DNA of 64,000 nt. It comes from a virus. A program made the position numbers and the translations under genes. Every line of letters begins with the position of its first letter. Within the stretch, counting starts at the first letter, position 1. The notes under the pieces are model-generated. The model had not been told where the DNA came from and searched no databases. It worked only from the letters and a program-made list of their open reading frames with translations. Shown here piece by piece: positions 1-64,000 of the stretch. Location: the IMG/VR virus record IMGVR_UViG_3300032562_000005. One strand, given 5' to 3'.

Positions 1-1
1 C

Positions 2-526
2 AATGGTATCAGCATTACTTGTGCCATATATACTAGCAACTACAGAATTATATGTTCCACCAGCAGTAGTAGCTGTGAAGTTATTTCCTGTACCTAATAA
101 ATTAATATTTAAATTAGAATAATTGCCAGTTTGTGTTACTGCGATATTATTACTTGCGCTAGTATCAGAGCCATCGTTATTACTATTAATAACAGCGGTA
201 GCATTATTACCTGTTACAGAGTAACTATAATTGTTACCGGTTAATCCATTAGCTACACTTGTTTGTATTCCAAATTGTAATGTATTACCAGTACCAATTT
301 GACTAACTGATACGATATTATTGTTACCAACAATAACGGCTGGCGTGGTAGCACTTGTACCTGTGCCTTGTACGCCTTCTACTGCGTTTCCTGCGCCATC
401 TTGTGTAACAGAAATACTACTGTTACCTCCTGATTGATTAATGTAGATGGTATTATCAGCACCAAACACATTTAAACTTGCTACAGCTAGCATTGTTATT
501 ATTGTTTTCGCTAGGTTTATTTTCAT
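2..526 (-). CDS. Curlin-repeat (CsgA/CsgB-like) secreted protein, truncated by window edge; absent from ORF track
   Basis: Manual translation: MKINLAKTIITMLAVASLNVFGA signal peptide, then N/G/T/S-rich repeats with Q-x-G-x-x-N type units (IYINQSGGNS, VTQDGAGN, VSQIGTGN, VTQTGNYS); directly downstream of csgG. Confidence 0.75.
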   Translation of the reverse strand, partial: MKINLAKTIITMLAVASLNVFGADNTIYINQSGGNSSISVTQDGAGNAVEGVQGTGTSATTPAVIVGNNNIVSVSQIGTGNTLQFGIQTSVANGLTGNNYSYSVTGNNATAVINSNNDGSDTSASNNIAVTQTGNYSNLNINLLGTGNNFTATTAGGTYNSVVASIYGTSNADTI

Positions 527-553
527 TTTACTTCTTCCTTTGGTCTTAGACCA

Positions 554-1516
554 TTATTTTACAATTCCTATTTTTGCCTCTACATCTGCTGGTAAACTCG
601 GATTTTTAGACATACCGAGTGGAATTGTTGCGGTGCCGTTTGCTTCTGGATTTGGAACTACTGGTGCTACTTGGACATAATCCCAAACACCTTTGCGTTG
701 CCCTTCTTTAATTAATTCTACTACACTTGATTCAATAGTTGTTTTAAGTGCTATTGTTGTAGCTTCGTTAATTGTTAATCCAGATTCAAATTGAAATATT
801 GCTGCTGCCGCATCTGTTGCGCCGTTGTTACTAGCGCCTACTTGTTTAACTATACTGCTTATGCCACCTGGATCAATACTTTTAAAAATGGCAATACTAT
901 CTGCGGTACTGTAAACAATCTTTGTAACGGTTACCGACGCTAAGATTTTACCAGTGTTTACACTTACTGCTCGTAAACTAATTGTAATAATATCTTTACT
1001 GTATTGAGTCGATGGGCCAATACCTAGGAAATTATATCCAATGCCCCCTGACTCTAACCCAGTGTCGTAACCAATAATCCCACCTTCAATAATAACTCCA
1101 GCAAATTGTAGTGGCATTAATTTCTGTGCGTCTTTACCTTCATAGGCTTGGCGCATCTGTGTAATAATTAATCTTTCTTTAGTAAGCGCATCAATATTAC
1201 CGCGCTCGACTACTTCAAACCATTGACCTTTACCTACATCTTGTAAGGCACGAATCAGTAAAGCATCTCCGCCTTGTGTAACCGCTGTACTAAAACTAGC
1301 AATACCCGGAACGGCTTTACGCTGTCCAGTTTTATCAGCGAACTGATATACTGCTACAGTAAGTTTGCCTTTGGCTGGAGGAGGTACAGCATCAAATTCT
1401 TTTTGTAGTTCATTTTTAGGAATTTGCGGTTTATGATCCGGGACACCAATTTTCTGGCCTATAGCACAACCAGATAACATAACGATTAAGACTAATGTAG
1501 GAAATAATTTACGCAT
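554..1516 (-). CDS. csgG: Curli secretion channel CsgG (outer-membrane lipoprotein)
   Basis: Lipobox MLSGC; VAVYQFADKTGQRK, FSTAVTQGG, WFEVVER, IIEGGIIGYD motifs. Confidence 0.93.
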   Translation of the reverse strand: MRKLFPTLVLIVMLSGCAIGQKIGVPDHKPQIPKNELQKEFDAVPPPAKGKLTVAVYQFADKTGQRKAVPGIASFSTAVTQGGDALLIRALQDVGKGQWFEVVERGNIDALTKERLIITQMRQAYEGKDAQKLMPLQFAGVIIEGGIIGYDTGLESGGIGYNFLGIGPSTQYSKDIITISLRAVSVNTGKILASVTVTKIVYSTADSIAIFKSIDPGGISSIVKQVGASNNGATDAAAAIFQFESGLTINEATTIALKTTIESSVVELIKEGQRKGVWDYVQVAPVVPNPEANGTATIPLGMSKNPSLPADVEAKIGIVK

Positions 1517-1983
1517 TATTGACCGCTTCCTGTGATATTAAATGAGCCAAGCGGAACATTAATTGTAGTAATATTTCCTACATTGTCTGTTACTTGAAGT
1601 TGAATTACCGATCCAGTATTAGTCCAGAAAATTGTATTGCCTTGAAAATTCATTTGTCCGCTAGTAGAGCTTCCACCGGCAAACATAGCTGTAGCTAAAT
1701 TTTGACTAATCTGTGCGTAAATGCGAGATTCAAGATTAGTTAAAAATTGATTGATTGGTGTGTTAGCGGCGTCAGCTTTTGCTTGGGCTTGGGCTGCAAT
1801 TAGAGCCTGTTGAATTGCCTGTGAACGAGCATATTGTTCGTTTTCTAAAGCCATTTGAAATGAGCCGTAACCGTTTCCGTTAAGACTTGGGCTTTTAAAT
1901 TGATAATCCGCTATAGGCGTTGCGACGGCTTGTAAGGAGATCGCAGATAAACATAGCAGAGTCGTTCTTATTATTATTTTCAT
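1516..1983 (-). CDS. csgF: Curli assembly component CsgF
   Basis: Signal peptide; YQFKSPSLNGNG N-terminal motif; FLTNLESRIYAQIS; C-terminal TTINVP; adjacent to csgG. Confidence 0.85.
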   Translation of the reverse strand: MKIIIRTTLLCLSAISLQAVATPIADYQFKSPSLNGNGYGSFQMALENEQYARSQAIQQALIAAQAQAKADAANTPINQFLTNLESRIYAQISQNLATAMFAGGSSTSGQMNFQGNTIFWTNTGSVIQLQVTDNVGNITTINVPLGSFNITGSGQ

Positions 1984-2000
1984 ACTCTCGCTCCTACTAT

Positions 2001-2006
2001 TATTTA
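2001..2006 (-). promoter_or_regulatory. T4-like late promoter core TAAATA upstream of csgF
   Basis: Same hexamer precedes many virion genes in this window. Confidence 0.6.
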
Positions 2007-2077
2007 ACAGTAAAAAGCAAGTAGTTAAGTTATGTTATAACTTGTTCTAGAGCAAAAGGTTAGCTCTGGGGAGAATG

Positions 2078-2428
2078 TTATTTTGCTATAATTCCTGTCC
2101 AGGACTCGTCTGGCTCGTTTTCTTTGTATTCTATAAGGCGTTTAGCAAGGATTTCATAGAAGGTATCAACTTGTTTGCCCCAGAAGCCCATTAAATGTCC
2201 AATGGCTTGAGTACAGAAATCCCAGTTACGCTTACGATATTGCTCCATCATATCAGAATGAAGTTTTTTGAATTTGTCAGCTTTAGGCAGTTCTTCAAGG
2301 GGTATATTTTCGATAATACAGTACACAGTAATGGGAGTACTGCTTTTAATAGTAACGGTATCTAACTCAAGTACAATATACTTCTCGCTAAGTTGTTCTG
2401 CTTCGCTGGTGCCAAAAATAATATTCAA
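2078..2428 (-). CDS. Stand-alone protein resembling the C-terminal tail of class III adenylate/guanylate cyclases
   Basis: LELDTVTIK...VY, YRKRNWD, FYEILAKR...PDESWTGI pattern; TTG start with AGGAG SD. Confidence 0.5.
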   Translation of the reverse strand: MNIIFGTSEAEQLSEKYIVLELDTVTIKSSTPITVYCIIENIPLEELPKADKFKKLHSDMMEQYRKRNWDFCTQAIGHLMGFWGKQVDTFYEILAKRLIEYKENEPDESWTGIIAK

Positions 2429-2454
2429 TCTGTATCTCCTGTTAAATAATTATC

Positions 2455-3243
2455 ATGATATTCAACTTTGATTTAATTTCCGACATCCACAGAGAAACTT
2501 GGGCAAACTTTGATTGGGAAGGTCAACCGACTGCGCCATATTGTATTGTAGCAGGTGATATAGCAAGAGACCGAGCATTAGTAATAGATACCTTAGAACA
2601 ACTTAGCGAAGTATATCAAGGAGTGTTTTACATTGACGGTAATGATGAACATAAAGATTACGGCGAAGATTTAGGTCGTAGTTATGCTGAATTAAATGAT
2701 TTAATAAAAGCAATGCCCAAGGTTGTGTATATGCAAGACAATGTTGTAATCATAAATGGTATTGCTATTGTAGCAACAAATGGGTGGTGGACTTACGACT
2801 TTGATTGTAACTTAGAATTAGATCAATCAATACAGTGGGTACAACAGAAAGATAGTATTACACAGGAAGCGGCGATAAACATCAATGGTGTAGGGTACAA
2901 CGATGCGGGATACATGGCAAATGGTGTACAAAAATTACAAGCCCACAGGGATGTCAAAGCAATCATCATGGTAACGCATACCGTGCCCCGAGCAGAAATT
3001 ATCGAACATGATTTAGAATTAATTGATACTTGGCGATTTAACTCTATGGGCAATAGTCATATGACTAATGCGTTACGAGAAGACTTAGAGCATAAAGTTA
3101 AACTTTGGTGTTTTGGTCATTATCATAGACCAGTTGATACTATAATCGATGGTATTAGATATGTTAGCAATCCTCGGGGAAGAGGCGATACTCAATATTC
3201 TCAAGTGGCCTACTATCCCAAAAGAATTAGCGTAAAAATTTAA
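2455..3243 (+). CDS. Calcineurin-like metallophosphoesterase
   Basis: SDIH, AGD, GNDEH, THT, FGHYH metal-binding motifs. Confidence 0.9.
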   Translation: MIFNFDLISDIHRETWANFDWEGQPTAPYCIVAGDIARDRALVIDTLEQLSEVYQGVFYIDGNDEHKDYGEDLGRSYAELNDLIKAMPKVVYMQDNVVIINGIAIVATNGWWTYDFDCNLELDQSIQWVQQKDSITQEAAININGVGYNDAGYMANGVQKLQAHRDVKAIIMVTHTVPRAEIIEHDLELIDTWRFNSMGNSHMTNALREDLEHKVKLWCFGHYHRPVDTIIDGIRYVSNPRGRGDTQYSQVAYYPKRISVKI

Positions 3244-3548
3244 ACAGTTTCTGGTTCTAGTTTAATCTGTAACGGCATATCTTGTGACCGAGCACAAACT
3301 GTAACTTCAATACCTTTTTGTTCAGCTACTTCGTATGGCAATACTGCTACTACTGCTGATCCAGCTTCGTGAATATCTTGAGTAATCTTTACCGCAGAGT
3401 CTGGTGTGTAATCAAAAAAGTTCATTAAAGATTCGATAACAAATTCCATAGTTGTGCCGGTATCATTTAAATAGATAACTTTAAACATAGGTGGTTCTTT
3501 AAGTTCATTATTAACTTGTATTTGTGTAACGATATCTGCTTGTGACAT
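3240..3548 (-). CDS. clpS: ATP-dependent Clp protease adaptor ClpS
   Basis: PPMFKVIYLND..TTMEFV, IHEAGSAVV, YEVAEQK, PLQIKLE. Confidence 0.92.
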   Translation of the reverse strand: MSQADIVTQIQVNNELKEPPMFKVIYLNDTGTTMEFVIESLMNFFDYTPDSAVKITQDIHEAGSAVVAVLPYEVAEQKGIEVTVCARSQDMPLQIKLEPETV

Positions 3549-3609
3549 ACTATTCCTTTGTTTTTAGTAGGGGGCATAATTGCCCCCGTACTGTATTTAC
3601 TATATTATA

Positions 3610-4050
3610 TTACGATTCGTATGTAATAGCAATAGTTTTAGGCTGAAGTGCTTCAGGAATATGGCGCTCTAACTTAACCGTTAAGATACCATTCTTTACC
3701 GATGCTGTAATTACTTCTACATGATCGGCTAAACTGAATGTACGGATAAAGCGTCTGTCACTAATACCTTTGTGTGTATATTCTACACCTTCTGGTAATT
3801 CTTCTGGTAACTTTTCGCCAGTAATAACCAAATTACTATCACGAACTGCTACTTCGATTTCACCTTGAGTAAATCCAGCTACAGCCACTTGAACTTCAAA
3901 CGTGTTCTCGCCGGTTTTCAAAATGTTATATGGCGGATAGTTTTGTGTACTAGCCGTATCAATTTGATTAATAATTCGATCAAATAGTTTATCGACTCCG
4001 ATAGAGTTACGATAGAATGGGTTTAAATCTAATGCTGTGAGTTTAGTCAT
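3610..4050 (-). CDS. ibpA: Small heat-shock protein (Hsp20/IbpA family)
   Basis: NYPPYNI, AVAGF, HKGISDRRF, NGIL, PEALQP. Confidence 0.95.
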   Translation of the reverse strand: MTKLTALDLNPFYRNSIGVDKLFDRIINQIDTASTQNYPPYNILKTGENTFEVQVAVAGFTQGEIEVAVRDSNLVITGEKLPEELPEGVEYTHKGISDRRFIRTFSLADHVEVITASVKNGILTVKLERHIPEALQPKTIAITYES

Positions 4051-4110
4051 TTTATTCTCCTTAATTAAGCAAGACTAATGTGTGGGCCCGACTATCGGCA
4101 CCCACACTAT
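4051..4110 (-). promoter_or_regulatory. ROSE-like RNA thermometer in ibpA leader
   Basis: mRNA: GUGUGGG..CCCACAC hairpin, then UCUUGCUU-AAUU-AAGGAGA (UUGCU with bulged G pairing the SD). Confidence 0.7.
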
Positions 4111-4115
4111 TTTTA

Positions 4116-6014
4116 CTACTTTTCAGTAAAGTCAGCGTCTACGACATTGTCGTCATCGGCTGGCTTAGCTGACTCTTGTGGCTCAGCAGCAGGTTGTGCT
4201 GCTTGTGCCTTTGCTTCTTGAATAGCCTGCGAGGCTGTTATTAAAGCGGTTACTGCCTTTTGGATTTCGTCCCTATCAGTACCTTTGACTGCTTCTTCTA
4301 CAGCCTTGATAGCTGTGTTGATATCGTCAATTTGTGTACCGCTAAGGCTACTGCTAGTTTCATCTAGGTCCTTACGGATCTCGTGTACCATAGCATCAGC
4401 AGAGTTGCGAGCTTGGATGAGTTCAACTTGTTTCTTATCATCTTCCGCATTAGCTTCTGCTTCTTTAATCATCTTTTGAATTTCATCATCTGACAATCCT
4501 GAGTTTGCTTTAATAGTAATCTTGTTTTCTTTGCCTGTGGTTTTATCCTTGGCTTTAACACTTAAGATACCATTTGCGTCAATATCAAGCTCAACGTCAA
4601 TTTGTGGTTGACCTCGGCGTTGTGGCTGGATGCCTTCTAAACTAAACTCGCCTAAGAGTTTATTGTAAGAGCATAACTCGCGCTCGCCTTGATAAACTTT
4701 AATTGTAACTGCTGGTTGGTTATCTTCGGCAGTACTAAACACTTGATTAGCCTTAGTAGGAATCGTAGTGTTCTTTTTAATCAACTTAGTCATTACACCG
4801 CCCATAGTTTCAATGCCTAATGACAATGGGGTAACATCAAGTAACAATACGTCTGTACGGTCGCCGCCTAATACAGCACCTTGAATAGCCGCACCAGCCG
4901 CTACTGCTTCGTCTGGATTAACATCTTTGCGTGGTGCTTTACCAAACAGCTTCTCAACTGTTTCTTGTACTTTAGGCATACGAGTCATGCCACCAACAAG
5001 AATAACCTCGTCGATATCGCTGTTACTTACACCCGCATCAGACATGGCAGTCTTACATGGGCCTACGGAACGTTGAATCAATTCATCAACTAAACTTTCA
5101 AATTTAGCACGAGAGATGGTAACATTCAAATGCTTAGGACCACTTGCGTCTGCTGTAACATATGGTAAGTTAACAGTAGTAGACTGTGCTGAAGACAATT
5201 CAATCTTAGCTTTTTCTGCGGCATCTTTCAAACGCTGTAATGCTAACACATCACTTTTAAGGTCACATCCAGATTCTTTCTTAAACTCATCACAGAGGTA
5301 ATCCATAATGCGTTGGTCAAAGTCTTCGCCGCCCAAGAATGTATCGCCGTTAGTTGACAATACTTCAATCTGCTTGTCGCCATCCACATTGGCAATTTCG
5401 ATAATGGACACATCAAATGTACCACCACCTAAGTCATACACGGCAATTTTACGATCCTTAGTACTTGCTTTATCAACGCCATATGCTAGTGCGGCCGCTG
5501 TTGGCTCGTTGATAATGCGTAGAACTTCTAAGCCCGCAATTTTACCTGCGTCTTTGGTAGCTTGTCTTTGGCTGTCATTGAAGTATGCTGGTACAGTGAT
5601 AACGGCTTGTGTAACTGTCTCACCTAAATAGTCTTCGGCAGTTTTTTTCATCTTACGCAATACTTCAGCAGATACTTGTGGTGGTGCCAAATCTTGGCCA
5701 TTTGCTTGAATCCAAGCATCACCATTATCAGCTTCGATAATTTTGTAAGGCATCAAGTTGATGTCTTTTTGTACAGCTTCTTCTTTAAATTTACGACCAA
5801 TCAAACGCTTTGCAGCATAGATTGTGTTCGATGGGTTTGTAACTGATTGGCGTTTAGCTGTAGCACCAACTAATACTTCGTCGGCTGTATAGGCGACAAT
5901 ACTTGGTGTAGTTCTAGCACCTTCTGCGTTTTCAATTACTTTTGGAATGTTATTTTCGATTACGGAAACACAGGAATTTGTAGTTCCCAAATCTATGCCG
6001 ATGATTTTGCTCAT
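4116..6014 (-). CDS. dnaK: Chaperone DnaK (Hsp70)
   Basis: [33 protein letters not shown]-terminal VVDADFTE. Confidence 0.98.
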
Positions 6015-6084
6015 GTTGTTTTCTCCTTTAATTAAGCAAGTAACTTCTTACGAACCCAAACTACGGCATTCGTAGAAGTATTTA
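6015..6084 (-). promoter_or_regulatory. Late promoter (TAAATA 6079-6084) plus ROSE-like thermometer in dnaK leader
   Basis: mRNA: ACUUCUACGAA..UUCGUAAGAAGU hairpin then CUUGCUU-AAUUA-AAGGAG; same architecture as ibpA leader. Confidence 0.65.
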
Positions 6085-6126
6085 TGGTACTACAAAATCA
6101 TTATATACAAATATTATTCGGTTAAG

Positions 6127-6489
6127 TTAAGCATTTCTGATAACCAGTTTAGCTTTAATTTTAGTAGGGCTAAAATGTTTCTTTACTACCTTTTCTGCCG
6201 TTTTTGGATTAAACTTTTTACAGCTAAACACATCAATGTATGCCGTTCTATCTTGATCCATAAAGTGTCCAGTAATGTTACTAGTTTGTATTAGCTGAAC
6301 TAAACTGTATCCACTGTTTGGATGTCCATCGAGCAAATACTTAATTACTGGTTTGCCCACTGCTTCCATTTTAATTTGCTCTACCAAGTCTTTGATAAAC
6401 TCTTTTAATTTAGCTTTACTATTGATATTGTCATTCATGCCTTGGCAATCCAGCATTAGGTGGTAACCCCATGGTTTGATTTTTTTCAT
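6127..6489 (-). CDS. S-adenosylmethionine decarboxylase-family proenzyme (pyruvoyl)
   Basis: GYHLMLDC, GYSLVQLIQTSNITGHF (autocleavage region), AYIDVFSCK.F. Confidence 0.85.
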   Translation of the reverse strand: MKKIKPWGYHLMLDCQGMNDNINSKAKLKEFIKDLVEQIKMEAVGKPVIKYLLDGHPNSGYSLVQLIQTSNITGHFMDQDRTAYIDVFSCKKFNPKTAEKVVKKHFSPTKIKAKLVIRNA

Positions 6490-6711
6490 TTAAAATAATT
6501 TTTTAGGTAATTGTTGATCGCGGAGTTTTTTGCGCCATCTAGCTTTGGCAGCGCCTTTTTTACGCTTGCGTTCAGTAGTTGGTTTTTCGTAAGTTTCACG
6601 GGCACGAAGGTCATCAAGTAATCCAGATTCCTGGACTTTCTTTTTGAATTTTCTGAGGGCTTTTTCGACGTTGCCGTCTTTAACTAATACCCCTTTACCG
6701 TAATACGTCAT
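6490..6711 (-). CDS. rpsU: Ribosomal protein bS21
   Basis: [15 protein letters not shown]....[25 protein letters not shown]. Confidence 0.95.
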
Positions 6712-7898
6712 TCATTCTCCTGAGCAAGTGTTCTAGGAGTATTTACTAGATTTGACGTAATTGAGACGGTTTTTATACTTTGCTTACGATAGCGTGGCAA
6801 ATCGTACATATGGGGTAGCAATATGCGTTCTAATTCAGAATGTAGGCCACGAGCCCCAGTTTTTGTTTTTAAAGTGCGTTCAGCTATAAGATCCAATGAT
6901 TCATCTTCAAAATATAGTTCTACGCCATCTTGATCAAATAGCCACTGATACTGCTCTACAAAATTGTGTTTAATATCGACTAAAATACTAATTAGCTGTT
7001 CTTTGGTCAACCCGTGTAACGATACAGAACTGCTAAAGCGACCAATAAATTCTGGAATCATGCCATACTTGACTAAATCGTCTGGAGTTACTATTTCGTT
7101 GTCTACGCTTAAATCTGTAGTAAGATTTGCCCCAAACCCCATAGCGGTTCCTTGGATACGATTTTTAACTATTTTTTCTAGTCCCACAAATGCGCCGCCA
7201 GCGATGAATAAAATATTAGTGGTGTCAACTTCTATAGTAGCTTCAGTTTTTCTGCCGCCAGTAGGGTTAATTTTAATTTTAGTACCTTCTACTAATTTAA
7301 GCAAGGCCTGCTGAACACCTTCGCCTGATACATCACGACTAACCGTAGCGGATTCGGACTTGCGAGCAATTTTATCAATCTCGTCTAGGAAGATAATGCC
7401 ACGCTGAGTGCGCTCAAGGTCATTATCAGCATTTTGATATAATCTTAAAATAACGCTATCAACATCGTCGCCGACATATCCAGCTTCAGTTAATGTAGTA
7501 GCGTCGGCTATTACGAATGGGACATTTAAATATTCTGCTAAGGTTTTTGCTAATAATGTTTTACCGGTGCCTGTCGGCCCAATCATTAATATATTAGATT
7601 TAGCAACTTCGTTGTCTGCGCTACTAATTCTTTTATAATGATTAGTAATTGCTACAGATAACACAATCTTGGCTTCGGGTTGACCAACTACATACTGGTC
7701 GAGATATTCTTTAATCTCGCGAGGATTAGGAATTTCTATTGTTGAAGAAGATTTAGCAGAATGCTTTTTATCTTTTAATAGTTTATCGCAAAAGGTTACA
7801 CATTCGCTACATATAGCAACTTCGTGTCCTACAATTAGTCTACCTACGGAACTTTTATGTTTTCCGCAAAATGAACAGTGATCAATTTTTTCTGACAT
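6708..7898 (-). CDS. clpX: ClpX AAA+ unfoldase
   Basis: CSFCGK..ICSEC Zn domain, [34 protein letters not shown] loop, TGARGL. Confidence 0.96.
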
Positions 7899-7899
7899 A

Positions 7900-9423
7900 T
7901 TATCCTAAATCGGTAGAGGTTTTAAGTTTTTCTGAAATGCGTTCGCGTTCAATATCACTTAACAAATCAGGATCGTATTCTCCTGATCCAATTTTTTCAA
8001 TAAGATGGTCGATATAAGCTGTATCGTAAATATAACTATCACTTAGATTTTTATTTACTTTGATCCACTGAGTACCGTTATATTTAAATAACTGACTTGG
8101 AAGATTGTCTACTCTAAGAAACATATCTCCTTTTTTAGCTGTTTTAGGAAACTCTGTTCCGAATCCTTGTACTTCACCAGATGTTGGTTCGTTATCTGCT
8201 TCTAGGGATAATTTAAGATTAAGTAAATCTCTATTACTTAAATTTAGAGTCTCAACATGGTCAGGATGTTCCCACGGTAGTTCAGAAATTTCTCCGCTAG
8301 CAACCTGGTTAATATATTCTTTATATGACTTATCAGGATTTTGAGATTTCCAAACTCGCATAGCGTGTTGCTGTATTTCATTACCATAAGGTTCTACATC
8401 ATCTTCGATTATCACTGCTTCTTCTTTTTTCTCGATATCAGGAAACATCCATCCCACTGGATGCGGGTCTTTGTGTAAAGGTATATTATCATTACTATTA
8501 GAATTAGTAACGCCCTTACTTAATATATCATCGGCTTCGTATTTTGATTCTAGCGGAATCTCGACTTCATCAAACACTGGAATGTCGCCATCTGCTTCTT
8601 CGTCTTCTTCTTCTTCGTCTTCTTCTTCTTCGTCTTCTTCTTTGCGCTCTAAATTAAACAAATCAATTCCGTGTTCCCATTCAAGCGATTTAGTAGCGGC
8701 TAGTAATAATGTTAATGCTAGTGGATCGAATACTGCTACAATAAGAATAATAACCCAGCGTACTGCGTGTTCTAATAAGTTAGCGTCTGGATTATCGCCA
8801 TATACCATAGCGGCAATATATTTGATAGGACCAACTTCAGCATCTACTTTTCTTATCTCTGCTCTAATTGGGGCAGCCTGCTCATTAAGTTGGCTAATCT
8901 TTTTCTGGTCGGCTTCGATTTCAGCCGCGATACGCTTGCGTTCAGCCTGTTGACTTTTGCGAATCGCAATCGCCTTATCAGCACCTTGCTCACTCGTAGA
9001 CCTGCCCAACACTTGGTCAACACCAGCATCGAGCTGAGCAAGCGCCTTGCGGTTACTTTCGATATTTTCTTTTGAGGTTTTAATCTTCTCATCATATATT
9101 GCTACCTTACTTTGCACATCGCCTGATACTAAACCCTGGTCTGAGTGGGCTTTACTTAAGAATCCAAATACGCCCATCGAAGTTAAGAACATAAGAACTA
9201 CTACTGCTGAACATAGATAAACTTTATATTGTATTTCTGCTCGGTCCCAGTATTTGTGTAGCCATAGTGTAGTAACAATCTTGCCGACTTCTAGTGATCC
9301 GCCCATAATAACAATAGGCCAAAATGCGGCGGCGAAAATTGCTGTTAATCCCAGGATGGAATAGATAGCGGCACTTAAACTAATAATAAGTGCAGTTGCG
9401 AGGGTTATATATCCAAATATCAT
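7900..9423 (-). CDS. Multi-pass membrane protein with coiled coil, acidic linker and soluble C-terminal domain
   Basis: Three N-terminal hydrophobic segments, coiled coil, EVGPIKY, IIL.VAVFDPLA TM segment, E/D tract. Confidence 0.7.
   Translation of the reverse strand: MIFGYITLATALIISLSAAIYSILGLTAIFAAAFWPIVIMGGSLEVGKIVTTLWLHKYWDRAEIQYKVYLCSAVVVLMFLTSMGVFGFLSKAHSDQGLVSGDVQSKVAIYDEKIKTSKENIESNRKALAQLDAGVDQVLGRSTSEQGADKAIAIRKSQQAERKRIAAEIEADQKKISQLNEQAAPIRAEIRKVDAEVGPIKYIAAMVYGDNPDANLLEHAVRWVIILIVAVFDPLALTLLLAATKSLEWEHGIDLFNLERKEEDEEEEDEEEEDEEADGDIPVFDEVEIPLESKYEADDILSKGVTNSNSNDNIPLHKDPHPVGWMFPDIEKKEEAVIIEDDVEPYGNEIQQHAMRVWKSQNPDKSYKEYINQVASGEISELPWEHPDHVETLNLSNRDLLNLKLSLEADNEPTSGEVQGFGTEFPKTAKKGDMFLRVDNLPSQLFKYNGTQWIKVNKNLSDSYIYDTAYIDHLIEKIGSGEYDPDLLSDIERERISEKLKTSTDLG
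8594..8640 (-). repeat. Coding microsatellite (GAA/GAC)n encoding EEDEEEEDEEEEDEE
   Basis: Tandem tcttcttcttcg units on + strand. Confidence 0.8.
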
Positions 9424-9431
9424 TTAATTAT

Positions 9432-9833
9432 TTAGCGCCATATTCTATGTTTTTCTGCTACCCATTCCTGCCCGTCGTAGTCGGATATAACCCAATCAAC
9501 ACCAGCAGGAACTTCTACTACTTTAAGTTTAGCAAATACACCGTTGGCTTTGCTACCTAAACGGCGAACAACTGCTACCAAACAAGGGTCATCTCGATCA
9601 ATATCATACGGATGGAACTCTGTATCGTTTACTATAATACGATTTCCTAATCGAGTTTGTGTATCTCTATCGCCCTGCGGTTCTTCGGTGTAATCAATAC
9701 CAGCTAGTTCAAGGTACATTATTGTGGCTTCTTTACTGAGGCCAAATCCTCCAAAAGCCTTATTGATAACTATTTTTTGAACACCCCGTAATTGTTTGAG
9801 TAGTTCTTCGTGTTCTGGATTTATTTCTGCCAT
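9432..9833 (-). CDS. Hypothetical phage protein
   Basis: KIVINKAFGGFGLS..RDDP.LV.VV..LG..ANG..A.LKVVE.P..W.I..YDG.EWVAE.HR.W pattern recalled from phage proteins. Confidence 0.75.
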   Translation of the reverse strand: MAEINPEHEELLKQLRGVQKIVINKAFGGFGLSKEATIMYLELAGIDYTEEPQGDRDTQTRLGNRIIVNDTEFHPYDIDRDDPCLVAVVRRLGSKANGVFAKLKVVEVPAGVDWVISDYDGQEWVAEKHRIWR

Positions 9834-10042
9834 TTACTAACAGTAAGATTATAGTCTCGTTCAGCGTGTACTAATCGATTTTCTAAATTTGCTAATCTAC
9901 GCTCAACACGAATTTGCCTAGCAATTAATAATGCCACTGCTATAACCACACCAGTGAACATCAATCCCCAGCCAGCAACTAACCCATAGGTCCAAAACCA
10001 TAAATCATTAATGCCGCTAGTTAGTAGAGTTATTGGATTCAT
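9821..10042 (-). CDS. Small membrane protein
   Basis: One TM segment plus short coiled coil; overlaps neighbours in operon. Confidence 0.65.
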   Translation of the reverse strand: MNPITLLTSGINDLWFWTYGLVAGWGLMFTGVVIAVALLIARQIRVERRLANLENRLVHAERDYNLTVSKWQK

Positions 10043-10235
10043 TTAATTGCTTTCTTAGCTCTTTATTTTCTTCAACAAGTGTTTTTGTCAATTTTTTATA
10101 ATACGCAATATCTTCTTGTAATGTCTTGTTCTGTGATTCGAGATGTTCACCGGTGTTAGCTTGCTCTTTGGGTGTGGTTACTCTGCCGCACAGGTAGCCA
10201 GCTAATATAGCAATGACCCAAAGAATATCAGTCAT
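10017..10235 (-). CDS. Small membrane-anchored coiled-coil protein (start re-assigned to MTDILWV)
   Basis: ATG overlaps the stop of the upstream gene (ATGA). Confidence 0.6.
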   Translation of the reverse strand: MTDILWVIAILAGYLCGRVTTPKEQANTGEHLESQNKTLQEDIAYYKKLTKTLVEENKELRKQLNESNNSTN

Positions 10236-10426
10236 TCTGGTTTTCCGCCTGTACACGATCCGCCAGAGAACCAAAGTTCTTCAGCTTGTTCACGATACTG
10301 TGCCAAGTCGTATTCATCCTTCTTAGCTTTGTATTCTGATTCAGTAAGAGCGTGCCAGCCGCAACATTTACCTGTAGGGCTACGACCGCATCCACATTGT
10401 CCAATTGTTCCTGGCTTAGGTTGCAT
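10232..10426 (-). CDS. CDGSH-type 2Fe-2S domain protein (variant)
   Basis: CGCGRSPTGKCCGWH resembles C-x-C-x2-S...C-D-G-S-H. Confidence 0.65.
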   Translation of the reverse strand: MQPKPGTIGQCGCGRSPTGKCCGWHALTESEYKAKKDEYDLAQYREQAEELWFSGGSCTGGKPE

Positions 10427-10635
10427 TATTCTTCCTTTGGTAGCTCTGTCGTTTCTTTAACAAGAGCCAAAAGTTCGTCAACAGTCTTAACCATAATTTT
10501 AGCAGTCTTGTATTCCTCATCAGAATCGCGACCACCAACTTCAATCATAAAACCGTTATCGTACATATTAATTGTAAAATTTTCATTTACTATAGTAAGT
10601 TTATCGCCAACTTTTTGTATTTGTTTTTTTGCCAC
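10426..10635 (-). CDS. Hypothetical phage protein
   Basis: GTG start with SD; coupled to next gene. Confidence 0.65.
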   Translation of the reverse strand: MAKKQIQKVGDKLTIVNENFTINMYDNGFMIEVGGRDSDEEYKTAKIMVKTVDELLALVKETTELPKEE

Positions 10636-10636
10636 T

Positions 10637-10741
10637 TTAATCCCCTTTGAATTTTGTTACAAACCAGCATACTATATAAATTATCGAAAGTGCGCCAGCC
10701 ATAACAAGCAGAGCTTCGATTAACCAATTTTCAAGTACCAT
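10637..10741 (-). CDS. 34-aa single-TM peptide (MVLENWLIEALLVMAGALSIIYIVCWFVTKFKGD); absent from ORF track
   Basis: GGGAG SD, first ORF after the sigma70 promoter at 10765-10793. Confidence 0.55.
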   Translation of the reverse strand: MVLENWLIEALLVMAGALSIIYIVCWFVTKFKGD

Positions 10742-10764
10742 CTACTTCTCCCTAACGAATATAA

Positions 10765-10793
10765 ATTATATACTCAAATAGCTCTAAGGTCAA
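10765..10793 (-). promoter_or_regulatory. Sigma70-type promoter TTGACC-17-TATAAT
   Basis: Direct sequence match. Confidence 0.75.
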
Positions 10794-11038
10794 TCTAAAA
10801 GTTTGCCACTTACCTTGATTAATGCGCCTCGATATGTCCAATCTCCACCAACTTCATCGTTTGGCCTGCCTTCTATTTTTTTAAAGGATGTATGTGGACG
10901 ATTTTTGGCATCGATTACAAATTCTTTAAATTCTGTAGGAGTAAGTATAAATTCCTCAACTGGACCTAACTCTGCGTTTTTTAAACATTCGATTTCGAGT
11001 AGTTCAAAAATATTAAATTTTCTTCGTTTTACTTTCAT
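10790..11038 (-). CDS. Hypothetical protein (start re-assigned to MKVKRRK)
   Basis: ATGA overlap with upstream gene. Confidence 0.6.
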   Translation of the reverse strand: MKVKRRKFNIFELLEIECLKNAELGPVEEFILTPTEFKEFVIDAKNRPHTSFKKIEGRPNDEVGGDWTYRGALIKVSGKLLD

Positions 11039-11250
11039 TGATAATCCCTTGTCATTTGTGCCCACATCATCCAGGCTTTAAATCCTTCGTAGACTTTCGA
11101 TGCTTCGTCAGCATCTTGCTCTACCTTAACACCACGAACCCAAAAACCACTAGGTCCTACTTTAAGCATTTCTTCGCCGGCCACCATACAAGTAATTGAG
11201 GCTGGGACATCATTGCGAAACATATACTCTTGTTGTATTTCTTCAGCCAT
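11035..11250 (-). CDS. Hypothetical protein
   Basis: Coupled ORF in operon. Confidence 0.6.
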   Translation of the reverse strand: MAEEIQQEYMFRNDVPASITCMVAGEEMLKVGPSGFWVRGVKVEQDADEASKVYEGFKAWMMWAQMTRDYQ

Positions 11251-11417
11251 TAATAATTTTCCTTTACAACATAGTACTGTGGCTTCGGATATTTTTCCAG
11301 TAGTTCTTCTGCTTTAATATACTTGTTCATATCTGGTGCCGTGAAGAACATTTTGTCTAGCACTTTTTTATGCGTTGCTGTTTCTACTACTGTCAAATAC
11401 CACGATTTCACTGCCAT
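11250..11417 (-). CDS. 55-aa hypothetical protein (MAVKSWYLTVVE...); absent from ORF track
   Basis: AAGGA SD; fills the gap between ligase and next gene with TAATG coupling. Confidence 0.65.
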   Translation of the reverse strand: MAVKSWYLTVVETATHKKVLDKMFFTAPDMNKYIKAEELLEKYPKPQYYVVKENY

Positions 11418-11429
11418 ATTATTTTCCTT

Positions 11430-12815
11430 TTATAATTTTTCACCAGGTTCGAATCCGCGGAATCGTACAAACCGTGGGAACCTTAAACTGTAGGTGCCGT
11501 CTTGGTTTTGTGTAACCGCATCAGCAGCCACTTCAACGACATCACCAATAAGCTGATCAGCATTGTCCCAGTAACTAACCCTATCGTCATCAGTAAGCCC
11601 ACTACCAACATTGACTCTAATGTTTCTATTATCATCTACACCTTCACAAATAAATGCGCCAAGTCTGCCCGCATTACGGCCTGTGCCTTCTTCTACACCA
11701 ACAATGTTCAAATCTACAGTAATAACAGGCTTCCACTTCATCCAGAATGTTGAACGTTTACACTCGTATGGAGCATCAACATCCTTAATCATAATGCCTT
11801 CGAATCCTGCTACTACCGCATCGTTGGCAAATCTGCGTAATATATCATGCCCTTCACTAATGCTAAGGTCAACTTCGATGCCATCCATTACTCGAATACA
11901 ATCAGTATTGTACTCGAATACGCTACGATATTCTTCTAATATTTCCAATCGTTTATATTGTTGAGCATTCCAATAACCACGCTCAAAGTCATCTAACGGA
12001 ATAATATCAAATACAGAATAAACCATATCATTAGTTTCTACATTAGACTTCCGCTGGGCTTGCTTCATCAATGCTTGAAAACTTGCGCCAATTACTTCGC
12101 CATCTAATACAAATCCTGTTTTGTATTTAGAAAAGAGTTTAGCAAATTTATTTTTATTTTCTTCTAGCGATTCTACAATATGCGGGAAGTTTTCAAACGG
12201 CTTGCCATTGCGACTGTATAAACTAATATTAGTCTTAGTTACGATTGCTAGTACACGAACGCCATCTAATTTTTCTTCAAGACGTTTAACGCCTTTCATT
12301 TTGCCCAGGTGTTTGTTTGAATCAGTGGCAAGTTGACATTCAAATACAGGAATAGCCCATTCAGTTTTGCCTAATACTTTATTAAGAGTGCGTTCTGTAA
12401 TACCGCAACGTAAGTCCTTAATAAGAACACGACGGGCTAAGTTATTCCATTCTAATGAATCAAACTGCTCTGCTACTTCTTGAATCTTATCACGGGCCGC
12501 ATGACCAGTAATACTGCGGGTTCGTAGTGCTTCGCACAACGCCCAAAACTTAGGCCAAGGGTTAACCTGGCCCGTGATGTTCTCAGTCTCTAGTACTTTT
12601 TTAACACCAAAGACATAATATGGATTGTATGCTTGATAACAGTTAAACAAGAAACATTGAGCATTGGTACTGCCTAATTTTGCCGCCATCAGTGCTTTTT
12701 CAATTACAGATTCTTTATGTAATCGGCTGTCACTACTTTCTAAGTCGCGGATCCAATCTGCCGCCAATTTAATCCCTTCGAAGTCTTTTAAAGCAAAGTC
12801 TATTGTCATACTCAT
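11430..12815 (-). CDS. lig: ATP-dependent DNA ligase
   Basis: EEKLDGVR (motif I), SRNGK, VLDGE, FDII, EGIMIK, KWKP, VGSG, SLRFPRF. Confidence 0.96.
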   Translation of the reverse strand: MSMTIDFALKDFEGIKLAADWIRDLESSDSRLHKESVIEKALMAAKLGSTNAQCFLFNCYQAYNPYYVFGVKKVLETENITGQVNPWPKFWALCEALRTRSITGHAARDKIQEVAEQFDSLEWNNLARRVLIKDLRCGITERTLNKVLGKTEWAIPVFECQLATDSNKHLGKMKGVKRLEEKLDGVRVLAIVTKTNISLYSRNGKPFENFPHIVESLEENKNKFAKLFSKYKTGFVLDGEVIGASFQALMKQAQRKSNVETNDMVYSVFDIIPLDDFERGYWNAQQYKRLEILEEYRSVFEYNTDCIRVMDGIEVDLSISEGHDILRRFANDAVVAGFEGIMIKDVDAPYECKRSTFWMKWKPVITVDLNIVGVEEGTGRNAGRLGAFICEGVDDNRNIRVNVGSGLTDDDRVSYWDNADQLIGDVVEVAADAVTQNQDGTYSLRFPRFVRFRGFEPGEKL

Positions 12816-12816
12816 T

Positions 12817-12981
12817 TTATTTACTCAGCTTTTGCTGGTGCCTATATTCTCGTTTTAACCAATATTTGTAACGCTTAATGTATTCTTCTAGTGGCATTGC
12901 TAACTCGCCCATTTCAGCGTGTTCATCTTTATTGTCCATCCATATATTTTGTAACCACGCACGAAATGGATCTTGCTTCAT
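12817..12981 (-). CDS. Hypothetical protein (start at MKQDPF)
   Basis: GGAGG SD and ATGA overlap. Confidence 0.6.
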   Translation of the reverse strand: MKQDPFRAWLQNIWMDNKDEHAEMGELAMPLEEYIKRYKYWLKREYRHQQKLSK

Positions 12982-13265
12982 GCTACCTCCGTTAACATAG
13001 ACCACATTGCTGTTTTTTCTAAATCTTGTTCAAATTCAGGATATACTTTGTCTAAGTTTGCTTTATCAACACTAGCATATCCCTTGGCTGTTTTTTGCCT
13101 AATCAGTTTAATTAATCCGTATGAACTAATGTTAAGTGATTTAGTCTGTAGTTTCTTGCCACGACGACCCCAAAATGTAACATACTTAGCTGTACCGAGT
13201 TCAATGGCACCCCATACTTTATCGTGAGTATCTTCTTTACACCAACCGATAAATGCGTAGTTCAT
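12978..13265 (-). CDS. WGR-domain-like protein
   Basis: HDKVW...FWGRRG..LQTK...K.AKGY. Confidence 0.65.
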   Translation of the reverse strand: MNYAFIGWCKEDTHDKVWGAIELGTAKYVTFWGRRGKKLQTKSLNISSYGLIKLIRQKTAKGYASVDKANLDKVYPEFEQDLEKTAMWSMLTEVA

Positions 13266-13501
13266 TTCAACTCCATGATATGTTTAATCACTTCGTTAGC
13301 TTCAGGAAAACCTTCGCGTTCTTTCTTAGCTACTACGGTATCAATCATGTCTAACTGCACTACATGAAGCCCACTGACAAAAGTCATAACATCTTCGGGT
13401 TTCATCTTGTAGGAGATTTTGTATTCTTTTGCGGCCTGCGCTTTTTCAACTTCGTTTTTTAACGCATCGTACCAAACAAATTTAGGAGTTTTCTTTTCCA
13501 T
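13262..13501 (-). CDS. Hypothetical protein
   Basis: Coupled ORF. Confidence 0.6.
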   Translation of the reverse strand: MEKKTPKFVWYDALKNEVEKAQAAKEYKISYKMKPEDVMTFVSGLHVVQLDMIDTVVAKKEREGFPEANEVIKHIMELK

Positions 13502-13635
13502 TAGTTGCTCTCCCAGACTGTTACAAGGTCTTCCAACTCAATATAGTCTTTGAAATAAATGTAAGTGTCTTCAATGCTACGACCACGAGCCTTACACTCA
13601 AGAATTTCTTCGTAGATTCTTTTAAATGCGCCCAT
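13501..13635 (-). CDS. 44-aa hypothetical protein (MGAFKRIYEEILEC...); absent from ORF track
   Basis: TAATG coupling at both ends. Confidence 0.6.
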   Translation of the reverse strand: MGAFKRIYEEILECKARGRSIEDTYIYFKDYIELEDLVTVWESN

Positions 13636-14015
13636 TATGCTAGTTCCTTTGCTTGACGATTAAACACAATTTCTGTGCTCTTAGAGTTCAGAACTTGGTC
13701 TTCCATTTCGGACCAGCTTATGTATGGCTCGCAGAAATAAATCTCTCCGTCAAACTTCAACTGTGACTTTTCGAAGTCTGACAAGTAGTCGTCCTCTTCG
13801 AAGGAGTAGCCCAAGATGTATTCGCGAGCACCAATGTCGTTAAACTCGACTCCGGCAATGTTAATATAATCCTGTGGATCAGCAGTAGGGTCGACGCCAG
13901 TGATTTTGTATTCAGAACCACCTTTGAACTTCCAATATTGAGGGCATTCGCCTGTGCCGTCCCAATCATGGGCACCGTAGTTTTCCATGAATTGTGTGCG
14001 AATAACGAACATCAT
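13635..14015 (-). CDS. Early hypothetical phage protein
   Basis: TQFMENYGAHDWDGTGECPQYWKFKGG; strong SD; follows consensus promoter. Confidence 0.75.
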   Translation of the reverse strand: MMFVIRTQFMENYGAHDWDGTGECPQYWKFKGGSEYKITGVDPTADPQDYINIAGVEFNDIGAREYILGYSFEEDDYLSDFEKSQLKFDGEIYFCEPYISWSEMEDQVLNSKSTEIVFNRQAKELA

Positions 14016-14046
14016 AATGTAGCTCCTTTTTATTAACTATACAAGT

Positions 14047-14075
14047 ATTATAGCTATATTGGAATTATTTGTCAA
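14047..14075 (-). promoter_or_regulatory. Consensus sigma70 promoter TTGACA-17-TATAAT
   Basis: Perfect match. Confidence 0.9.
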
Positions 14076-14080
14076 CCGAA

Positions 14081-14311
14081 TTACTTCTTTAGCATTTCTT
14101 TAATAGTTGCTTCGCGTTTCAATTGCTCTAAAATGATGGTGTAAAGCAAGTTTAGCATGAACCCGCCAATTAAACAGCCACCTATAATTCCTAAAACATT
14201 AGGTGGAATGTAAGTGAACGCTAACTGAATTCCAATTATAGCTACAGCACTTATTACTACAATACCCAATAAAATTGCTGCGGCTTTGATTTTGATATTT
14301 TTAATTTCCAT
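14081..14311 (-). CDS. Two-TM small membrane protein
   Basis: Two hydrophobic segments. Confidence 0.65.
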   Translation of the reverse strand: MEIKNIKIKAAAILLGIVVISAVAIIGIQLAFTYIPPNVLGIIGGCLIGGFMLNLLYTIILEQLKREATIKEMLKK

Positions 14312-14360
14312 TTTGTACTTCCTTTCCGAAGATTCGTTAATTAATTACTACTATAACTGC

Positions 14361-14389
14361 ATTATACGACTAATTGATTTTCTTGTCAA
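14361..14389 (-). promoter_or_regulatory. Consensus sigma70 promoter TTGACA-17-TATAAT
   Basis: Perfect match. Confidence 0.9.
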
Positions 14390-14592
14390 CCGGGCACTAC
14401 ATCATGGGTTACACGGATATTTGTAGGGGTTCCTAGCTTGACTTCGCGAGCTGGCTTACACTCTGCTTTCATACTAGTAAACTTTTCAGCATAGTAAGCC
14501 TGTTTTTCTTGACAATGTTCTTGGCTCAAATATACCGAATGAACTGTATAATTGCCAGGATTTGCCATCCAAAATATTAATGCCCATTTCAT
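14386..14592 (-). CDS. Small hypothetical protein with Cys pair
   Basis: MKWALIFW...Y.S.E.C...AEC. Confidence 0.6.
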   Translation of the reverse strand: MKWALIFWMANPGNYTVHSVYLSQEHCQEKQAYYAEKFTSMKAECKPAREVKLGTPTNIRVTHDVVPG

Positions 14593-15113
14593 ATCATATC
14601 CTTACTTTTCGCATTATTATAAAACAAATGTCGGCCAATTGTCAATACGTGTTCTTCCGGATCCGCCCAACTTGGTCGTCGAATATAGTCTGCGTGGTAA
14701 TATAAACTATCACTCAAACCTCGTACTCGTGTACCTTCTAATACTTCAATAGCAATAGACTTAGATTCTTCCCAAAGTGATTTCTCAGGCTTTGGTAACT
14801 TCTTTTGAAGTGTCCAACTAAATTGCTTTTTGGCATAGACTACTTTACATACATCCTTACCCCACTTACCGGTTTTCATTCTGTTAAGGGTAACATTGGC
14901 CACCGCATATTTTCCGGTTTTGTCTTCTCCACGAGCTTCGTAATAAATGTTCTTAGTTAAACACTCTACATCTTTTGGTGTGTATTTAACTACATATTTG
15001 GTTTGAATAATGTCGTCTAGCTTTTCTTCAATTCGATCCATACGCATTTCCGCACGAATTAAAATTGCGCCTAAAATGACAACCGCGGCTACGGCTAGGA
15101 TTCTGTTAAACAT
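14589..15113 (-). CDS. Cell-wall hydrolase, SleB/Hydrolase_2 family, N-terminally membrane anchored
   Basis: CLTKNIYYEARGE..GKYAVANVTLNR, C.VVY..KQFSW, LYYHADY..P.W, IGRHLFY. Confidence 0.92.
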   Translation of the reverse strand: MFNRILAVAAVVILGAILIRAEMRMDRIEEKLDDIIQTKYVVKYTPKDVECLTKNIYYEARGEDKTGKYAVANVTLNRMKTGKWGKDVCKVVYAKKQFSWTLQKKLPKPEKSLWEESKSIAIEVLEGTRVRGLSDSLYYHADYIRRPSWADPEEHVLTIGRHLFYNNAKSKDMI

Positions 15114-15122
15114 AATTAATCC

Positions 15123-15335
15123 TTAAACAAAATCAAAGGCGTATTCGCCAGTGTCGCCGATTGGACTAACTTGTACCTTGCCTAAACCCAATGTCTCGGA
15201 CAATCTATGAAACACTTTACGAGCTTGTGCCTCAGTAATAGTACGAACAAACAAGGTACCATTACAAAACTCTGTTTTCACAGATTCGTTTGTAAGTGTT
15301 ACTTTAACTAATTGATCTACGATTGTTTCGAACAT
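15123..15335 (-). CDS. Early hypothetical protein (start re-assigned to MFETIVDQ)
   Basis: GGAG SD; longer ORF call overlaps the promoter. Confidence 0.65.
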   Translation of the reverse strand: MFETIVDQLVKVTLTNESVKTEFCNGTLFVRTITEAQARKVFHRLSETLGLGKVQVSPIGDTGEYAFDFV

Positions 15336-15346
15336 TTTTAACTCCA

Positions 15347-15448
15347 AATTGTTTACTATGTTCATAGTATAGCATTTTGGTAATTGCTCGTCAACCAAAA
15401 CAAAACCCCGCTAAAAAACGGGGTTCTGAGTGTTGTATTTCTACAACG
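15347..15448 (-). repeat. About 100-bp regulatory module, copy 1 (palindrome + terminator + TTGACG-17-TATACT promoter)
   Basis: Alignable to 44607-44707. Confidence 0.8.
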
Positions 15449-15467
15449 GTAGGTACTTGCATGGGTG

Positions 15468-16418
15468 TTAAGTTACAATAGGCTGTGGGTATGGGTATTG
15501 CGCTGGCAGTAAATTTGCTTGAGGTAGTGGACTAGCTGGTTCTACAGGAATATTATTACTGGTTGAAATACCAGTTGAGTTAATATTACTTTGACCTTGA
15601 CGCATAGTAGCAATAATTGCCTGGCCACCGATAGTGTTTTTATCTGCTACGGCTTGTATGAATTGTGCTGAGCCACCAGCGGCAGTATCTTGACCATAGC
15701 TAGGTAATGACAAAACAAAACTATAAATTGATGAAGTACTATTTGGTGTAAGGTTTGCGAAACTAACACTGGCACTTAATTGAATAGCCGTTTCTCTACT
15801 TAATTGAGTAGACATATTGTTCCAGTTTGTATTCAAGTTTGCTGTTTGTGTCGGATAAGCAGATATGATAGACGGAATAACAGTAGTAGTAGTTGCTGGA
15901 ATCAAGCCAGGTCCTCCTATGTTGCCGGAAGATTCTTGGCCGCCAAATGCCGCTACAAGATTATCGTAAGTGCCAGCTGCTGCTCCGTCAGGAATTATAA
16001 TAGGACCAGTTGGTGGGCCATAAGTTCCATTAGCAGTAGAAGTCATATCATTGTATATGCCAGTTAAATTTGATAAGTTCATAGTACTAACAATGCTAAC
16101 AGTATTAGCCATAGCGTTTGCTGAAACAACGCCAGCTACAGTTCCCATTGAATCATTGATAGTAACAGTTCCGTTCGGTCCTGTGCCTTTGCCTATTGCA
16201 TTAACAACCGCATTGGCAGCCGCAGGAGATACTGCTGAGGTTTGTGCTGTGATTAAAGGCAACCCATAGTTTGTTTGAACATTAGAAACCGCTTGTGCTA
16301 ATTGCGGTAAATTCATAAATGCTATATTTGTTATCTGTTGTAGTGCTGCAGACAAGGCTTTATTAGCTAATGCTTGGTCTGGTGGAATTATTTGACTTAA
16401 TTTATCTAGTGCTGTCAT
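15468..16418 (-). CDS. Putative virion structural protein
   Basis: A/T/N/S/Q-rich, low charge, next to PAAR. Confidence 0.55.
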   Translation of the reverse strand: MTALDKLSQIIPPDQALANKALSAALQQITNIAFMNLPQLAQAVSNVQTNYGLPLITAQTSAVSPAAANAVVNAIGKGTGPNGTVTINDSMGTVAGVVSANAMANTVSIVSTMNLSNLTGIYNDMTSTANGTYGPPTGPIIIPDGAAAGTYDNLVAAFGGQESSGNIGGPGLIPATTTTVIPSIISAYPTQTANLNTNWNNMSTQLSRETAIQLSASVSFANLTPNSTSSIYSFVLSLPSYGQDTAAGGSAQFIQAVADKNTIGGQAIIATMRQGQSNINSTGISTSNNIPVEPASPLPQANLLPAQYPYPQPIVT

Positions 16419-17389
16419 GATAGTGAGCTTACTGCCACTTTTGGCAAATATTGTTGTAATGTAGAATTAACTGTACCGCCAGCGTTAATGTAGATATTTT
16501 GGGTTACTCCGTTTGTGCCAGTAACTGTTAAAGTCTGGAAACTATTAGGAAATATCTTGTAGGGATTTAATAAGTCAGCTAGCGTATTAATGTTTGGTGT
16601 TGTTACGCCAAATAATTTTAATATTTGTGTTAGCGGTGTACCAGTAATTTGCGTCATAGCACTATACATGGCTTTTTGGTCTGCGTCTGATGCTGTTAGT
16701 GTTGGCGATGTTAAATTGACTACAGTATCAAGACTTACACCTGCGGTAGTAAAAGATAAAGCAAGTTGTGGTGTAATGCCGCCAATTTTAGCTAGTTGCT
16801 TAACTAATGCTAACGGAGTTCCTAATTCTCCTAGATTACTTAAATCAATTAATCCGCCGAGTGCTACTAAATCTTTGCCCCATTGTTCAGTACAAATATT
16901 AACAGTAGTAATACCGCCACTAACCATATTGTCGGCTCCAGCATAAGTGCCACCTAAATATGTTTGACTATTAATAGCTGAACTGATAAAACTGTTTGTT
17001 AAACCATTGTAGCCAACTAATGCTCCAAACCCTTGACAAAATTTAGTTAAATCTTTATTTGCTCCGTGTATATCGGCACCTATATAAGAATACGCTGTTT
17101 GTTTTAATGTAGATGAAAATAAAGAACTACTAGTGTGCCCTGGATATGAATCACTTAATGCTGGACAAGTATTTGATGCTAAATTATATAATTGTGCCGT
17201 TGTGTTTGCTGGCAGGGTAGAAGCCTTGGCAGCCACAATCGCTTCGTTTAATGCTACTACAAATGGTTGACTTTCGTAAGAAGCTATATTTGTTAAAAAT
17301 GCCGCATTAACACTTAGCCCCTGATTATATAATAAATTGGCAGTGGCTGTTATCTGAAAGGGTGATAATATACTTGGGCTTGTTGACAT
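16415..17389 (-). CDS. Putative virion structural protein
   Basis: Similar composition; directly downstream of PAAR. Confidence 0.55.
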   Translation of the reverse strand: MSTSPSILSPFQITATANLLYNQGLSVNAAFLTNIASYESQPFVVALNEAIVAAKASTLPANTTAQLYNLASNTCPALSDSYPGHTSSSLFSSTLKQTAYSYIGADIHGANKDLTKFCQGFGALVGYNGLTNSFISSAINSQTYLGGTYAGADNMVSGGITTVNICTEQWGKDLVALGGLIDLSNLGELGTPLALVKQLAKIGGITPQLALSFTTAGVSLDTVVNLTSPTLTASDADQKAMYSAMTQITGTPLTQILKLFGVTTPNINTLADLLNPYKIFPNSFQTLTVTGTNGVTQNIYINAGGTVNSTLQQYLPKVAVSSLS

Positions 17390-17390
17390 A

Positions 17391-17663
17391 TCAAGATTCT
17401 ATATCAGGACTTCCTTGAATGCGTACATGACCACAGCTATCAACATCACCTACAAATATTACAGGCTTGCCTTTAATTGTAATTAATGATTGTGATGCTC
17501 GGCAATGTGCGTGTGTATGTTCGCCTTTAAAGTTTGTGTGGCATGACACAGGCGAACCGTCAACTGCTACAGGTAAATTATTCAATCGTAAAGAAGGTTC
17601 GCCGGATATTACTTTTCCGCCGCCGCTGTTTACATCACCGACGCGAACCAATGCTCTAGTCAT
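17391..17663 (-). CDS. PAAR-repeat spike tip protein (gp5.4-like)
   Basis: RVGD..GG.VISG...NNLPVAVDG...CH...GKPVIFVGD..SCGH. Confidence 0.85.
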   Translation of the reverse strand: MTRALVRVGDVNSGGGKVISGEPSLRLNNLPVAVDGSPVSCHTNFKGEHTHAHCRASQSLITIKGKPVIFVGDVDSCGHVRIQGSPDIES

Positions 17664-17664
17664 T

Positions 17665-17967
17665 TTAACCCATTATAATTGATGGCTTACGAACTGGTTT
17701 AAGGCCAGTAGTTGCTTCTAAGTAATGATCTCCTACTTCTTCACGGGTAGAGCAAATCATTGCTACTGCTGTTTTATTTATAGTCGCGTTTTCCTTGGGA
17801 TCGCCCGTAAACACCGTATAGATAAGTTGGATGCCTTTTTCTGTAGGTACTGCGCTTAGAGGTTGAGCAATAATGTAACTATCTTCTGTAATCTCTACTA
17901 CTTTACCTACGATTTCGTCTGCGTTGGTAAGTTTGAATGTGTAAACCTTGTCTTTTTCTACTATCAT
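17665..17967 (-). CDS. Hypothetical beta-rich (possibly Sm-like) protein (start at MIVEKDK)
   Basis: FKL...EIVGKV; ends PSIIMG; AAGGA SD. Confidence 0.6.
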   Translation of the reverse strand: MIVEKDKVYTFKLTNADEIVGKVVEITEDSYIIAQPLSAVPTEKGIQLIYTVFTGDPKENATINKTAVAMICSTREEVGDHYLEATTGLKPVRKPSIIMG

Positions 17968-17968
17968 A

Positions 17969-18199
17969 TTATCCTTGGAAATGTTTGCGGAGTTCTGTAA
18001 ACCCGCCAATGTAATTATCGTCTAAGAAGATCTGTGGTAAAGTTCTTGCGTTAGGTACAGCTTCTAATAATTGCTCTTTGGTCCAAGTACCTTTCATGAT
18101 ATTGCGTTCTTCAAAATCGATACCTTTTGATTCCAATAATGCTTTTGCTTGTAGGCAGTAGGGGCAATTTTCTTTACTCCAAACTATTGCTTTTGTCAT
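17969..18199 (-). CDS. Glutaredoxin
   Basis: CPYC, TLPQIF, IGGF; next to nrdB. Confidence 0.95.
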   Translation of the reverse strand: MTKAIVWSKENCPYCLQAKALLESKGIDFEERNIMKGTWTKEQLLEAVPNARTLPQIFLDDNYIGGFTELRKHFQG

Positions 18200-18210
18200 A
18201 TTTTTCCTTA

Positions 18211-19311
18211 TTATAAATTTGGTAATTCGTTGTAGTTTAATGAATCACTCATTAACCCAATAACATAGTTAGTCGATTCTGTTTCTTGTAAAGCAGATTG
18301 TTTGTTACTTACATTAACGTGTTTATTAAACCATGGAATAGGAGTTGTTTTAGGAGCAGGAGTTTGATACTTAATACCAACTTCCTTCAATGCGCCTAAG
18401 GCCGTAAAGTCAACAAATTCTTTTAAAATGTTGGCATTCAACCCAATAACTGGCCCTTTGTTAAACAAGTAGTCAGCCCATTGTTTTTCTTCACGGATAA
18501 CATCTAAGTACAGTTGATATACTTCTTGTTCACATTCTACTTTAGCTTCGGCAAAACGCGGATCTTCTTTAACTACCTGATTAATCATCCAAGCGGTCCA
18601 ATCCTTGTGTAGGATTTCGTCTTGTAAGATTAAACTAATAATATTGCCGTTACCAATAAAGATACGATTCTCAACCATTGCTAAGGATGTGGCGAACGAT
18701 ACCATAAAGCGGAATGCTTCTAATGCGTAACTAGCGTGTAATGCTAACCAAATAGCTTTAATATGTTCTTTTTCCGTCACCGTCTCGCCTAGTTCTTTAC
18801 GACAGTTAATAACATGTAGGGCATCGTAGTAGTTTCCTACAGAGGATGCCATATCTACGATTTCTTTTGTGTCGTGAATTGTATTGAACGCATCCTTAGG
18901 CACATTATAAATGTTACGAATAATGTGTGAATAGCTACGACTGTGAATGTTAGTTTCAAAGAATGTCCAAGCATACATTAGTGCTTCTAGTTCGGGAATA
19001 CTACACACAGGTGTAAAGATTTGACATGGGCCGCGGCCTTGTAAACTGTCCAAGGCTGTTTGTCTGAGCAAGTTACTAGTAAAGATATGGCGTACCGTAT
19101 CGCTTGCTTCTTTAAAATCGTTAGCATCTTTAGTCAAACTAATCTCTTCAGGAACCCAAAAGAATCCTCGTGCTTCTTGTTCAAACTTAGTAAGTTTATT
19201 ATATTTTACTTCTTCGAAACGCTGAATAGTAACTGGGCCTGCTGGATCCAAAAACATCTTACGACGCAAATAATCTGTTTTAGTACTTAAATTGTATTGT
19301 TCTTTACTCAT
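18211..19311 (-). CDS. nrdB: Ribonucleotide reductase class Ia beta subunit
   Basis: FWVPEE, LDSLQGR, ETNIHSRSY, LEAFRF, DEILH, QETE..NY. Confidence 0.96.
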   Translation of the reverse strand: MSKEQYNLSTKTDYLRRKMFLDPAGPVTIQRFEEVKYNKLTKFEQEARGFFWVPEEISLTKDANDFKEASDTVRHIFTSNLLRQTALDSLQGRGPCQIFTPVCSIPELEALMYAWTFFETNIHSRSYSHIIRNIYNVPKDAFNTIHDTKEIVDMASSVGNYYDALHVINCRKELGETVTEKEHIKAIWLALHASYALEAFRFMVSFATSLAMVENRIFIGNGNIISLILQDEILHKDWTAWMINQVVKEDPRFAEAKVECEQEVYQLYLDVIREEKQWADYLFNKGPVIGLNANILKEFVDFTALGALKEVGIKYQTPAPKTTPIPWFNKHVNVSNKQSALQETESTNYVIGLMSDSLNYNELPNL

Positions 19312-19858
19312 GCAAGTTGCCGCCTACAGGATAAGATGAACCAACAGGAGCATCAGTAACTACGGTAGTACCAACAGGAACTGCTTGCCCGGTCCAAGGT
19401 GATTCGTTTAACGGACCATAGCATTTGGCTATTGTAACCCCGTTAACCTTTTGTGGTTCTTTAACGCAAGGGAATGACCACATATTACTCATACCGCCTG
19501 TACCTGTAGTTGTAACAAAAGTTCTTGGTTGTGCTGGTAATACTTCCCAAGTAGGTGCTTGTGGATATTCAGACTTGTAAGCAAACAAGCTCCATACAGT
19601 TGCTACACCTTTAGGTGGCTTACAAGAACCATTCATCAGCTCTAAGTCAGCAATACTTTTGCCTGTAAGCACAGGACATACTGCTACACCTTGTTGATAT
19701 GTTGCGCCATTGACTACCATGGTCTTGCCGGTTGGTGTTGCGGCACTTGCGCCGCAGAAGGCAAACTCACCTTCGCAAATAGCTAAGTTATGAGCTACTG
19801 CTGTGCCTGCTAATAATACTAATGCTGTTGCTACGATATATTTAAATTTCATTTTCAT
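19304..19858 (-). CDS. Secreted cysteine-rich protein between nrdA and nrdB
   Basis: Signal peptide ending AVA; six Cys. Confidence 0.7.
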   Translation of the reverse strand: MKMKFKYIVATALVLLAGTAVAHNLAICEGEFAFCGASAATPTGKTMVVNGATYQQGVAVCPVLTGKSIADLELMNGSCKPPKGVATVWSLFAYKSEYPQAPTWEVLPAQPRTFVTTTGTGGMSNMWSFPCVKEPQKVNGVTIAKCYGPLNESPWTGQAVPVGTTVVTDAPVGSSYPVGGNLHE

Positions 19859-19867
19859 CTTTCTTTA

Positions 19868-22189
19868 TTAAAGTTTACAACTTTCACAATCTTCTTGATC
19901 GTCAAAATCAACAATTTCTAATTTTGTTTCCGCTGGTTCATCTTGACCTTTACTACCTTGTTTATTGATTAATGAGTAATACATCGTCTTAAGGCCCCAA
20001 CGGTGTGCCAACATCAAATTTTTAGCAATCAATGTGGTTGGAACCTTACGATCCGCAAAGTGTGCTGGATTATAAAAAGTATTTGTTGAGATTGATTGAT
20101 CAACATAGGCAGCCAATACACTTGCTGTCTTTAAATAGCCATCACAATCTTTTTGTTCCCACATAAGTTGATATTTGTTTTTCAACTTATTATATTCGGG
20201 AGCAACTTGAATCAACGAGCCAGCTTTACTTTCTTTAACAGTAATTAAACTCATTGGCATTTCAATACCGTTAGTAGAATTAATTACAACAGAGCTAGAC
20301 TCAACAGGAGCAACTGCCATTAATGTACCGTTACGAACTCCATACTCTTTCATGTTAACTCGTAATGTTTCCCAATCTAATTCAGGAGTAAAGTCTGTAA
20401 GTTCGTTAACTGCCTTGGCACGTAACTCCCACGGGAAGATACCTTGTCCATAGCGTGTCTTGTCGCTATGTAAGCAAGCACCACGCTCCTTGGCTAACTC
20501 CACGGTTGCTTCTGTTAGATAGTATGCCTGGTGTTCAGTCCAGGTTTTAACTTCAGCAAGAGCATCCGATTCGCCGTATTTCATACCACGTTTAGCGTGC
20601 CAGTATGCTAAGTTAGTAATACCAATGCCTAGTGGCTGAATTTCATCATTGCTTAATTGACTTTGAATACTTAAAAAGTCTTGGTAATCAAGAATGTTAC
20701 AAAGCGAACGTTGTAAAATACGGCAAGCACGACGCATATCTTCTGGATTACGGAACGCACCCCAGTTAATACTGCCCAGTGTACATAGAGCAATCCTGCC
20801 CTCGTCATCATCTAATCGCTTAAAGCTCTTAGTCGGCAAAAGAATTTCCATACAAAGGTTCGACTGGTAGATGGTGTGGAACTCAGGGTCAAACGGTCCT
20901 TGATTTTGAACATTATCAATAAACACTAGATAGATGCGCCCGGTATCGGTACGCTCTTTTAGTATGCCACCTTTGAATACATCTTCGGCTGCCATTGTCT
21001 TAGTACGCAAATCTTTGCGTTTTTCATACTTAACATACAGTTCTTCAAAGCGTTCTGTATTCTTATAAAACGCTTCGTATAATTCTGGAACTTCGTTGGG
21101 ATCAAAGAATGTAATATTTTCTTTGTTCTTAAAACGACGCCAAAAGAAAGCAGATAGTACTACACCATAGTCCATGAATCTTACACGGGTTTCGTCTGTA
21201 CCTTGATTGTTCTTGAGAACGATAAGATCGTCAAACTGGTAATGCCAAATTGGATAAAACACAGTAGCACTAGCATTGCGGATACCTCCTTGCGAGCAAC
21301 TTCTTAAATCACCAAACCACTTTTTAAGGAATGGTACCATACCTGTATGCATAACTTCACCGCCACGAATAGGACTACCTAACGGGCGTAAGCGACCAAT
21401 TTCCAAGCCGATGCCAGCTCGCTTGGCCGCATACTTTGCCATCATCTCTCCTGAAGCAAAGATAGAATCAAGATTGTCGTCAGAACGGATAAGAACACAG
21501 GATGAAAATTGTTTTGTAGGAGTACCCAAACCAGCGAGTACAGGAGTAGCAAGAGTAAAAAGACCGTCACTCGCCGCCTGATAGTATTCTTTAATATAAC
21601 GCATTCTAGCCGCGTTAGGCTCTTCTTTATGGAACACAGTAGCGGCTGCCACCATGTAACGAATTTGTGGAGTTTCATAAATTTCCTTTGTGGCGCGGTT
21701 GCGCACAAGATATTTCTCAATGAGCTGTTCGATGGCCGCGTAAGAATATCCTTCATCCTTTTCGTGATCCAACATTTCATTCATTCGGTTCCAGTCATCT
21801 TCTGAATACCATTCAAGAAGTTCCGGAGTGTACAAACCTGTGGCTACATTTTTCTTTATAATCTCATACAAGTGTGGCGGATCATAAGAACCGTAAACAT
21901 CTTTACGCAACATACTAAGACGTTGCTTACCTGCTACATATTGATAATTGGTATGCCCAACATCAGGATTACTTTCGATGTCAATTAAATCTACAATAGC
22001 TCGTAATGTAATGCCATCGATTTCTTTTGTTGTAATACCATCATAAAAATGTAGTTGTGCTTTGATTTCAATCATTGACTGACTTACATCAGCAATGCCT
22101 TGACAAACTTTAGCTACTTGTGCCTGCCACTTCTCGATATGTAGTGGTTCTTTTACACCGCTTCTTTTAACTACTGTAATCTGCGTCAT
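19868..22189 (-). CDS. nrdA: Ribonucleotide reductase class Ia alpha subunit
   Basis: ATP cone (VVKRSG), FSSCVL, QSNLCME, APVESSS, GLKTMYY, C-terminal CESC; no intein or intron seen. Confidence 0.97.
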   Translation of the reverse strand: MTQITVVKRSGVKEPLHIEKWQAQVAKVCQGIADVSQSMIEIKAQLHFYDGITTKEIDGITLRAIVDLIDIESNPDVGHTNYQYVAGKQRLSMLRKDVYGSYDPPHLYEIIKKNVATGLYTPELLEWYSEDDWNRMNEMLDHEKDEGYSYAAIEQLIEKYLVRNRATKEIYETPQIRYMVAAATVFHKEEPNAARMRYIKEYYQAASDGLFTLATPVLAGLGTPTKQFSSCVLIRSDDNLDSIFASGEMMAKYAAKRAGIGLEIGRLRPLGSPIRGGEVMHTGMVPFLKKWFGDLRSCSQGGIRNASATVFYPIWHYQFDDLIVLKNNQGTDETRVRFMDYGVVLSAFFWRRFKNKENITFFDPNEVPELYEAFYKNTERFEELYVKYEKRKDLRTKTMAAEDVFKGGILKERTDTGRIYLVFIDNVQNQGPFDPEFHTIYQSNLCMEILLPTKSFKRLDDDEGRIALCTLGSINWGAFRNPEDMRRACRILQRSLCNILDYQDFLSIQSQLSNDEIQPLGIGITNLAYWHAKRGMKYGESDALAEVKTWTEHQAYYLTEATVELAKERGACLHSDKTRYGQGIFPWELRAKAVNELTDFTPELDWETLRVNMKEYGVRNGTLMAVAPVESSSVVINSTNGIEMPMSLITVKESKAGSLIQVAPEYNKLKNKYQLMWEQKDCDGYLKTASVLAAYVDQSISTNTFYNPAHFADRKVPTTLIAKNLMLAHRWGLKTMYYSLINKQGSKGQDEPAETKLEIVDFDDQEDCESCKL

Positions 22190-22227
22190 TTAACTCTCAT
22201 TTTGTTATTGTGTTACTACTTATACTT

Positions 22228-22638
22228 CTATTGTATGGTGGCCTGGATAAATCGTCTTTTTATTTTACCGGGTGGAGTATTTACTAGTACTCCGTTAGTC
22301 CAATTAAGTGTATATTTTTCTTTGTTAACTAAGACTAAATTACGATCGTCCTCAGTCAAAACCAGCTCAAACGACACCAAATCTTTATGGTCTAACATAC
22401 TTACAGTATATAGGATTCCGAGCCCGCGAGCAAGATCACAATAGACATTATCGCTCAAAAGTTGCCATGGATCGGGCCATAATGGTTGATCGTCCCAATG
22501 TAAGTAGTATGGTTGCCAAGGTGTTTTTTGCCACCAATTGTTAACAAGCTCAAGAGCTTGATCCAATGGTAATTCATTGGCAGATGTGCGTAAATCCGCC
22601 CAGGATTCTAACCTGTCGGCAAAGTCATCGAACCACAT
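22228..22638 (-). CDS. Hypothetical protein, possible degenerate transglutaminase-like cysteine protease fold
   Basis: VNNWW...WPDPWQL...YCD.A....Y spacing. Confidence 0.5.
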   Translation of the reverse strand: MWFDDFADRLESWADLRTSANELPLDQALELVNNWWQKTPWQPYYLHWDDQPLWPDPWQLLSDNVYCDLARGLGILYTVSMLDHKDLVSFELVLTEDDRNLVLVNKEKYTLNWTNGVLVNTPPGKIKRRFIQATIQ

Positions 22639-24233
22639 TAGCTAAAATAAGAAATAGAGTAACTCATTTGGGCATTGATGCCCGATGTGGAGGTATATTT
22701 AACTGAAACAACGGTACCTGTTTGTGTTGCTAGTAAATCAATACCTATAGTTGGGTCAGTTGTGTTTTCAGTGTAGTCGTCGGTGTAATTAATAGTACCA
22801 ACGCCAGTTGCTACCCAGAATGAACCAGTTCTGAAATATGTGCCACGAACTATTGAATAGTCTATTTTAAAACTAGGACCTGTTTCCGCAACATCGACAG
22901 TAAACGCTGTAAGAGGATTTAGTGCTGGACTGTTATCTAATAAGGTTACCGTTAATCCTGATTGTACAGTTTTTCTACCTAACTGTATTTGACTGCCATT
23001 AGTAGTAGCAATACTAAGAGTTTCACCGATATAAATTCTAGGATGACCAACCGCATAACTATCTGAGCGTTGGAACATATCACCGATACTAGCATTGTTG
23101 TCTCCGCCGAATGAAATTATTGGCAATGCTGGATTAGAAACACCTTGGAAGTGATCTGCTACATCATAAAAAATATTATAACCAGTTGCGTTAAGACTAA
23201 TCGCACCAAATATAATTCCATAACTATAAATGTTATCAAATACATTACTTGTAATGCGAGTACCTGTTGGCCCGCCATTCACAATAGTGCCTGTTCCTAA
23301 CGCTACACCTTGGTATAAAGTGTTAAAACTAGAATTTGTAATTACTATACCTTTAGTTTGTTGGCTTGTATTAACGCCATATACTGTGCCGGTAAATCTA
23401 CAACCGTTAAATAAAATATCACTAGTTGCGATTGATGTTGTACTACCAAAAGTTACACCAGATGTATTGCTTCCAGTACTTACTAAACTAGTAGTAGTGC
23501 CAATACCTAAGAAACTTACGCTACGGAATTCGCAATCAGTAGCTGTTTGAACTAAAAATATATTCTTAGTATTATCTAAACTTTGAAATGCCATAGCTCC
23601 GATATTAATATCAGCAGGAGGAGTAGCGCCACCATTACCTATGTTTACACCTGTTTGCTGTAAACTATCAGCAGTTTGTGCCACACAAGTTCCTGTGGCT
23701 CCAGTGGCCACCATTTGAATGATCGAGTTATCTGGTCCTTCGCCGTATAGTGTAGCATAAGAAGGAATATTAATTGGTGCGCTAACAATGTACTTGCCAG
23801 CTGGAAAGAATAACGAACGACGAATTTGTACATTTTGCTGTTGGCAATATAATTGGTTTAAAGCACGGTTAATTGCTGCGGTATCGTCAGTTAATCCATC
23901 ACCTTTGGCACCAAAGTCTTTTACACTAGCATATTGGTCCAACCAGTTTTGTAATGTTTGTGTTACAGGAGTACCTGGAGTTGGGCCTGTTTGGACTACA
24001 TAACCTGCCGCTGTACCTTTGTAAGTATAGCTACCAGCTAAGTTAAGAATGTCAGAGAATTCTGTTAAAATCTCGGTATTCCCGATAACAGGAGCACCTT
24101 GTTCTAAAGTACCGTTACCGATATAAAGCTGACGAGTGTCAGTAGACCAGCCTAGTTCAGCACCCGCTAATTGGGGTAAATCTATGTTTAAACCTAAGCG
24201 GTTAGTAATCTGAGAGATTTGGACAATAGCCAT
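22638..24233 (-). CDS. Tailspike/fibre-like protein with pectate-lyase beta-helix
   Basis: N-terminal LPQLAGAELGWSTDTRQLYIGNG attachment domain; SVKDFGAKGDGLTDDTAAI...FFPAGKY. Confidence 0.85.
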   Translation of the reverse strand: MAIVQISQITNRLGLNIDLPQLAGAELGWSTDTRQLYIGNGTLEQGAPVIGNTEILTEFSDILNLAGSYTYKGTAAGYVVQTGPTPGTPVTQTLQNWLDQYASVKDFGAKGDGLTDDTAAINRALNQLYCQQQNVQIRRSLFFPAGKYIVSAPINIPSYATLYGEGPDNSIIQMVATGATGTCVAQTADSLQQTGVNIGNGGATPPADINIGAMAFQSLDNTKNIFLVQTATDCEFRSVSFLGIGTTTSLVSTGSNTSGVTFGSTTSIATSDILFNGCRFTGTVYGVNTSQQTKGIVITNSSFNTLYQGVALGTGTIVNGGPTGTRITSNVFDNIYSYGIIFGAISLNATGYNIFYDVADHFQGVSNPALPIISFGGDNNASIGDMFQRSDSYAVGHPRIYIGETLSIATTNGSQIQLGRKTVQSGLTVTLLDNSPALNPLTAFTVDVAETGPSFKIDYSIVRGTYFRTGSFWVATGVGTINYTDDYTENTTDPTIGIDLLATQTGTVVSVKYTSTSGINAQMSYSISYFS

Positions 24234-24259
24234 TTACTGTATTCCTTATTATACAGTAT

Positions 24260-24973
24260 TTAGCTAATCAAGTAGTAGAGCTCCAAACGTTTCCACCATT
24301 CATTTTCCCAATAATCAAAGTCTTTGGGATCTAATATAAATTCCTGATATTGGGGTTCTGTAAGTAAATTCCCCATTTCATCTACTTCAGGTTTTACGCA
24401 CATTAAAACCACACCTTTACGAATGTTGGTGCCATATACTTCGTTGTGAGCTAATGCGTAAGCTACTAATTGTAAGTAATAATCTTGAATCCACTCTTGC
24501 TTTTTAGGTTTATTAGTTTGCTTATAATCAATAATACTTTCATCGCCCATATGGATACCACATCCATCTGTGGTGCCCGCATACAAGCTAGGAAAAAATA
24601 ATGGGATTTCTACACCCCATAATTCATCGACATTTTTAAGTCCTTGTTCGATAACTGTTTGCGCCATAGCATGACTAGCCCATCCAAACGGATTAGATCC
24701 TCGTTCGGGCATTGCGCCATCTTTAATGTACTTTTCTAAGTACGTGTGCATTCGTGTACCGCGATTAGCCGCTTCGGTAGTGATCGCTTGGGCTTTATCT
24801 ACCCCAACACGCTTGCGCCAATTTTGTAGTGCTTCCTTCTTTTCTTTCGGCTCAGTAGCTGATAGAATTGTAGTTACACTTGGGACCTTTTTACCGTCGG
24901 GAGTAAGATATAAGCGTTTGCCATCTTCGCTTGTTCGTGATAATTCGTGATACGGAAATTTTGGATTATACAT
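24260..24973 (-). CDS. PD-(D/E)XK exonuclease
   Basis: PSVTTIL, RGTRMH, VEIPL, YAGTTD, IIDYK, QLVAYA. Confidence 0.9.
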   Translation of the reverse strand: MYNPKFPYHELSRTSEDGKRLYLTPDGKKVPSVTTILSATEPKEKKEALQNWRKRVGVDKAQAITTEAANRGTRMHTYLEKYIKDGAMPERGSNPFGWASHAMAQTVIEQGLKNVDELWGVEIPLFFPSLYAGTTDGCGIHMGDESIIDYKQTNKPKKQEWIQDYYLQLVAYALAHNEVYGTNIRKGVVLMCVKPEVDEMGNLLTEPQYQEFILDPKDFDYWENEWWKRLELYYLIS

Positions 24974-24980
24974 TATATCT

Positions 24981-25010
24981 AGTATAGCAAATTGACTTCT
25001 AAAAAGTCAA
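24981..25010 (-). promoter_or_regulatory. Sigma70-type promoter TTGACT-18-TATACT
   Basis: Direct match; -10 lies 7 nt from the ATG. Confidence 0.6.
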
Positions 25011-25015
25011 CCTTA

Positions 25016-25342
25016 CTATATCCGAAATGACTCTCCGCAACCGCAACGATCTTTCTCCAAAGAATTAATAAATTCAAATCCTTCATTAAGACCTTGTCGT
25101 ACATAATCTACAGTAATACCAGCAACCATAGGTAAAGATTTGGGATCCGTAACTATAACTGTATTGGTTTTTTCATCTGACAATAATACATCGTCTATTG
25201 ACAGGTTGTCGACATATTCCATAATATAAGCAAGTCCCGAGCATCCGGTTGTTTTGATACCTATACGGATAGCAATCCCTTTTCCTCTTTTTTCGAGATT
25301 AGATTTAATCTTTTTAGCAGCAGTATCGGTTACTGTGATCAT
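25016..25342 (-). CDS. iscA: Fe-S cluster carrier IscA/HesB
   Basis: TTGCSGLAY, CGCGESF. Confidence 0.95.
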   Translation of the reverse strand: MITVTDTAAKKIKSNLEKRGKGIAIRIGIKTTGCSGLAYIMEYVDNLSIDDVLLSDEKTNTVIVTDPKSLPMVAGITVDYVRQGLNEGFEFINSLEKDRCGCGESFRI

Positions 25343-25713
25343 TGCTTGTTTAGATAGTCGGTTATTGCCGCTTTAATAGCGTCTTCCGCAAGGATACTAC
25401 AATGGATTTTAACCGGCGGGAGACAGAGCTCCTCGGCAATATCAGCATTCTTAATTGCGCTAGCTTCGTCCAGCGTTTTACCCTTGACCCATTCTGTGAC
25501 GAGACTACTACTCGCGATCGCCGACCCACACCCGTATGTTTTAAATTTCGCATCTGTTATAATTCCATCTTCTACTTTAATTTGTAATCTTAAAACGTCA
25601 CCGCATGCCGGAGCACCAACTAGGCCTGTACCTACAGTAGTATCAGTGATATCCATTTTACCAACATTGCGAGGATTTTCGTAGTGATCAACTACAGCGT
25701 CTGAGTATGCCAT
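25339..25713 (-). CDS. iscU: Fe-S cluster scaffold IscU
   Basis: DHYENPRNVG, APACGD, GCGSAIASS, LPPVKIHCS. Confidence 0.97.
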   Translation of the reverse strand: MAYSDAVVDHYENPRNVGKMDITDTTVGTGLVGAPACGDVLRLQIKVEDGIITDAKFKTYGCGSAIASSSLVTEWVKGKTLDEASAIKNADIAEELCLPPVKIHCSILAEDAIKAAITDYLNKQ

Positions 25714-25871
25714 TATTTTTTTACCGGTGGTGCTGGTGGTTTAGGAGCCTGCGGTGCTGGGTGTGGTGTTGCTATCGGTTTTTTGCTCAAATCGCTAATT
25801 AAATTTCCTAACCCGGCAGCCGAAATATCAGACATGCTAATTAAAATACAGAATGTATATAGAAACTTCAT
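25713..25871 (-). CDS. 52-aa proline-rich exported peptide; absent from ORF track
   Basis: MKFLYTFCILIS...PHPAPQAPKPPAPPVKK; abuts both neighbours. Confidence 0.55.
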   Translation of the reverse strand: MKFLYTFCILISMSDISAAGLGNLISDLSKKPIATPHPAPQAPKPPAPPVKK

Positions 25872-26189
25872 TTAGTTTGGGACCAATACTGTCCTGTAAC
25901 AATTACAATTTGCATCAAGGATATTTTCTTGATGATAATTTGATGGATTTGGTTGTTGTACATATACCGCTTGTGGTTGTGGTTGGACATATACCGGTTG
26001 AACATACACTGGCTGGGCATAGTATGGACGAGCAATGCTATATCCTACCACGCCACCAATGATTGCTGGAGCAACCCAACTATTGTATCCGCCATGATAA
26101 TAACCGCCACGATAGCAACACCATGCGTTAGCATTACTAGCACCTAGAGCTGATACTACTAACAACAATGATAAAATAATTTTTTTCAT
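25872..26189 (-). CDS. Exported Gly/Tyr-rich protein with QPVYV repeats
   Basis: Signal peptide ANA; GGYY; AIIGGVVG; QPVYV x2. Confidence 0.75.
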   Translation of the reverse strand: MKKIILSLLLVVSALGASNANAWCCYRGGYYHGGYNSWVAPAIIGGVVGYSIARPYYAQPVYVQPVYVQPQPQAVYVQQPNPSNYHQENILDANCNCYRTVLVPN

Positions 26190-26219
26190 TTTGCTACTCC
26201 TTTTTGTATTACTGCAGTA

Positions 26220-26248
26220 ATTGTACTTAGTTTTGGATTGATTGTCAA
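26220..26248 (-). promoter_or_regulatory. Sigma70-type promoter TTGACA-17-TACAAT driving the exported-protein/iscU/iscA unit
   Basis: Direct match. Confidence 0.8.
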
Positions 26249-26266
26249 CCGCTTTATGCTGTTGAT

Positions 26267-26629
26267 TTATTTAGAAAATCCGCGCTTCATAGCGGATTTG
26301 GCATTCGAGTTTACTATTTTTTCAGCTTGATCCGTGTCCATTGAAGTATCTGTGACATCTGTATTACCTTTGAACTTAACTACATTTGAGTTAGGCTCGT
26401 ATGGTAGCAAGACATTGCTAAGTGGTTCTTTAGCAATTAAATCGCCTAAGGTATCGGCGGTAACATTGACCCCAAGGCTTTGTGCCAAGTCAACAAACGC
26501 CTGTGTAGAAATCTGTTTTTTAGAATCTGTATCTCCGGCACGGCCAGCAAGAAATTGTGTCAGGGCCATGAGCTTGCCAGAATCAACCTTGCCAGATTGA
26601 TTTAGATTTTCTACTTCAAATATTAACAT
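26267..26629 (-). CDS. Putative head-associated protein
   Basis: MLIFEV N-terminus; late operon. Confidence 0.6.
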   Translation of the reverse strand: MLIFEVENLNQSGKVDSGKLMALTQFLAGRAGDTDSKKQISTQAFVDLAQSLGVNVTADTLGDLIAKEPLSNVLLPYEPNSNVVKFKGNTDVTDTSMDTDQAEKIVNSNAKSAMKRGFSK

Positions 26630-27603
26630 TACTTGCGTTTAGCGCGACCTAAACCTGCGCCGCCCATTTCAGGAGCTTCTGGTTCTTCTGGTGGCAACTC
26701 GTCCATACCTTCTTCGCCAGCAACTTCAGCGCCTAATTCAGCACCTAAGTCGGCGCCATCTTCAGCACCTAAATCGGCACCAAGTTCATCTTCTCCTGGA
26801 ATAGAAGGAGCAGCTTGACCTGTAACTACACCAAGTGCTTGATCTAATTGTTGACGAGCACCTTGTAAGTTTTGTAACAAGCCAGCAAGAGCGGCTGTTG
26901 CGTCTGTGTTGAATTGCATAGCTTGGTCAACACCAATTTGATTTTTAATTTGATCAACCAAGGCTGGCAAATCTTTAAATTGCATTGCGCTTACTTGCTC
27001 AGACATTTTTTGAACTTCGTCAACCATGTCCTGTGATGCTAGTACTACTTGTGCTTGTTGTACTTCTGATTCGCGAAGTATGCGATATAAACTTGTTCTC
27101 AATTGTTTACTTTCTGTTTGAAGAGCAGCTTGAGCAACTAATTGTTGGTCAGCTGGATTTAATGCTTGTCCCTGTTGAGCTTTTTGCATAGCTACTTTAA
27201 GTTTAGGATCGCTAATGTTATTAACCTGTGCTTGCTGTTGTTGCTTTTTAGCTTGATCACCTGCGGCTACAGCTGGATTAGTTGGAGGCATACCTTGCGT
27301 GGACATTGTTTGATTTTGATTAGCGCCAGCTGTTGAACCAACCGCTACTGTAGGAGTTTCGTTAACTTTAGTAACTAGCACTCGCTCCATCATCATTAAC
27401 TTTAAGTAAGTTGGGTTTTGCTCTGAGCTATGATAAGCGGCTGTAGACTTATGCTCATTTACGAGCTTGCGTACTTTAGACAGCATTAATCGTGCTTGTT
27501 TTGCGGACATTACGTCTACATTAATGGAGTCACCAAAATAACTCTCAAATACCTTAGCGGCTTGTTTGCTTGGCTTTGTTGTTGCCAGTTCGAACAGTTT
27601 CAT
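26629..27603 (-). CDS. Putative prohead core/scaffold-like protein (start at MKLFELA)
   Basis: TAAATA at 27627-27632 and GAGG SD; Q/A-rich helices, acidic tail ending LGRAKRK. Confidence 0.6.
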   Translation of the reverse strand: MKLFELATTKPSKQAAKVFESYFGDSINVDVMSAKQARLMLSKVRKLVNEHKSTAAYHSSEQNPTYLKLMMMERVLVTKVNETPTVAVGSTAGANQNQTMSTQGMPPTNPAVAAGDQAKKQQQQAQVNNISDPKLKVAMQKAQQGQALNPADQQLVAQAALQTESKQLRTSLYRILRESEVQQAQVVLASQDMVDEVQKMSEQVSAMQFKDLPALVDQIKNQIGVDQAMQFNTDATAALAGLLQNLQGARQQLDQALGVVTGQAAPSIPGEDELGADLGAEDGADLGAELGAEVAGEEGMDELPPEEPEAPEMGGAGLGRAKRK

Positions 27604-28054
27604 TATTAAATCCTCGTTGTTGACAGTATTTAGCAAAATTTACACATTTGGTTAATTGTTGCTCTACTTGTTTTTTGCGTATAATCTTAGTTTCTAGCTT
27701 GGTTTCGACGGTTTCTCGGAACAAAGGTTGCTTACTACGATCCGCTAAATTAGCTCTTGTTGCTATATCTGAAGTTAATGAACTTAACTTATTATCTAAT
27801 GTTAGTATATCGCGGGCTAAATTATGATGGGTATATTTGTCGGCTATACACCAGCTTAATGCGGTTTTTGTAGTACTAAACAAACCAACATCTGTTGCCG
27901 AACAATGTACACGAAACCCGTGTTTTTCAGGGGTTATTACATAGCGGTCAAATACCTCATATCCGCCGGCATCATTTTGCCAAATAAGATTGGCAGATAA
28001 ATCTGGAAATTCTTTTCGGAATAACTTGTTGAGTTCTTGTGTATTTTCAATCAT
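27554..28054 (-). CDS. Hypothetical protein
   Basis: Coupled ORF. Confidence 0.65.
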   Translation of the reverse strand: MIENTQELNKLFRKEFPDLSANLIWQNDAGGYEVFDRYVITPEKHGFRVHCSATDVGLFSTTKTALSWCIADKYTHHNLARDILTLDNKLSSLTSDIATRANLADRSKQPLFRETVETKLETKIIRKKQVEQQLTKCVNFAKYCQQRGFNNETVRTGNNKAKQTSR

Positions 28055-28317
28055 TTAATGACGTAGTGGGATATAAGATAGATAGTCGAAGCGGACAAAA
28101 ACCCAATAATGCCAATGCCCCAACTAATTAGTCTATCTGTATTTTTTTCGGCTAATTTACTAACACTAGATTTAACCTCCTGGACCATAGAACAAAGATG
28201 TGCAATATTTTCAGCCATAGCAACCATTTTGTCTTCCAACGCATTATAGCGTTCAGCACAGAGCTCCACATGGGCCTCTAGACTTTTCTTTTCAATATCC
28301 GTAGCTTCAACACTCAT
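28051..28317 (-). CDS. Coiled-coil protein with C-terminal TM segment
   Basis: LEAHVELCAERY; hydrophobic C-terminus. Confidence 0.65.
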   Translation of the reverse strand: MSVEATDIEKKSLEAHVELCAERYNALEDKMVAMAENIAHLCSMVQEVKSSVSKLAEKNTDRLISWGIGIIGFLSASTIYLISHYVIK

Positions 28318-28344
28318 AATCGATCCTATTTTAGTATCATATAT

Positions 28345-28758
28345 TTATTGTAATATGTCAAACCAAATATTTTGCTCATTGCCTGTAACAACCAAAAATG
28401 GAGTTAAATTTTTATTATTTCCCAAACCTACTAGCATAGGAACTCCTGCCGAGTCAGACAATAACATTTCAGTCGGGTTTTCTTCGGGCCCAAACACATA
28501 GGGTGTTTCGGTTTCAAATTCAAAACTCCAAATATTATTGTCTTTCTTGGGTGTTTGTAATCGAGAAATTTGTGTTCGCAAACTGATTAATTGAGTAATA
28601 GTTTCCCAATTTCTTTGTTGATTTCTGGCTTTATTCCACGATAATTCGTCTTCGATACTATTACCATCTGAATCTTTGAACGGAATTCGTGATGATTTAT
28701 AATGTCCAGTAACGCCAGTGACAGTAATATCAAAGAAGGTTTTACAAGTAAATCTCAT
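28345..28758 (-). CDS. Hypothetical protein
   Basis: FDITVTGV...RNQQRNWET. Confidence 0.65.
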   Translation of the reverse strand: MRFTCKTFFDITVTGVTGHYKSSRIPFKDSDGNSIEDELSWNKARNQQRNWETITQLISLRTQISRLQTPKKDNNIWSFEFETETPYVFGPEENPTEMLLSDSAGVPMLVGLGNNKNLTPFLVVTGNEQNIWFDILQ

Positions 28759-29009
28759 TCTGAACTTTTAGACAGTTCATATAAAATTTCAACTTGCTCA
28801 CATAATTCATCGAGTGCCGTATTACCATTTCTAGCATGAAATATTTCCATCCAACGGCGTTGTCGTTCGATATCTGCTAATTCTTTATCCAATAAAGGAT
28901 CTCGCGAATGTAATTCTCGATGTTGTTGCCCAGGCTGCCTAGCATATACTGTGCGGCCGCCATCTGGACTTTCGAATATGGTAACTTCTGTAATCTTACT
29001 AACTGTCAT
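28755..29009 (-). CDS. Hypothetical phage protein
   Basis: IFESPDGGRTVYAR motif. Confidence 0.7.
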   Translation of the reverse strand: MTVSKITEVTIFESPDGGRTVYARQPGQQHRELHSRDPLLDKELADIERQRRWMEIFHARNGNTALDELCEQVEILYELSKSSE

Positions 29010-29019
29010 AATATAGGTA

Positions 29020-29058
29020 TATTTAACCCATTGTAACTAGCATAGAAATTAAAGTCAA
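29020..29058 (-). promoter_or_regulatory. Tandem sigma70 (TTGACT-17-TACAAT) and late (TAAATA) promoters
   Basis: -35 29053-29058, -10 29030-29035, TAAATA 29020-29025. Confidence 0.6.
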
Positions 29059-29059
29059 C

Positions 29060-29083
29060 AAAAAAGCACCTTGCGGTGCTTTT
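29060..29083 (-). terminator. Intrinsic terminator (GCACC-GCAA-GGTGC-T6)
   Basis: GC stem, GNRA loop, U tract. Confidence 0.9.
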
Positions 29084-29105
29084 GTGCTTTAAAGTAAACT
29101 TTAAA

Positions 29106-29555
29106 TTAGCTGTCACTAGTAGCTGTAGAAGCTAAACGGAAACCAACATTAGTAACTGTAGCTGCTGCTACGTTACAATATGTTCCAGCTGTTGAGTTTT
29201 GGATATTGCCCAATGCTTGGATAGTAGCTTGCAAAGTTGTAGCTGTGTAAGCTGCTGTTGGGTAAATTGCTAAACTCATGTTAACTGTGTTAGCTGTGTT
29301 ATCTACTTGATAGATAGCAACTGTAGCTGTCTGTTGAATTGTTTGAAGAATCAACTGAACTGCGCCGTTAACACCAGCTTGGTTATAAGCTGAATTACCT
29401 AAGCCAACGCCAAAAAAGTCTAATTTTGGACCAGCAAAGTTTGTTGGTGTGCCAGCAGGTGTGTATGCTGTGTTTGCTGCTAACTGTGGTCCGTTAAGAA
29501 CGTCAGTTGCAAATACTGGTTGTGAACCGCCTGATACTAATGGAATTTGTGCCAT
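29106..29555 (-). CDS. Probable abundant virion protein (capsid decoration-like)
   Basis: Own late promoter (29597-29602), AGGAG SD, biased codons (GCT/ACA/AAC), own terminator. Confidence 0.6.
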   Translation of the reverse strand: MAQIPLVSGGSQPVFATDVLNGPQLAANTAYTPAGTPTNFAGPKLDFFGVGLGNSAYNQAGVNGAVQLILQTIQQTATVAIYQVDNTANTVNMSLAIYPTAAYTATTLQATIQALGNIQNSTAGTYCNVAAATVTNVGFRLASTATSDS

Positions 29556-29635
29556 TTTAAATCTCCTAAGTTAATTGGTCTCAAAGGACCTGCATGTATT
29601 TAGTCAGAAGATAAAAAATGGGGGTTTTGGATATA

Positions 29636-29770
29636 TTATTCTGTCGGAGTTGGGGTACTATTAGCTATATTACCGCCATATTCTTGGACATTTGCTGGTA
29701 TAGGAGCAATACGCTGATCTACAGTGAATACTGGTTGTGAGCCGCCCGATACCAATGGAATTTGTGCCAT
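29636..29770 (-). CDS. 44-aa partial paralog of 29106-29555; absent from ORF track
   Basis: First 15 aa identical (MAQIPLVSGGSQPVF); TAAATA 5 nt upstream. Confidence 0.7.
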   Translation of the reverse strand: MAQIPLVSGGSQPVFTVDQRIAPIPANVQEYGGNIANSTPTPTE

Positions 29771-29778
29771 AAAAATAT

Positions 29779-31689
29779 TTAGTTGGCTGGTGCGTTTTGA
29801 CGGCGATTTGCTCTAGAAAAGTCAAATCTATTAACAAATTTAGTCATTCCGCCTGGATGTGATATAACCCAGCCCTCTTGTCCTGGATGTTGGCGATCCA
29901 ATTGCTGTAACATATCCATCTTAATATTATGTAACAATACAAAGGCAGAAAATGCGGCACTTAATCCATCCATATTACTTCTTGGACTTTGTAAATATTC
30001 AACAATGTTATTATACTTGCGCGGTGTTACTTTAGTTTGTAACCATTTAGCAAATCCTGGAACTAGTGTGCTCACATCAAAATCTGCCACAGTATCATCT
30101 TTAACTAGACTATTAATATAATCTACACATAAACGAGGTAAATCGCTGATTTGTAACTGTCTAAGTTCAGCAGGACTAAACAAAGTATTGATTGCTTGCC
30201 CGTGTCCACTGACTAAACCTTTTAATTGTTTGACTAAACTACTATCAGTTGGCTTAACATTCTCTTTAGGAGTAATAGGCTCAATAAGCAATAAGCCTGG
30301 AACTGAATTTAATTTTACATTTCCCAAAGGCTCTTTGCCAGCGCCTTGCTCTTTATAGTAAGTGTGGATAGCAATGCCAACTTGACTGCCAGCAATTTCT
30401 TGTCCTAGTTTTGAACTAACAGGAATATTATATTCTACAGTATTTGGTTTGAATACAAAAGCCCCAGATACTTCAGGCGGGGTACTTGTATAAAGTAAAT
30501 CGCCTTGTATATAACCCCTAAAATCTTTAGGTGTGGCTTGCTCTAACATAGGCCAAAGTGTTTGGTAGATAGGAGCCAATTGCGCCACACGATTCGCTGA
30601 TAAACCTTTTGCTTTAGCTTCAGCATCGCGGTTAGCTAAATGTTGTGTAATTTGTTTTGGACTTGTAAACAATCCCTGATAGCCAACTGCGCCAAACCCA
30701 GCTACATCTGTTAATACAAAAGTGCCATCTGGTTCCCGACCAAATACTACTGCTGGTTTTCCGTCCCATTTCACAGTAACAGATGATGTTGTGTTATCTT
30801 TAAGATGCGCTATAACTGCTAATGCTTCTTTGATGCCAGCTGTCCCTTTGCGGAATACCAAGTCTTCGATATGTTCAATACCCTTAGCTTGTCCGCCTTT
30901 AACTTCAGTATTTTCGATTAATTTTGCCATTCCTTTGTTAACAATACGGTCACGCAAGCGAGCCAAGAAGTTTGTGTCTGACTCACCGCGTGTTTCAAAG
31001 AATGGTACTCCTGCTTTAGTAAAGTGATCTCGAGCTTGTGCTAATTTTTCATCTTTCTTAGGATCATTTTGTAGTGCCTGGACAATAGTTTCCACAGAGT
31101 AGAGGTCATCCTTCGTAGCTCTAGGGTTAAGTAAAATTTTAGCGATCTTGTCTGGATCGGTTTCAACAACTTCTTCATTAGCACGATTAATAATACCACG
31201 GCGCTGATCTAGTTTATATCCTAATGCTTTAGCAACTGAGTTAATTAATATATTACGATCTGACCCTTTATATTCTGAATTTGCCGGAGCAGACAAAAAG
31301 AATTTACCTACTCCTAAATTTTTCATAAACATAAAATCGGTTTGTACATAGCCGTTATTAGGGTTTCCGTTTATAGGAGTTTTAAAATGTATATTGGTGC
31401 CTGCTTTTTTAACATATTCATTTGGTTTTAAATTATGGCTAGTACACCATTGTGTAAGTTCTGCGGCTAATTGCTCAGGAGAAATTTCATTAATATCTAC
31501 AGCTACATCTAAGTCTCCCGATGTAGGCTTCAATCCTGTACTACCTAAAGTATTATTTTGTAAATCAATATCCAACATTTGCTCAAGCCAATTTAATGTA
31601 GGCTTAACATCCGTTTGGTTAATTCGTTGTGTTAGGGCTTGGCCGTCTCCGTTTTTAAAAACATTGCCGCCTTCTTTTAATAATCTCAT
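29779..31689 (-). CDS. Fusion of Pol-beta-type nucleotidyltransferase and ATP-dependent ligase-like domain
   Basis: LGSTG...SGDLDVAVD and VQTDFM; then VKWDG, IQGDLLY, QEGWV, TKFVNR. Confidence 0.7.
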   Translation of the reverse strand: MRLLKEGGNVFKNGDGQALTQRINQTDVKPTLNWLEQMLDIDLQNNTLGSTGLKPTSGDLDVAVDINEISPEQLAAELTQWCTSHNLKPNEYVKKAGTNIHFKTPINGNPNNGYVQTDFMFMKNLGVGKFFLSAPANSEYKGSDRNILINSVAKALGYKLDQRRGIINRANEEVVETDPDKIAKILLNPRATKDDLYSVETIVQALQNDPKKDEKLAQARDHFTKAGVPFFETRGESDTNFLARLRDRIVNKGMAKLIENTEVKGGQAKGIEHIEDLVFRKGTAGIKEALAVIAHLKDNTTSSVTVKWDGKPAVVFGREPDGTFVLTDVAGFGAVGYQGLFTSPKQITQHLANRDAEAKAKGLSANRVAQLAPIYQTLWPMLEQATPKDFRGYIQGDLLYTSTPPEVSGAFVFKPNTVEYNIPVSSKLGQEIAGSQVGIAIHTYYKEQGAGKEPLGNVKLNSVPGLLLIEPITPKENVKPTDSSLVKQLKGLVSGHGQAINTLFSPAELRQLQISDLPRLCVDYINSLVKDDTVADFDVSTLVPGFAKWLQTKVTPRKYNNIVEYLQSPRSNMDGLSAAFSAFVLLHNIKMDMLQQLDRQHPGQEGWVISHPGGMTKFVNRFDFSRANRRQNAPAN

Positions 31690-32768
31690 CGTTTTTTTAC
31701 CGCTTGTATTAATTTATCAATTGTTTGAGAACCAGTATTTGGATTACTGATTGTTTCACCGTTTTGTTGAATTTTTTGTTGTAATGTAGCAATAGCTGTA
31801 GGACTTATACCTAGTTGTTGGGCAATACCTTGCTGGGCATACTGGGCACTCGGTGATACTCCTGCTTGCCCTTGAGCTTGTTGACCTTGCGAAATTCTGC
31901 TAACAGAGCTTAATGCTAAATCAACATATTGTTGAAAAGCTCTATCAATATCTTGCGGAGTTTTTGCTACTTTCATTGTATCGAAAATAGTAGATAATTT
32001 TTGCTTAACTTCATCTGGTACACTTTGTAATCCTGGAATATGTTGACTTATCCAAGTATTAAAATCTTTAGCAATATCTTTTTTCTGTGGTCCATTGGCT
32101 GGCTGTGTAACGCCAGGAGTTCTGGCTCTAGCCTTCATAGTTGCTAATCTATTTGGATTAATACGAGCCTCTTTAGTTACTTGCGGTGCTGCGGCATTAG
32201 ATTTTACTGGAGCTACAGGCGGAACAGCCGAAGGATTTAATTGAACTCCTTTGGGATTATCTGCCTTGGCATTTAACATAGCAACAGATTTAGGATTAGT
32301 AATTTTTTGTCCAGTTTCGTCAGTCCATGTACCACTATTATCTTTTGTGTACGACGTAGGCGAAGTAGTTCCAGGTTGCTGAATTTGCACAGTAATTCCG
32401 CCTTCGTCGGCCGCAGGGCCTGCTCCGCCAGTTTTAATATCAAACTCCTGGTCAAATGCTTTTTGTAATTGTGCTATTTTTTGTTGTTGCTGTTGTTTTA
32501 CTCTAGTAGGTGTAGGCGCTTGAGCTGCTGGTGTAGTAGTGTCAACATTGAATCCTTTACGCTGAAGTGCCTGTGCTGCTTTTGCTGATTGGGCATTTCT
32601 TTTATCTTGTTTTTTATCCCACTGTTTTTCTTGGGCACGATCGCCAGCCGCAATAAATTTATCCTTGGCGTTAGCATACCCAGTCTTAGTTGCGCTAACT
32701 GCTTTTTTAACTGAATCTAAAATGCCTTCGTCTGTGCGTTGGAGTTTAGTTATTTCATGAATTTGCAT
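31686..32768 (-). CDS. Putative internal head protein
   Basis: MQIHEI..TDEG N-terminus; K/Q/A-rich low complexity. Confidence 0.55.
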   Translation of the reverse strand: MQIHEITKLQRTDEGILDSVKKAVSATKTGYANAKDKFIAAGDRAQEKQWDKKQDKRNAQSAKAAQALQRKGFNVDTTTPAAQAPTPTRVKQQQQQKIAQLQKAFDQEFDIKTGGAGPAADEGGITVQIQQPGTTSPTSYTKDNSGTWTDETGQKITNPKSVAMLNAKADNPKGVQLNPSAVPPVAPVKSNAAAPQVTKEARINPNRLATMKARARTPGVTQPANGPQKKDIAKDFNTWISQHIPGLQSVPDEVKQKLSTIFDTMKVAKTPQDIDRAFQQYVDLALSSVSRISQGQQAQGQAGVSPSAQYAQQGIAQQLGISPTAIATLQQKIQQNGETISNPNTGSQTIDKLIQAVKKR

Positions 32769-33003
32769 CAGTCTTCCTTACGGTGCGAGTAAACTTGCCT
32801 GGGTCGCGAAGTTTAATAGCATTAATTAATTTGCGTGTAAGGTTATCTGCTTGCTCGGGTGTATAAGACTCGTCAATTTGCTCTAGCAAGCGAATGGCAC
32901 TTGCAATGATATTAGTCGCACGATTTTCGATAACATGACGCTGATCACGCTCGATATACATACTATCTAATTCTTCTAATAAACTACGGGTTTTCTTTTG
33001 CAT
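32755..33003 (-). CDS. Hypothetical late protein
   Basis: MQKKTRSLLEEL; TAAATA at 33024-33029. Confidence 0.65.
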   Translation of the reverse strand: MQKKTRSLLEELDSMYIERDQRHVIENRATNIIASAIRLLEQIDESYTPEQADNLTRKLINAIKLRDPGKFTRTVRKTDANS

Positions 33004-33056
33004 ATTTGCCAGAACCTTTTTATTATTTATTACAATTTGAATTATGGGCTCTGTAA

Positions 33057-34460
33057 TTAATTAGGTTTAATTTGCCCTAATAATGCCTTTAATTTGCTAC
33101 TTTGTACTTCTGCCGTAATTTTAGCTACTTCTCCAGTATCGGAATCTATAGTTTCCCCACTGCTAACCCTGCTTTGGGTTTTAATATTGTCGTAAATGTT
33201 AGATTTTTTAAATGAATTTACTGGAGTCGCATCTTCAGGTAAATCAGTAATACGCATAGTTTCGATATTATAGTCTAATTCAACTTTTTGTCCTGTGCCG
33301 TTAGATGTACGAGTTTTCATACATTGTAATTGATAGCGTCCACGCTCTTTCATAGCACGACTTGTAAAGATACCAAACACATTATCTGCCGTATTAATCT
33401 TACTAATACCACCGGAAATATGACTGTGGTCAAATTCAATTTCTTCCACAGCCGCACGATTTAACTGCGAAGCTGTTACTAGTAATACATTAAGTTCTTT
33501 AGCTAAGTTACGCAATTCTTCCGAAACATACTTGTCTTTAACGAACAAATCATTTGGGCTCACTTTAGCACTTACTGGCATTAATAAGTCCAAGTAGTCA
33601 ACCATTACAAAGTCAATCTTGATGCCTGTTTGTACTTGTACTTCTTTTAAGTAACTGCGGACATCATTAATATTACTTTGCGCTGGCAATGCCTTAACAC
33701 GATATTGCCCAGACTTTTTACCAAACATTTTAATCTTTAATTCTGCTGTTTCTAAATCCTTGCGAATATCTTTAGTTCCCATACCTGCTAGCATCGCATC
33801 AGTACGCAATCCAACTAGCTCTTCTGAAAGTTCTAAACTGATATATGCCCCACTAAGGCCTTGTTCTAACCACGCTAACGCAATATTCATCATAACAAGC
33901 GATTTACCTGAACCAGATCCGCCTGCGAAAATGTTAAGTTCTCCACGACTAAATCCACCATAAAGAATTCTATCTAAACTTGGCCAGCCAGTACTTACTT
34001 GTCCGCCACTATTAAAGTACTTGTCATTACGAGCTCGCGGATCAGCAAAATAATCTGTGCCCATATCTTTTTGTAAACTAATTTGAACTGCGTCTTTAAT
34101 TAATTTTTCTACTGGATCAAAATCACCTTTGTCCAACATATCATATGATTTAAGAATTGCTCTACTAAGTTCTTCTTTCTTAGTAAAACCTTCGAATTCT
34201 TCCATAAACCAATCTAAATTACCTTCAGGTAATTCTGGAAGTGTTTCTAGTTTAGATCCGGTTGCCGCATTAATTTGCTGTAATACTGGCAATGAGCCAT
34301 GCTCTTCAAAGTGAATTTTTACAAACTCAGCCGCAGTTCGCAAACTACGGTCAAAATTTTCTGGATTGTAAATATTTTGAACTCGCACAAATGATTCAGC
34401 ATCACTGAGCATCATTTCCAAGAATAATTTTTGTACTTCAATACTATAATCTTTTAACAA
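33057..34460 (-). CDS. Replicative helicase (gp41/DnaB-like)
   Basis: GGSGSGKS, SLELSE, VDYLDL, TASQLNR, KTR. Confidence 0.95.
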   Translation of the reverse strand: MLKDYSIEVQKLFLEMMLSDAESFVRVQNIYNPENFDRSLRTAAEFVKIHFEEHGSLPVLQQINAATGSKLETLPELPEGNLDWFMEEFEGFTKKEELSRAILKSYDMLDKGDFDPVEKLIKDAVQISLQKDMGTDYFADPRARNDKYFNSGGQVSTGWPSLDRILYGGFSRGELNIFAGGSGSGKSLVMMNIALAWLEQGLSGAYISLELSEELVGLRTDAMLAGMGTKDIRKDLETAELKIKMFGKKSGQYRVKALPAQSNINDVRSYLKEVQVQTGIKIDFVMVDYLDLLMPVSAKVSPNDLFVKDKYVSEELRNLAKELNVLLVTASQLNRAAVEEIEFDHSHISGGISKINTADNVFGIFTSRAMKERGRYQLQCMKTRTSNGTGQKVELDYNIETMRITDLPEDATPVNSFKKSNIYDNIKTQSRVSSGETIDSDTGEVAKITAEVQSSKLKALLGQIKPN

Positions 34461-35424
34461 GTTGCTTCCTTTTTATTTCAATTTTATATTTGTTAGTTTC
34501 TCTAGATTGTAATATAGTTAGTAGTGTCGCTACCTTACCCATACAAATCACAGCATCGTTAACATCCTTAATGCCAGTGGGCCAATCTGGAATACTAACA
34601 GCCCAACCTAATTCTATTGCTTTATCTACTAATGCCATGCCAGCCTTATCTTGGTCTGGGACTACTGTAATAGTTTTTCCTAAACTTTTAATCACTTGTG
34701 CTTGCGTCGAATTAATATCATTATGTAATACGGCTAGCCCATTGATAGCTAGCGCATCGAATACTCCTTCGACTACAATAGTGTGTTGCCATGAATCTTT
34801 TTGTAAGTCAACTCCAAATACATATCCCTGTTGTGTATCTGAAATAAATTTAGGCATTCTGCCATCTATATATCTAGCAGAGTTACCTACCATCAAACCC
34901 TTGTGTGTAAAGGGTATTACAATTTGTTTGCTTAACCTGCCTGCCGCTTCTGGGCTTACCATATACGGATATGCCGTACAATCTATTCCACGACCTTCTA
35001 AGTATTCAATATACGGGAAATGTAGCGGATTGTCAAGATCCAATAGTTCCAAGTCTGCGGGTAAATCTCTTTCTTCAAATTCTACTGCCTTAATTATTGT
35101 TCGATTGCTTTCTAACATACCATTCATGGTACGATGTCTAAGACTTTCGATATTAATTTGTTCTATTACTTGTTGATCTACACCAATCCATTCTAATAAC
35201 TTACGAGCTTTAAATGATAAATTTCTTCCTAAAACAAAGCTAGCTGTGTACCCACAATTAAAACAGTGATAACTCCACCCACCTTCTGGCATAGGTTTTA
35301 GGCCGCCACGCTGTCTTTTGTCTTGACTATTGCCCCGATGAATACAACAAGGAGCGTTAAATGATATCCAGCCGGAACTAGTCTGTTTTCGTTTCGCAGG
35401 GAGAAAAGATATCACATCAATCAT
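34444..35424 (-). CDS. DNA primase (gp61-like)
   Basis: Zn ribbon PCC..HCFNC; TOPRIM VEGVFD, PDQDKAG, KDVND. Confidence 0.92.
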   Translation of the reverse strand: MIDVISFLPAKRKQTSSGWISFNAPCCIHRGNSQDKRQRGGLKPMPEGGWSYHCFNCGYTASFVLGRNLSFKARKLLEWIGVDQQVIEQINIESLRHRTMNGMLESNRTIIKAVEFEERDLPADLELLDLDNPLHFPYIEYLEGRGIDCTAYPYMVSPEAAGRLSKQIVIPFTHKGLMVGNSARYIDGRMPKFISDTQQGYVFGVDLQKDSWQHTIVVEGVFDALAINGLAVLHNDINSTQAQVIKSLGKTITVVPDQDKAGMALVDKAIELGWAVSIPDWPTGIKDVNDAVICMGKVATLLTILQSRETNKYKIEIKRKQLVKRL

Positions 35425-35430
35425 GCTATA

Positions 35431-35459
35431 ATTATAGCAGATTCAAACGATAAAATCAA
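35431..35459 (-). promoter_or_regulatory. Sigma70-type promoter TTGATT-17-TATAAT
   Basis: -10 lies 6 nt from primase ATG; no SD. Confidence 0.65.
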
Positions 35460-35462
35460 CGA

Positions 35463-36620
35463 TTAACGGTATAATATGTTCAAAACATATCCAGTCGAAA
35501 TAACTGGGAAGGCACCTTGATTAGCTGGAGGTACCGGATATGCCGCAGGATTAACGCCGCCAGAAGGTATTGGCCAATAGCCAGAACCACCGTGTACAAC
35601 ATTGAATCCAGTAACTGTACCATCTCCACTAATGTTGGCAGTAACTACTGCTCCAGAACCATTACCTACAATGTCTACTTGCGGCGGAGCCAAATATCCT
35701 GCGCCTGGATTAGTTACAACCACATCAGTAACTACACCCTCGTTACATACCGCGTAAGCCATTGCTGGAAAACCAGGTGGATTTGGTGTGGCAAAAATAC
35801 TGTTATTGAAACACAATCTAAGTAGTGGATACCAGCCCACTATATTCATATAAATGGTTCTAGTTTCGTTGTAATAAGTTGTAGAATCTGTACAGTTGTA
35901 CCAAATACTTTCATAGTTTTGTGCAAATTGTGCCTTGATAGTTCCTGTAAAACCTACTAAATCCATTTGAATTGTAGTAATATAGTTACGAGGTTCGATA
36001 AAACTTGAATAGAATTCTGTATTTTGATAATTGTTGTATCCGTTGGCATACCAACTACCATCCCCGCCATAATACCAGTTGCCAGCCCAACCTGGGTATT
36101 GCTCGTAACTTGCGCCACCATAACTTGTTTGTGAGCTTAAACTTGTAGTTGGAATTGTAAGCGGAACTGATGGCACAAACTGTGGGAAAACTGAATTAAC
36201 TAAATCAATAGGAGCGCGAGCACCTGCTTGAGCATTAGTAAATACCGCTTGATTTAGATTGCCACTTTGGCATGATATAGAATAAGAAGCTGGTTGAGCA
36301 ATTAATTCTAATGTATCTTCTGCTGGAATGAACACTTTTACCTGACCAGTAGCACCATTAAGAATAGTCATAGGTTCTTGTAACAATATCACAGTTCCTG
36401 CTGTATTTGTTACACGGAAAGTAAAGGTACATCCGTTAACATTTACAGGTTTTTCGTCCTGGTTAACAAATGAGAATAGGAGTACATTATCTACTCCTAA
36501 ATTAAGGGTTAGTCTTTTAGCGTACACGGGATCGTACCTCATAGTAAAGTATTGCCCACTGCTGTCGAGCAATAGCACCTGTGTTCGTTGTTGGTAGATA
36601 TAAGCGGTGGTTGAATACAT
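35463..36620 (-). CDS. Putative baseplate/tail structural protein
   Basis: GVDN...F.F.NQDEKPV N-domain; V..V.V.N.G.GY repeats; late promoter. Confidence 0.6.
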   Translation of the reverse strand: MYSTTAYIYQQRTQVLLLDSSGQYFTMRYDPVYAKRLTLNLGVDNVLLFSFVNQDEKPVNVNGCTFTFRVTNTAGTVILLQEPMTILNGATGQVKVFIPAEDTLELIAQPASYSISCQSGNLNQAVFTNAQAGARAPIDLVNSVFPQFVPSVPLTIPTTSLSSQTSYGGASYEQYPGWAGNWYYGGDGSWYANGYNNYQNTEFYSSFIEPRNYITTIQMDLVGFTGTIKAQFAQNYESIWYNCTDSTTYYNETRTIYMNIVGWYPLLRLCFNNSIFATPNPPGFPAMAYAVCNEGVVTDVVVTNPGAGYLAPPQVDIVGNGSGAVVTANISGDGTVTGFNVVHGGSGYWPIPSGGVNPAAYPVPPANQGAFPVISTGYVLNILYR

Positions 36621-36689
36621 ACATATTATTTAGCGATATTTAACGAGATATTTTTATACCATAAATATTCCAAACGATAACTATACTAG

Positions 36690-37067
36690 ATGACTTCAGA
36701 AATATTCACAAAATTAACCGACAAATACCCGTTTATAACGCTGTGTGTTTACGCTTCTCAAGAATACGTCGGGATTATACAAAATAGAGATGATGCTGTC
36801 ACTACTATCTATGACTTTGGCAGTATCACTGATTTAGAAGCAAAAAAGCTATTCTTAGAATTAGCTAATATTTGGTGGTGGGAAAGCAATCGTAGCATTC
36901 CTATTAACATATTTCTAAAGCAAGAATGGCACCCATTTAAGGGCTATTTGCGTACTTTTGTCAACAAAGATCTCGAAATATTACATGGCCCAGTATGCAG
37001 TTTAGCTGAAATGGGCCGCAAGAAAAGTAAACGAAAGAGTATTACTTTAGTCCGTAGAATGGATTAA
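36690..37067 (+). CDS. Hypothetical protein
   Basis: WWWESNRSIPINIFL; basic C-terminus; TAAATA at 36662-36667. Confidence 0.7.
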   Translation: MTSEIFTKLTDKYPFITLCVYASQEYVGIIQNRDDAVTTIYDFGSITDLEAKKLFLELANIWWWESNRSIPINIFLKQEWHPFKGYLRTFVNKDLEILHGPVCSLAEMGRKKSKRKSITLVRRMD

Positions 37068-37712
37068 GTTTGTTAGTTCGTTAAGAGTAATACTACTTTT
37101 CATACCCTTGCTACTATTTTTCTTAGCTTCTAATATCTGTAAATTTGCTGGGTGATTTACAATTTCTATACTTAAACCAGCATTCCACGCATCCATAATA
37201 CTAAATTTATGATCCACATGATAGGTCTGCTGACCTAATACATACCCTTGTTCGCGGGCCCATTGCTGAGCTTTGCTTCTAACACGTCGGGCATAATGTC
37301 TATAATCCTTGGCGGTTTGCGGATCAAGCATATTAGTTTTTTTAAGTTTAGTTTCTCTCATTTTTGCTAGCGGGCCTGGTTGCCCGCAGCAATGCTTGAA
37401 AAATGTTTCTCTAGTTTTTTCTTTACGATTGTCTGCGTTTTTCCAATCGTTAGAAACACGGGCTACCGCCCGTTTAACAGATGCAGGGCATTGATGAGAT
37501 ATTTTGTGACAACAATATTTCCCATTAGTGTTTTTAAATAGGGCAACCTGCCCACATCCTAAATCACAAATTTGTCCAGTTGGTATCGCTTCGTGTATTT
37601 GCTTATGGTAGTGATACATCTGCGGATTATTTGAGATATAATCGCAATGCTCACACTTACGAGGATATTGTATTTTTGATATTTTACTTAGACTGCCTTT
37701 TGGTCTTCCCAT
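37047..37712 (-). mobile_element. Free-standing HNH homing endonuclease with Zn-ribbons
   Basis: MGRPKG, CEHC, CDLGCG; YHVDHKFS...NHPANLQIL...NSSK. Confidence 0.8.
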
Positions 37713-37753
37713 AACTACTCCTTACAAGTATTTATTTAAGAAAACGCATTGTG

Positions 37754-38320
37754 TTATTTTTCTGACAATAAATTCATGTGCAACGCCACCAAGACGCTGT
37801 AAGAAATTGAATGGGCCTTTTTGAATGTAAAGCCTTTAGAATCATCCCCGTCCCAAACAGTTTCAAAGATTTCCTTCCAAGGTTTATTTTGTAAGTGGGC
37901 CTTACCTGGCCTAATAATCGCGATAAATGCCGCCATTCTTGGTATTGAATCTGGCTTCATTTTACTTAACAAGTCTGTATAATTTCCAATATGTACTAAC
38001 TGTTTAGCCCACTCGGGGTCAGTCCATAGTCTTTCCCACGGCGGTTGTTTATCTAGCATTGCTCGATAATGTTCAGGAGATTTAACTAATTGATAAACTG
38101 ACATATTAAGTAAGTCAATTTTAAAATATCCTCGTTGTTCGGCTTCCTCGTAATCGATAGCCGCACATTCATTTACTGGGTCATACGGAATATCAGTAAC
38201 ATATACACCTGATGCGTGACGTCTGACTTGATTTTGTGTGATCTGCCTGGCAGGAATAGCTTGAATAAGTTTTAAAACTTGTTCTCTGTCAGCTAAATCG
38301 ATATCAATATCTGCGCTCAT
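37754..38320 (-). CDS. Miniature DNA polymerase III alpha (DnaE)-like catalytic core, 188 aa (start at MSADIDID)
   Basis: DIDID, HASGV, FKIDLL, IRPG, FKKAHSISY in DnaE order. Confidence 0.8.
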   Translation of the reverse strand: MSADIDIDLADREQVLKLIQAIPARQITQNQVRRHASGVYVTDIPYDPVNECAAIDYEEAEQRGYFKIDLLNMSVYQLVKSPEHYRAMLDKQPPWERLWTDPEWAKQLVHIGNYTDLLSKMKPDSIPRMAAFIAIIRPGKAHLQNKPWKEIFETVWDGDDSKGFTFKKAHSISYSVLVALHMNLLSEK

Positions 38321-38691
38321 AGTAGCACTAGTATAGCAATAATTCCAATATAAGTCAAGTAATGTAGCCCTTGATCGGCGCCGTGTAATATCCAAAACTC
38401 TTTGTCGTTGGGTGTATAGTCTCGAGCAAGATTTGTTTTGACCCAATCAATATGATAATGGATGATGCCATCTAAAAATCCTAATATAACTGCTAACTCG
38501 ATAGATGGAATAGCTACAGCCAATACTAAAAAAGTTCCGGCGGTATGAAGTAACGCATGATGTCTACCGCCTTCTGCTCCGTATATTCCTTTTTCTGATA
38601 ACATATAAGGAAACTGTAGCCAGAAGTCACATATAAAATGTTTAATCCCAAATAGTGCTAATAAAATAATTGTTAGCGTTGTCATCACCAA
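38317..38691 (-). CDS. DUF3307-like membrane protein
   Basis: KHFICDF.LQ, H...H, HYHIDW.K, DQGLH. Confidence 0.75.
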   Translation of the reverse strand: MVMTTLTIILLALFGIKHFICDFWLQFPYMLSEKGIYGAEGGRHHALLHTAGTFLVLAVAIPSIELAVILGFLDGIIHYHIDWVKTNLARDYTPNDKEFWILHGADQGLHYLTYIGIIAILVLL

Positions 38692-39359
38692 CCTGCTTTC
38701 TTTAATAGTTCCTGTGCTTCGATACGATTAGCTGGGTCTTCTTTTAATTTCTTTTGCCAAATATCTGGATCGATATACGGCCATACCATACTTTGATGTT
38801 CGGTACTCATTTCAGATAAAAACTTTTGACCCGATTCACAGTTATATAGTACCCACGGACTAATACGGCCATTAACAATAGCGTTAGTTATAATATTGTG
38901 ATTGCCGTATCGCAAATAATCACAAGATGGCGCTCCTTTTTCTTCGGCCCACTTTATAGAATATTCTAGTGCTCTAGCTAAAGCATCTTCCATAGTTTCA
39001 ACTTTTAAGTAAAATAAAAGATATTCGCCATAGATACTATCTTTACACCAGTAGTCAATTTTTTTATTATTCTTTAAAACCCATTCTGTAAAACGAGCAG
39101 GATTGATAGCGCGAATACTAACGCAATACCAACCAAATTTTACAAAAGCTCTGTAGTACGGTGATTCAGCAAAGTCTTCGAATGTTTTTGTTTTAGCTGA
39201 GCCTTGTGTTATTTCGTAAAATTTTAAATATGCGTTGAAGCCTAAACGCACACCAGTTTCGTTTTGTTCTTGAATTCGTTTCTTTGGTTCGCAAACATGG
39301 ACCGCAAGAGTATTTTCGCGGGAGAAACTTTTCTTACAATAACGACAAGTATAGCTCAT
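38685..39359 (-). CDS. Zn-finger replication-block protein
   Basis: CRYC.K.F..E.TL..H.C; position among replication genes. Confidence 0.65.
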   Translation of the reverse strand: MSYTCRYCKKSFSRENTLAVHVCEPKKRIQEQNETGVRLGFNAYLKFYEITQGSAKTKTFEDFAESPYYRAFVKFGWYCVSIRAINPARFTEWVLKNNKKIDYWCKDSIYGEYLLFYLKVETMEDALARALEYSIKWAEEKGAPSCDYLRYGNHNIITNAIVNGRISPWVLYNCESGQKFLSEMSTEHQSMVWPYIDPDIWQKKLKEDPANRIEAQELLKKAGW

Positions 39360-39589
39360 TCGTTTTCTAGATTAATTACAAAATGTCTTTCAAGTTTTTC
39401 AGCTTTAATATAAGCAATACGGTCAACATTGTTGGTATAGCTTGCCCCAAATACTGGCAATAGTTTAGCAACTTCAAGGGCCGTAATATGTTTTACGGGT
39501 TTGTAAAACCATTTATCACCGTTGGTATCTGTAAAGAATATACCTTTAAATTCTGGAACTGCTGCTTCTTTTTTGAATGGCCAAATCAT
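39356..39589 (-). CDS. Hypothetical protein
   Basis: Coupled ORF. Confidence 0.55.
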   Translation of the reverse strand: MIWPFKKEAAVPEFKGIFFTDTNGDKWFYKPVKHITALEVAKLLPVFGASYTNNVDRIAYIKAEKLERHFVINLENE

Positions 39590-40041
39590 TTTTTCTTAGT
39601 CTCCTGTCCTAATAATTTTAAATATTCGTCTATATCTTTTTTAGTATTAATCATTGCCATGACTTCTATTTCATCATCTTTTAAATGCGGATATAGTTCT
39701 GCTAACTGCTTCTTAATGCTACCTGCGCCTGGTTCTTTTTTCTTTGGAGCTATCCAATTATGACGGAAAACTCCTAAATCTGGGCTTACTGTAGTTCCCA
39801 CGAGCCATTGTAAATTTGGATGTTTATTTAAGTTAAAGAAATGTTTATTATGACGCTCGTTAGTAGCAACAAGATAAAAATGTTGTAAATCGCTATTACC
39901 AACTACACTACTGTTCCATCGGATAAACGGAAATAGCGATTTACAACATTTTTTACGCTCTTCGTCAGTAAGGCTATCGTAAAAATCACGATTCTTTTTA
40001 TCGAATTGTGCCATTTCATTTGAAATATGTAACTTATCCAC
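39586..40041 (-). CDS. Possible clamp-loader small subunit (gp62-like)
   Basis: PFIRW.S...N...N...Q......H.WI..KK pattern; context. Confidence 0.5.
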   Translation of the reverse strand: MDKLHISNEMAQFDKKNRDFYDSLTDEERKKCCKSLFPFIRWNSSVVGNSDLQHFYLVATNERHNKHFFNLNKHPNLQWLVGTTVSPDLGVFRHNWIAPKKKEPGAGSIKKQLAELYPHLKDDEIEVMAMINTKKDIDEYLKLLGQETKKK

Positions 40042-40252
40042 GAGGTAATTTTCCTGCTATAACACTAATTTGATCCTTAATTCGCTTAATATCACGAACC
40101 AATTTATCTACAAGTTTGTACTGTGTATCTATACGAGCGTTTAATTCTTTAATGCTTACCTGAAGCGATTCGATAGTTTTTTGCTCGGGAGTTTTTGTAA
40201 CAGGTTTTACTGTGCCTGTGTCTATAGTATCTGACGTTTTATATTGGTCCAT
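40034..40252 (-). CDS. Small coiled-coil protein
   Basis: Heptad pattern. Confidence 0.6.
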   Translation of the reverse strand: MDQYKTSDTIDTGTVKPVTKTPEQKTIESLQVSIKELNARIDTQYKLVDKLVRDIKRIKDQISVIAGKLPRG

Positions 40253-40752
40253 TAGAATGCCTTATTATAATCTACTACTTCACAAGTGCGACTAATATCC
40301 TTAACAAAATAGACACACTCAGGTTCTTTACCTTCGCCTAACGGAACGCATAGCATCTGTCCGTTCTTTAATTTAGGCGCATACCAAGCTACATCTTGAT
40401 ACACATCTAGTATTTCTACATCAAGAAAACTTGGACGGAAACTTGTAATTGGGTTAAACTGAAACGCTTTAAATCCTCTATCGTTTAATGCTGACAATGG
40501 AATAACTTCCAAGTCGCCAAAATCTGGCTCGCCGATTAGTAGTTGCCAGTCTACCGGCATTCTAACTTTATGGTCGCCAATGCGTAATACTAGTGCTGGC
40601 GCATTAAAACTTTCAAGAAATATCAATGGAATATAATGATAATCTGGGTCTTGCGGATTACTATTATCTAAAATACTAAATCGCATATCATCAATTTCTT
40701 CTGGAAGATGATCTAAATCGTAAGGCTCGTTGTCTAATGTTAAAATGCGCAA
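40252..40752 (-). CDS. Hypothetical protein, TTG start
   Basis: MRILTLDN; beta-rich; AAGGA SD. Confidence 0.7.
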   Translation of the reverse strand: MRILTLDNEPYDLDHLPEEIDDMRFSILDNSNPQDPDYHYIPLIFLESFNAPALVLRIGDHKVRMPVDWQLLIGEPDFGDLEVIPLSALNDRGFKAFQFNPITSFRPSFLDVEILDVYQDVAWYAPKLKNGQMLCVPLGEGKEPECVYFVKDISRTCEVVDYNKAF

Positions 40753-40782
40753 GGTAAATAAGTCCTTAATAAATAAAATTAT

Positions 40783-41400
40783 ATGTATCTCAAAAACAAA
40801 TACACCATATGCTACTATAACATAGTCAACCGGGCTAAGTCAAGAGCTTCTACAAGGAAAGATGCCAAAAAGTTATTCGGTTATACTGAAAAACATCACA
40901 TCATTCCAAAAGCTCTTGGCGGAACTAACACCGTTGATAATTTAGTATATTTAACAGCTAGAGAACATTTTATATGTCATTTGCTATTAACTAAAATGGT
41001 TGACGGCAAAGCTCAACATCAAATGGTCAAGGCGGCTCATTTGATGACTATTGCTACTACTAAACATACCCGACATTCTTGTTCTTCCCGTATATTTGAG
41101 ATGCTTAAACGAGATGCTGCCACTGCTCATTCAAAACTAACTAAAGGTAAACCAAAACATACTAAGTCATCTAGAGAAATTCTTTCTCGCAAATCAATGG
41201 GCAGAGTATCTGGATTCAAAAATAAATCGCATACCGCAGAATCAAAAAAATTATTAGCTATTTCTCATATTAAAGCGTGTATTTCTCCGCTAGGTGAAAT
41301 ATTTAATAGTACTATCGAAGCAGCCAACGCATATAATTTATCTCCACCTGCATTACGAGGAAGAATTACTCGCGGAGTTAGTGGCTGGCGTTACCTGTAA
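40783..41400 (+). mobile_element. Free-standing HNH homing endonuclease, antisense to operon
   Basis: EKHHIIPKALGGTN..DNLVYLTAREHFICHLLL; NUMOD3-like HT..S repeats; C-terminal HTH. Confidence 0.88.
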
Positions 41401-42864
41401 TTATTTCCATTCCAGTTTCTCTTGTGTGAATGGGTAGTTTGCTTCTCTATAAAACTGTTTACGCTTGGTTAAATGTCGTCGTGCGAATTTACAGGTGCTG
41501 GTGACGTCCCAGATTTGGACGAAGTCTTTGTCTTCTGCTTTACGAATACCCCGACCAATCGATTGAATAACTCGCACAAAAGATTTACCAGGTTCAACAA
41601 GAACAAGATTAAAGATACGGGGTATATTAATACCAACAGCAGCAACACCGTAGGTAGCCACAATAACTTTTCCAGTGGCCGTTGCCACTTCCGCATATTC
41701 TTCATCTCGCTTGGTTCCTTTTGTTGCTCCGCTTACAAATACAGCTTTGTCGCCTAATCGTTCTACAATGGCGTGTCCTGCGGCTACACGATCCACTAAG
41801 ACTAATGTATTGCCTGTGGCATTAACTTTATCAACTAATTGCGCTATAGTATCAAGTCTATCAGGTTCTTCTAATAAGAACTTTAACTCACTTTGATAGT
41901 TTGAAAACTCTGCGTGGTCTACTAACTGTACAACGTTTACGTGACATTGTGCTAGGACACCGCGATCCTGTAGCTCACTAGCACTAAGTTGATTAATAAC
42001 AGGACCTAAACTACATTTTAATGCTTGAAATTCAAATGCTTCCTTAGGTACTGTACCAGTCAATCCCCAACGGATAGGTACCTTAGACATAATTGTTGTC
42101 AATAGTGTTTTAAGCGCATCTGCTTTGGCCATATGTACTTCATCGACCATAATACATACTACGCCTTCGATAAAATCTTGTATAGTAACTTCGGCGCCTG
42201 CTTTAGTATTCTTCATTAGAATGTTCAATGATTGCCAAGTACAAATAGTATGTGTCTTGCCCCATTCTTTTCTGTCGCCAAAGTAAACACCAACATCTAA
42301 TCCTAATCCGCGATAATCTTTTTCTGTTTGGGTTACCAAGCTCTTATTAGGGACAATTACGATAGTTCTGCCATGCTGTTCACAACGCTGACTCAATGCC
42401 GCTGTCATAATAGTCTTGCCAGCGCCAGTGGCAATTTCTTGTATGCTTTGCGGATTTTCTAAAAAGTTATTAATAATTTCTACTTGATAGTCGCGAAGTT
42501 TAATAGGTTGGCCTTCCATGGGATGGCCCTTGCCCCAATTGATATGAGCAAAAGTATCTTCGGTTACTCGCTCAAAATCAAAAGTAGTAGAATAATCACG
42601 AAGATCATCAAGCTCAACGTCATAGTTATAGTTTTCTAATATAGGAATAATTTCAGGTAGTAGGTTTGTATAAGTGCTACCGCCCATTTGAAAGTATGCT
42701 ACTTTGCCATCCCACCGACCAAGTCTAACCGCAGGTTGATATCTAGCCCCTGGCATTTCGTACTTAAAAGTATTAACCAATTTTTTACGGACATCAAGCT
42801 CGAGTCCTTCTATTTTGATATTAACTTCATCTTTAATTATAATTGTAGCAGTTCGCATTGTCAT
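41401..42864 (-). CDS. uvsW: UvsW-like SF2 helicase
   Basis: LRDYQ, ATGAGKT, DEVH, GLTGT, GINIP, QSIGRGIR. Confidence 0.93.
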   Translation of the reverse strand: MTMRTATIIIKDEVNIKIEGLELDVRKKLVNTFKYEMPGARYQPAVRLGRWDGKVAYFQMGGSTYTNLLPEIIPILENYNYDVELDDLRDYSTTFDFERVTEDTFAHINWGKGHPMEGQPIKLRDYQVEIINNFLENPQSIQEIATGAGKTIMTAALSQRCEQHGRTIVIVPNKSLVTQTEKDYRGLGLDVGVYFGDRKEWGKTHTICTWQSLNILMKNTKAGAEVTIQDFIEGVVCIMVDEVHMAKADALKTLLTTIMSKVPIRWGLTGTVPKEAFEFQALKCSLGPVINQLSASELQDRGVLAQCHVNVVQLVDHAEFSNYQSELKFLLEEPDRLDTIAQLVDKVNATGNTLVLVDRVAAGHAIVERLGDKAVFVSGATKGTKRDEEYAEVATATGKVIVATYGVAAVGINIPRIFNLVLVEPGKSFVRVIQSIGRGIRKAEDKDFVQIWDVTSTCKFARRHLTKRKQFYREANYPFTQEKLEWK

Positions 42865-42894
42865 TTATTATAGCATACTTAGTACGCAAAGAGC

Positions 42895-42951
42895 AAAAAA
42901 ACAGACACCGTTTTACGGGTGTCTGATAAAATGTACCGTTTTCACGGTACA
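42895..42951 (-). terminator. Two tandem hairpins; the distal one is an intrinsic terminator
   Basis: TGTACCGT-GAAA-ACGGTACA-TTTT then AGACACC..GGTGTCT-GTTTTTTT. Confidence 0.8.
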
Positions 42952-43023
42952 GGAGCTACTGTGAATACTTATTCGCCCTAGAGTGAATGGTAAAATTTCT
43001 GGATCACGAGTGTTAGATTCATA

Positions 43024-43311
43024 TTATCCTGCTAGCAATTCGTTAATGTTATCGCCAATTCTTTCACCCCACTCACAGTTAATTTCCCATGCTTCGTCCC
43101 ATTCTGGTGTGCCTTCGTCTGCTCCGATGAATCCTTCGATGGCTTCGGCAAACTCTGCTCCAAAATCCATAGCCCAGATCCACCCATCCGGGGCAAGGTT
43201 GTCTTCTAACAGTGAGCGAACTAGTGCTACGTTAGATGATCCATCAAAACAACTTTCAATTTCATCATCTGTAAGACTATCTAATGTTCGCTTTGGTTTC
43301 GGAAGTTTCAT
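43024..43311 (-). CDS. Acidic hypothetical protein
   Basis: D/E/W-rich. Confidence 0.6.
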   Translation of the reverse strand: MKLPKPKRTLDSLTDDEIESCFDGSSNVALVRSLLEDNLAPDGWIWAMDFGAEFAEAIEGFIGADEGTPEWDEAWEINCEWGERIGDNINELLAG

Positions 43312-43312
43312 A

Positions 43313-44359
43313 TTAATTGTTCTTCATACAAGTTGATACTGCCAATGCTTTCCAGTTAGACTCAGATACCTTAGTTAAGTCCGCTAATTTCAATGCCATA
43401 CGCAAAGACATCTCACGCAATTTATCTTGATTGGACTCCATGAACGCTAAGATTTCTTCGCCTTTTTCTGGACTAAAATCATAATCCTTAAACAACTGTC
43501 CTTGGCGGAAGATTTGCTTGATGCGTAAAAACTTATCTCGCATTGTATTGAGGGTCAAATCCAAAAAGTGACAACGAGATTGTAATGCTTCTAAGTGATC
43601 CTGCATCTTCTTACTCTTGATGTTATCAAACTTCAAGTTCGTAATAAAGATAGCACCACCTTTAAAGTCAAACATATCTGGTACACCTTCACGGCGCAAC
43701 ATTGCGCTATCTGAATTCCAGTGGATCTTCCGTTTCTTACCCGAATCCAATGCGGCCTTAAGAATGTTTAGCGCCAATTCATCTTGGAATACTGAGTCAC
43801 AGTCATCGAATACTAAGACGTTATTAGCGTCTGAGTGACGATAAAGTGTACAGTACAGACCAATTGGAGTCATAGCACCTTTAACTACTTCGTACTTAAT
43901 TTTCTTACCTGAGATTTTGTCAAACAGTCCTGACTTCTCAAGTTCAAATTCTACACCATAGGACTTACCTACGCCTGGGGGGCCAACTACAATCATCGCA
44001 CGAACATCGCCTGCGATAGTAGCACGAGTCATTTGATGTAGGATTTCGAATCGTTCTTCAATACGATTCATTACTTCTTCATCAGATTCTGCTGGCGTAA
44101 TTTCTTTCGCTTGAGCAATTTCTTTAAAAGTTGTCTGAGGAACATAAGGAGAATATTCGCCGTCGACAACAAATTCTACATCGTCGATTCCATTTATTTT
44201 AACACGAACATCGTCATACTCTGGACCAAAAAAGCCATCTGATTTTACTGTCACATAGCCTCCTTTGGCGCCTGTTTGAAAATCTTTTACTAAAGTGAAC
44301 GCAACATTTTGAACTGGCATATTGCGATACACACCATTTTTAATTAATACCTTTGCCAT
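43313..44359 (-). CDS. Early P-loop (AAA+-like) ATPase
   Basis: GPPGVGKS, LVFDDCD, FITN, ALQSR. Confidence 0.85.
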   Translation of the reverse strand: MAKVLIKNGVYRNMPVQNVAFTLVKDFQTGAKGGYVTVKSDGFFGPEYDDVRVKINGIDDVEFVVDGEYSPYVPQTTFKEIAQAKEITPAESDEEVMNRIEERFEILHQMTRATIAGDVRAMIVVGPPGVGKSYGVEFELEKSGLFDKISGKKIKYEVVKGAMTPIGLYCTLYRHSDANNVLVFDDCDSVFQDELALNILKAALDSGKKRKIHWNSDSAMLRREGVPDMFDFKGGAIFITNLKFDNIKSKKMQDHLEALQSRCHFLDLTLNTMRDKFLRIKQIFRQGQLFKDYDFSPEKGEEILAFMESNQDKLREMSLRMALKLADLTKVSESNWKALAVSTCMKNN

Positions 44360-44393
44360 ACTTTTAGCTCCTACTTTTATATTTTAAGTAACT

Positions 44394-44422
44394 ATTATAT
44401 TGTAAAAACAATTTATTGTCAA
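44394..44422 (-). promoter_or_regulatory. Consensus sigma70 promoter TTGACA-17-TATAAT
   Basis: Perfect match. Confidence 0.9.
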
Positions 44423-44590
44423 CTAAGCAGGATTGGTATAACGAATTACCACTTCTGCGGAGCCAAACATAGTTTTAACTGTTTGTTCAGCCATATAAGC
44501 TGAACTAGTGTTAATAGGCATAGTGCCTTCGCTTAAAACTTCACCACTACCTGGGCGATATACTGTGTAAGTTACATTATATACTGACAT
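44423..44590 (-). CDS. 55-aa early protein (MSVYNVTYTVYRPGSG...); absent from ORF track
   Basis: AAGGA SD; sits between two promoters. Confidence 0.65.
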   Translation of the reverse strand: MSVYNVTYTVYRPGSGEVLSEGTMPINTSSAYMAEQTVKTMFGSAEVVIRYTNPA

Positions 44591-44606
44591 ATTATTTCCT
44601 TTGCTT

Positions 44607-44707
44607 AATTGTTTACTATGTTAATAGTATAGCAAAATGGCAATTATTCGTCAACCTACAAAAAACCCCCTAAAAACGGGGGTCAAATGTGTTGTTTTAA
44701 TACAACG
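44607..44707 (-). repeat. About 100-bp regulatory module, copy 2 (palindrome + terminator + TTGACG-17-TATACT promoter)
   Basis: Alignable to 15347-15448. Confidence 0.8.
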
Positions 44708-44709
44708 AA

Positions 44710-45462
44710 TTACTGTGCGCCCAACCAAGTTAAACTCTTGTCTAGCCAAGGCAGGACTAAATCTTGCTGATGCAAATAGCCTCTTGCCAATACTGATTTA
44801 TCAGCAGAATCAGGTAATAGTTTAGCGTCAACTAAGTCGTACCAACGAACAGTTTTAGGATCAAAGGGAGCCGTTTCGCTTTTGTACACCACAACATATA
44901 ACCAATTATCAATAGGATCTCGTTTAAAAAATCCAGATTTACAATCCCACCCTGCTACCGCTAACATATGAATTAAGTTAACTAAAGTATAGTGATAGTA
45001 ACATCCATCCTGTTGACTAAAATCTAAATCTTTATGATGTATATTAGTTGTTTGTGGGATGGCCAAGGCTAACATAGCCCCAGGCGAAGTAATGTCTCGC
45101 CAATTGATTAATGTTTGAATTGGATTGAGCGCATATTGAAATGAATTATGACACCACAATACATCAAATTTATCAGGCGGTGGATAGATACTTGATTCAA
45201 AATCTACTTTCTGATAAGTGATATTGGTATATTGATGTGCCATTGGCAAACTCTCTACAATATCTATACCTTGACATTGTATATTGAGAGGTGAAGGTCT
45301 ATCTCCGCTTGTAGTTCTAGTGGCCCACCATTCTAAATCTCGACCAGTGCCACACCCAATATCAGCTAATGTCTTAATAGACATCATAAAATCTTCATAT
45401 TGGGCTAAGTGATTGAGAATCTGTAAACTATGTTGATGTGCTTCGTCTTCGTTTCTAAACAT
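44710..45462 (-). CDS. Class I SAM-dependent methyltransferase (start at MFRNEDE)
   Basis: ADIGCGTG, GIDI, FDVLWC, PGAML. Confidence 0.85.
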   Translation of the reverse strand: MFRNEDEAHQHSLQILNHLAQYEDFMMSIKTLADIGCGTGRDLEWWATRTTSGDRPSPLNIQCQGIDIVESLPMAHQYTNITYQKVDFESSIYPPPDKFDVLWCHNSFQYALNPIQTLINWRDITSPGAMLALAIPQTTNIHHKDLDFSQQDGCYYHYTLVNLIHMLAVAGWDCKSGFFKRDPIDNWLYVVVYKSETAPFDPKTVRWYDLVDAKLLPDSADKSVLARGYLHQQDLVLPWLDKSLTWLGAQ

Positions 45463-45463
45463 T

Positions 45464-45916
45464 TTATACCTGTATATCTTCCATTCCTGCTGCTCTGAGT
45501 CTAACAATATGACCTAACATAAAGTTTTTAGATTCCATAGCTTTCATAATACCGAGATAGCGATTGCGTAACAATGCTACTTCATTGATGAGTGTTTCGA
45601 AATCAATAACTTCGTCTTCACCATCTACATATTTTTCAGCATCGCGACTAGTTAACGCACGAGCATATCCTTCCAAATACTTTTGAAAATGCTTACGACG
45701 AATTTTGCGTAATTGTATATTAAGATAATTCAATACCGCTTCAATTTCTTGAAGCTGATTGAACCTGTGTTCAGTAATACCAGGTAAAGCAGTAATATTT
45801 TTTTCAATCAAACCACCTACCCGGCATTCCCGTTTAGCATCTTCGAGTTCAGTTTCATAGTGTGCAATAAAATCTGGTATCGCACCCAAATCGGCTGTTA
45901 CACGACTATACCACAT
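45464..45916 (-). CDS. uvsY: UvsY-like recombination mediator
   Basis: Helical; KYLEGYARAL..RDAEKYVDG, LRAAG; downstream of uvsX. Confidence 0.75.
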   Translation of the reverse strand: MWYSRVTADLGAIPDFIAHYETELEDAKRECRVGGLIEKNITALPGITEHRFNQLQEIEAVLNYLNIQLRKIRRKHFQKYLEGYARALTSRDAEKYVDGEDEVIDFETLINEVALLRNRYLGIMKAMESKNFMLGHIVRLRAAGMEDIQV

Positions 45917-46173
45917 TAATAGTCTTCGTTCTCGTTGTCATCGTATTCAAAGTCTTCCTCATCATCATCTTCATCATCTTGATGATCTTTAAGATAACTT
46001 GTAAGAGCTCGTTTAACTTCTGACTCAGATTTAAATGTATCTTTGATATCGTCCGCATCAATATCGTTATCAATTAGTACTGCTACTAATGTTTCTGCGG
46101 CTTCATCGCGATCCACTACGTTTACAAAACGCTTTAGTTCGTTATAAATTTCTTTTGCTAAATCTACTGACAT
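45916..46173 (-). CDS. Small acidic protein
   Basis: D/E-rich tail. Confidence 0.65.
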   Translation of the reverse strand: MSVDLAKEIYNELKRFVNVVDRDEAAETLVAVLIDNDIDADDIKDTFKSESEVKRALTSYLKDHQDDEDDDEEDFEYDDNENEDY

Positions 46174-46175
46174 TC

Positions 46176-47234
46176 TTATTCCTCCGTTACTGTGTCATCA
46201 GTACTTACTGTTTCTGCTGGTTTTCCGAAGTCTGCCATGATTTTATCCAAGCAACCATCTTCATTAGCTTCCCATTTTTTACGGAACTGTTTAATAACTT
46301 CGCCATCTGACGATACGAATACTAAACTGTTGCCTTCTTTCTTGAGCAAGCCACGCTTTTCAGCTAAGTCCACCATACCGCTGTACGGATTCATACCTGT
46401 TTCATAAGGAATCTTAATTTGCATTCCTTCAAAAGGTTTAGCATAACGAGTTTTCATTACTTTACACCCAGCACGAATACCCATAACATCGCTAATCTTG
46501 TTACCGTCTTCGTCTTCTTTGAGCTTCATTTTCTTCATAGCAACAACAATACTTGATGCGTAGATAAAGCCTTGTCCGCCTGAGATTTTATCATCTGGAT
46601 CGAACATATCTTGTGAAGCGTATGTATGGTTAGTACATACCATACCAACGTTAAAGCTACCAAAGAAGTTAACTGAGTTACGAACTAACGCTGTAAGTGC
46701 CTTAGGTTTACGACCCATGTCACCTTTCATATCGCCAGCTTCAAACTGATTAACGTCAGTTGGAGTCAACAACATACCCAATGAGTCAACTACAAACAAT
46801 ACCTTTGGACGCTCGCCGTCTGGTAATGTTTTGTAATCTTGCATAAAGGTTGAAATTGTTTTAGCCACGTCATCAATCATAGCCATGTTAAGTTTAAGCA
46901 ATTTGCTTTCACTTGTATCGACGCCTAGATTGTGTAACCATTTTTCATCTAGCGCATTTTCTGTATCAATTAATACTACGAAAATACCTTGGTCTTGTGC
47001 GTTCTTTACAATGTTACCAGAACAGATATAACTCTTACCTGCGCCCGATTCACCTGCGAATACTGTTACTTTACCCAAAGGAATTCCTCTGTTAAAGTCT
47101 CCTGAGATGAGATAGTTCAAAGCAAAATTGCCAGTACTAACCCAATCTGTTGGATCGTTAAATCCAATTGACATTCCGTCAATAGATTTTGTAATATCTT
47201 TCCTGAACTTACTGAAGTCGTAAGGTTTAGCCAT
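46176..47234 (-). CDS. uvsX: UvsX/RecA recombinase
   Basis: GESGAGKS, IDTENA, VVDSLG, TNH, SGG. Confidence 0.95.
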   Translation of the reverse strand: MAKPYDFSKFRKDITKSIDGMSIGFNDPTDWVSTGNFALNYLISGDFNRGIPLGKVTVFAGESGAGKSYICSGNIVKNAQDQGIFVVLIDTENALDEKWLHNLGVDTSESKLLKLNMAMIDDVAKTISTFMQDYKTLPDGERPKVLFVVDSLGMLLTPTDVNQFEAGDMKGDMGRKPKALTALVRNSVNFFGSFNVGMVCTNHTYASQDMFDPDDKISGGQGFIYASSIVVAMKKMKLKEDEDGNKISDVMGIRAGCKVMKTRYAKPFEGMQIKIPYETGMNPYSGMVDLAEKRGLLKKEGNSLVFVSSDGEVIKQFRKKWEANEDGCLDKIMADFGKPAETVSTDDTVTEE

Positions 47235-47236
47235 TT

Positions 47237-47914
47237 TTATTCCTTTTTAAATTTACAATTCTTGCTGTGCCAACGAGTGTAATTGCTTTTCATTATTGTA
47301 ATGCCGCAATGTTCACAAGTCAACCGGTTTTCAATTTTATTCACCCAATGATTGCCGCCCGATAATTGCGCTAATACTTCTTCACGATGCATAATATTTT
47401 TTTTGCCGTCCATGTATTCATGTCGTTTACCTGTATGACTTTTACTAATCTTAGCAGCATTTATTGGATCTTTATTTGGATGATTGTCGCCCGTTATTGT
47501 TGGTCGCTTTTGTCCTCTTTGCGGATGTTCTTTACCATCTAAGTTGTGGGTCCAGTGATTATCACCACGAATAGCATTTGCTACTAGTTGTGCCACTTCT
47601 GGATCTTTCATTGGATTTTTATCGCCTGTGATTACGATTATGCCATCATTGTTGTGTCGATTCCAACTTCTAGGATCGTGTCTTGCGTCAAACATTTGTA
47701 AGATTTCTGTTTCTAGATCTAATACATTTTTAACACTATCGATACTGATGACTTCTCGTTTCCACTCTTCTTTATTTTCTAAGATATGCTTTCTCAGTAA
47801 TTTAGCCGATGCGATATACCCATCATCTGGATGGCAGCCTTCGGCGGTTCTGGAACCCACATACCACTTTAAGGTCGGTATGTGAGTCCATTTATAGACA
47901 AAAGCTACGGTCAT
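47237..47914 (-). mobile_element. Free-standing GIY-YIG-like homing endonuclease
   Basis: FVYKW...WYVGSR...Y.AS, E, WNRHN; G.(K/N)(N/H) repeats; CEHCG...RWH..NC tail. Confidence 0.8.
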
Positions 47915-48903
47915 TAAACAGTCTTTTGTTGACGTGCTCTAATCATTTGCAAAATATCTTGCGCTTTGTCCGAAGTTGCCGCAGAAGTTGAAACTGGAGC
48001 ACTTGTTACAGGAACATCATCTTCTTCATCAAAACTAGAAGCTACTGGCGCTGGCACCGCTTTAGCTACTGGAGCATCTTCTGCTATGGCCGCTGGTGCT
48101 GAAGTACCTGCCGGAGCATTTACTCCTGCTGGACGATAGTATTGACCCCAACGCTCAGCATCATAGCTCTGACCATCCACTGATGCTTCGAACATTTCCT
48201 TGATAACTTTCAACTCAACATCAGTTGGTTTCTTTGGAAGGAATGTTGATAAATCAAACAAACCATATTGTTCAATAGCCGCTTGTTCAGCTTCTGTTAG
48301 TGCTGATTCTTTACGAGCCCACTTAGAGCCTGAATAGTCAGCGAAGCCGCCTTTGCTACCTTTAGAGATACGGAAGTCAAGACCTTTTAAATAGTCTGTT
48401 GGTAATTCTTCCAACTCTGGATCCATCAACGCACCTTTGATAAGTGTGAAGATTTGTGGGCCGATAATGAAACGGCGAATTGGATTTTCTGGAGCCTTGT
48501 CATCTGACAATGGGTTCTCACGAACAAAGCCTTGGAAAATGTAATCACGCTTTTTCCAATACTTACGACCCATATCTTCCAACGCTGGATCTTTAAACCA
48601 TGTGCGTACTTCTGACAAGATTGGGCAAGTCTCGCCCCACATCTCAACGCATGGAACACGAACTTGTACTTGTTTGGATTCTAATTCTCCCTTAACACCA
48701 CTAAATGGTAAACGAATCATTGCTCGTTCTTGCCAAAAGAATGTGTTTTTTGTATTACCGTCTGGGAGGAAGCGGAGTGTGGCATTTTGACCTTCGTCAA
48801 TTGACCAATGTGGATAAATTGCTTGGTCGCCTTGTGAATTACCGCCTTGTTTATTACCTTCTGCCGCTTGTAAGCGGGCTCTGATTTCTGCTAATGATGC
48901 CAT
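47914..48903 (-). CDS. Single-stranded DNA-binding protein (gp32-like)
   Basis: LRFLP, CPI, YWKKR, G.DFRI.K, DYS.SKW; acidic tail. Confidence 0.9.
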   Translation of the reverse strand: MASLAEIRARLQAAEGNKQGGNSQGDQAIYPHWSIDEGQNATLRFLPDGNTKNTFFWQERAMIRLPFSGVKGELESKQVQVRVPCVEMWGETCPILSEVRTWFKDPALEDMGRKYWKKRDYIFQGFVRENPLSDDKAPENPIRRFIIGPQIFTLIKGALMDPELEELPTDYLKGLDFRISKGSKGGFADYSGSKWARKESALTEAEQAAIEQYGLFDLSTFLPKKPTDVELKVIKEMFEASVDGQSYDAERWGQYYRPAGVNAPAGTSAPAAIAEDAPVAKAVPAPVASSFDEEDDVPVTSAPVSTSAATSDKAQDILQMIRARQQKTV

Positions 48904-48906
48904 TTT

Positions 48907-49037
48907 AAGTTGCCTTTCAAATTATAAAATGTGATGCCTATCTATGTTACTAGATTAAAGTTGCCTACAGTCTTTATTATACACAGGACTGTCTGTGTTT
49001 ACTACTAAACTGGTTAAGTTGCCTTATTAATGTTGCC
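48907..49037 (-). repeat. AGGCAACTT direct repeats in ssb leader
   Basis: Exact copies at 48907, 48958, 49016; partial at 48933 and 49032. Confidence 0.8.
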
Positions 49038-49060
49038 GATTATTGCTTTCTAATACTTAT

Positions 49061-51328
49061 TTATCTAAGGAAGATGGAACTGACAGATTTCATGGTAGTT
49101 AAATTGGAATCTGCTTGAGTTTCGGTTGGTGCGTCGGTTTCTCTGATTCCTGCTAAGAACTTAATTCTTGCCATCATATCTTCGTCAGTGCCTTCGACTG
49201 GTTCTAATTTGCCAGAGTGTCCGTACGGGCCAGTTAACGCTGTATTTTCGTTAACTTCTTTGGCAGAATGTAACTTATCTTTAAGTGCTTTTAACTTTTG
49301 ACTTAACGGATCATTTAATCCCACACGACCGCCCGAGCGGACAATTTTTTCAATTTCATCTTGTACTTGTTTCATTTGGTCAGCAGTACTACTAGCGGTT
49401 TCGTCCACTTCGTCATTGTTGCCGCTAATCATATTGCTCAATTTATCGCCTAATGTATCACCGATATGTGCGCCTATCATTCCGCTACCTGGAATTTCTG
49501 GAGCAATTAATTCGCCGGCAATCAATCCCAATCCTTTACCAATAGCGCCTTCGTCGACGTCATAGTCTTTGGCTATATCATCATAAATTATTTGTAATAT
49601 TTTATCAATGTCGTCTTTTGGATGTAATCCAGTTTCGAATGTAATCTCGTCAATTTTATCATGAATTTGTTTACTTACAAATTTTTCTACATTAGTTTTT
49701 GGATTAGCATAGATATTGTAGATATCAACATTGTTGCGAGCAATATCTTGTAGTAAAATATCTACTTCGTTCATTGCGCCTTCTTTAACTAAACGATTAA
49801 CTGCCTTATGAATACCACGACGGCGATTGTTATCTTGCCGATCTTTTTCTGCGTCAAATTTTGGTTGACGTTCGCCATATGAAACGCCCATATCTACACC
49901 TTGGTCGAAGTTTTTCATAGCACGGTCAGAGCTTGCTCGCTTAACATAGCTACCTAATGTGTCTGGACTTAATTCGTCTAGCATATTAGGAGTAACTTCT
50001 GGTTGCTGTGTATTTGGTGGATCTTCTGTTTGTGTGTGTGGATCTTTAATGCGCTCTTGAACTGGTTCTTGTGAATCTGGGATTGGGTTCTTTAATTGTC
50101 CAATAACTTGTGCTATAGCTGGATTGCTTTTTAATTGTTCCAAACGAGAAAGAATAATTTCACGAGCGTCGGCATTGGCATCTTGTTCAGCCAATTCTTC
50201 TAAACGGTCAAACAATTCGTCATCGCCTAACAAGTCATATAATAGTTCTGTAGCATTAGTAGCATCAGGACCTACTGGTAATTCTTGACTAAGCAAGCTA
50301 ACTAGTTGAGCTTGTTTCTCTTTAGTATCCGGAACTGCCCAAGTACCTTCAAGAATAAGGTTTGCCCAATTTTCAAATATGTTAGCTTCTTTCATGCTTT
50401 GTTCCCGTTGTAATTTTGCCAATAATGGTAGTGCTTGCTCGATGCGTGAATCTATGTTTTGTTCCACAAACATATGACGCAAATCTTCGATAATAACATC
50501 TTCGTCACTTAATGCGGCTGGATCCCAACCTTCAAAATACTTTGCGTAACCATTTTTTGTACTTAAACTTTTTAGATTACTTTGTAATGTTTCGTAATAA
50601 TGTGTAGCTTGTTCTACTAAGTGCTGTGTTTCACCTTCAAAGATTTTACCTTGATTGGCACGACGGAAACGACTTAATAAATTCATTTCTTCAACAATAG
50701 TAGCAATATGTTGTCCGCGAATATCGTAAGGCTTACCACCTTGACGCACGTGTTCTACCATAGCACGACCAGCTGATAATTTTGTAAACGGCAATTTATA
50801 GCGTTCACCTTCGGCTGTCTCTACAAATAAAGATTCTACATAACGGAAGCGAGCATCATTCTCGCCAATAGCTCGTTTATGTTTAATCATTAGTCTAGCT
50901 TCAGTTTCTGCGCCATTCCATGATTGAGTTTTTGTGCCAGCCCAAGATTCAAATAAGCCTTCGCTAATTGCGGCTTGACCTTGCATACTGTATTTTAATT
51001 TGTTTAAATTCTGTAATGAGAAACTTAATAAATTTCTCTTGGCAAACATACGCAATTGATATAAAAAGTCAAACCAACCTTTTTTGTCATCGCCTTCCAT
51101 ACTTTTACCAATATTATCGCCAAAGTAAACATTTAGATTATTGTCTTCGGTAAGCATCACAACTACTGTGCCATAGTTTTGTCCTGATTCACCTTTGTAA
51201 TCAAAAGAAAATAAATCAGCTTGTTCTGGAGATGGGGCAGGTTTGCCCATACTATCTAATGACTGCGGGTCAAAATTCTTACTAATGAGTAAGTCGTTTA
51301 ATTTCTGGTTAGCGTTGTTTTCTGCCAT
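49061..51328 (-). CDS. Large head-associated protein with modular C-terminal half
   Basis: Follows terminase; late promoter; recurrent hydrophobic-x-E sites; MARIKFLAGI end motif. Confidence 0.65.
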   Translation of the reverse strand: MAENNANQKLNDLLISKNFDPQSLDSMGKPAPSPEQADLFSFDYKGESGQNYGTVVVMLTEDNNLNVYFGDNIGKSMEGDDKKGWFDFLYQLRMFAKRNLLSFSLQNLNKLKYSMQGQAAISEGLFESWAGTKTQSWNGAETEARLMIKHKRAIGENDARFRYVESLFVETAEGERYKLPFTKLSAGRAMVEHVRQGGKPYDIRGQHIATIVEEMNLLSRFRRANQGKIFEGETQHLVEQATHYYETLQSNLKSLSTKNGYAKYFEGWDPAALSDEDVIIEDLRHMFVEQNIDSRIEQALPLLAKLQREQSMKEANIFENWANLILEGTWAVPDTKEKQAQLVSLLSQELPVGPDATNATELLYDLLGDDELFDRLEELAEQDANADAREIILSRLEQLKSNPAIAQVIGQLKNPIPDSQEPVQERIKDPHTQTEDPPNTQQPEVTPNMLDELSPDTLGSYVKRASSDRAMKNFDQGVDMGVSYGERQPKFDAEKDRQDNNRRRGIHKAVNRLVKEGAMNEVDILLQDIARNNVDIYNIYANPKTNVEKFVSKQIHDKIDEITFETGLHPKDDIDKILQIIYDDIAKDYDVDEGAIGKGLGLIAGELIAPEIPGSGMIGAHIGDTLGDKLSNMISGNNDEVDETASSTADQMKQVQDEIEKIVRSGGRVGLNDPLSQKLKALKDKLHSAKEVNENTALTGPYGHSGKLEPVEGTDEDMMARIKFLAGIRETDAPTETQADSNLTTMKSVSSIFLR

Positions 51329-51353
51329 GGTATATTATTTAGCTATTTTTAAT

Positions 51354-52916
51354 TTAATACATTGTTGAAATAAAGGGCAACGGCGGGGTAATACTTTCCC
51401 CGAAATCACGCATTTGCGTATCCATTTCTGGATGGTAAGTTTGAAGTAATATCATCATGCGTGTAACCAGCAATGTAGCCATAACTAAGTCGTCGGTACT
51501 GCCTGGTTTTGCCGCATAACTAACCCCGTTGGCCACGAATGTTTTTAGTTCAGAAATTAATGGACGACTGCGTAATTTCATTTTATTTGTTTCAATTAAT
51601 GTTTTTAATTTAGCACAAGCTGTAAGTTTGTTTTTAGGGCTAGTGTTGAAACCTTTACGATACCTGCCGGCTCCTCTGGTAGGATCTGACAAGAAATAGC
51701 CTTTAATATTTTCTTCTCCAAACTGATCAATGGATATAAGTGCCGCTTCGCCAATGGTATTATTTTCTACAGAATAATAAACTGATTCTTCGTCTTTAAC
51801 AATAGTATAAATGTATTTGACAATGTCCGCAAGTATGCGAATTTGCTCTGGAATAGGTGTTCTGTTGTGTTTCCACTCACCTATTTGCTCTGTGGTGTTT
51901 GCTTCAAAAATTTGTATGGCAGCAGGATCGCCGCCAGTACCTAATGATGGATCTAGACCTACGCAATACATTCTGCCAGGCTCAGGTTGTTTATACCAAC
52001 GAACTTGTGCTGTACGGTGTATAGGCTCCATTCCCTCTAAGTCTATGAGTTTAGCCGGCGCGATTAGCGTCTCATCGTTAATAATAAATTCGCAATCCAT
52101 CTCGCGACGGAAACGGTCTTCACCTAATTGTGCTCGTTGCGCCGCAGCCCAAGCGTCATCTCTGTCTGGATGTTCTCTCCAATAGCTACGGAAAGCACGG
52201 AAACCATTGATGCCTACTTCTTGTGGATTACCGTGTGAATCTTCCATTTTAAGAGCGCCTTTCCATAACAGCGCAAATTGATCTTCGTCTGAGTTAGGTG
52301 TAGATGTAATAATACATTTACCACCAGTTGCTAGTGTTGGCGAAATTGAAGTCCAAAATTCTTGTGCTACGCTAGGTCGAACGAATGCGAACTCATCACA
52401 ATATAATAGTGATATAGACATACCACGACCTGTGTTTTCTGTAGTTGTTGCCGACACAATGCGTGAACCGTTTTCAAATTCTATAGAGCCTTTATTATAG
52501 TTTGTGGCGCCAGCGCGAATATGATCAGGACACATTTCATACGCATATCGCACACGAGTCATAATTTCTTGGGAGCCGTCATACTTGTGTGCGGCAATTA
52601 GAACTGTGGAATCTGGAACAAACATTGCATACCATAGCAAGTAACCTGCGGCTGATGTAGACTTACCTGTTTGTCGTGGCATCATAGAAATACTAAAACG
52701 ATAATTGTGATAAGTGTTAATTAATCGCTCTTGATACTCAAAAGGATGATACTGCATTTTCCCTCTAACCGGATGCTGGATATAGAAGAAATGATCCATA
52801 AAATATTCTGGGCCGGTTACTGGATCAGCACAAAGAGCGAATTCTTTGAGCTGTTGTTCAGTCCAAACTTGTTGTTTGTGGGGGGTTTTAGCTAGCGAGC
52901 TTGCGTCAAAGGCCAT
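51354..52916 (-). CDS. terL: Terminase large subunit (gp17-like)
   Basis: YQ, PRQTGKS, GRG, CDEFAF, STPN, GLDP, ENN, DDLVMA. Confidence 0.96.
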   Translation of the reverse strand: MAFDASSLAKTPHKQQVWTEQQLKEFALCADPVTGPEYFMDHFFYIQHPVRGKMQYHPFEYQERLINTYHNYRFSISMMPRQTGKSTSAAGYLLWYAMFVPDSTVLIAAHKYDGSQEIMTRVRYAYEMCPDHIRAGATNYNKGSIEFENGSRIVSATTTENTGRGMSISLLYCDEFAFVRPSVAQEFWTSISPTLATGGKCIITSTPNSDEDQFALLWKGALKMEDSHGNPQEVGINGFRAFRSYWREHPDRDDAWAAAQRAQLGEDRFRREMDCEFIINDETLIAPAKLIDLEGMEPIHRTAQVRWYKQPEPGRMYCVGLDPSLGTGGDPAAIQIFEANTTEQIGEWKHNRTPIPEQIRILADIVKYIYTIVKDEESVYYSVENNTIGEAALISIDQFGEENIKGYFLSDPTRGAGRYRKGFNTSPKNKLTACAKLKTLIETNKMKLRSRPLISELKTFVANGVSYAAKPGSTDDLVMATLLVTRMMILLQTYHPEMDTQMRDFGESITPPLPFISTMY

Positions 52917-52955
52917 AATTGTATTTAACTGTTATGACCCTTGATCGGCAAGTTT

Positions 52956-53780
52956 TTAATCGTCTGAAGCGTTAGCTCCGCATTTTTGGCGTTTCATTTG
53001 AGTTAATTTTCCAAAATCCACACTCCATTCTTTACCTGGGGCTAATTCAATATAACCTTGTGGTAAAGCATACTTAACTTGTGCGTCTGCCATGATAGTA
53101 GCAACAGGAACACGGAATTTAGTTAAGTCATTACCCAAGTTAGGGTATGGTGCTGTATGTGGGAAGCCCCAGCCGGCTACTTCTTTAGTTTGATTGTTGA
53201 TTACAATCTTGTAAAAGCCATGTGGTACAATAACGCCTTTACCAATAACTTTATCGCCTTGCCCATACAAACCACCCGCAATAACTGTGTACGACTGGTT
53301 GCGTTGTACAGCCCAACCACGAACACTAGTTTCTAATAATTTCCAAATACCACGGTTCAACGAGCCGGCTTGTGGGCTCATATTAGTCATTAAGAATGAT
53401 TCATATTCTACTTGTGGATCCCATGATAAATCACCATCTGGAGCCATGTGTCCTTTATCGTAACCTGTGCCAGCATAGTCGCCTGGAACAGCGCCATTTT
53501 GAACAAATTGATTTGGAGCAAATGCGTTAGTACGAGCGACACAACCTAATGCGTTTTGTGGCAATAATTCATACATAACAAATTCTGGTAACTTAGCTTG
53601 TGCGTCATAGCCTACTAGATACGCTTGTTGGCATAATGGCTGTATTGGTTTAGCACTTTGTGGGAAACCATATGGTGCGTGTGCTTGACATTGTGCTACT
53701 GGAAATGGGGCACGTTGTGTCCACGCAAATACTGTTGATGTTGCTAAGACTAATAATAGTCCTGTAAATAACTTCTTCAT
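52956..53780 (-). CDS. Secreted DNA/RNA non-specific endonuclease (NucA/EndoG family)
   Basis: Signal peptide VFA; GYDKGHMAP, SFLMTNMSPQ..LNRGIW..LE, VP.GFYK. Confidence 0.93.
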   Translation of the reverse strand: MKKLFTGLLLVLATSTVFAWTQRAPFPVAQCQAHAPYGFPQSAKPIQPLCQQAYLVGYDAQAKLPEFVMYELLPQNALGCVARTNAFAPNQFVQNGAVPGDYAGTGYDKGHMAPDGDLSWDPQVEYESFLMTNMSPQAGSLNRGIWKLLETSVRGWAVQRNQSYTVIAGGLYGQGDKVIGKGVIVPHGFYKIVINNQTKEVAGWGFPHTAPYPNLGNDLTKFRVPVATIMADAQVKYALPQGYIELAPGKEWSVDFGKLTQMKRQKCGANASDD

Positions 53781-53797
53781 TTGTAACTCCTTAATTA

Positions 53798-54199
53798 TTA
53801 TTTTCTTTTATAACCAGCAAATCCTGTAACAGGACTTACTTTATCTATATCTGGCATTTCTTCACTAGCCATTGTGGCTATTTGTATAGCATCGTCGCCA
53901 GGTAATCCCATAGCTATTAACGCATCACGAATATATACTCCGGTATGCGGATCATAACTTACTACAAATTCATTTTCACCAAATACATTATCTTTTTCAA
54001 ATGGCGGTACACCATCTTTTTTACGCTGAGCAGCGCCTTTTGCCCCGGCAATAGCTACACCAAACCGATATTGTAAATATGGATCTTGATTTTTAAGTGC
54101 TGGAATTTTCCACGCACCTGGTAAAGCTAACGCAATATCTTGTTGTAAACTACCTGTTCGACCAAGAGCTACTTCTGTGATGAATTCTTTAGCTCTCAT
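53798..54199 (-). CDS. Putative internal head protein, paralog A
   Basis: MRAKEFITE leader; PY..YRF..A.AG; SPV.GFAGYKRK end. Confidence 0.7.
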   Translation of the reverse strand: MRAKEFITEVALGRTGSLQQDIALALPGAWKIPALKNQDPYLQYRFGVAIAGAKGAAQRKKDGVPPFEKDNVFGENEFVVSYDPHTGVYIRDALIAMGLPGDDAIQIATMASEEMPDIDKVSPVTGFAGYKRK

Positions 54200-54564
54200 T
54201 TTCTTTTATAACCTGCAAATCCTTTTACAGGACTTGTTTTGTGTACTGTACTAGGTTCTTCAGATTTAATAGTGCTAATCGGTGTGCTTTTTTCGCCCAT
54301 AGCCTTTGCTGTCGCATTTAAAATATCTGCGTCACCTTGACTGTAAGCTAGTGTAGATAATTTTTGTCCAATAGGACCCAACTTAGCTAGCGGTGGATGC
54401 GGATTATCTTTGCCACCGCATCCAGCAGCCGCTACAATAAAACGCCACATAGCATAAGGATTAGAGTTATCTAAGCCGTCATAACGCTCGGCGCCGGCCA
54501 TAGGCATTAGTTGCTCATCTGAAAATTTTTCATGAGCTTCGGCTATGAACTCTTTAGCTCGCAT
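54196..54564 (-). CDS. Putative internal head protein, paralog B
   Basis: MRAKEFIAE leader; PY..WRF..A.AG; SPV.GFAGYKRK end. Confidence 0.7.
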   Translation of the reverse strand: MRAKEFIAEAHEKFSDEQLMPMAGAERYDGLDNSNPYAMWRFIVAAAGCGGKDNPHPPLAKLGPIGQKLSTLAYSQGDADILNATAKAMGEKSTPISTIKSEEPSTVHKTSPVKGFAGYKRK

Positions 54565-54569
54565 AATTG

Positions 54570-55103
54570 TTAAGCAACATCTGGTACATTATCGGATGGC
54601 ACAACACCATCACTATAATTTGTACCAATTACACCTGCTGTGGCAGAAGAAGCTGTGCCTAATTCACGAGCAGTAAAGTCAGCACCAGTAATTGTTAAAC
54701 GATTACCAGCTCCAACAAAAATTTGTTGACGACTATTAGCCGCTACTTGTGGAGCAGCTGAGTACATATTACCATTAGGTGGAGGAGTTACCGTAAACAC
54801 ATTAGTAGCATTAGCAGTTGCTGCCGCACTTAATGTTACGCTTTCGTAAGTAACTTGTGAACTAATTGTAGTGCCACTAGAAATACCAGTTCCGCTAATT
54901 GCGCTGTTAGCTGGTAAAAACATTGCCGCAGAGGTAGTAATAATATTACTGCCGTTAGCTGTTGTGCCGCTAAACAAAATGTTAGGACCAATAGCAACTT
55001 CGTAAATGTTATATGTTACTGTTGTAGCACCAGTTACAATTTCGCATTTATCAGTGTACCATACTGCGTTTGATACTGATGTGTATACGTTAGCTTGACT
55101 CAT
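54570..55103 (-). CDS. Putative virion protein with inserted beta-rich module
   Basis: T/A/S-rich; GTGISSGTTI...VTLSAAATA module. Confidence 0.6.
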   Translation of the reverse strand: MSQANVYTSVSNAVWYTDKCEIVTGATTVTYNIYEVAIGPNILFSGTTANGSNIITTSAAMFLPANSAISGTGISSGTTISSQVTYESVTLSAAATANATNVFTVTPPPNGNMYSAAPQVAANSRQQIFVGAGNRLTITGADFTARELGTASSATAGVIGTNYSDGVVPSDNVPDVA

Positions 55104-55113
55104 TTATTATTCC

Positions 55114-57651
55114 TTATTTTACAATCTTAGCGAATGCTTTGTACAAATTCAAAAAGCTACTAGCTTCAGAAACTTGACGCTCATCTTGACTTGCTAATAC
55201 AGGAATAGTAGACTGTCCAGTTGACTTAGGCCCATTTAATCCGCCACTATATTGTAATGCATCATCATCATATTCTTGATTAGAAGGATAATCTGGACTG
55301 TTTTGTGTAACAGGAGCATCTGCTTCGGCAATTTCTTCTTCATCGCTAGTATCAGTAATAGAAGCTGTAGGATCGCTAGCAGCAGGAGCGGCAGCAGGAG
55401 CAGAATTTAATTTGTCATCTACATAATCGCCAATTTTATCGCCAGCATATCCGCCAGCTACAGCACCTAATGGGCCAGCTACTGAACCTAAAGCGGCTCC
55501 AGCAATAGCACCCTTAACGCCTTCTTCCATATCATTCATCTCATCACATTGGCATGGGACGCCACCACAAGTACCGCAAGCGCCATCGTCATGTGAGTGA
55601 CCTTCTTCGCTTGATTGAATACCCATTGCGGCTAATAACTCTTTGATACGATGTACATCAGCACCTGTGGCTGTAATTGTAATCGCTTCTTCGTCACCAT
55701 CTTCTGCGTGTTCAACTACTTGTTGTTTAACTTGAACTGATTCACTAATCATAGCTTCGATATCACGATTCCATGAATCGTAAATGCCGCCGCCAAATTT
55801 CATGCCGCCAGATTTAGCAGCTTTTGGCGCAGAAGTTGCTACGCTACCAGAAGTTGTTGTTTCATCAACTTTCTCTTCTTTTTTAAATTTCTTCTTACCG
55901 CCTTCTTCGTCTTTACCAAGACGCCCAGCGATAACATCACCCTTAGTTACTTTGTCATAAGGTTTAGCATTGTTGGCTAAATTGCCGTCGCCCTTACCTT
56001 CTTCAGTCTTTTTAACTTTTTTAGGTAACTTACTAATGTCTTTACCTTTGTCGGCTTTGTTAAATTCTTTGCCTACAGACTGTTTGATTCCAACTTTTTT
56101 AGCAAATTTAGGATTGTGTGCTACACCAGCCATCATGTGTGCTTGTGCTTGGCTTTTTGATTTTTCAGCAATCATTTGTCCACATTCAGAACAAACATGA
56201 TCACCTTCTTCACGAATGGAACCTTTAGACATTAATTTACTTTTGCCAGTAGGTCCACGGGAACCTGTAGCACCTTTAGTACCAGCTGGGCGGCCACGAC
56301 CACGCTTAACTGCTGATCCGCTATCATCACTAGCATCTGGCTCATCAAATGTTTCTGGCTTGCGTGTGTACACAGTACCAGTTGATGTTTTACGCTTATC
56401 AAACTTGCCTGTGCCTTTTTCTGCTTCGCGCTGTTTCAACCAAGCATCCATGTCGTCAAAACCTTCTTCAACAGCGCCATCGCCTGTTAAATTATTGCCA
56501 ATTGCGCCACCAATAGCAGCGCCCACTGGCCCACCTAGTGCGCCACCAGCTAATGTACCAGCCGCTTGGCCAGCGATGCCTTCATCAGTGATACCAGCTG
56601 CTTTAAAGAAACGAGCTTGGTCAAATCGTGGATTAGCTAACTTAAATGCTGACGCATGGTGTTGCGCTAATTCTTTACGCTTATTCATATCTTCGATATG
56701 CTTGAGTGTATCAGCAATAGCTTGGAAATGTTTACGACTTACTGCTTCGTCGAGTTCGCTTGTATCTGTATACTCTTCGCCGCCAACTTTAAATTTGCCA
56801 CCTTTAGGTGTTGATTTAAGTTTGCCAGTAAATGCGTTGCCTTCAAATTCCATGCCGTTGTGTGCGTCTGGCTTGCCAGTGCCTTTATTGTATGAAGTTG
56901 CTACAGCATCTTCACGAGCTTGTTCTTTGTCGTGTGGAGCTAATTTACGATTTAAATAATCCATAATATCTTCTTCACTATGGTCAGCTTCGTAATAATC
57001 ACGCTTGCCACGCAAACGATCCATCTTACCTGGTACTGGAACATTTCCCGGAATACCTTTTGATGGAGTTGGATTATCACATTCCATTTCACTGCCGCCA
57101 TCTTCTTTGGCTACATTCTTAGCAAACTGTGCCATGTGGCGTAAGTGTGCGTCTTTACTATGTGTTGCTTTACTAATCTTACCTTTAGGAATCTTTTCAC
57201 CTTGTGGCACATGGAGAGCTTTATGTAAGTCGCCTTTTGTGCTTGGCTTAGTAGCTTTTTGAATCCACTTTTCTTTTTTCTCTTCTAAACTTCCTGATCC
57301 AGAAAAGTTTGCGCCGCCTGTGCCATCTTCCTTGGTCATACGAGCTAAACCTTTTTCGCGGCGAGCGGCGGACATAGCAGACATTTCCTTATCTTTAGGA
57401 CTTGGTGCTGGATTATTTTTATTACGATTGTAAATGTTTACTTCTGCTTTTGCTTTTTTAGCATAACTATCTTTTGTAGATTGGCTAATTTCGTTTACTT
57501 GGCCTTCCATTAATGCTGTCAAATCTTGACGCAATGCTTGCTCAAGTGTTTGACGAGCAGGAGTTTTAGGAGCTTCTTTACTCTCTGCTAATTTTTTCTG
57601 TTCAGCGCCAATGCCGTTTAGTTTTTTGTTAAGGTCGTAAAAAAAGCTCAT
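55114..57651 (-). CDS. Modular head polyprotein-like protein (845 aa)
   Basis: String of basic, Gly-zipper, AT-hook and Cys modules separated by x-x-E sites. Confidence 0.7.
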   Translation of the reverse strand: MSFFYDLNKKLNGIGAEQKKLAESKEAPKTPARQTLEQALRQDLTALMEGQVNEISQSTKDSYAKKAKAEVNIYNRNKNNPAPSPKDKEMSAMSAARREKGLARMTKEDGTGGANFSGSGSLEEKKEKWIQKATKPSTKGDLHKALHVPQGEKIPKGKISKATHSKDAHLRHMAQFAKNVAKEDGGSEMECDNPTPSKGIPGNVPVPGKMDRLRGKRDYYEADHSEEDIMDYLNRKLAPHDKEQAREDAVATSYNKGTGKPDAHNGMEFEGNAFTGKLKSTPKGGKFKVGGEEYTDTSELDEAVSRKHFQAIADTLKHIEDMNKRKELAQHHASAFKLANPRFDQARFFKAAGITDEGIAGQAAGTLAGGALGGPVGAAIGGAIGNNLTGDGAVEEGFDDMDAWLKQREAEKGTGKFDKRKTSTGTVYTRKPETFDEPDASDDSGSAVKRGRGRPAGTKGATGSRGPTGKSKLMSKGSIREEGDHVCSECGQMIAEKSKSQAQAHMMAGVAHNPKFAKKVGIKQSVGKEFNKADKGKDISKLPKKVKKTEEGKGDGNLANNAKPYDKVTKGDVIAGRLGKDEEGGKKKFKKEEKVDETTTSGSVATSAPKAAKSGGMKFGGGIYDSWNRDIEAMISESVQVKQQVVEHAEDGDEEAITITATGADVHRIKELLAAMGIQSSEEGHSHDDGACGTCGGVPCQCDEMNDMEEGVKGAIAGAALGSVAGPLGAVAGGYAGDKIGDYVDDKLNSAPAAAPAASDPTASITDTSDEEEIAEADAPVTQNSPDYPSNQEYDDDALQYSGGLNGPKSTGQSTIPVLASQDERQVSEASSFLNLYKAFAKIVK

Positions 57652-58268
57652 TTGTAGTTTCCTGATGGTTGTGCGCCAGTTGCTGGCTTGCGTGGACGCT
57701 TTTCTGCGTGTGTCATTGGAGAGTCATCACCTTGTGGTAACTCATTTGTTGTTTCAGCAGGCTTAGGACTTCCGCCAGCAATAGTAAAGTTGCTACGATA
57801 AGCATTTTTTAATACAGCATGGTCAAATGGATCAGCTGAATAATCTTTCTTCAATGCTTTTTGTTCTGCGTTGTCAGCAGGATAATCAGTATCGTTTAAT
57901 AATGATTCAGGTTGGTCTTCAACTTGCTTATTGATAAAGTCAACGCTGTCATCAAATACCGATGTTTGCATAATAATTTTATTTTCATCAAACCCAAGTA
58001 GTCGAGCAATTTGTTTAATTTGCGGTTCGATTGCTGGGTAGCGTAACTTAACATCAAAGCTAGTAACTTTTTGATTTTCTTGTGCTGGAAAATCGGCTGG
58101 TTTAGCTTGAATTGGAGTTGACTTATCTGCGCCAATTGACAATGGATCAAATTGGTCAAGTTTGCTTTTAAGTTTTGTGATAAATCCTGAAGGCAAATCA
58201 CCAACTACTTTGATACGATAGTTATATGTGCGCTCGGATTCTGCTAAGTAATCTTTAAAATTTTTCAT
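57648..58268 (-). CDS. Putative head protein
   Basis: MKNFKDYLAE leader; TAAATA at 58286-58291. Confidence 0.65.
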   Translation of the reverse strand: MKNFKDYLAESERTYNYRIKVVGDLPSGFITKLKSKLDQFDPLSIGADKSTPIQAKPADFPAQENQKVTSFDVKLRYPAIEPQIKQIARLLGFDENKIIMQTSVFDDSVDFINKQVEDQPESLLNDTDYPADNAEQKALKKDYSADPFDHAVLKNAYRSNFTIAGGSPKPAETTNELPQGDDSPMTHAEKRPRKPATGAQPSGNYK

Positions 58269-58293
58269 GATTGTTTCCTATATTATATTTATA

Positions 58294-58791
58294 CTAATTG
58301 TCTTTTTGTGCTCTGTCGCTAAGTAAGCGTTCCAGCAAATCATTGCGAGTTAATACCTGTCCTTCGGCCGTAGGAATGCTGGTTAAATCCCCGGATTTTT
58401 TGGCGGCGTCTTGATCTAACTTTAACTTTTTAAGTTGCAAGTCAATCATTTTTAATTTTTTATTCAGTTTAGTAGTTTTCGCTGTTAGTGCGTGTCCCAG
58501 CATATTCCCAGCCACAGCAAACAATTCTGCGGCAAATCTACTGTCTACATTCATGCCCAAATCGGATAAATCTTGATAGCTTTGTTTGGCTAATTCTGCT
58601 ATTTCGTCTAGTTCTTTATCACTTGCTTCCAAATCACGAATAGCAGGTAATGCTTCGTCAATTTTATCTATAGTATCATCAATTTCTATGATAGCTGTGC
58701 GTGTCTCTTCTGGAGTTAGCGTTTCGCTAATAGAAGGAGCCATATTCTCTTCATCAGTAAATCCAAACAATTCTTCAAGTTTCTTAGTAAT
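58294..58791 (-). CDS. Probable terminase small subunit (gp16-like), ATT start
   Basis: AAGGAG 7 nt before ATT-ACT-AAG-AAA-CTT-GAA-GAA; helical; [10 protein letters not shown]; TRNDLL. Confidence 0.55.
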
Positions 58792-59392
58792 TTTGAGTCT
58801 CCTTTTTACATTCTTTGTGCCAGCGGGCTAAATTACCTTTGTTTGTAATAGTTCCGCATCGAGGGCAACAAACTTTTTTCTGTAATTTTGAGATTGATAT
58901 TGCTAATTCTTCAGGATTATTTTTCAAATATTCTTTTCGTGTCTTGCTCTGTTGATCTCTTAATTTAGGATCTGCCCATATTTTTGTATTTGTTTCTTTT
59001 AATAATTCACGGGTAGATATTTTTACTGTTTTATCGCGAGTTTTCCAGGCTTCGATATAACCAGCATTTGATTGTTTTGGTTTGCGACCGTTAGGTTGTG
59101 CTACGCCTTTGCGTTGTTGCGAGCGGTTTACTAATTGTTCTTGCGAGAATTTATACCCAGCTGTACCATCACCGCCGTCTGTCATATTGCGTAAAATGCC
59201 AGTGCCCAAATCTTTGCGTCCGTACCAGCTAATAAGACGGCGTTCAATAGCACAAGCACCTAAATCTGTTAAATTTTTTTCTACAATAACAATTCTATGC
59301 TCATCTGTAGGAACTTTAACATTGTGTTCCTTAGGAGTAAGTGTATCTTTGCGCAAGTAAGCATAAACATAGTAGGTTAAATCAGAATTCAT
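58784..59392 (-). mobile_element. GIY-YIG-like homing endonuclease, probably inactivated by in-frame deletion
   Basis: YYVYAYLRK...[25 protein letters not shown] but no YIGKG..R segment; CPRCG..RWH tail. Confidence 0.72.
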
Positions 59393-59423
59393 ACGGTATT
59401 TACCGCATTTTTAATAGGTCCTA

Positions 59424-59858
59424 TTACTTTTTGCCGCCCTGCCTATAGATATCACCTTCTGTAATCACACGAAATGTAAGGCCGTTTTGCCTGGCCCATT
59501 TAGTGGCTGCATCCCATTTGCTGTAGTTGATTGCTACAATCGCTTTGTCGCGATCTTTCATCTTTGCTTCTACTATACTTTGTGATTTTGGTTTAATTTC
59601 TATCAGCTCTGCTTTTACAGTATTATTTGGACCACGATATGTTACAATAAAATCCGGCACATACATTGTAATTTTACCAGTAAGTGGGTGGCGATATGGA
59701 ATGCGCACAGGTTCTGATGCCCACTGTAATACATTTTCATTTGTATCACAAAAAGTCATAAAAGTTAATTCCCAACCAGAACGAAATCGCGGTTTTCCAT
59801 TACCTACATACTTGCTAGCATTTTTTACTTCGTAGAGACCTTGGCGGAAATTAGCCAT
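59424..59858 (-). CDS. Head completion nuclease (gp4/TnsA-like)
   Basis: KYVG...FRSGWE..FM..CD...WASE, YVPDF, IEIKP, KW.AA, FRVITE. Confidence 0.9.
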   Translation of the reverse strand: MANFRQGLYEVKNASKYVGNGKPRFRSGWELTFMTFCDTNENVLQWASEPVRIPYRHPLTGKITMYVPDFIVTYRGPNNTVKAELIEIKPKSQSIVEAKMKDRDKAIVAINYSKWDAATKWARQNGLTFRVITEGDIYRQGGKK

Positions 59859-59863
59859 TATGA

Positions 59864-60223
59864 TTACTGCTTAATGTTGTGAGCAACATAGTAGTTAGGT
59901 ACTGTTTGTGCTTGAATTCCCAACATAGTCGAAGGACTTTGGAATGTGTTTAAATAAAAAGCAAATGTTAAAGTAATTTGCGGACCAGACATTCCTTGTA
60001 TTGATTGTAGTAATTGCATAACAGGAATACCTGATACTCCAGCAATTCTAAACATTGTTGATGTAAAATTTCCAGCTTGTTTAGGTGTAGCAAAAACTGA
60101 TAGCAAATAACTATGAACAGCATCATACTCTTGAGCAGATACTGATTGACGATAGTTATAAAATTTATCAAATATGTGTACTGATAAATCAATATTTGGA
60201 TTTGTAGCGTTAACTGTGGACAT
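59864..60223 (-). CDS. Hypothetical structural-block protein
   Basis: Context. Confidence 0.6.
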   Translation of the reverse strand: MSTVNATNPNIDLSVHIFDKFYNYRQSVSAQEYDAVHSYLLSVFATPKQAGNFTSTMFRIAGVSGIPVMQLLQSIQGMSGPQITLTFAFYLNTFQSPSTMLGIQAQTVPNYYVAHNIKQ

Positions 60224-60225
60224 AA

Positions 60226-61425
60226 TTAAGGTCCTCCGTTAATACCATTACTTGGTTGTAATGTTGGTGCTCGTGGAAATAACATTCCGTTAGCTGAATT
60301 AACTGCCGCACGAGTTGCGTTAGGTAAACTATATTGTGCTACATTGATAGCCGCTGTTTGTAATTCTGGTCTAATAATCTGTCCAAGATTAGCATTTTTA
60401 AATGTATTATATGCTGTACCAGCAGTCTGTACAGCACCGATAACATTTTGTAATCCACCTTGGCCAGATGCCAATGCTTGTAAATCTTCAACAGTTCCGC
60501 CAACAGCATCTAATAAGCCGCCTTGACCAAATACCGATTTAGTTCCGCCTGGGCGTGTAATACCCGATGGTATATTATCATAGTGTGCTGGATCAGCAAA
60601 TCCAGCAACCTTGTTGCTAGGCTGAGCCCCACCGATAGCACCTGAATAATATTTTACAGTTTCATATTCGATAGTAACATCATTTTTCATAGTGCCACTA
60701 CCTTCGGAATAATCGTAAGTATCACTATTCCATTGTGAAATAATTGGATTAATTAATGTCCAAGCCGCATATTTCTTTTGGCTTAAACCATAGATAGTAA
60801 TGTCGCGGAAGAAAGCTGGTTTACCAGTTGTAGATGTGCCAGTGTTAGTTCCGTCGGAATAACTTTCACCAATAAAGCCCCAGTCGGCACTTTGTAATGT
60901 TTGGCTATAAATGTCGTTAGCGTTGTAATTAAATCCATTACTAAATGTTTGTAATGCTCCTAATGTGCCAGATTGTGTAGCTACATTTTGATATTTTTGA
61001 CTTGGATCTTTATAGTAATATGTATAATAGTTATACCACATATTACGAATTAAATCAGATTGGTCGTCATGGAATGTAATACGACTTGGTTCATAACGCA
61101 TTTTACTTTGTACAACTCTTTTACGATTGTACTGATTCATAACGGCTGTATCAATTTTAAACTTAGGTAAATCAATACTTTTAACCATCATGCCGATAGT
61201 TTCTACTGTGCCAGATCCATACGCAGCTTGTAGTTGTGGAATTTGTCCAGTATTGATATTAAAGAAAACATGGTATAAAAACTTAAACCGAGGTGTAAGT
61301 TGATATCCGTTTGTTTCAAAAGTTTTACTAGCGTGGGTGTAATCTTTTAAGCCAGGTACGCTGAACGCACCTTGCCCAAATGCTTGTAATAAATCACCGC
61401 CCTGGCCGAAGAAGCCGGTTCCCAT
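60226..61425 (-). CDS. Tail tube-like/baseplate protein
   Basis: VKSIDLPKF, NQYNRKR, ITFHDD, YDYS, IEYE. Confidence 0.7.
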   Translation of the reverse strand: MGTGFFGQGGDLLQAFGQGAFSVPGLKDYTHASKTFETNGYQLTPRFKFLYHVFFNINTGQIPQLQAAYGSGTVETIGMMVKSIDLPKFKIDTAVMNQYNRKRVVQSKMRYEPSRITFHDDQSDLIRNMWYNYYTYYYKDPSQKYQNVATQSGTLGALQTFSNGFNYNANDIYSQTLQSADWGFIGESYSDGTNTGTSTTGKPAFFRDITIYGLSQKKYAAWTLINPIISQWNSDTYDYSEGSGTMKNDVTIEYETVKYYSGAIGGAQPSNKVAGFADPAHYDNIPSGITRPGGTKSVFGQGGLLDAVGGTVEDLQALASGQGGLQNVIGAVQTAGTAYNTFKNANLGQIIRPELQTAAINVAQYSLPNATRAAVNSANGMLFPRAPTLQPSNGINGGP

Positions 61426-61430
61426 GGCGT

Positions 61431-62087
61431 TTAGGTTGTACTAGTGTTAGTAGACGCAGCACCAGTAGCGATAGAGCCAACTGTGTACGCAATAGCTTGA
61501 CCTACACCTGTTGGAGTACCTGCGCTGTTAACTTGGATAGCGTTATCAAATGTGATTGTTAATCCAATTTTAACTGCGTCAGATGTATTGTAATCCATTG
61601 AATTATAATTTACATCTTTTAAGTATGCTCCAAGAATCTGCCATTCTTCTAATACAGTAGGTTCGTTAGTGCCGTTACCGCCGTCAAGAATCTGAAGTTG
61701 AATAGTAAATTTATAATCAATCCCAGACGCAGCAGAACTTTGTTCCATGAAGTCTAATTGCTTCTGTAACTGTTCGCCAACTAATTTACTTACATTGCCT
61801 TGAGCATCATCACGCAAATCGCAAGTAACATCATTCCATGTATGCTTGCCAGCAATTTTAACTGTACTGTTATAAATTGGTAATTTAATTTCTTCGAACT
61901 GTACGTGTGGACGGTCAAACTTCATAACCTGCTTTGTTAGCTCTGTTGTAGGTGTACTTACACCAAAGTTCGCAAAGAAAACACGGAAGCGATATGCCAA
62001 TTTAGGCATTAATAAGCCTTGGGTTGATGCGCTTTGTCCGTCTGCTCCTAAAGGAACGGTCATGTTAGTTAGTGATGATGTTGCCAT
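61431..62087 (-). CDS. Tail tube protein (gp19-like)
   Basis: YRFRV.F, RP, AGKHTW, LRDD, E.W...GAY, ITFDNA; follows sheath. Confidence 0.88.
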   Translation of the reverse strand: MATSSLTNMTVPLGADGQSASTQGLLMPKLAYRFRVFFANFGVSTPTTELTKQVMKFDRPHVQFEEIKLPIYNSTVKIAGKHTWNDVTCDLRDDAQGNVSKLVGEQLQKQLDFMEQSSAASGIDYKFTIQLQILDGGNGTNEPTVLEEWQILGAYLKDVNYNSMDYNTSDAVKIGLTITFDNAIQVNSAGTPTGVGQAIAYTVGSIATGAASTNTSTT

Positions 62088-62108
62088 TTGTTAATCTCCG
62101 ATATACTT

Positions 62109-62148
62109 TATTTAGTTAATAAAGTTGGGCAATTTCTTGCCCAACTTT
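62109..62148 (-). terminator. Hairpin after sheath (AAAGTTGGGCAA-GAAA-TTGCCCAACTTT) followed by TAAATA late promoter for tube
   Basis: Perfect 12-bp inverted repeat 62121-62148; TAAATA 62109-62114. Confidence 0.8.
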
Positions 62149-62150
62149 CT

Positions 62151-63998
62151 TTAAGCAGCAGCCTGCGCCGCAATCGCTCCAGTGTTTTCGATACGCAATG
62201 GAATATAGATGAATTCCACAGCTTTTACTGGCTCAATAGCAATATCAACCCATAACTGATTTTGATCGATTGTAGTTGGTGTATTGTTTGTGTTATCACA
62301 TACAACCAAGTAATCGTAAATACCGCGTTTAGCAACCAAGTCAATCATTAAACTTACGATTGAGTTACTGATTTCTGTACGGGTAATTTGATCATTTGGT
62401 TCAAACAAATATTGCTTACCAATTGTTTCAAGTCTAGTACGGATAAAGCATACTAAACGAGCTACGTTGATACGGTCTAATGCTGTAGCTGTAGCTTGTA
62501 ATGTCTTATTACCAAAGTTAGTAATACCAACACCTGGGATATAAGTGATTGGATTAATTTGGTTTTCATACAATACATCGCGCAATGATTGTCCAACGCC
62601 TAATGTTTCAAATACACCAGTAATACCATTTAAGTAACCTAACTGGAATGCGTTATCAACTAAACCACGACGTGTTCCAGCTGGAGCTAACCAAGGATAA
62701 GCAATTTCATCGCTACGAATAATTGTGCGAATCATCATGTGACTTGGATAAGTTACACAATAGTTTCCGCTCAAATCAGTTGTCTGACAGCTTGGATAGA
62801 ATGTGCCACCGTAAGCATCGCCAGCTGCTAAATTGCCATCGCCTGTTGGTAAACCTAAACCATTATTATCAGTTGCCCATGTAACAATATCTGCTGGAGC
62901 AAGGCGTAATGGGGTATCAATAATGCTAAATGCCACATTATTAATTTCATTATTCAATGCTACCATGTTAGGAGCCAATTCTGGATATCCAGGAACAGCG
63001 ATTAAGTTGTAAGAATTTTGTTCTTCACGAATCTGTGTATTAGTATCAATAGCACTCTTCATAGCTTTAACAATAATTTCACGCTGAGCTTGACGACCCA
63101 TGTATGGTGAACCATCTGGACGATTTCCTGTAGCAGTTAACCATGTATTTGTTACAGTTTGTACTGACCAATAAGTTGGACTTGTGTCTGGCTCTTGATT
63201 TGAGTTATTTTGAATACAAGCATACACAATATTATCATACTGGACATATTGACCAATTGTATAAGATGTTGTAGAAACCCAGTCGTATGTTGGGAAAGTA
63301 TTATTGTTAAAATAATTTGATTGATATGTTTTAACATTAAATCCTGAACGACGAGTATTCCATAACAACATTCCTGTTGGATATAATAATGCGTCTGGAG
63401 CATCTAGATCCAAGTAATTACTTGTTAATAAACTTTGGATTGTTGGTAAAGCAGCAGATACAGGATCTGTTGTACCATTTGGAGCCCAACGAGCATCTTG
63501 GAATAAAATACCATTAGATTGTGTAGCATCTGTGTTATCAATTTGTGCCCATTGATCTACACCGTTAACATTTTGCCAACGAGATAAAATTGGATAATCT
63601 TCTAAATCAGAAGTATTAACCCATAAATCGCCATATACTAATGGTGATGTATTGTCAGTTTGTGTTAATGGTGGAGTAGCACTAATGATTGGACCAGTAG
63701 CATTGGTTTGAGATAAATCATAACCACGGCTGTCAGATGTACAATTTTGATATCCTGTCCATACACCATTGTTTTGAATCATGATATCTACTTGTGTAGC
63801 ATCACTATAATACCAATATGTGCCATCAGTTGGATCTTGATCTGGAGCCACATCAGATGCTGTGTATGTAAATGTTGTGCTACCTACCCAGTTACTTAAA
63901 ACTAAACCAGCGGCAGCACCGTTAACATAACGCTGACGGCATAAGAAAGTACTAGTTGTAAAGCCAGCATCAGTAACAACAGTTCCGCCATTTAAATC
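62151..63998 (-). CDS. Tail sheath protein (gp18-like), 5' end outside window
   Basis: PGYP, FYP, PWLAPAGTRRG, RD.LY...INPI, FGNKT, LDRINVARL, FEPND..TR, P.KAVEFI; frame open to window edge. Confidence 0.95.
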   Translation of the reverse strand, partial: DLNGGTVVTDAGFTTSTFLCRQRYVNGAAAGLVLSNWVGSTTFTYTASDVAPDQDPTDGTYWYYSDATQVDIMIQNNGVWTGYQNCTSDSRGYDLSQTNATGPIISATPPLTQTDNTSPLVYGDLWVNTSDLEDYPILSRWQNVNGVDQWAQIDNTDATQSNGILFQDARWAPNGTTDPVSAALPTIQSLLTSNYLDLDAPDALLYPTGMLLWNTRRSGFNVKTYQSNYFNNNTFPTYDWVSTTSYTIGQYVQYDNIVYACIQNNSNQEPDTSPTYWSVQTVTNTWLTATGNRPDGSPYMGRQAQREIIVKAMKSAIDTNTQIREEQNSYNLIAVPGYPELAPNMVALNNEINNVAFSIIDTPLRLAPADIVTWATDNNGLGLPTGDGNLAAGDAYGGTFYPSCQTTDLSGNYCVTYPSHMMIRTIIRSDEIAYPWLAPAGTRRGLVDNAFQLGYLNGITGVFETLGVGQSLRDVLYENQINPITYIPGVGITNFGNKTLQATATALDRINVARLVCFIRTRLETIGKQYLFEPNDQITRTEISNSIVSLMIDLVAKRGIYDYLVVCDNTNNTPTTIDQNQLWVDIAIEPVKAVEFIYIPLRIENTGAIAAQAAA

Positions 63999-64000
63999 AA

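Follow-up and report, generated by a model that had tools for sequence, protein, structure and literature searches.

A putative curli-like secretion module with its own curlin-repeat gene in a freshwater jumbo phage

We suggest that a phage-borne secretion module of type VIII (curli-like) begins in the viral DNA analyzed here, a window of 64,000 nucleotides from IMG/VR record IMGVR_UViG_3300032562_000005 that holds its promoter-proximal half, and that this module probably makes curli-like fibres. Gene identities, gene order, export signals, the fold of the subunit and its strict linkage to csgG are read from sequence comparisons and structural models. In the mechanism that we propose, transcription would probably start at a TAAATA promoter of late type, and a single transcript would give translationally coupled CsgF and CsgG and then a Sec-exported curlin-repeat protein. 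CsgG, a lipoprotein, would form an outer-membrane channel in the infected Gram-negative host, and CsgF would plug into this channel through its conserved N-terminal peptide. The curlin of 301 residues would pass the channel unfolded, and on the surface of the cell its copies would join end to end to form curli-like fibres. The products of the genes that follow, i.e., a 57-aa protein, a FecR/PupR-type protein, a TorF-type porin, a second curlin-like protein and a CHASE2 cyclase, probably regulate fibre assembly or report on it. We infer channel assembly in the host, CsgG-dependent export, polymerisation and timing, as well as a gain for the phage, for which the literature offers host aggregation ("sibling capture"), shielding against superinfection, and import.

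Table 1. Features of the module in the window, in contig L001 past the window edge, and in a related bacterial locus
Feature	Position	Strand	Remarks
TAAATA hexamer, candidate late-type promoter core	2001..2006	minus	17 nt before csgF ATG
AGGAG ribosome-binding site of csgF	1991..1995	minus	read from sequence; kept in L009, L011
csgF	1516..1983	minus	155 aa, signal peptide; PF10614 E 7.5e-14, model positions 5-132 of 132
csgG	554..1516	minus	320 aa; PF03783 E 2.1e-41
Curlin-repeat subunit gene	2..526	minus	first 175 of 301 codons; continues past base 1 of the window
Conserved 57-aa protein	past curlin gene in L001		no export signal
FecR-domain protein	past curlin gene in L001		372 aa
TorF/Gcw_chp-type porin	past curlin gene in L001
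Second curlin-like protein	past curlin gene in L001		30% identity to the first curlin; cysteines at the C-terminus conserved
Several small genes, then CHASE2 class III cyclase	past curlin gene in L001		convergent
L109, Candidatus Salivita marina (Gammaproteobacteria)			curlin, csgF, csgG, 452-aa protein, curlin-like protein, FecR-domain protein

The channel genes and the curlin-repeat gene

The csgF-csgG pair named in the preliminary description is present on the minus strand, each gene with its Pfam match (PF10614 and PF03783, Table 1). CsgF, which we take to be the extracellular cap and adaptor of the CsgG channel, scores 52.5 bits against its family (cut-off 25.8), and its signal peptide ends in A-V-A. 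In E. coli, the N-terminal peptide of CsgF, F-x-x-P-x-F-G-G-N, inserts into the CsgG barrel. The N-terminus of phage CsgF carries the motif F-x-x-P-x-(F/L)-x-G-N-G, which is invariant in the phage homologues; F29, P32, G36 and G38 are identical across five phage CsgFs. A profile built from these five sequences aligns the motif with the CsgG-binding N-terminus of E. coli CsgF (6l7a chain J) as its top PDB match, though the whole alignment reaches only E 0.56, and a phmmer search of the PDB with CsgF alone returned chance matches only. Together, csgF, csgG and the repeat gene fill bases 2-1983 of the minus strand.

CsgG, presumably the outer-membrane lipoprotein channel of type VIII secretion, scores 142 bits against its family (cut-off 20.8). 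Its residues 2-215 and 241-281 match E. coli CsgG structures (3x2r, 6l7a) at E 5.2e-39, and this alignment covers residues 2-210 and 215-255 of the E. coli protein, that is, the core and the transmembrane-hairpin region. A lipobox, M-L-S-G-C, is found at residues 13-17 with Ala at position +2, and the match to LPAM_1 is weak. By sequence alignment with the Tyr, Asn and Phe of the E. coli constriction, Phe is kept, Asn is replaced by Ser and Tyr by Val, and the loop is one residue longer. An insertion of about 20 residues and a C-terminal tail are common to this CsgG and those of the jumbo-phage relatives. The csgG start codon overlaps the csgF stop codon (TAATG). This arrangement suggests translational coupling of the two genes and would fit a 1:1 CsgG:CsgF complex.

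The third gene starts 27 nt after csgG, and the spacer contains a ribosome-binding site. Its product begins with a signal peptide, judged by inspection, which is followed by a repeat region rich in N, G, T and S. We completed the reading frame to 301 aa (P0001) from contigs L001 to L006, with 0-1 mismatch over the common csgG-curlin stretch. The preliminary description had spoken of Q-x-G-x-x-N repeats. A curlin repeat is indeed present, but that wording is loose, since the repeat is degenerate and exact copies number three in the full protein, two of them within the window. The full protein passes the Pfam Curlin_rpt cut-off (PF07012) narrowly, with 22.5 against 20.7 bits in two stretches, while the in-window fragment alone stays below it at 18.6 bits. 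With a family profile of 56 sequences, the curli subunit of Pontibacter korlensis (8c50, E 4.4e-16) and CsgA of E. coli (8enq, E 0.0038) are the only significant matches. Despite the degenerate repeats, the Q-x-G arcs are invariant across the family, and the mature N-terminus A-D-N-(S/T)-I-Y-I-x-Q-x-G is present in 58 of the 74 csgG-adjacent phage curlins.

The AlphaFold2 model built from the family alignment (pLDDT 80.3) has 23 strands, mostly 11-12 residues apart, which form about 11 strand-arc-strand units of roughly 23 residues. A curlin repeat period of about 23 residues was described by Sleutel et al. (PMC10192328). The first strand begins at residue 26, three residues past the predicted signal cleavage site, and the last spans residues 294-300 of 301. 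The model is thus a predicted beta-solenoid without caps at either end, and because its first and last residues are strands, nothing in it would block stacking. An exhaustive structural comparison with VIA-align ranks 8c50_A first (Z 17.9, rmsd 8.8 Å over 210 residues). Generic beta-helices match nearly as well (Z 15-16), beta-helical tailspikes are also among the matches, and Foldseek found none in the PDB at E 0.001 or better. The curlin is orthologous to gp016 of HTVC008M (E 3e-9), which is annotated as a curlin of CsgB type, and to gene 101 of Melnitz (E 9e-8). NCBI entries from uncultured Caudovirales on 369-kb contigs include "Curlin associated" proteins as well. That the third protein is a Sec-exported curlin-repeat secretion substrate is well supported by these sequence and model comparisons. 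The claim that the phage has its own subunit gene therefore holds on the Curlin_rpt match, the family profile and the linkage to csgG described below, and the predicted fold of the full protein is the beta-solenoid that had been expected.

Promoter, carrier phage and genes past the window edge

A late promoter had been proposed ahead of csgF. What stands of it is the TAAATA hexamer, which reads 2006..2001, is enriched and precedes structural genes; what does not is an exact T4 element, since the octamer before csgF is GTTAAATA and not the T4 late consensus TATAAATA. Exact copies of the consensus number only two in the window, and the spacing of the one before the virion structural gene at 58268 equals that between TAAATA and csgF. 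Intergenic DNA makes up 8% of the window and holds 17 of the 36 coding-strand copies of TAAATA, compared with 4 on the opposite strand, so that the intergenic enrichment is about 10-fold and strand-specific. The hexamer stands at similar spacing ahead of genes for the tail tube, terminase, virion structural and fibre-like proteins, and ahead of clpS and dnaK too. Clear TTGACA-N17-TATAAT promoters belong to replication-type and unknown genes. The csgF leader, TTAAATA-N-TAGGAGC-AGAGT-ATG, is kept in two relatives (L009, L011) whose proteins are 50-60% identical, and the stretch that separates csgF from the gene upstream showed no intrinsic terminator. From the sequence, it is plausible that TAAATA is a phage-specific late-type promoter element in this position.

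Other genes of the window code for the large terminase, the tail sheath and tail tube, virion proteins, a ribonucleotide reductase, a helicase and a ligase. With few exceptions they stand on the minus strand, and the window contains no tRNA genes. The large terminase is 52% identical to that of the Pseudomonas jumbo phage PA5oct and 45-47% identical to those of other phages of 350-470 kb, and related csgFG loci are found on contigs of 212-369 kb. We place the carrier among the freshwater jumbo myophages of PA5oct type, not among the pelagiphages. A search of 50,697 phage records with the DNA of the region gave no match and no sequenced close isolate, while several JGI, ENA and SRA metagenomes yield contigs identical or nearly identical to the window. 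We rejected a host inference from a profile search of genome contigs, as the matches were mostly low-GC contigs in MAGs of unrelated taxa, which we read as phage contamination.

Genes past the window edge were taken from contig L001, which comes from this phage itself or from a strain with over 99% identity to it. This continuation of the operon, with the FecR-domain gene, the second curlin-like gene and the CHASE2 cyclase, had been missed in the preliminary description. CsgE is the periplasmic gating factor that makes curli export in E. coli efficient. The look for further csg genes next to the window yielded a second curlin-like gene but no CsgE among the neighbours, and the lack of csgE remarked on earlier extends to the records of four jumbo-phage relatives, of which three have a completeness of 92% or more; PF10627 was not found in them, and the E. 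coli control was detected. The small neighbour genes in the window and in L001 have no Pfam match.

In the model of the FecR protein, residues 14-214 have as their match the domain of PupR for cell-surface signalling (6ovm_R, Z 15.6, rmsd 2.7 Å over 135 residues), a domain that binds an outer-membrane transducer. The C-terminal domain of the FecR protein, with six strands, has only small Ig-like sandwiches as structural matches (Z <4). The idea that this C-terminus consists of fibre-docking curlin repeats was rejected, given a profile-profile probability of 1% against the curlin family. The CHASE2 cyclase gene lies on the opposite strand and 5 kb away in this phage. In the enzyme, the two Asp residues that bind metal are retained, as are the Lys and the Arg, and one catalytic Asn is Ser.

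Distribution, prior work and alternative readings

Phage curli modules are abundant: when IMG/VR was scanned with an alignment of CsgG, at least 589 contigs of viruses matched, and a published estimate puts the modules at about 0.1% of assembled ocean viral proteins. Gene order was read in the best 80 of these contigs. In all 80, csgF and csgG are adjacent, a curlin-family gene directly follows csgG in 71 of the 71 loci with DNA past csgG, and the FecR gene comes next after the curlin wherever the contig reaches. Two phage contigs, of 301 kb and 369 kb, have identical gene order. Marine and freshwater phages alike keep the genes for FecR and the CHASE2 cyclase in the module. A bacterial counterpart is locus L109 of Candidatus Salivita marina (Table 1). 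It is chromosomal, on a 773-kb contig of 61% GC with housekeeping genes on its flanks, its FecR protein is 27% identical to that of the phage over 277 residues (E 4e-17), and no cyclase was found within 4 kb of it. Since this chromosomal curli locus has a homologous FecR gene, FecR probably belongs to a variant of the bacterial curli system and was not invented by phages.

Phage curli operons have been reported before. Zaragoza-Solas et al. described the operon in 2020 and proposed "sibling capture", i.e., host aggregation (PMC7029224). Buchholz et al. argued in 2022 that the subunits csgA and csgB are missing in Melnitz, proposed a lysis pore, and saw no clumping of Melnitz-infected cultures in cytograms or TEM (PMC9004378). 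Wittmers et al., also in 2022, found CsgA/B-type genes, FecR and adenylate cyclase beside csgFG in podo- and myo-pelagiphages, noted the missing CsgE, detected transcripts of the module in ocean metatranscriptomes, and proposed roles in superinfection shielding, aggregation and import (PMC9599517). In the GenBank record of HTVC008M, gp014-016 are annotated as CsgF, CsgG and "curlin minor subunit CsgB", and that of Melnitz lists two "curlin associated repeat" proteins, a FecR protein and a cyclase. As a discovery, then, a phage curli operon with its own subunit is not ours to claim, having been published together with the missing CsgE and the ideas of aggregation and shielding (PMC9599517, PMC7029224); it is reasonable to call this reading of the locus sound, yet not new. 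What this study adds is modest: a freshwater jumbo-phage carrier, a quantified csgG-curlin linkage, an N-terminal strand motif on the curlins, a porin gene in the cassette and a bacterial locus with a FecR gene. Even so, the same cassette, subunit gene included, in freshwater jumbo myophages opens the question to a wider range of hosts and lineages, and it speaks against two statements in the literature, one that the cassette is missing from freshwater relatives and the other that Melnitz has no subunit genes. These modules would represent a predicted new surface structure on infected hosts that have no curli. The phage is uncultured, so the old question of phage curli becomes neither easier to test nor replaced by a new one.

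To our knowledge, fibres have not been demonstrated experimentally for any phage csg module, and this counts against the fibre reading. We count against it as well the absence of CsgE, a Pfam curlin score barely above cut-off, the Z scores of 15-16 for generic beta-helices, the lack of anything significant from Foldseek, the one in three E. coli constriction residues kept, the octamer that is not the T4 consensus, the TAAATA copies before clpS and dnaK, and the absence of Melnitz clumping (PMC9004378). In its favor we count the family matches of csgF, csgG and the curlin, the export signals, the csgF-csgG overlap, the 27-nt spacer with its ribosome-binding site, the uncapped solenoid with a curli subunit as best structural match, the orthology to HTVC008M gp016 and Melnitz gene 101, the csgG-curlin linkage in 71 of 71 loci, transcripts in ocean metatranscriptomes (PMC9599517) and TAAATA before structural genes. 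The curlin-like protein could instead leave through CsgG and stay a monomeric surface coat or adhesin that masks receptors or binds particles, with no amyloid; the degenerate repeats with only three exact motifs, the many non-amyloid beta-helices that match almost as well as curli and the Melnitz study, which showed no fibres or clumping (PMC9004378), would agree with this. However, the model has no capping elements at either end, the family shows no variation in the Q-x-G arcs or in the strand motif at the N-terminus, and by sequence the protein is homologous to curlins that form fibres and have solved structures, so that we consider a non-polymerising solenoid unlikely. The tailspikes among the structural matches could also suggest a tail or head fibre of the virion, but we rule this out for practical purposes because the protein has a cleavable Sec signal peptide and its gene is part of the csg operon, with chaperone and auxiliary genes for neighbours and the structural block 47 kb away.

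Other readings place the weight on the channel or on the downstream genes instead of the fibre. The proposal for Melnitz was that CsgGF serves only as an uptake channel or as a pinholin- or secretin-like lysis trigger (PMC9004378), with the repeat proteins incidental, and without CsgE the channel might be ungated (PMC9599517). Yet this proposal rested on csgA and csgB being said to be missing, which is contradicted by the GenBank annotation, by the curlin profile match and by the orthology of the curlin to HTVC008M gp016 and Melnitz gene 101; in addition, none of the 71 loci with DNA past csgG, from the best 80 of at least 589, lacks the curlin gene after csgG, and CsgF is always present. We give a pore without a substrate very little chance. 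The curlin solenoids and the CsgGF channel could alternatively be the outer part of a trans-envelope sensor, in which the periplasmic FecR/PupR-type protein relays the state of channel or fibre to the CHASE2 cyclase and a cyclic nucleotide tunes phage development, e.g., lysis timing. In favor of this are the conservation of the FecR and cyclase genes in marine and freshwater modules, the PupR match of the FecR model (6ovm_R, Z 15.6), the retained metal-binding Asp pair, Lys and Arg of the cyclase, and bacterial operons that pair FecR-domain proteins with CHASE2 sensors (PMC5192318). On the other hand, the cyclase gene is on the opposite strand and 5 kb off in this phage, the bacterial curli locus has a FecR gene and no cyclase nearby, one catalytic Asn is Ser, and the contacts between the proteins are hypothetical. 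A signalling device is also compatible with fibres and not exclusive of them; as the explanation of the module it seems to us improbable. In a bolder version, channel and fibre would be the outer arm of a phage-built sensory pathway and not an end in themselves. A periplasmic PupR/FecR-type domain would couple CsgG or fibre assembly to the CHASE2 cyclase, surface events such as contact with other cells or superinfecting phages would become a cyclic-nucleotide signal that times lysis, and the whole cassette with promoter and leader would have moved between unrelated lineages, namely marine T4-like phages, podophages and freshwater jumbo phages. We hold this to be quite improbable, and favor curli-like fibres as the product of the module.

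Comparison with known systems

The closest known system is the module of the pelagiphages (HTVC008M gp014-gp019, Melnitz genes 99-104 and HTVC023P-type podophages; PMC9599517, PMC7029224). The gene order is as here, i.e., csgF, csgG, curlin, FecR-domain protein, second curlin-like protein and class III cyclase, and CsgE is lacking in both. Identities to this phage are 36-40% for CsgG, 35-36% for CsgF and 35-38% for the FecR protein, and the curlin N-terminus aligns. The Melnitz operon starts with a leader, TTAAATAGTAT...AGAGTAT, that is similar to the csgF leader here. The carriers are different: marine T4-like or podovirus pelagiphages on one side and, as predicted here, a freshwater jumbo myophage of the PA5oct type on the other. 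CsgG of this phage differs from its pelagiphage counterpart by the insertion of about 20 residues and the C-terminal tail, and the curlin has 301 aa compared with 228-239 aa. In addition, the jumbo-phage module has the conserved 57-aa gene and the TorF-type porin gene inserted, and its cyclase gene is on the opposite strand in this strain, unlike in the pelagiphage module.

With the curli systems of E. coli and Salmonella, the phage module has in common the CsgG lipoprotein channel, the channel-binding N-terminal motif of CsgF and a Sec-exported curlin subunit with a two-sheet beta-solenoid fold. Unlike csgBAC and csgDEFG of these bacteria, it is without CsgE, CsgC and CsgD, and the subunit gene is in the same operon directly after csgG. 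The phage subunit has about 11 degenerate repeats, where that of E. coli has 5, and is without the Gly-rich N22 targeting segment. Only Phe is conserved of the constriction residues of E. coli CsgG, and FecR, cyclase and porin genes are added. CsgA R15.5 of Pontibacter korlensis (8c50, PMC10192328), a long multi-repeat curlin like that of the phage, is the best match both by sequence profile and by structure. Its repeats are regular and centrosymmetric, whereas those of the phage are of the degenerate class, and the two superpose at an rmsd of 8.8 Å over 210 residues. Candidatus Salivita marina and the phage both have curlin, csgF, csgG, curlin-like and FecR genes; the bacterial locus L109 is chromosomal, its CsgF is short, and it has no cyclase within 4 kb.

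Gene content of the csg cassette and its surroundings

The csg cassette encodes more than the curlin subunit, its putative export channel and the FecR-domain protein. Between the curlin and FecR genes, L001 (a contig of the same phage or of a >99% identical strain) and the jumbo-phage relatives L009 and L011 carry a gene for a highly conserved protein of 56-57 aa in which the DQLMRELQKCYWF stretch is invariant. This protein is without an export signal and fits no known family. In the known phages Melnitz and HTVC008M, the curlin-FecR interval has no annotated counterpart of it. After the FecR gene and before a second curlin-like gene, L001 has a putative outer-membrane porin gene. Relatives have other genes at this position, such as one for a PA14-domain protein, so the slot is variable.

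L001 also encodes a CHASE2 class III cyclase whose two metal-binding Asp residues are intact, as are its substrate Lys and its Arg. Ser replaces the conserved Asn that precedes this Arg (V-S-T-T-A-R-I-E-S vs V-N-L-T-Y-R-I-E-S in the cyclase structure 2w01). On the opposite strand, a calcineurin-like metallophosphoesterase gene lies upstream of the csg operon at a distance of about 470 nt, with a 116-aa gene in between. It is conceivable that its product is a cyclic-nucleotide phosphodiesterase partner of the cyclase. Host-like genes for proteostasis and auxiliary functions form a cluster that comprises ClpS, Hsp20, DnaK (632 aa), AdoMet decarboxylase, ribosomal protein S21 and ClpX, and an Hsp20-ClpS-S21 neighbourhood again adjoins the csg cassette in the 369-kb L009.

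Features in the window and in related loci
Feature	Location	Strand	Details
Palindrome TGGTCT-A-AGACCA	window 541-553		13 nt; 5-bp stem, 3-nt loop
Metallophosphoesterase gene	window 2455-3243	+	weak Pfam matches, E about 1e-4
Proteostasis and auxiliary cluster	window 3240-7898	-	
Sigma-70-type promoters	window, upstream of starts at 14015, 24973, 26189, 35424, 42864, 44359	-	near-consensus TTGACA/TATAAT
Homing-endonuclease-like ORF	window 58784-59392	-	202 aa; C-terminal half, PHROG 655, E 2e-6
56-57-aa protein gene	L001:2375-2548, L009:8906-9079, L011:9020-9190		
Porin gene, TorF/Gcw_chp family	L001:3683-4369		E 1e-22
CHASE2 class III cyclase	L001:7427-9475	-	
Curli locus with FecR-domain protein	L109:5030-11093		chromosomal; Candidatus Salivita marina (gammaproteobacterium), 773-kb contig

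Candidate expression signals and a homing-endonuclease-like ORF

Sigma-70 promoters close to the consensus (TTGACA, a gap of about 17 nt, TATAAT) stand ahead of replication-type genes and genes of unknown function in the window; the structural genes have TAAATA there instead. This suggests that the phage uses two promoter classes. The 27-nt spacer separating csgG from the curlin gene contains a palindrome, with no T-run after it on the coding strand. The palindrome may govern mRNA processing or stability and in this way set the ratio of subunit to channel. Elsewhere in the window, the homing-endonuclease-like ORF has tail and virion genes as neighbours.

csg loci in bacterial genomes and MAGs

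Among the loci matched in the scan of genome contigs (L093-L113), low-GC contigs (0.32-0.42) occur within many MAGs of unrelated taxa and have the phage-type gene order csgF-csgG-curlin-FecR. The "Rhodobacteraceae bacterium Water_Bin34" MAG holds five different contigs with this order. These low-GC contigs probably come from phages and ended up in bacterial MAGs through mis-binning. The FecR-domain protein in the curli locus of Candidatus Salivita marina is homologous to that of the phage (27% identity, E 4e-17). In light of this chromosomal locus, the published statement that FecR lies outside bacterial T8SS operons needs to be qualified.

Follow-up and report, generated by a model that had tools for sequence, protein, structure and literature searches.

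A candidate head cargo polyprotein with conserved protease-type motifs in an uncultured giant T4-related phage

The window analysed here, the whole 64,000-nt stretch of IMG/VR record IMGVR_UViG_3300032562_000005, belongs to an uncultured giant T4-related phage and carries on its minus strand an open reading frame of 845 amino acids and roughly 90 kDa, P0001. The full contig, of lake origin, is at least 141 kb long. An earlier note on this DNA had described the frame as a polyprotein of small modules separated by prohead-protease sites; the frame proved to be real and every motif listed for it is present in the translation, whereas the plus strand of these coordinates translates into a run of stops. 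Its ATG overlaps the stop codon of an upstream 206-aa gene in an ATGA junction, and the start is confirmed by an invariant N-terminus common to the homologs. A megablast search with 14 kb of the window against cultured phages gave no match, and tblastn matches of P0001 were confined to a single module, related to DUF3008. Metagenomic relatives, in contrast, were numerous (762 in one search, 1980 in another), with lengths from 480 to 1461 aa. The features of the locus are as follows.

49061..51328, minus strand: 755-aa protein at the position that the virion protein gp279 has in PA5oct, with junctions of the types VDE↓G-glycine-zipper and VDE↓T as in P0001
53798..54564, minus strand: two small paralogs of 122 and 133 aa, starting MRAKEFIAE and MRAKEFITE, with a conserved C-terminus SPVxGFxGYKRK
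55114..57651, minus strand: P0001, 845 aa, candidate head cargo polyprotein
57648..58268, minus strand: 206-aa gene, counterpart of PA5oct gp282, matching phrog_14802 and starting MKNFKDYLAE
58286..58293, minus strand: TATAAATA, a weak T4 late-promoter-like sequence 17 nt upstream of the 206-aa gene, with only 2 matches in the window

Synteny at this locus matches that of the Pseudomonas jumbo phage PA5oct. Lying between the large terminase gene and the gp282 homolog, P0001 takes the place of gp281; the PA5oct proteins gp281, gp282 and gp279 were all detected in virions by ESI-MS/MS. Matches to PHROG families annotated as 'virion structural' and 'internal virion' were also found at the locus. 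Neither BLASTP nor HHalign detected any similarity between P0001 and gp281, which is therefore a positional analogue only. The two share the slot, a biased composition and LAG[IV]..E motifs, and their basic C-terminal ends are similar, whereas gp281 is shorter (498 aa), very acidic and without basic modules, AT-hook or Cys knuckle. The text of the PA5oct paper does not discuss gp281.

The small paralogs downstream of P0001 follow the pattern MRAxEF[IVL]xE, in which M1, R2, A3, E5, F6 and E9 are invariant, and this start resembles the capsid-targeting sequence (CTS) of T4, MKTYQEFIAE (PMC8442874). They are candidate internal proteins. The MKNFKDYLAE start of the 206-aa protein was also considered as a CTS-like leader and was dropped, its Glu not being conserved in PA5oct gp282 (MKSFRDYYDAS). 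P0001 itself carries no T4-type N-terminal CTS; it has a conserved leader of its own, MSFFYDLNKKL..LAE23. The modules of P0001 are listed below from the N-terminus to the C-terminus.

57583..57651, minus strand: N-terminal leader MxFFYDLNKKL (aa 1-23), predicted helix, ending L-A-E23
57328..57582, minus strand: basic helical segment, net +6 (aa 24-108), ending at E108
57280..57327, minus strand: invariant linker DGTGG..GSLEE (aa 109-124), whose site L-E-E124 opens the hypervariable cassette region
57079..57279, minus strand: KWIQKA three-helix basic module (aa 125-191; unit aa 128-183), pLDDT 87-91
56746..56844, minus strand: EGNAFTG..KFKVGG beta-hairpin module (aa 270-302), ending L-D-E302
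56581..56745, minus strand: helical-hairpin module VSRKHFQAIA..NPRFD (aa 303-357), ending at E357
56464..56580, minus strand: glycine zipper 1 (aa 358-396; zipper pattern aa 358-382), bounded by E357↓G and V-E-E396↓G
56209..56463, minus strand: GFDDMDAWL..TGTVYTRKPE module with AT-hook (aa 397-481), net +6, ending I-R-E481
56164..56208, minus strand: short acidic CSEC peptide (aa 482-496), between I-R-E481 and I-A-E496
55861..56163, minus strand: DUF3008-like module with Lys-rich tail (aa 497-597), net +12, ending at the invariant V-D-E597↓T
55741..55860, minus strand: conserved segment TTTSGSVAT..GIYDSWNR (aa 598-637), ending at the invariant I/L-S-E637
55324..55740, minus strand: acidic part, net -22 (aa 638-776), ending I-A-E776
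55165..55323, minus strand: ADAPV..PDYPTNQE..LQYSGGLNGPKSTGQ block (aa 777-829), the most conserved of the family, predicted disordered, ending M/V-S-E829
55117..55164, minus strand: conserved basic amphipathic helix SFLNLYKAFAKI (aa 830-845), a candidate C-terminal docking propeptide

The AlphaFold2 model of P0001 resembles beads on a string, a mostly disordered chain in which only small units are folded: overall pLDDT was 52, with 510 of the 845 residues (60%) below 50, and about 27% of the chain is predicted to be helical. An ESM Atlas search gave no usable match. Foldseek matches of this low-confidence model against BFVD were mostly meaningless, with the exception of uncultured-phage proteins of 51-86 aa matching single modules. 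In the Pfam search, P0001 and eight long homologs contained no enzymatic or anti-defence domain; the only matches were LysM, PG_binding_1, DUF3008 and Gly-zipper.

Several modules could be characterised further by comparing homologs. In the leader, residues F4, Y5, L7, N8 and L11 are invariant, and the residue three positions from the junction at E23 (P3, with Glu as P1) is I, L or V. The sequence at aa 51-105 was found in only about 38% of homologs. In many homologs the KWIQKA slot is taken by a YSAKKAAAGKDIGKPGKNF module or by other cassettes. The helical unit at aa 304-351 is modelled with a pLDDT of about 90, and the site that follows it, E357, reads L/C/M/T-x-E in the family. KRGRGRP (aa 449-455, or KRGRGRPAG, aa 449-457) has the R-G-R-P core with basic flanks of an AT-hook; across 55 homologs G453, R454 and P455 are invariant, and R450, G451 and R452 are conserved in at least 90%. 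The acidic part begins with a small alpha/beta module at aa 639-675; it also holds the Cys knuckle CGTCGGVPCQC (aa 692-702; C692, C695, C700 and C702 invariant in homologs), an optional glycine zipper 2 (aa 711-739; pattern aa 711-729) and a variable linker. The GxxxG/A pattern thus occurs twice in P0001, and the Gly-zipper_Omp match reached E=0.005, with 17 bits against a cut-off of 25; glycine zipper 2 also matches phrog_6056, 'internal virion protein' (E=3e-4). Finally, the DUF3008-like unit KSKSQAQAHMMAG lies at aa 497-548, of which aa 498-546 match phrog_16759 with E=1e-15. P0001 is not listed for PF11450 (DUF3008) at E<=0.01 and homologs scored 20-22 bits against a cut-off of 24, while some homologs carry a precomputed PF11450 match. 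A literature search on DUF3008 returned no papers.

The x-x-E pattern used previously to define junctions is uninformative by itself, since any of the 68 Glu of P0001 fits it. Within P0001 alone, enrichment of the stricter forms was not significant ([LIVM]-x-E: 15 observed against 10.2 expected, p=0.07; [LI]-x-E: 9 against 5.6, p=0.10). Twelve sites nevertheless stand out beyond chance because both the Glu and an aliphatic P3 are conserved across homologs: E23, E108, E124, E302, E357, E396, E481, E496, E597, E637, E776 and E829. At E108 and E357, P3 is Thr in P0001 itself, E108 reading T-K-E here and L/V-x-E in homologs. Among 35 conserved Glu, 12 have a hydrophobic residue at -2, compared with 4-7 at other offsets and with 14-24% for D, K, R or G. 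In a logo pooled from 288 unique contexts, P3 was L in 31%, I in 25%, V in 20% and M in 10% (86% together), P2 was variable and P1' was mostly G, S or A. The proposed figure of about twenty junctions was therefore too high, and LME, VNE, YYE and MEE are not conserved as sites, but some twelve others hold up.

The sites adjoin module starts and several indel hot spots. In 307 proteins, the eight residues ahead of module starts contained the motif in 55-98% of unique contexts, with varying flanking residues, against a background of 13% and 17% for a control module; the borders having been drawn from the sites of P0001, this test measures conservation of the motif and not an independent placement of borders. 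Immediately ahead of the KWIQ module stands VAE, LNE, VTE, VKE or IPE, in four different architectures. The link to indel hot spots was weak, six of 13 lying within 6 aa of a site (p=0.016 against random positions, p=0.16 against random Glu). The view that sites mark module borders is thus borne out as regards the motif kept ahead of module starts, but not by the hot spots once these are compared with random Glu.

Module turnover among homologs is extensive. After the invariant GSLEE comes a hypervariable array of cassettes, in which alternative modules are bounded by sites, and the 37 full-length homologs display 32 architectures. As the earlier note had anticipated, searching modules separately retrieved them in other proteins, as free genes and, in one other family, in another order. 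A free DUF3008-like gene occurs in phage BUCT555, between the capsid gene and a 687-aa gene after the large terminase, and an 87-aa DUF3008-like gene in 201phi2-1 is the only sequence link to the inner-body systems of phiKZ, 201phi2-1 and SPN3US. Modules turn over by gain, loss and substitution, but the order of the backbone is largely colinear, and the word 'library' overstates module shuffling.

No gene for a T4 gp21-type protease (Peptidase_S77) was found within the 64-kb window or in about 32 kb to its right, where neck genes were reached, as were giant genes encoding 1449-2221 aa, but not the head module. It was likewise absent from 10 IMG/VR fragments that encode close homologs or module proteins, with the single exception of G006; the closest relatives of the phage are themselves fragments and lack the gene too. 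The protease is encoded by PA5oct, and three further relatives, G015, G016 (99% complete) and G017 (95% complete), possess it together with an ORF of the P0001 family. In these relatives the major capsid protein retains four [LIV]-x-E motifs in its propeptide. The last of them directly precedes the mature block, and this block lines up immediately after the T4 gp23 cut LTE65↓A. The clade of this phage has both a protease of the gp21 type and propeptide motifs like those of T4. In T4, Asp in the P1 position prevents processing. Proteases of this family cut after Glu with P3 as a determinant (PMC5694885), and cuts of this type process both core proteins and internal proteins of T4 (PMC9958956).

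Conserved protease-site motifs at the junctions of a disordered chain of modules suggest that the product is probably packed into the capsid and then cut into small peptides, some binding DNA and others active on membranes. We therefore lean, with some reserve, toward P0001 being the precursor of a late-expressed, virion-packaged head cargo that is cut by the prohead protease. Packaging in the head and ejection with the DNA are suggested by positional analogy to the PA5oct virion proteins. In a giant T4-related myophage of the PA5oct/Rak2 type, as this one appears to be, the precursor would join the prohead core, a step in which its conserved terminal helices and the conserved acidic C-terminal third may be the contacts. 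The S77 prohead protease would then cut after Glu at some 10-12 conserved [L/I/V/M]-x-E sites, releasing basic pieces of 6-11 kDa (aa 24-108, 303-357, 397-481 with the AT-hook and 497-597 with the DUF3008-like unit), a piece of about 20 kDa, glycine-zipper peptides and acidic fragments. The AT-hook and the basic micro-domains suggest DNA binding and retention; the basic pieces would remain with the DNA in the capsid, as T4 internal proteins do, and leave with it at infection, when some products might also act against host defences. The slot after GSLEE124 would be the cassette site at which lineages swap modules. What the earlier note had observed is in part confirmed by these results, and its interpretation in part supported.

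Alternatively, P0001 could be an uncleaved modular virion protein, for example a flexible DNA-condensing or envelope-contacting protein, in which the motif serves as a linker, follows a structural convention or mediates binding. Disordered proteins often have Glu-rich linkers, the indel hot spots are associated with Glu in general, and [LIVM]-x-E is also present inside the folded alpha/beta module (VVE647, IKE671). Against this, the pair of aliphatic P3 and P1 Glu is kept across unrelated contexts while P2 and P4-P6 vary, and the same motif recurs in the capsid propeptide of the clade and in the adjoining CTS-like leaders, so that we consider this explanation unlikely.

A scaffold-like protein of the prohead core would undergo the same cuts, its fragments being expelled as with T4 gp22, gp67 and gp68. 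Those three are multi-site gp21 substrates degraded to small peptides (PMC9958956), a property that the many protease-type sites of P0001 recall; contacts with shell or core could be made by its terminal helices and by its C-terminal third, which is acidic and highly conserved, and in SPN3US extra propeptide sites are thought to help clear the capsid of fragments (PMC5694885). However, the T4 proteins act in assembly and are short, acidic and helical, and most of their fragments exit the head, whereas P0001 is long and mostly disordered. Basic micro-domains make up most of P0001 and its AT-hook is nearly invariant, features that suggest that it binds DNA and is retained. Moreover, the relatives have a gene-sized gap of about 1.4 kb between the protease and capsid genes, at the position of T4 scaffold gene 22, while their P0001-family gene lies 37-60 kb from both. 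Hypervariable cassettes and LysM inserts would be odd in an assembly scaffold, and the positional analogue in PA5oct is present in mature virions. A scaffold role accordingly seems quite improbable.

The gene order (sheath, tube, small genes, long gene) would also fit a tape-measure or tail-lumen protein, ejected first into the periplasm, as would conserved termini flanking a variable middle, the glycine zippers and the LysM or PG_binding_1 inserts of some homologs. Tape measures are long helices, however, unlike the low helix content and disorder of P0001, and the family, which has many indels, varies widely in length, with 812, 941 and 1202 aa in relatives whose tube genes remain at 212-219 aa in the same order. 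The next genes encode the CTS-like small proteins and the large terminase rather than baseplate proteins, and gp281 in the same slot is short and very acidic. This reading is very improbable and was rejected on fold and length variation. Counting against a head cargo, P0001 does lie beside sheath and tube genes, and the LysM/PG_binding_1 inserts fit a tail or periplasm-facing protein. A late protein kept out of the virion, such as a DNA-organising or host-directed one for which the AT-hook and basic modules could work inside the cell, is likewise very improbable given that both neighbours match MS-verified PA5oct virion proteins, one of them overlapped by the start of P0001, and given the PHROG matches and the protease-type motif pattern.

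As a head cargo precursor, P0001 would be close in kind to IPI, IPII, IPIII and Alt of T4, small basic cargo of the prohead core that a cut after [L/I]-x-E sets free and that leaves the head together with the DNA. Their loci are hyperplastic between related phages; Alt is trimmed at both ends (PMC9026906, PMC9958956). Each T4 internal protein has a separate gene and one cut, whereas P0001 combines about 10 modules and some 12 candidate cuts in one precursor, with hypervariability inside the polypeptide; its leader is not a CTS and it has no sequence homology to any of them. The inner-body and ejection proteins of phiKZ, 201phi2-1 and SPN3US are also cut after Glu by gp21-related proteases, often at several sites, and paralogs share N-terminal propeptides (PMC5694885); the Rak2-type phages 121Q and phAPEC6 give an inner-body-like bubblegram signal (PMC7247149). 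In the phiKZ-type systems the motif is S/A/G-x-E or A-x-E and cuts strip propeptides from large folded proteins, in contrast to the aliphatic P3 of P0001 and the micro-domains that would be its products. Polyvalent proteins of phages and conjugative elements (Iyer et al. 2017, PMC5512222) likewise join many unrelated modules, with proposed co-delivery with DNA and proteolytic processing. They contain enzymatic or anti-defence domains and often a peptidase of their own, whereas P0001 is without any enzymatic Pfam domain and would depend on the prohead protease for its processing.

A stronger form of the head cargo reading is that P0001 is a true polyprotein of injected cargo, in which the capsid protease matures a hypervariable array into a cocktail of about ten DNA-binding, peptidoglycan-binding and membrane-inserting peptides, each cassette bringing its own site. 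We regard this as possible but doubtful. If true, new cargo would be gained by in-frame insertion of a site-plus-module unit, and one gene would do what the hyperplastic internal-protein locus does in T4.

The polyprotein strategy is otherwise typical of RNA viruses. Should the cuts be real, tailed phages would be able to apply the same logic to injected cargo, and short protease motifs would serve as portable 'cassette borders' for the exchange of modules. The KWIQKA, YSAKK and DUF3008-like units, the Cys knuckle and the glycine zippers would then be virion-delivered effectors. In addition, head cargo in uncultured giant phages could be predicted by a sequence rule, namely a conserved [LIVM]-x-E where modules begin, combined with the presence of an S77 protease. 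The P0001 family is abundant in metagenomes, with hundreds to thousands of members in giant phages of freshwater type.

A single ORF fills positions 55114-57651 of the minus strand and encodes P0001, the 845-amino acid candidate head cargo polyprotein; on translation, the plus strand is closed over this interval. Its ATG overlaps the stop of an upstream 206-aa gene (ATGA), which is itself preceded at 17 nt by TATAAATA, a weak T4-late-promoter-like sequence with just two matches in the window. The protein abounds in A, K, G, E, D and S (68 Glu). An earlier note had read it as peptide modules parted by about twenty x-x-E protease sites, and all the motifs listed there were found: two glycine zippers, KRGRGRP, the KWIQKA and KSKSQAQAHMMAG units, the helical unit VSRKHFQAIA..NPRFD and the knuckles CSEC and CGTCGGVPCQC. 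Packaging of P0001 and its cutting at several [LIVM]-x-E sites is the reading that we moderately favour.

Taken alone, P0001 contains 15 [LIVM]-x-E motifs against 10.2 expected (p=0.07) and nine [LI]-x-E motifs against 5.6 (p=0.10), so that an excess of junctions over chance is not supported by the single sequence; it emerges across homologs. In the alignment of 55 sequences, 35 Glu positions reach a conservation of 60% or more, and 12 of these are paired with a conserved L/I/V/M at the second residue upstream (E23, 108, 124, 302, 357, 396, 481, 496, 597, 637, 776 and 829), compared with 4-7 of 35 at other offsets and with 14-24% for D, K, R or G at this offset. The logo pooled from 288 unique nine-residue contexts shows L (31%), I (25%), V (20%) and M (10%) at P3, D/E/S/A at P2, E at P1 and mostly G/S/A at P1', with P4-P6 variable. 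HMMs for seven modules, built with the site residues left out, were searched against 307 proteins (50%-identity representatives and IMG/VR proteins). [LIVM]-x-E lies within eight residues upstream of the module start in 55-98% of unique contexts, against a background of 13% and 17% for the control module EGNAFTG, a test that gauges motif retention and not border placement, the borders having been taken from P0001 sites. The remaining upstream residues vary freely, as before the DUF3008-like unit (CGQAIQE/K, GEEMVDE/K, HMEPVAE/K, EDEEINE/K and AKKVVDE/R, the slash marking the candidate cut). Indel hot spots, an independent measure of borders, fall within 6 aa of a site in 6 of 13 cases, a weak association (p=0.016 vs random positions, p=0.16 vs random Glu). 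A modular virion protein that stays uncleaved, its motif serving some other purpose, is a rival reading that we hold to be unlikely.

The Pseudomonas jumbo phage PA5oct encodes a Peptidase_S77 (T4 gp21 family) protease. None was found in the 64-kb window; the next ~32 kb to its right contain neck genes resembling gp13 and gp15, along with giant genes (1449-2221 aa), and no head module. On contigs L081 and L084, ~10-32 kb past the sheath, genes of 2003, 1449, 390, 2221 and 1634 aa adjoin these neck genes; they are without Pfam match and presumably encode fibre or baseplate proteins. Three IMG/VR relatives, reached via a gene right of the window, carry both an S77 protease and, 37-60 kb from it, a P0001-family ORF: G015 (157 kb; 1461 aa), G016 (344 kb, 99% complete; 560 aa) and G017 (342 kb, 95% complete; 768 aa). 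Proteases of the gp21 family cleave after Glu with P3 as the determinant, A-x-E being used in SPN3US and S/A/G-x-E in phiKZ (PMC5694885). In the relatives and PA5oct, the gp23-family capsid protein served as positive control for motif specificity, and its first 46 residues contain four [LIV]-x-E motifs (ELLE/G, ALLE/G, VILE/N and YLKE/N in relatives; LFE, LTE, VME and LVE in PA5oct). The final one immediately precedes the block NASAGST, which aligns to NIAAGQT of T4 gp23, slightly downstream of the known T4 cut LTE65/A. In the capsid genes of G013 and G015-G017 (L179-L182) this protein has just 398-405 aa, and its 46-residue propeptide is homologous to, and shorter than, the 65-residue one of T4 gp23.

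For T4, degradation is described for the core proteins gp22, gp67 and gp68, and trimming for the internal proteins and Alt (PMC9958956; PMC9026906), Alt losing both ends (PMC9026906). A scaffold-like core protein with expelled fragments would resemble the former; for P0001, several predicted pieces of which would bind DNA, we consider this a shade less likely than the uncleaved protein. Under packaging and cutting, the precursor would be synthesised late and incorporated into the prohead core. Both ends look like docking peptides that could be removed: at the N-terminus a short helix closing with LAE23, at the C-terminus a basic helix that follows VSE829. A structural partner may be bound by the acidic residues 777-829, which are disordered yet strongly conserved. 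Cleavage by the S77 protease would then follow at 10-12 sites, yielding basic products 24-108 (+6), 303-357 (+3), 397-481 (+6, AT-hook) and 497-597 (+12), a ~20 kDa piece (aa 125-302), a 39-aa glycine-zipper peptide and the acidic pieces 638-776 (-22) and 777-829. Basic pieces would remain on the DNA and exit together with it, and the glycine-zipper and peptidoglycan-binding cassettes may act on the envelope.

Scoring of 8000 word-sharing candidates gave 762 relatives of P0001 at E<=1e-3, and among 1.84 billion representatives searched there were 1980, including 85 with E below 1e-30. All are metagenomic, many on 100-375 kb contigs, and their lengths span some 480 to 1461 aa. BLAST layouts are mostly colinear, with large insertions and deletions. 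AlphaFold2 (55-sequence alignment) gave a mean pLDDT of 52, with 510 of 845 residues below 50; the only confident units are small, namely aa 140-183, 281-351 and 623-675, helices within aa 1-100 and a C-terminal helix at aa 830-844. The model depicts beads on a string and not a tape-measure-like long helix; this fold and the length variation led us to reject the tape-measure or tail-lumen reading as highly improbable.

Turnover is seen in a cassette region directly after the invariant DGTGG..GSLEE124, where micro-modules differ among homologs 45-70% identical overall to P0001: KWIQKA, YSAKKAAAGKDIGKPGKNF, KYGVCIVGH.., KHGMKYHRG.., DFAKKW.., FTPQDIKAALDY.. (two copies in one protein), SALQAYLGNKKYG.., an EGNxFxG hairpin and a CxxCxCxPCxC knuckle, each flanked by [LIVM]-x-E. 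A crude signature count gave 32 architectures for 37 full-length proteins. The backbone elements follow a constant order (leader, DGTGG, cassettes, helical unit, Gly zipper, GFDDMD, AT-hook, DUF3008-like unit, TTTSG, alpha/beta unit, Cys knuckle, (Gly zipper), C-terminal block), so that, as judged from sequence, modules are gained, lost and substituted; the exchangeability put forward earlier holds in this form and not as free shuffling. Some homologs have LysM and PG_binding_1 inserts. As the earlier note expected, modules also occur in other proteins, in another order or as free genes. KWIQKA ends 718-aa proteins and occurs in 120-344-aa proteins of other phages. In Stenotrophomonas phage BUCT555 the DUF3008-like unit stands alone as a 52-aa gene, between the capsid gene and a 687-aa gene located next after the large terminase; it also forms a gene of 87 aa in 201phi2-1 and, on an IMG/VR contig, an ORF of 64 aa. 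A second family places the EGNAFTG hairpin before KWIQKA, the reverse of the P0001 order:

L057 9869-10609 and L035 5212-6246: 246-344-aa proteins, leader MSTFANKF or MYMKNLF, found in T4-like phage contig

Its members combine these two micro-modules and V-K-E / I-P-E junctions with a Pro/Ala linker and, at the C-terminus, a conserved helical domain, and one contig also bears a gp20-type portal and a Peptidase_S77 gene.

The minus-strand order around P0001 is tail sheath, tail tube, tube-like gene, 119 aa, TnsA-like 'head closure' gene, homing-endonuclease-like gene, 158 aa, 206 aa (phrog 'virion structural protein'), P0001, 177 aa, 122 aa, 133 aa, secreted nuclease, large terminase, 755-aa structural protein, gp32-like SSB, homing endonuclease, UvsX and UvsY. 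Features discussed here are:

49061-51328, minus: 755-aa protein, slot of PA5oct virion protein gp279
52956-53780, minus: nuclease, signal-peptide-like N-terminus (phrog_14168; the relatives' counterpart matches Endonuclease_NS)
53798-54564, minus: tandem small paralogs, 133 and 122 aa; N-terminal MRAxEF[IVL]xE invariant, C-terminal SPVxGFxGYKRK conserved
57648-58268, minus: 206-aa homolog of PA5oct virion protein gp282, CTS-like start MKNFKDYLAE
58784-59392, minus: 202-aa homing-endonuclease-like gene, between the TnsA-like and 158-aa genes
62151-63998, minus: tail sheath gene, running past the window end (1224 aa in full on other contigs)

A DNA-level search found no close cultured relative. 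The window terminase is 52% identical to that of PA5oct, which has the same order: sheath gp289, tube gp287 and gp286, structural gp282 and gp281, terminase gp280 and structural gp279, with ESI-MS/MS virion detection annotated for gp282, gp281 and gp279. Since the order is common, P0001 sits in the gp281 slot; BLASTP and HHalign gave zero similarity between the two, and the link is therefore positional only. Beside such neighbours, a non-virion P0001 is hardly credible. The neighbourhood is kept in metagenomic relatives, whose genomes are ~350 kb as implied by CheckV estimates on fragments. In relatives too, the nuclease is found with the CTS-like genes on one side and the large terminase on the other. 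No gene like the 202-aa one was called between the TnsA-like and 158-aa counterparts in L002, L004 and L005, so this lineage may have acquired it as a mobile insertion. The tail sheath has a CBM_5_12-like carbohydrate-binding insert (25.4 bits, slightly below the 26.2-bit cut-off).

The 122-aa and 133-aa genes directly downstream of P0001 start MRAKEFIAE and MRAKEFITE; the T4 capsid-targeting sequence (CTS) is MKTYQEFIAE, cleaved after the last Glu (PMC8442874). Nine paralogs compared across four genomes (24-61% overall identity) share M1, R2, A3, E5, F6 and E9 without exception, and relatives have two or three copies. These paralogs are candidate injected internal proteins and give the best nearby indication that head cargo is encoded by this cluster. 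The start of the 206-aa protein was dropped as CTS evidence, its Glu not being kept in PA5oct gp282 (MKSFRDYYDAS). The C-terminal part of the 755-aa protein echoes P0001 (DVDE/GAIGKGLGLIAG, a site followed by a glycine zipper; EVDE/TASST; RIKFLAGI), the VDE/G-glycine-zipper and VDE/T junctions being common to both.

In its predicted working, P0001 is most like the T4 internal proteins and Alt, and also like the phiKZ-type inner-body/ejection proteins, which are processed at multiple sites. It is a sequence member of neither group, and its leader is unlike the CTS. Unlike polyvalent proteins (PMC5512222), it has neither enzymatic domains nor its own peptidase. What is new in P0001, as predicted from its sequence, is a polyprotein arrangement whose exchangeable micro-cassettes are bounded by sites.
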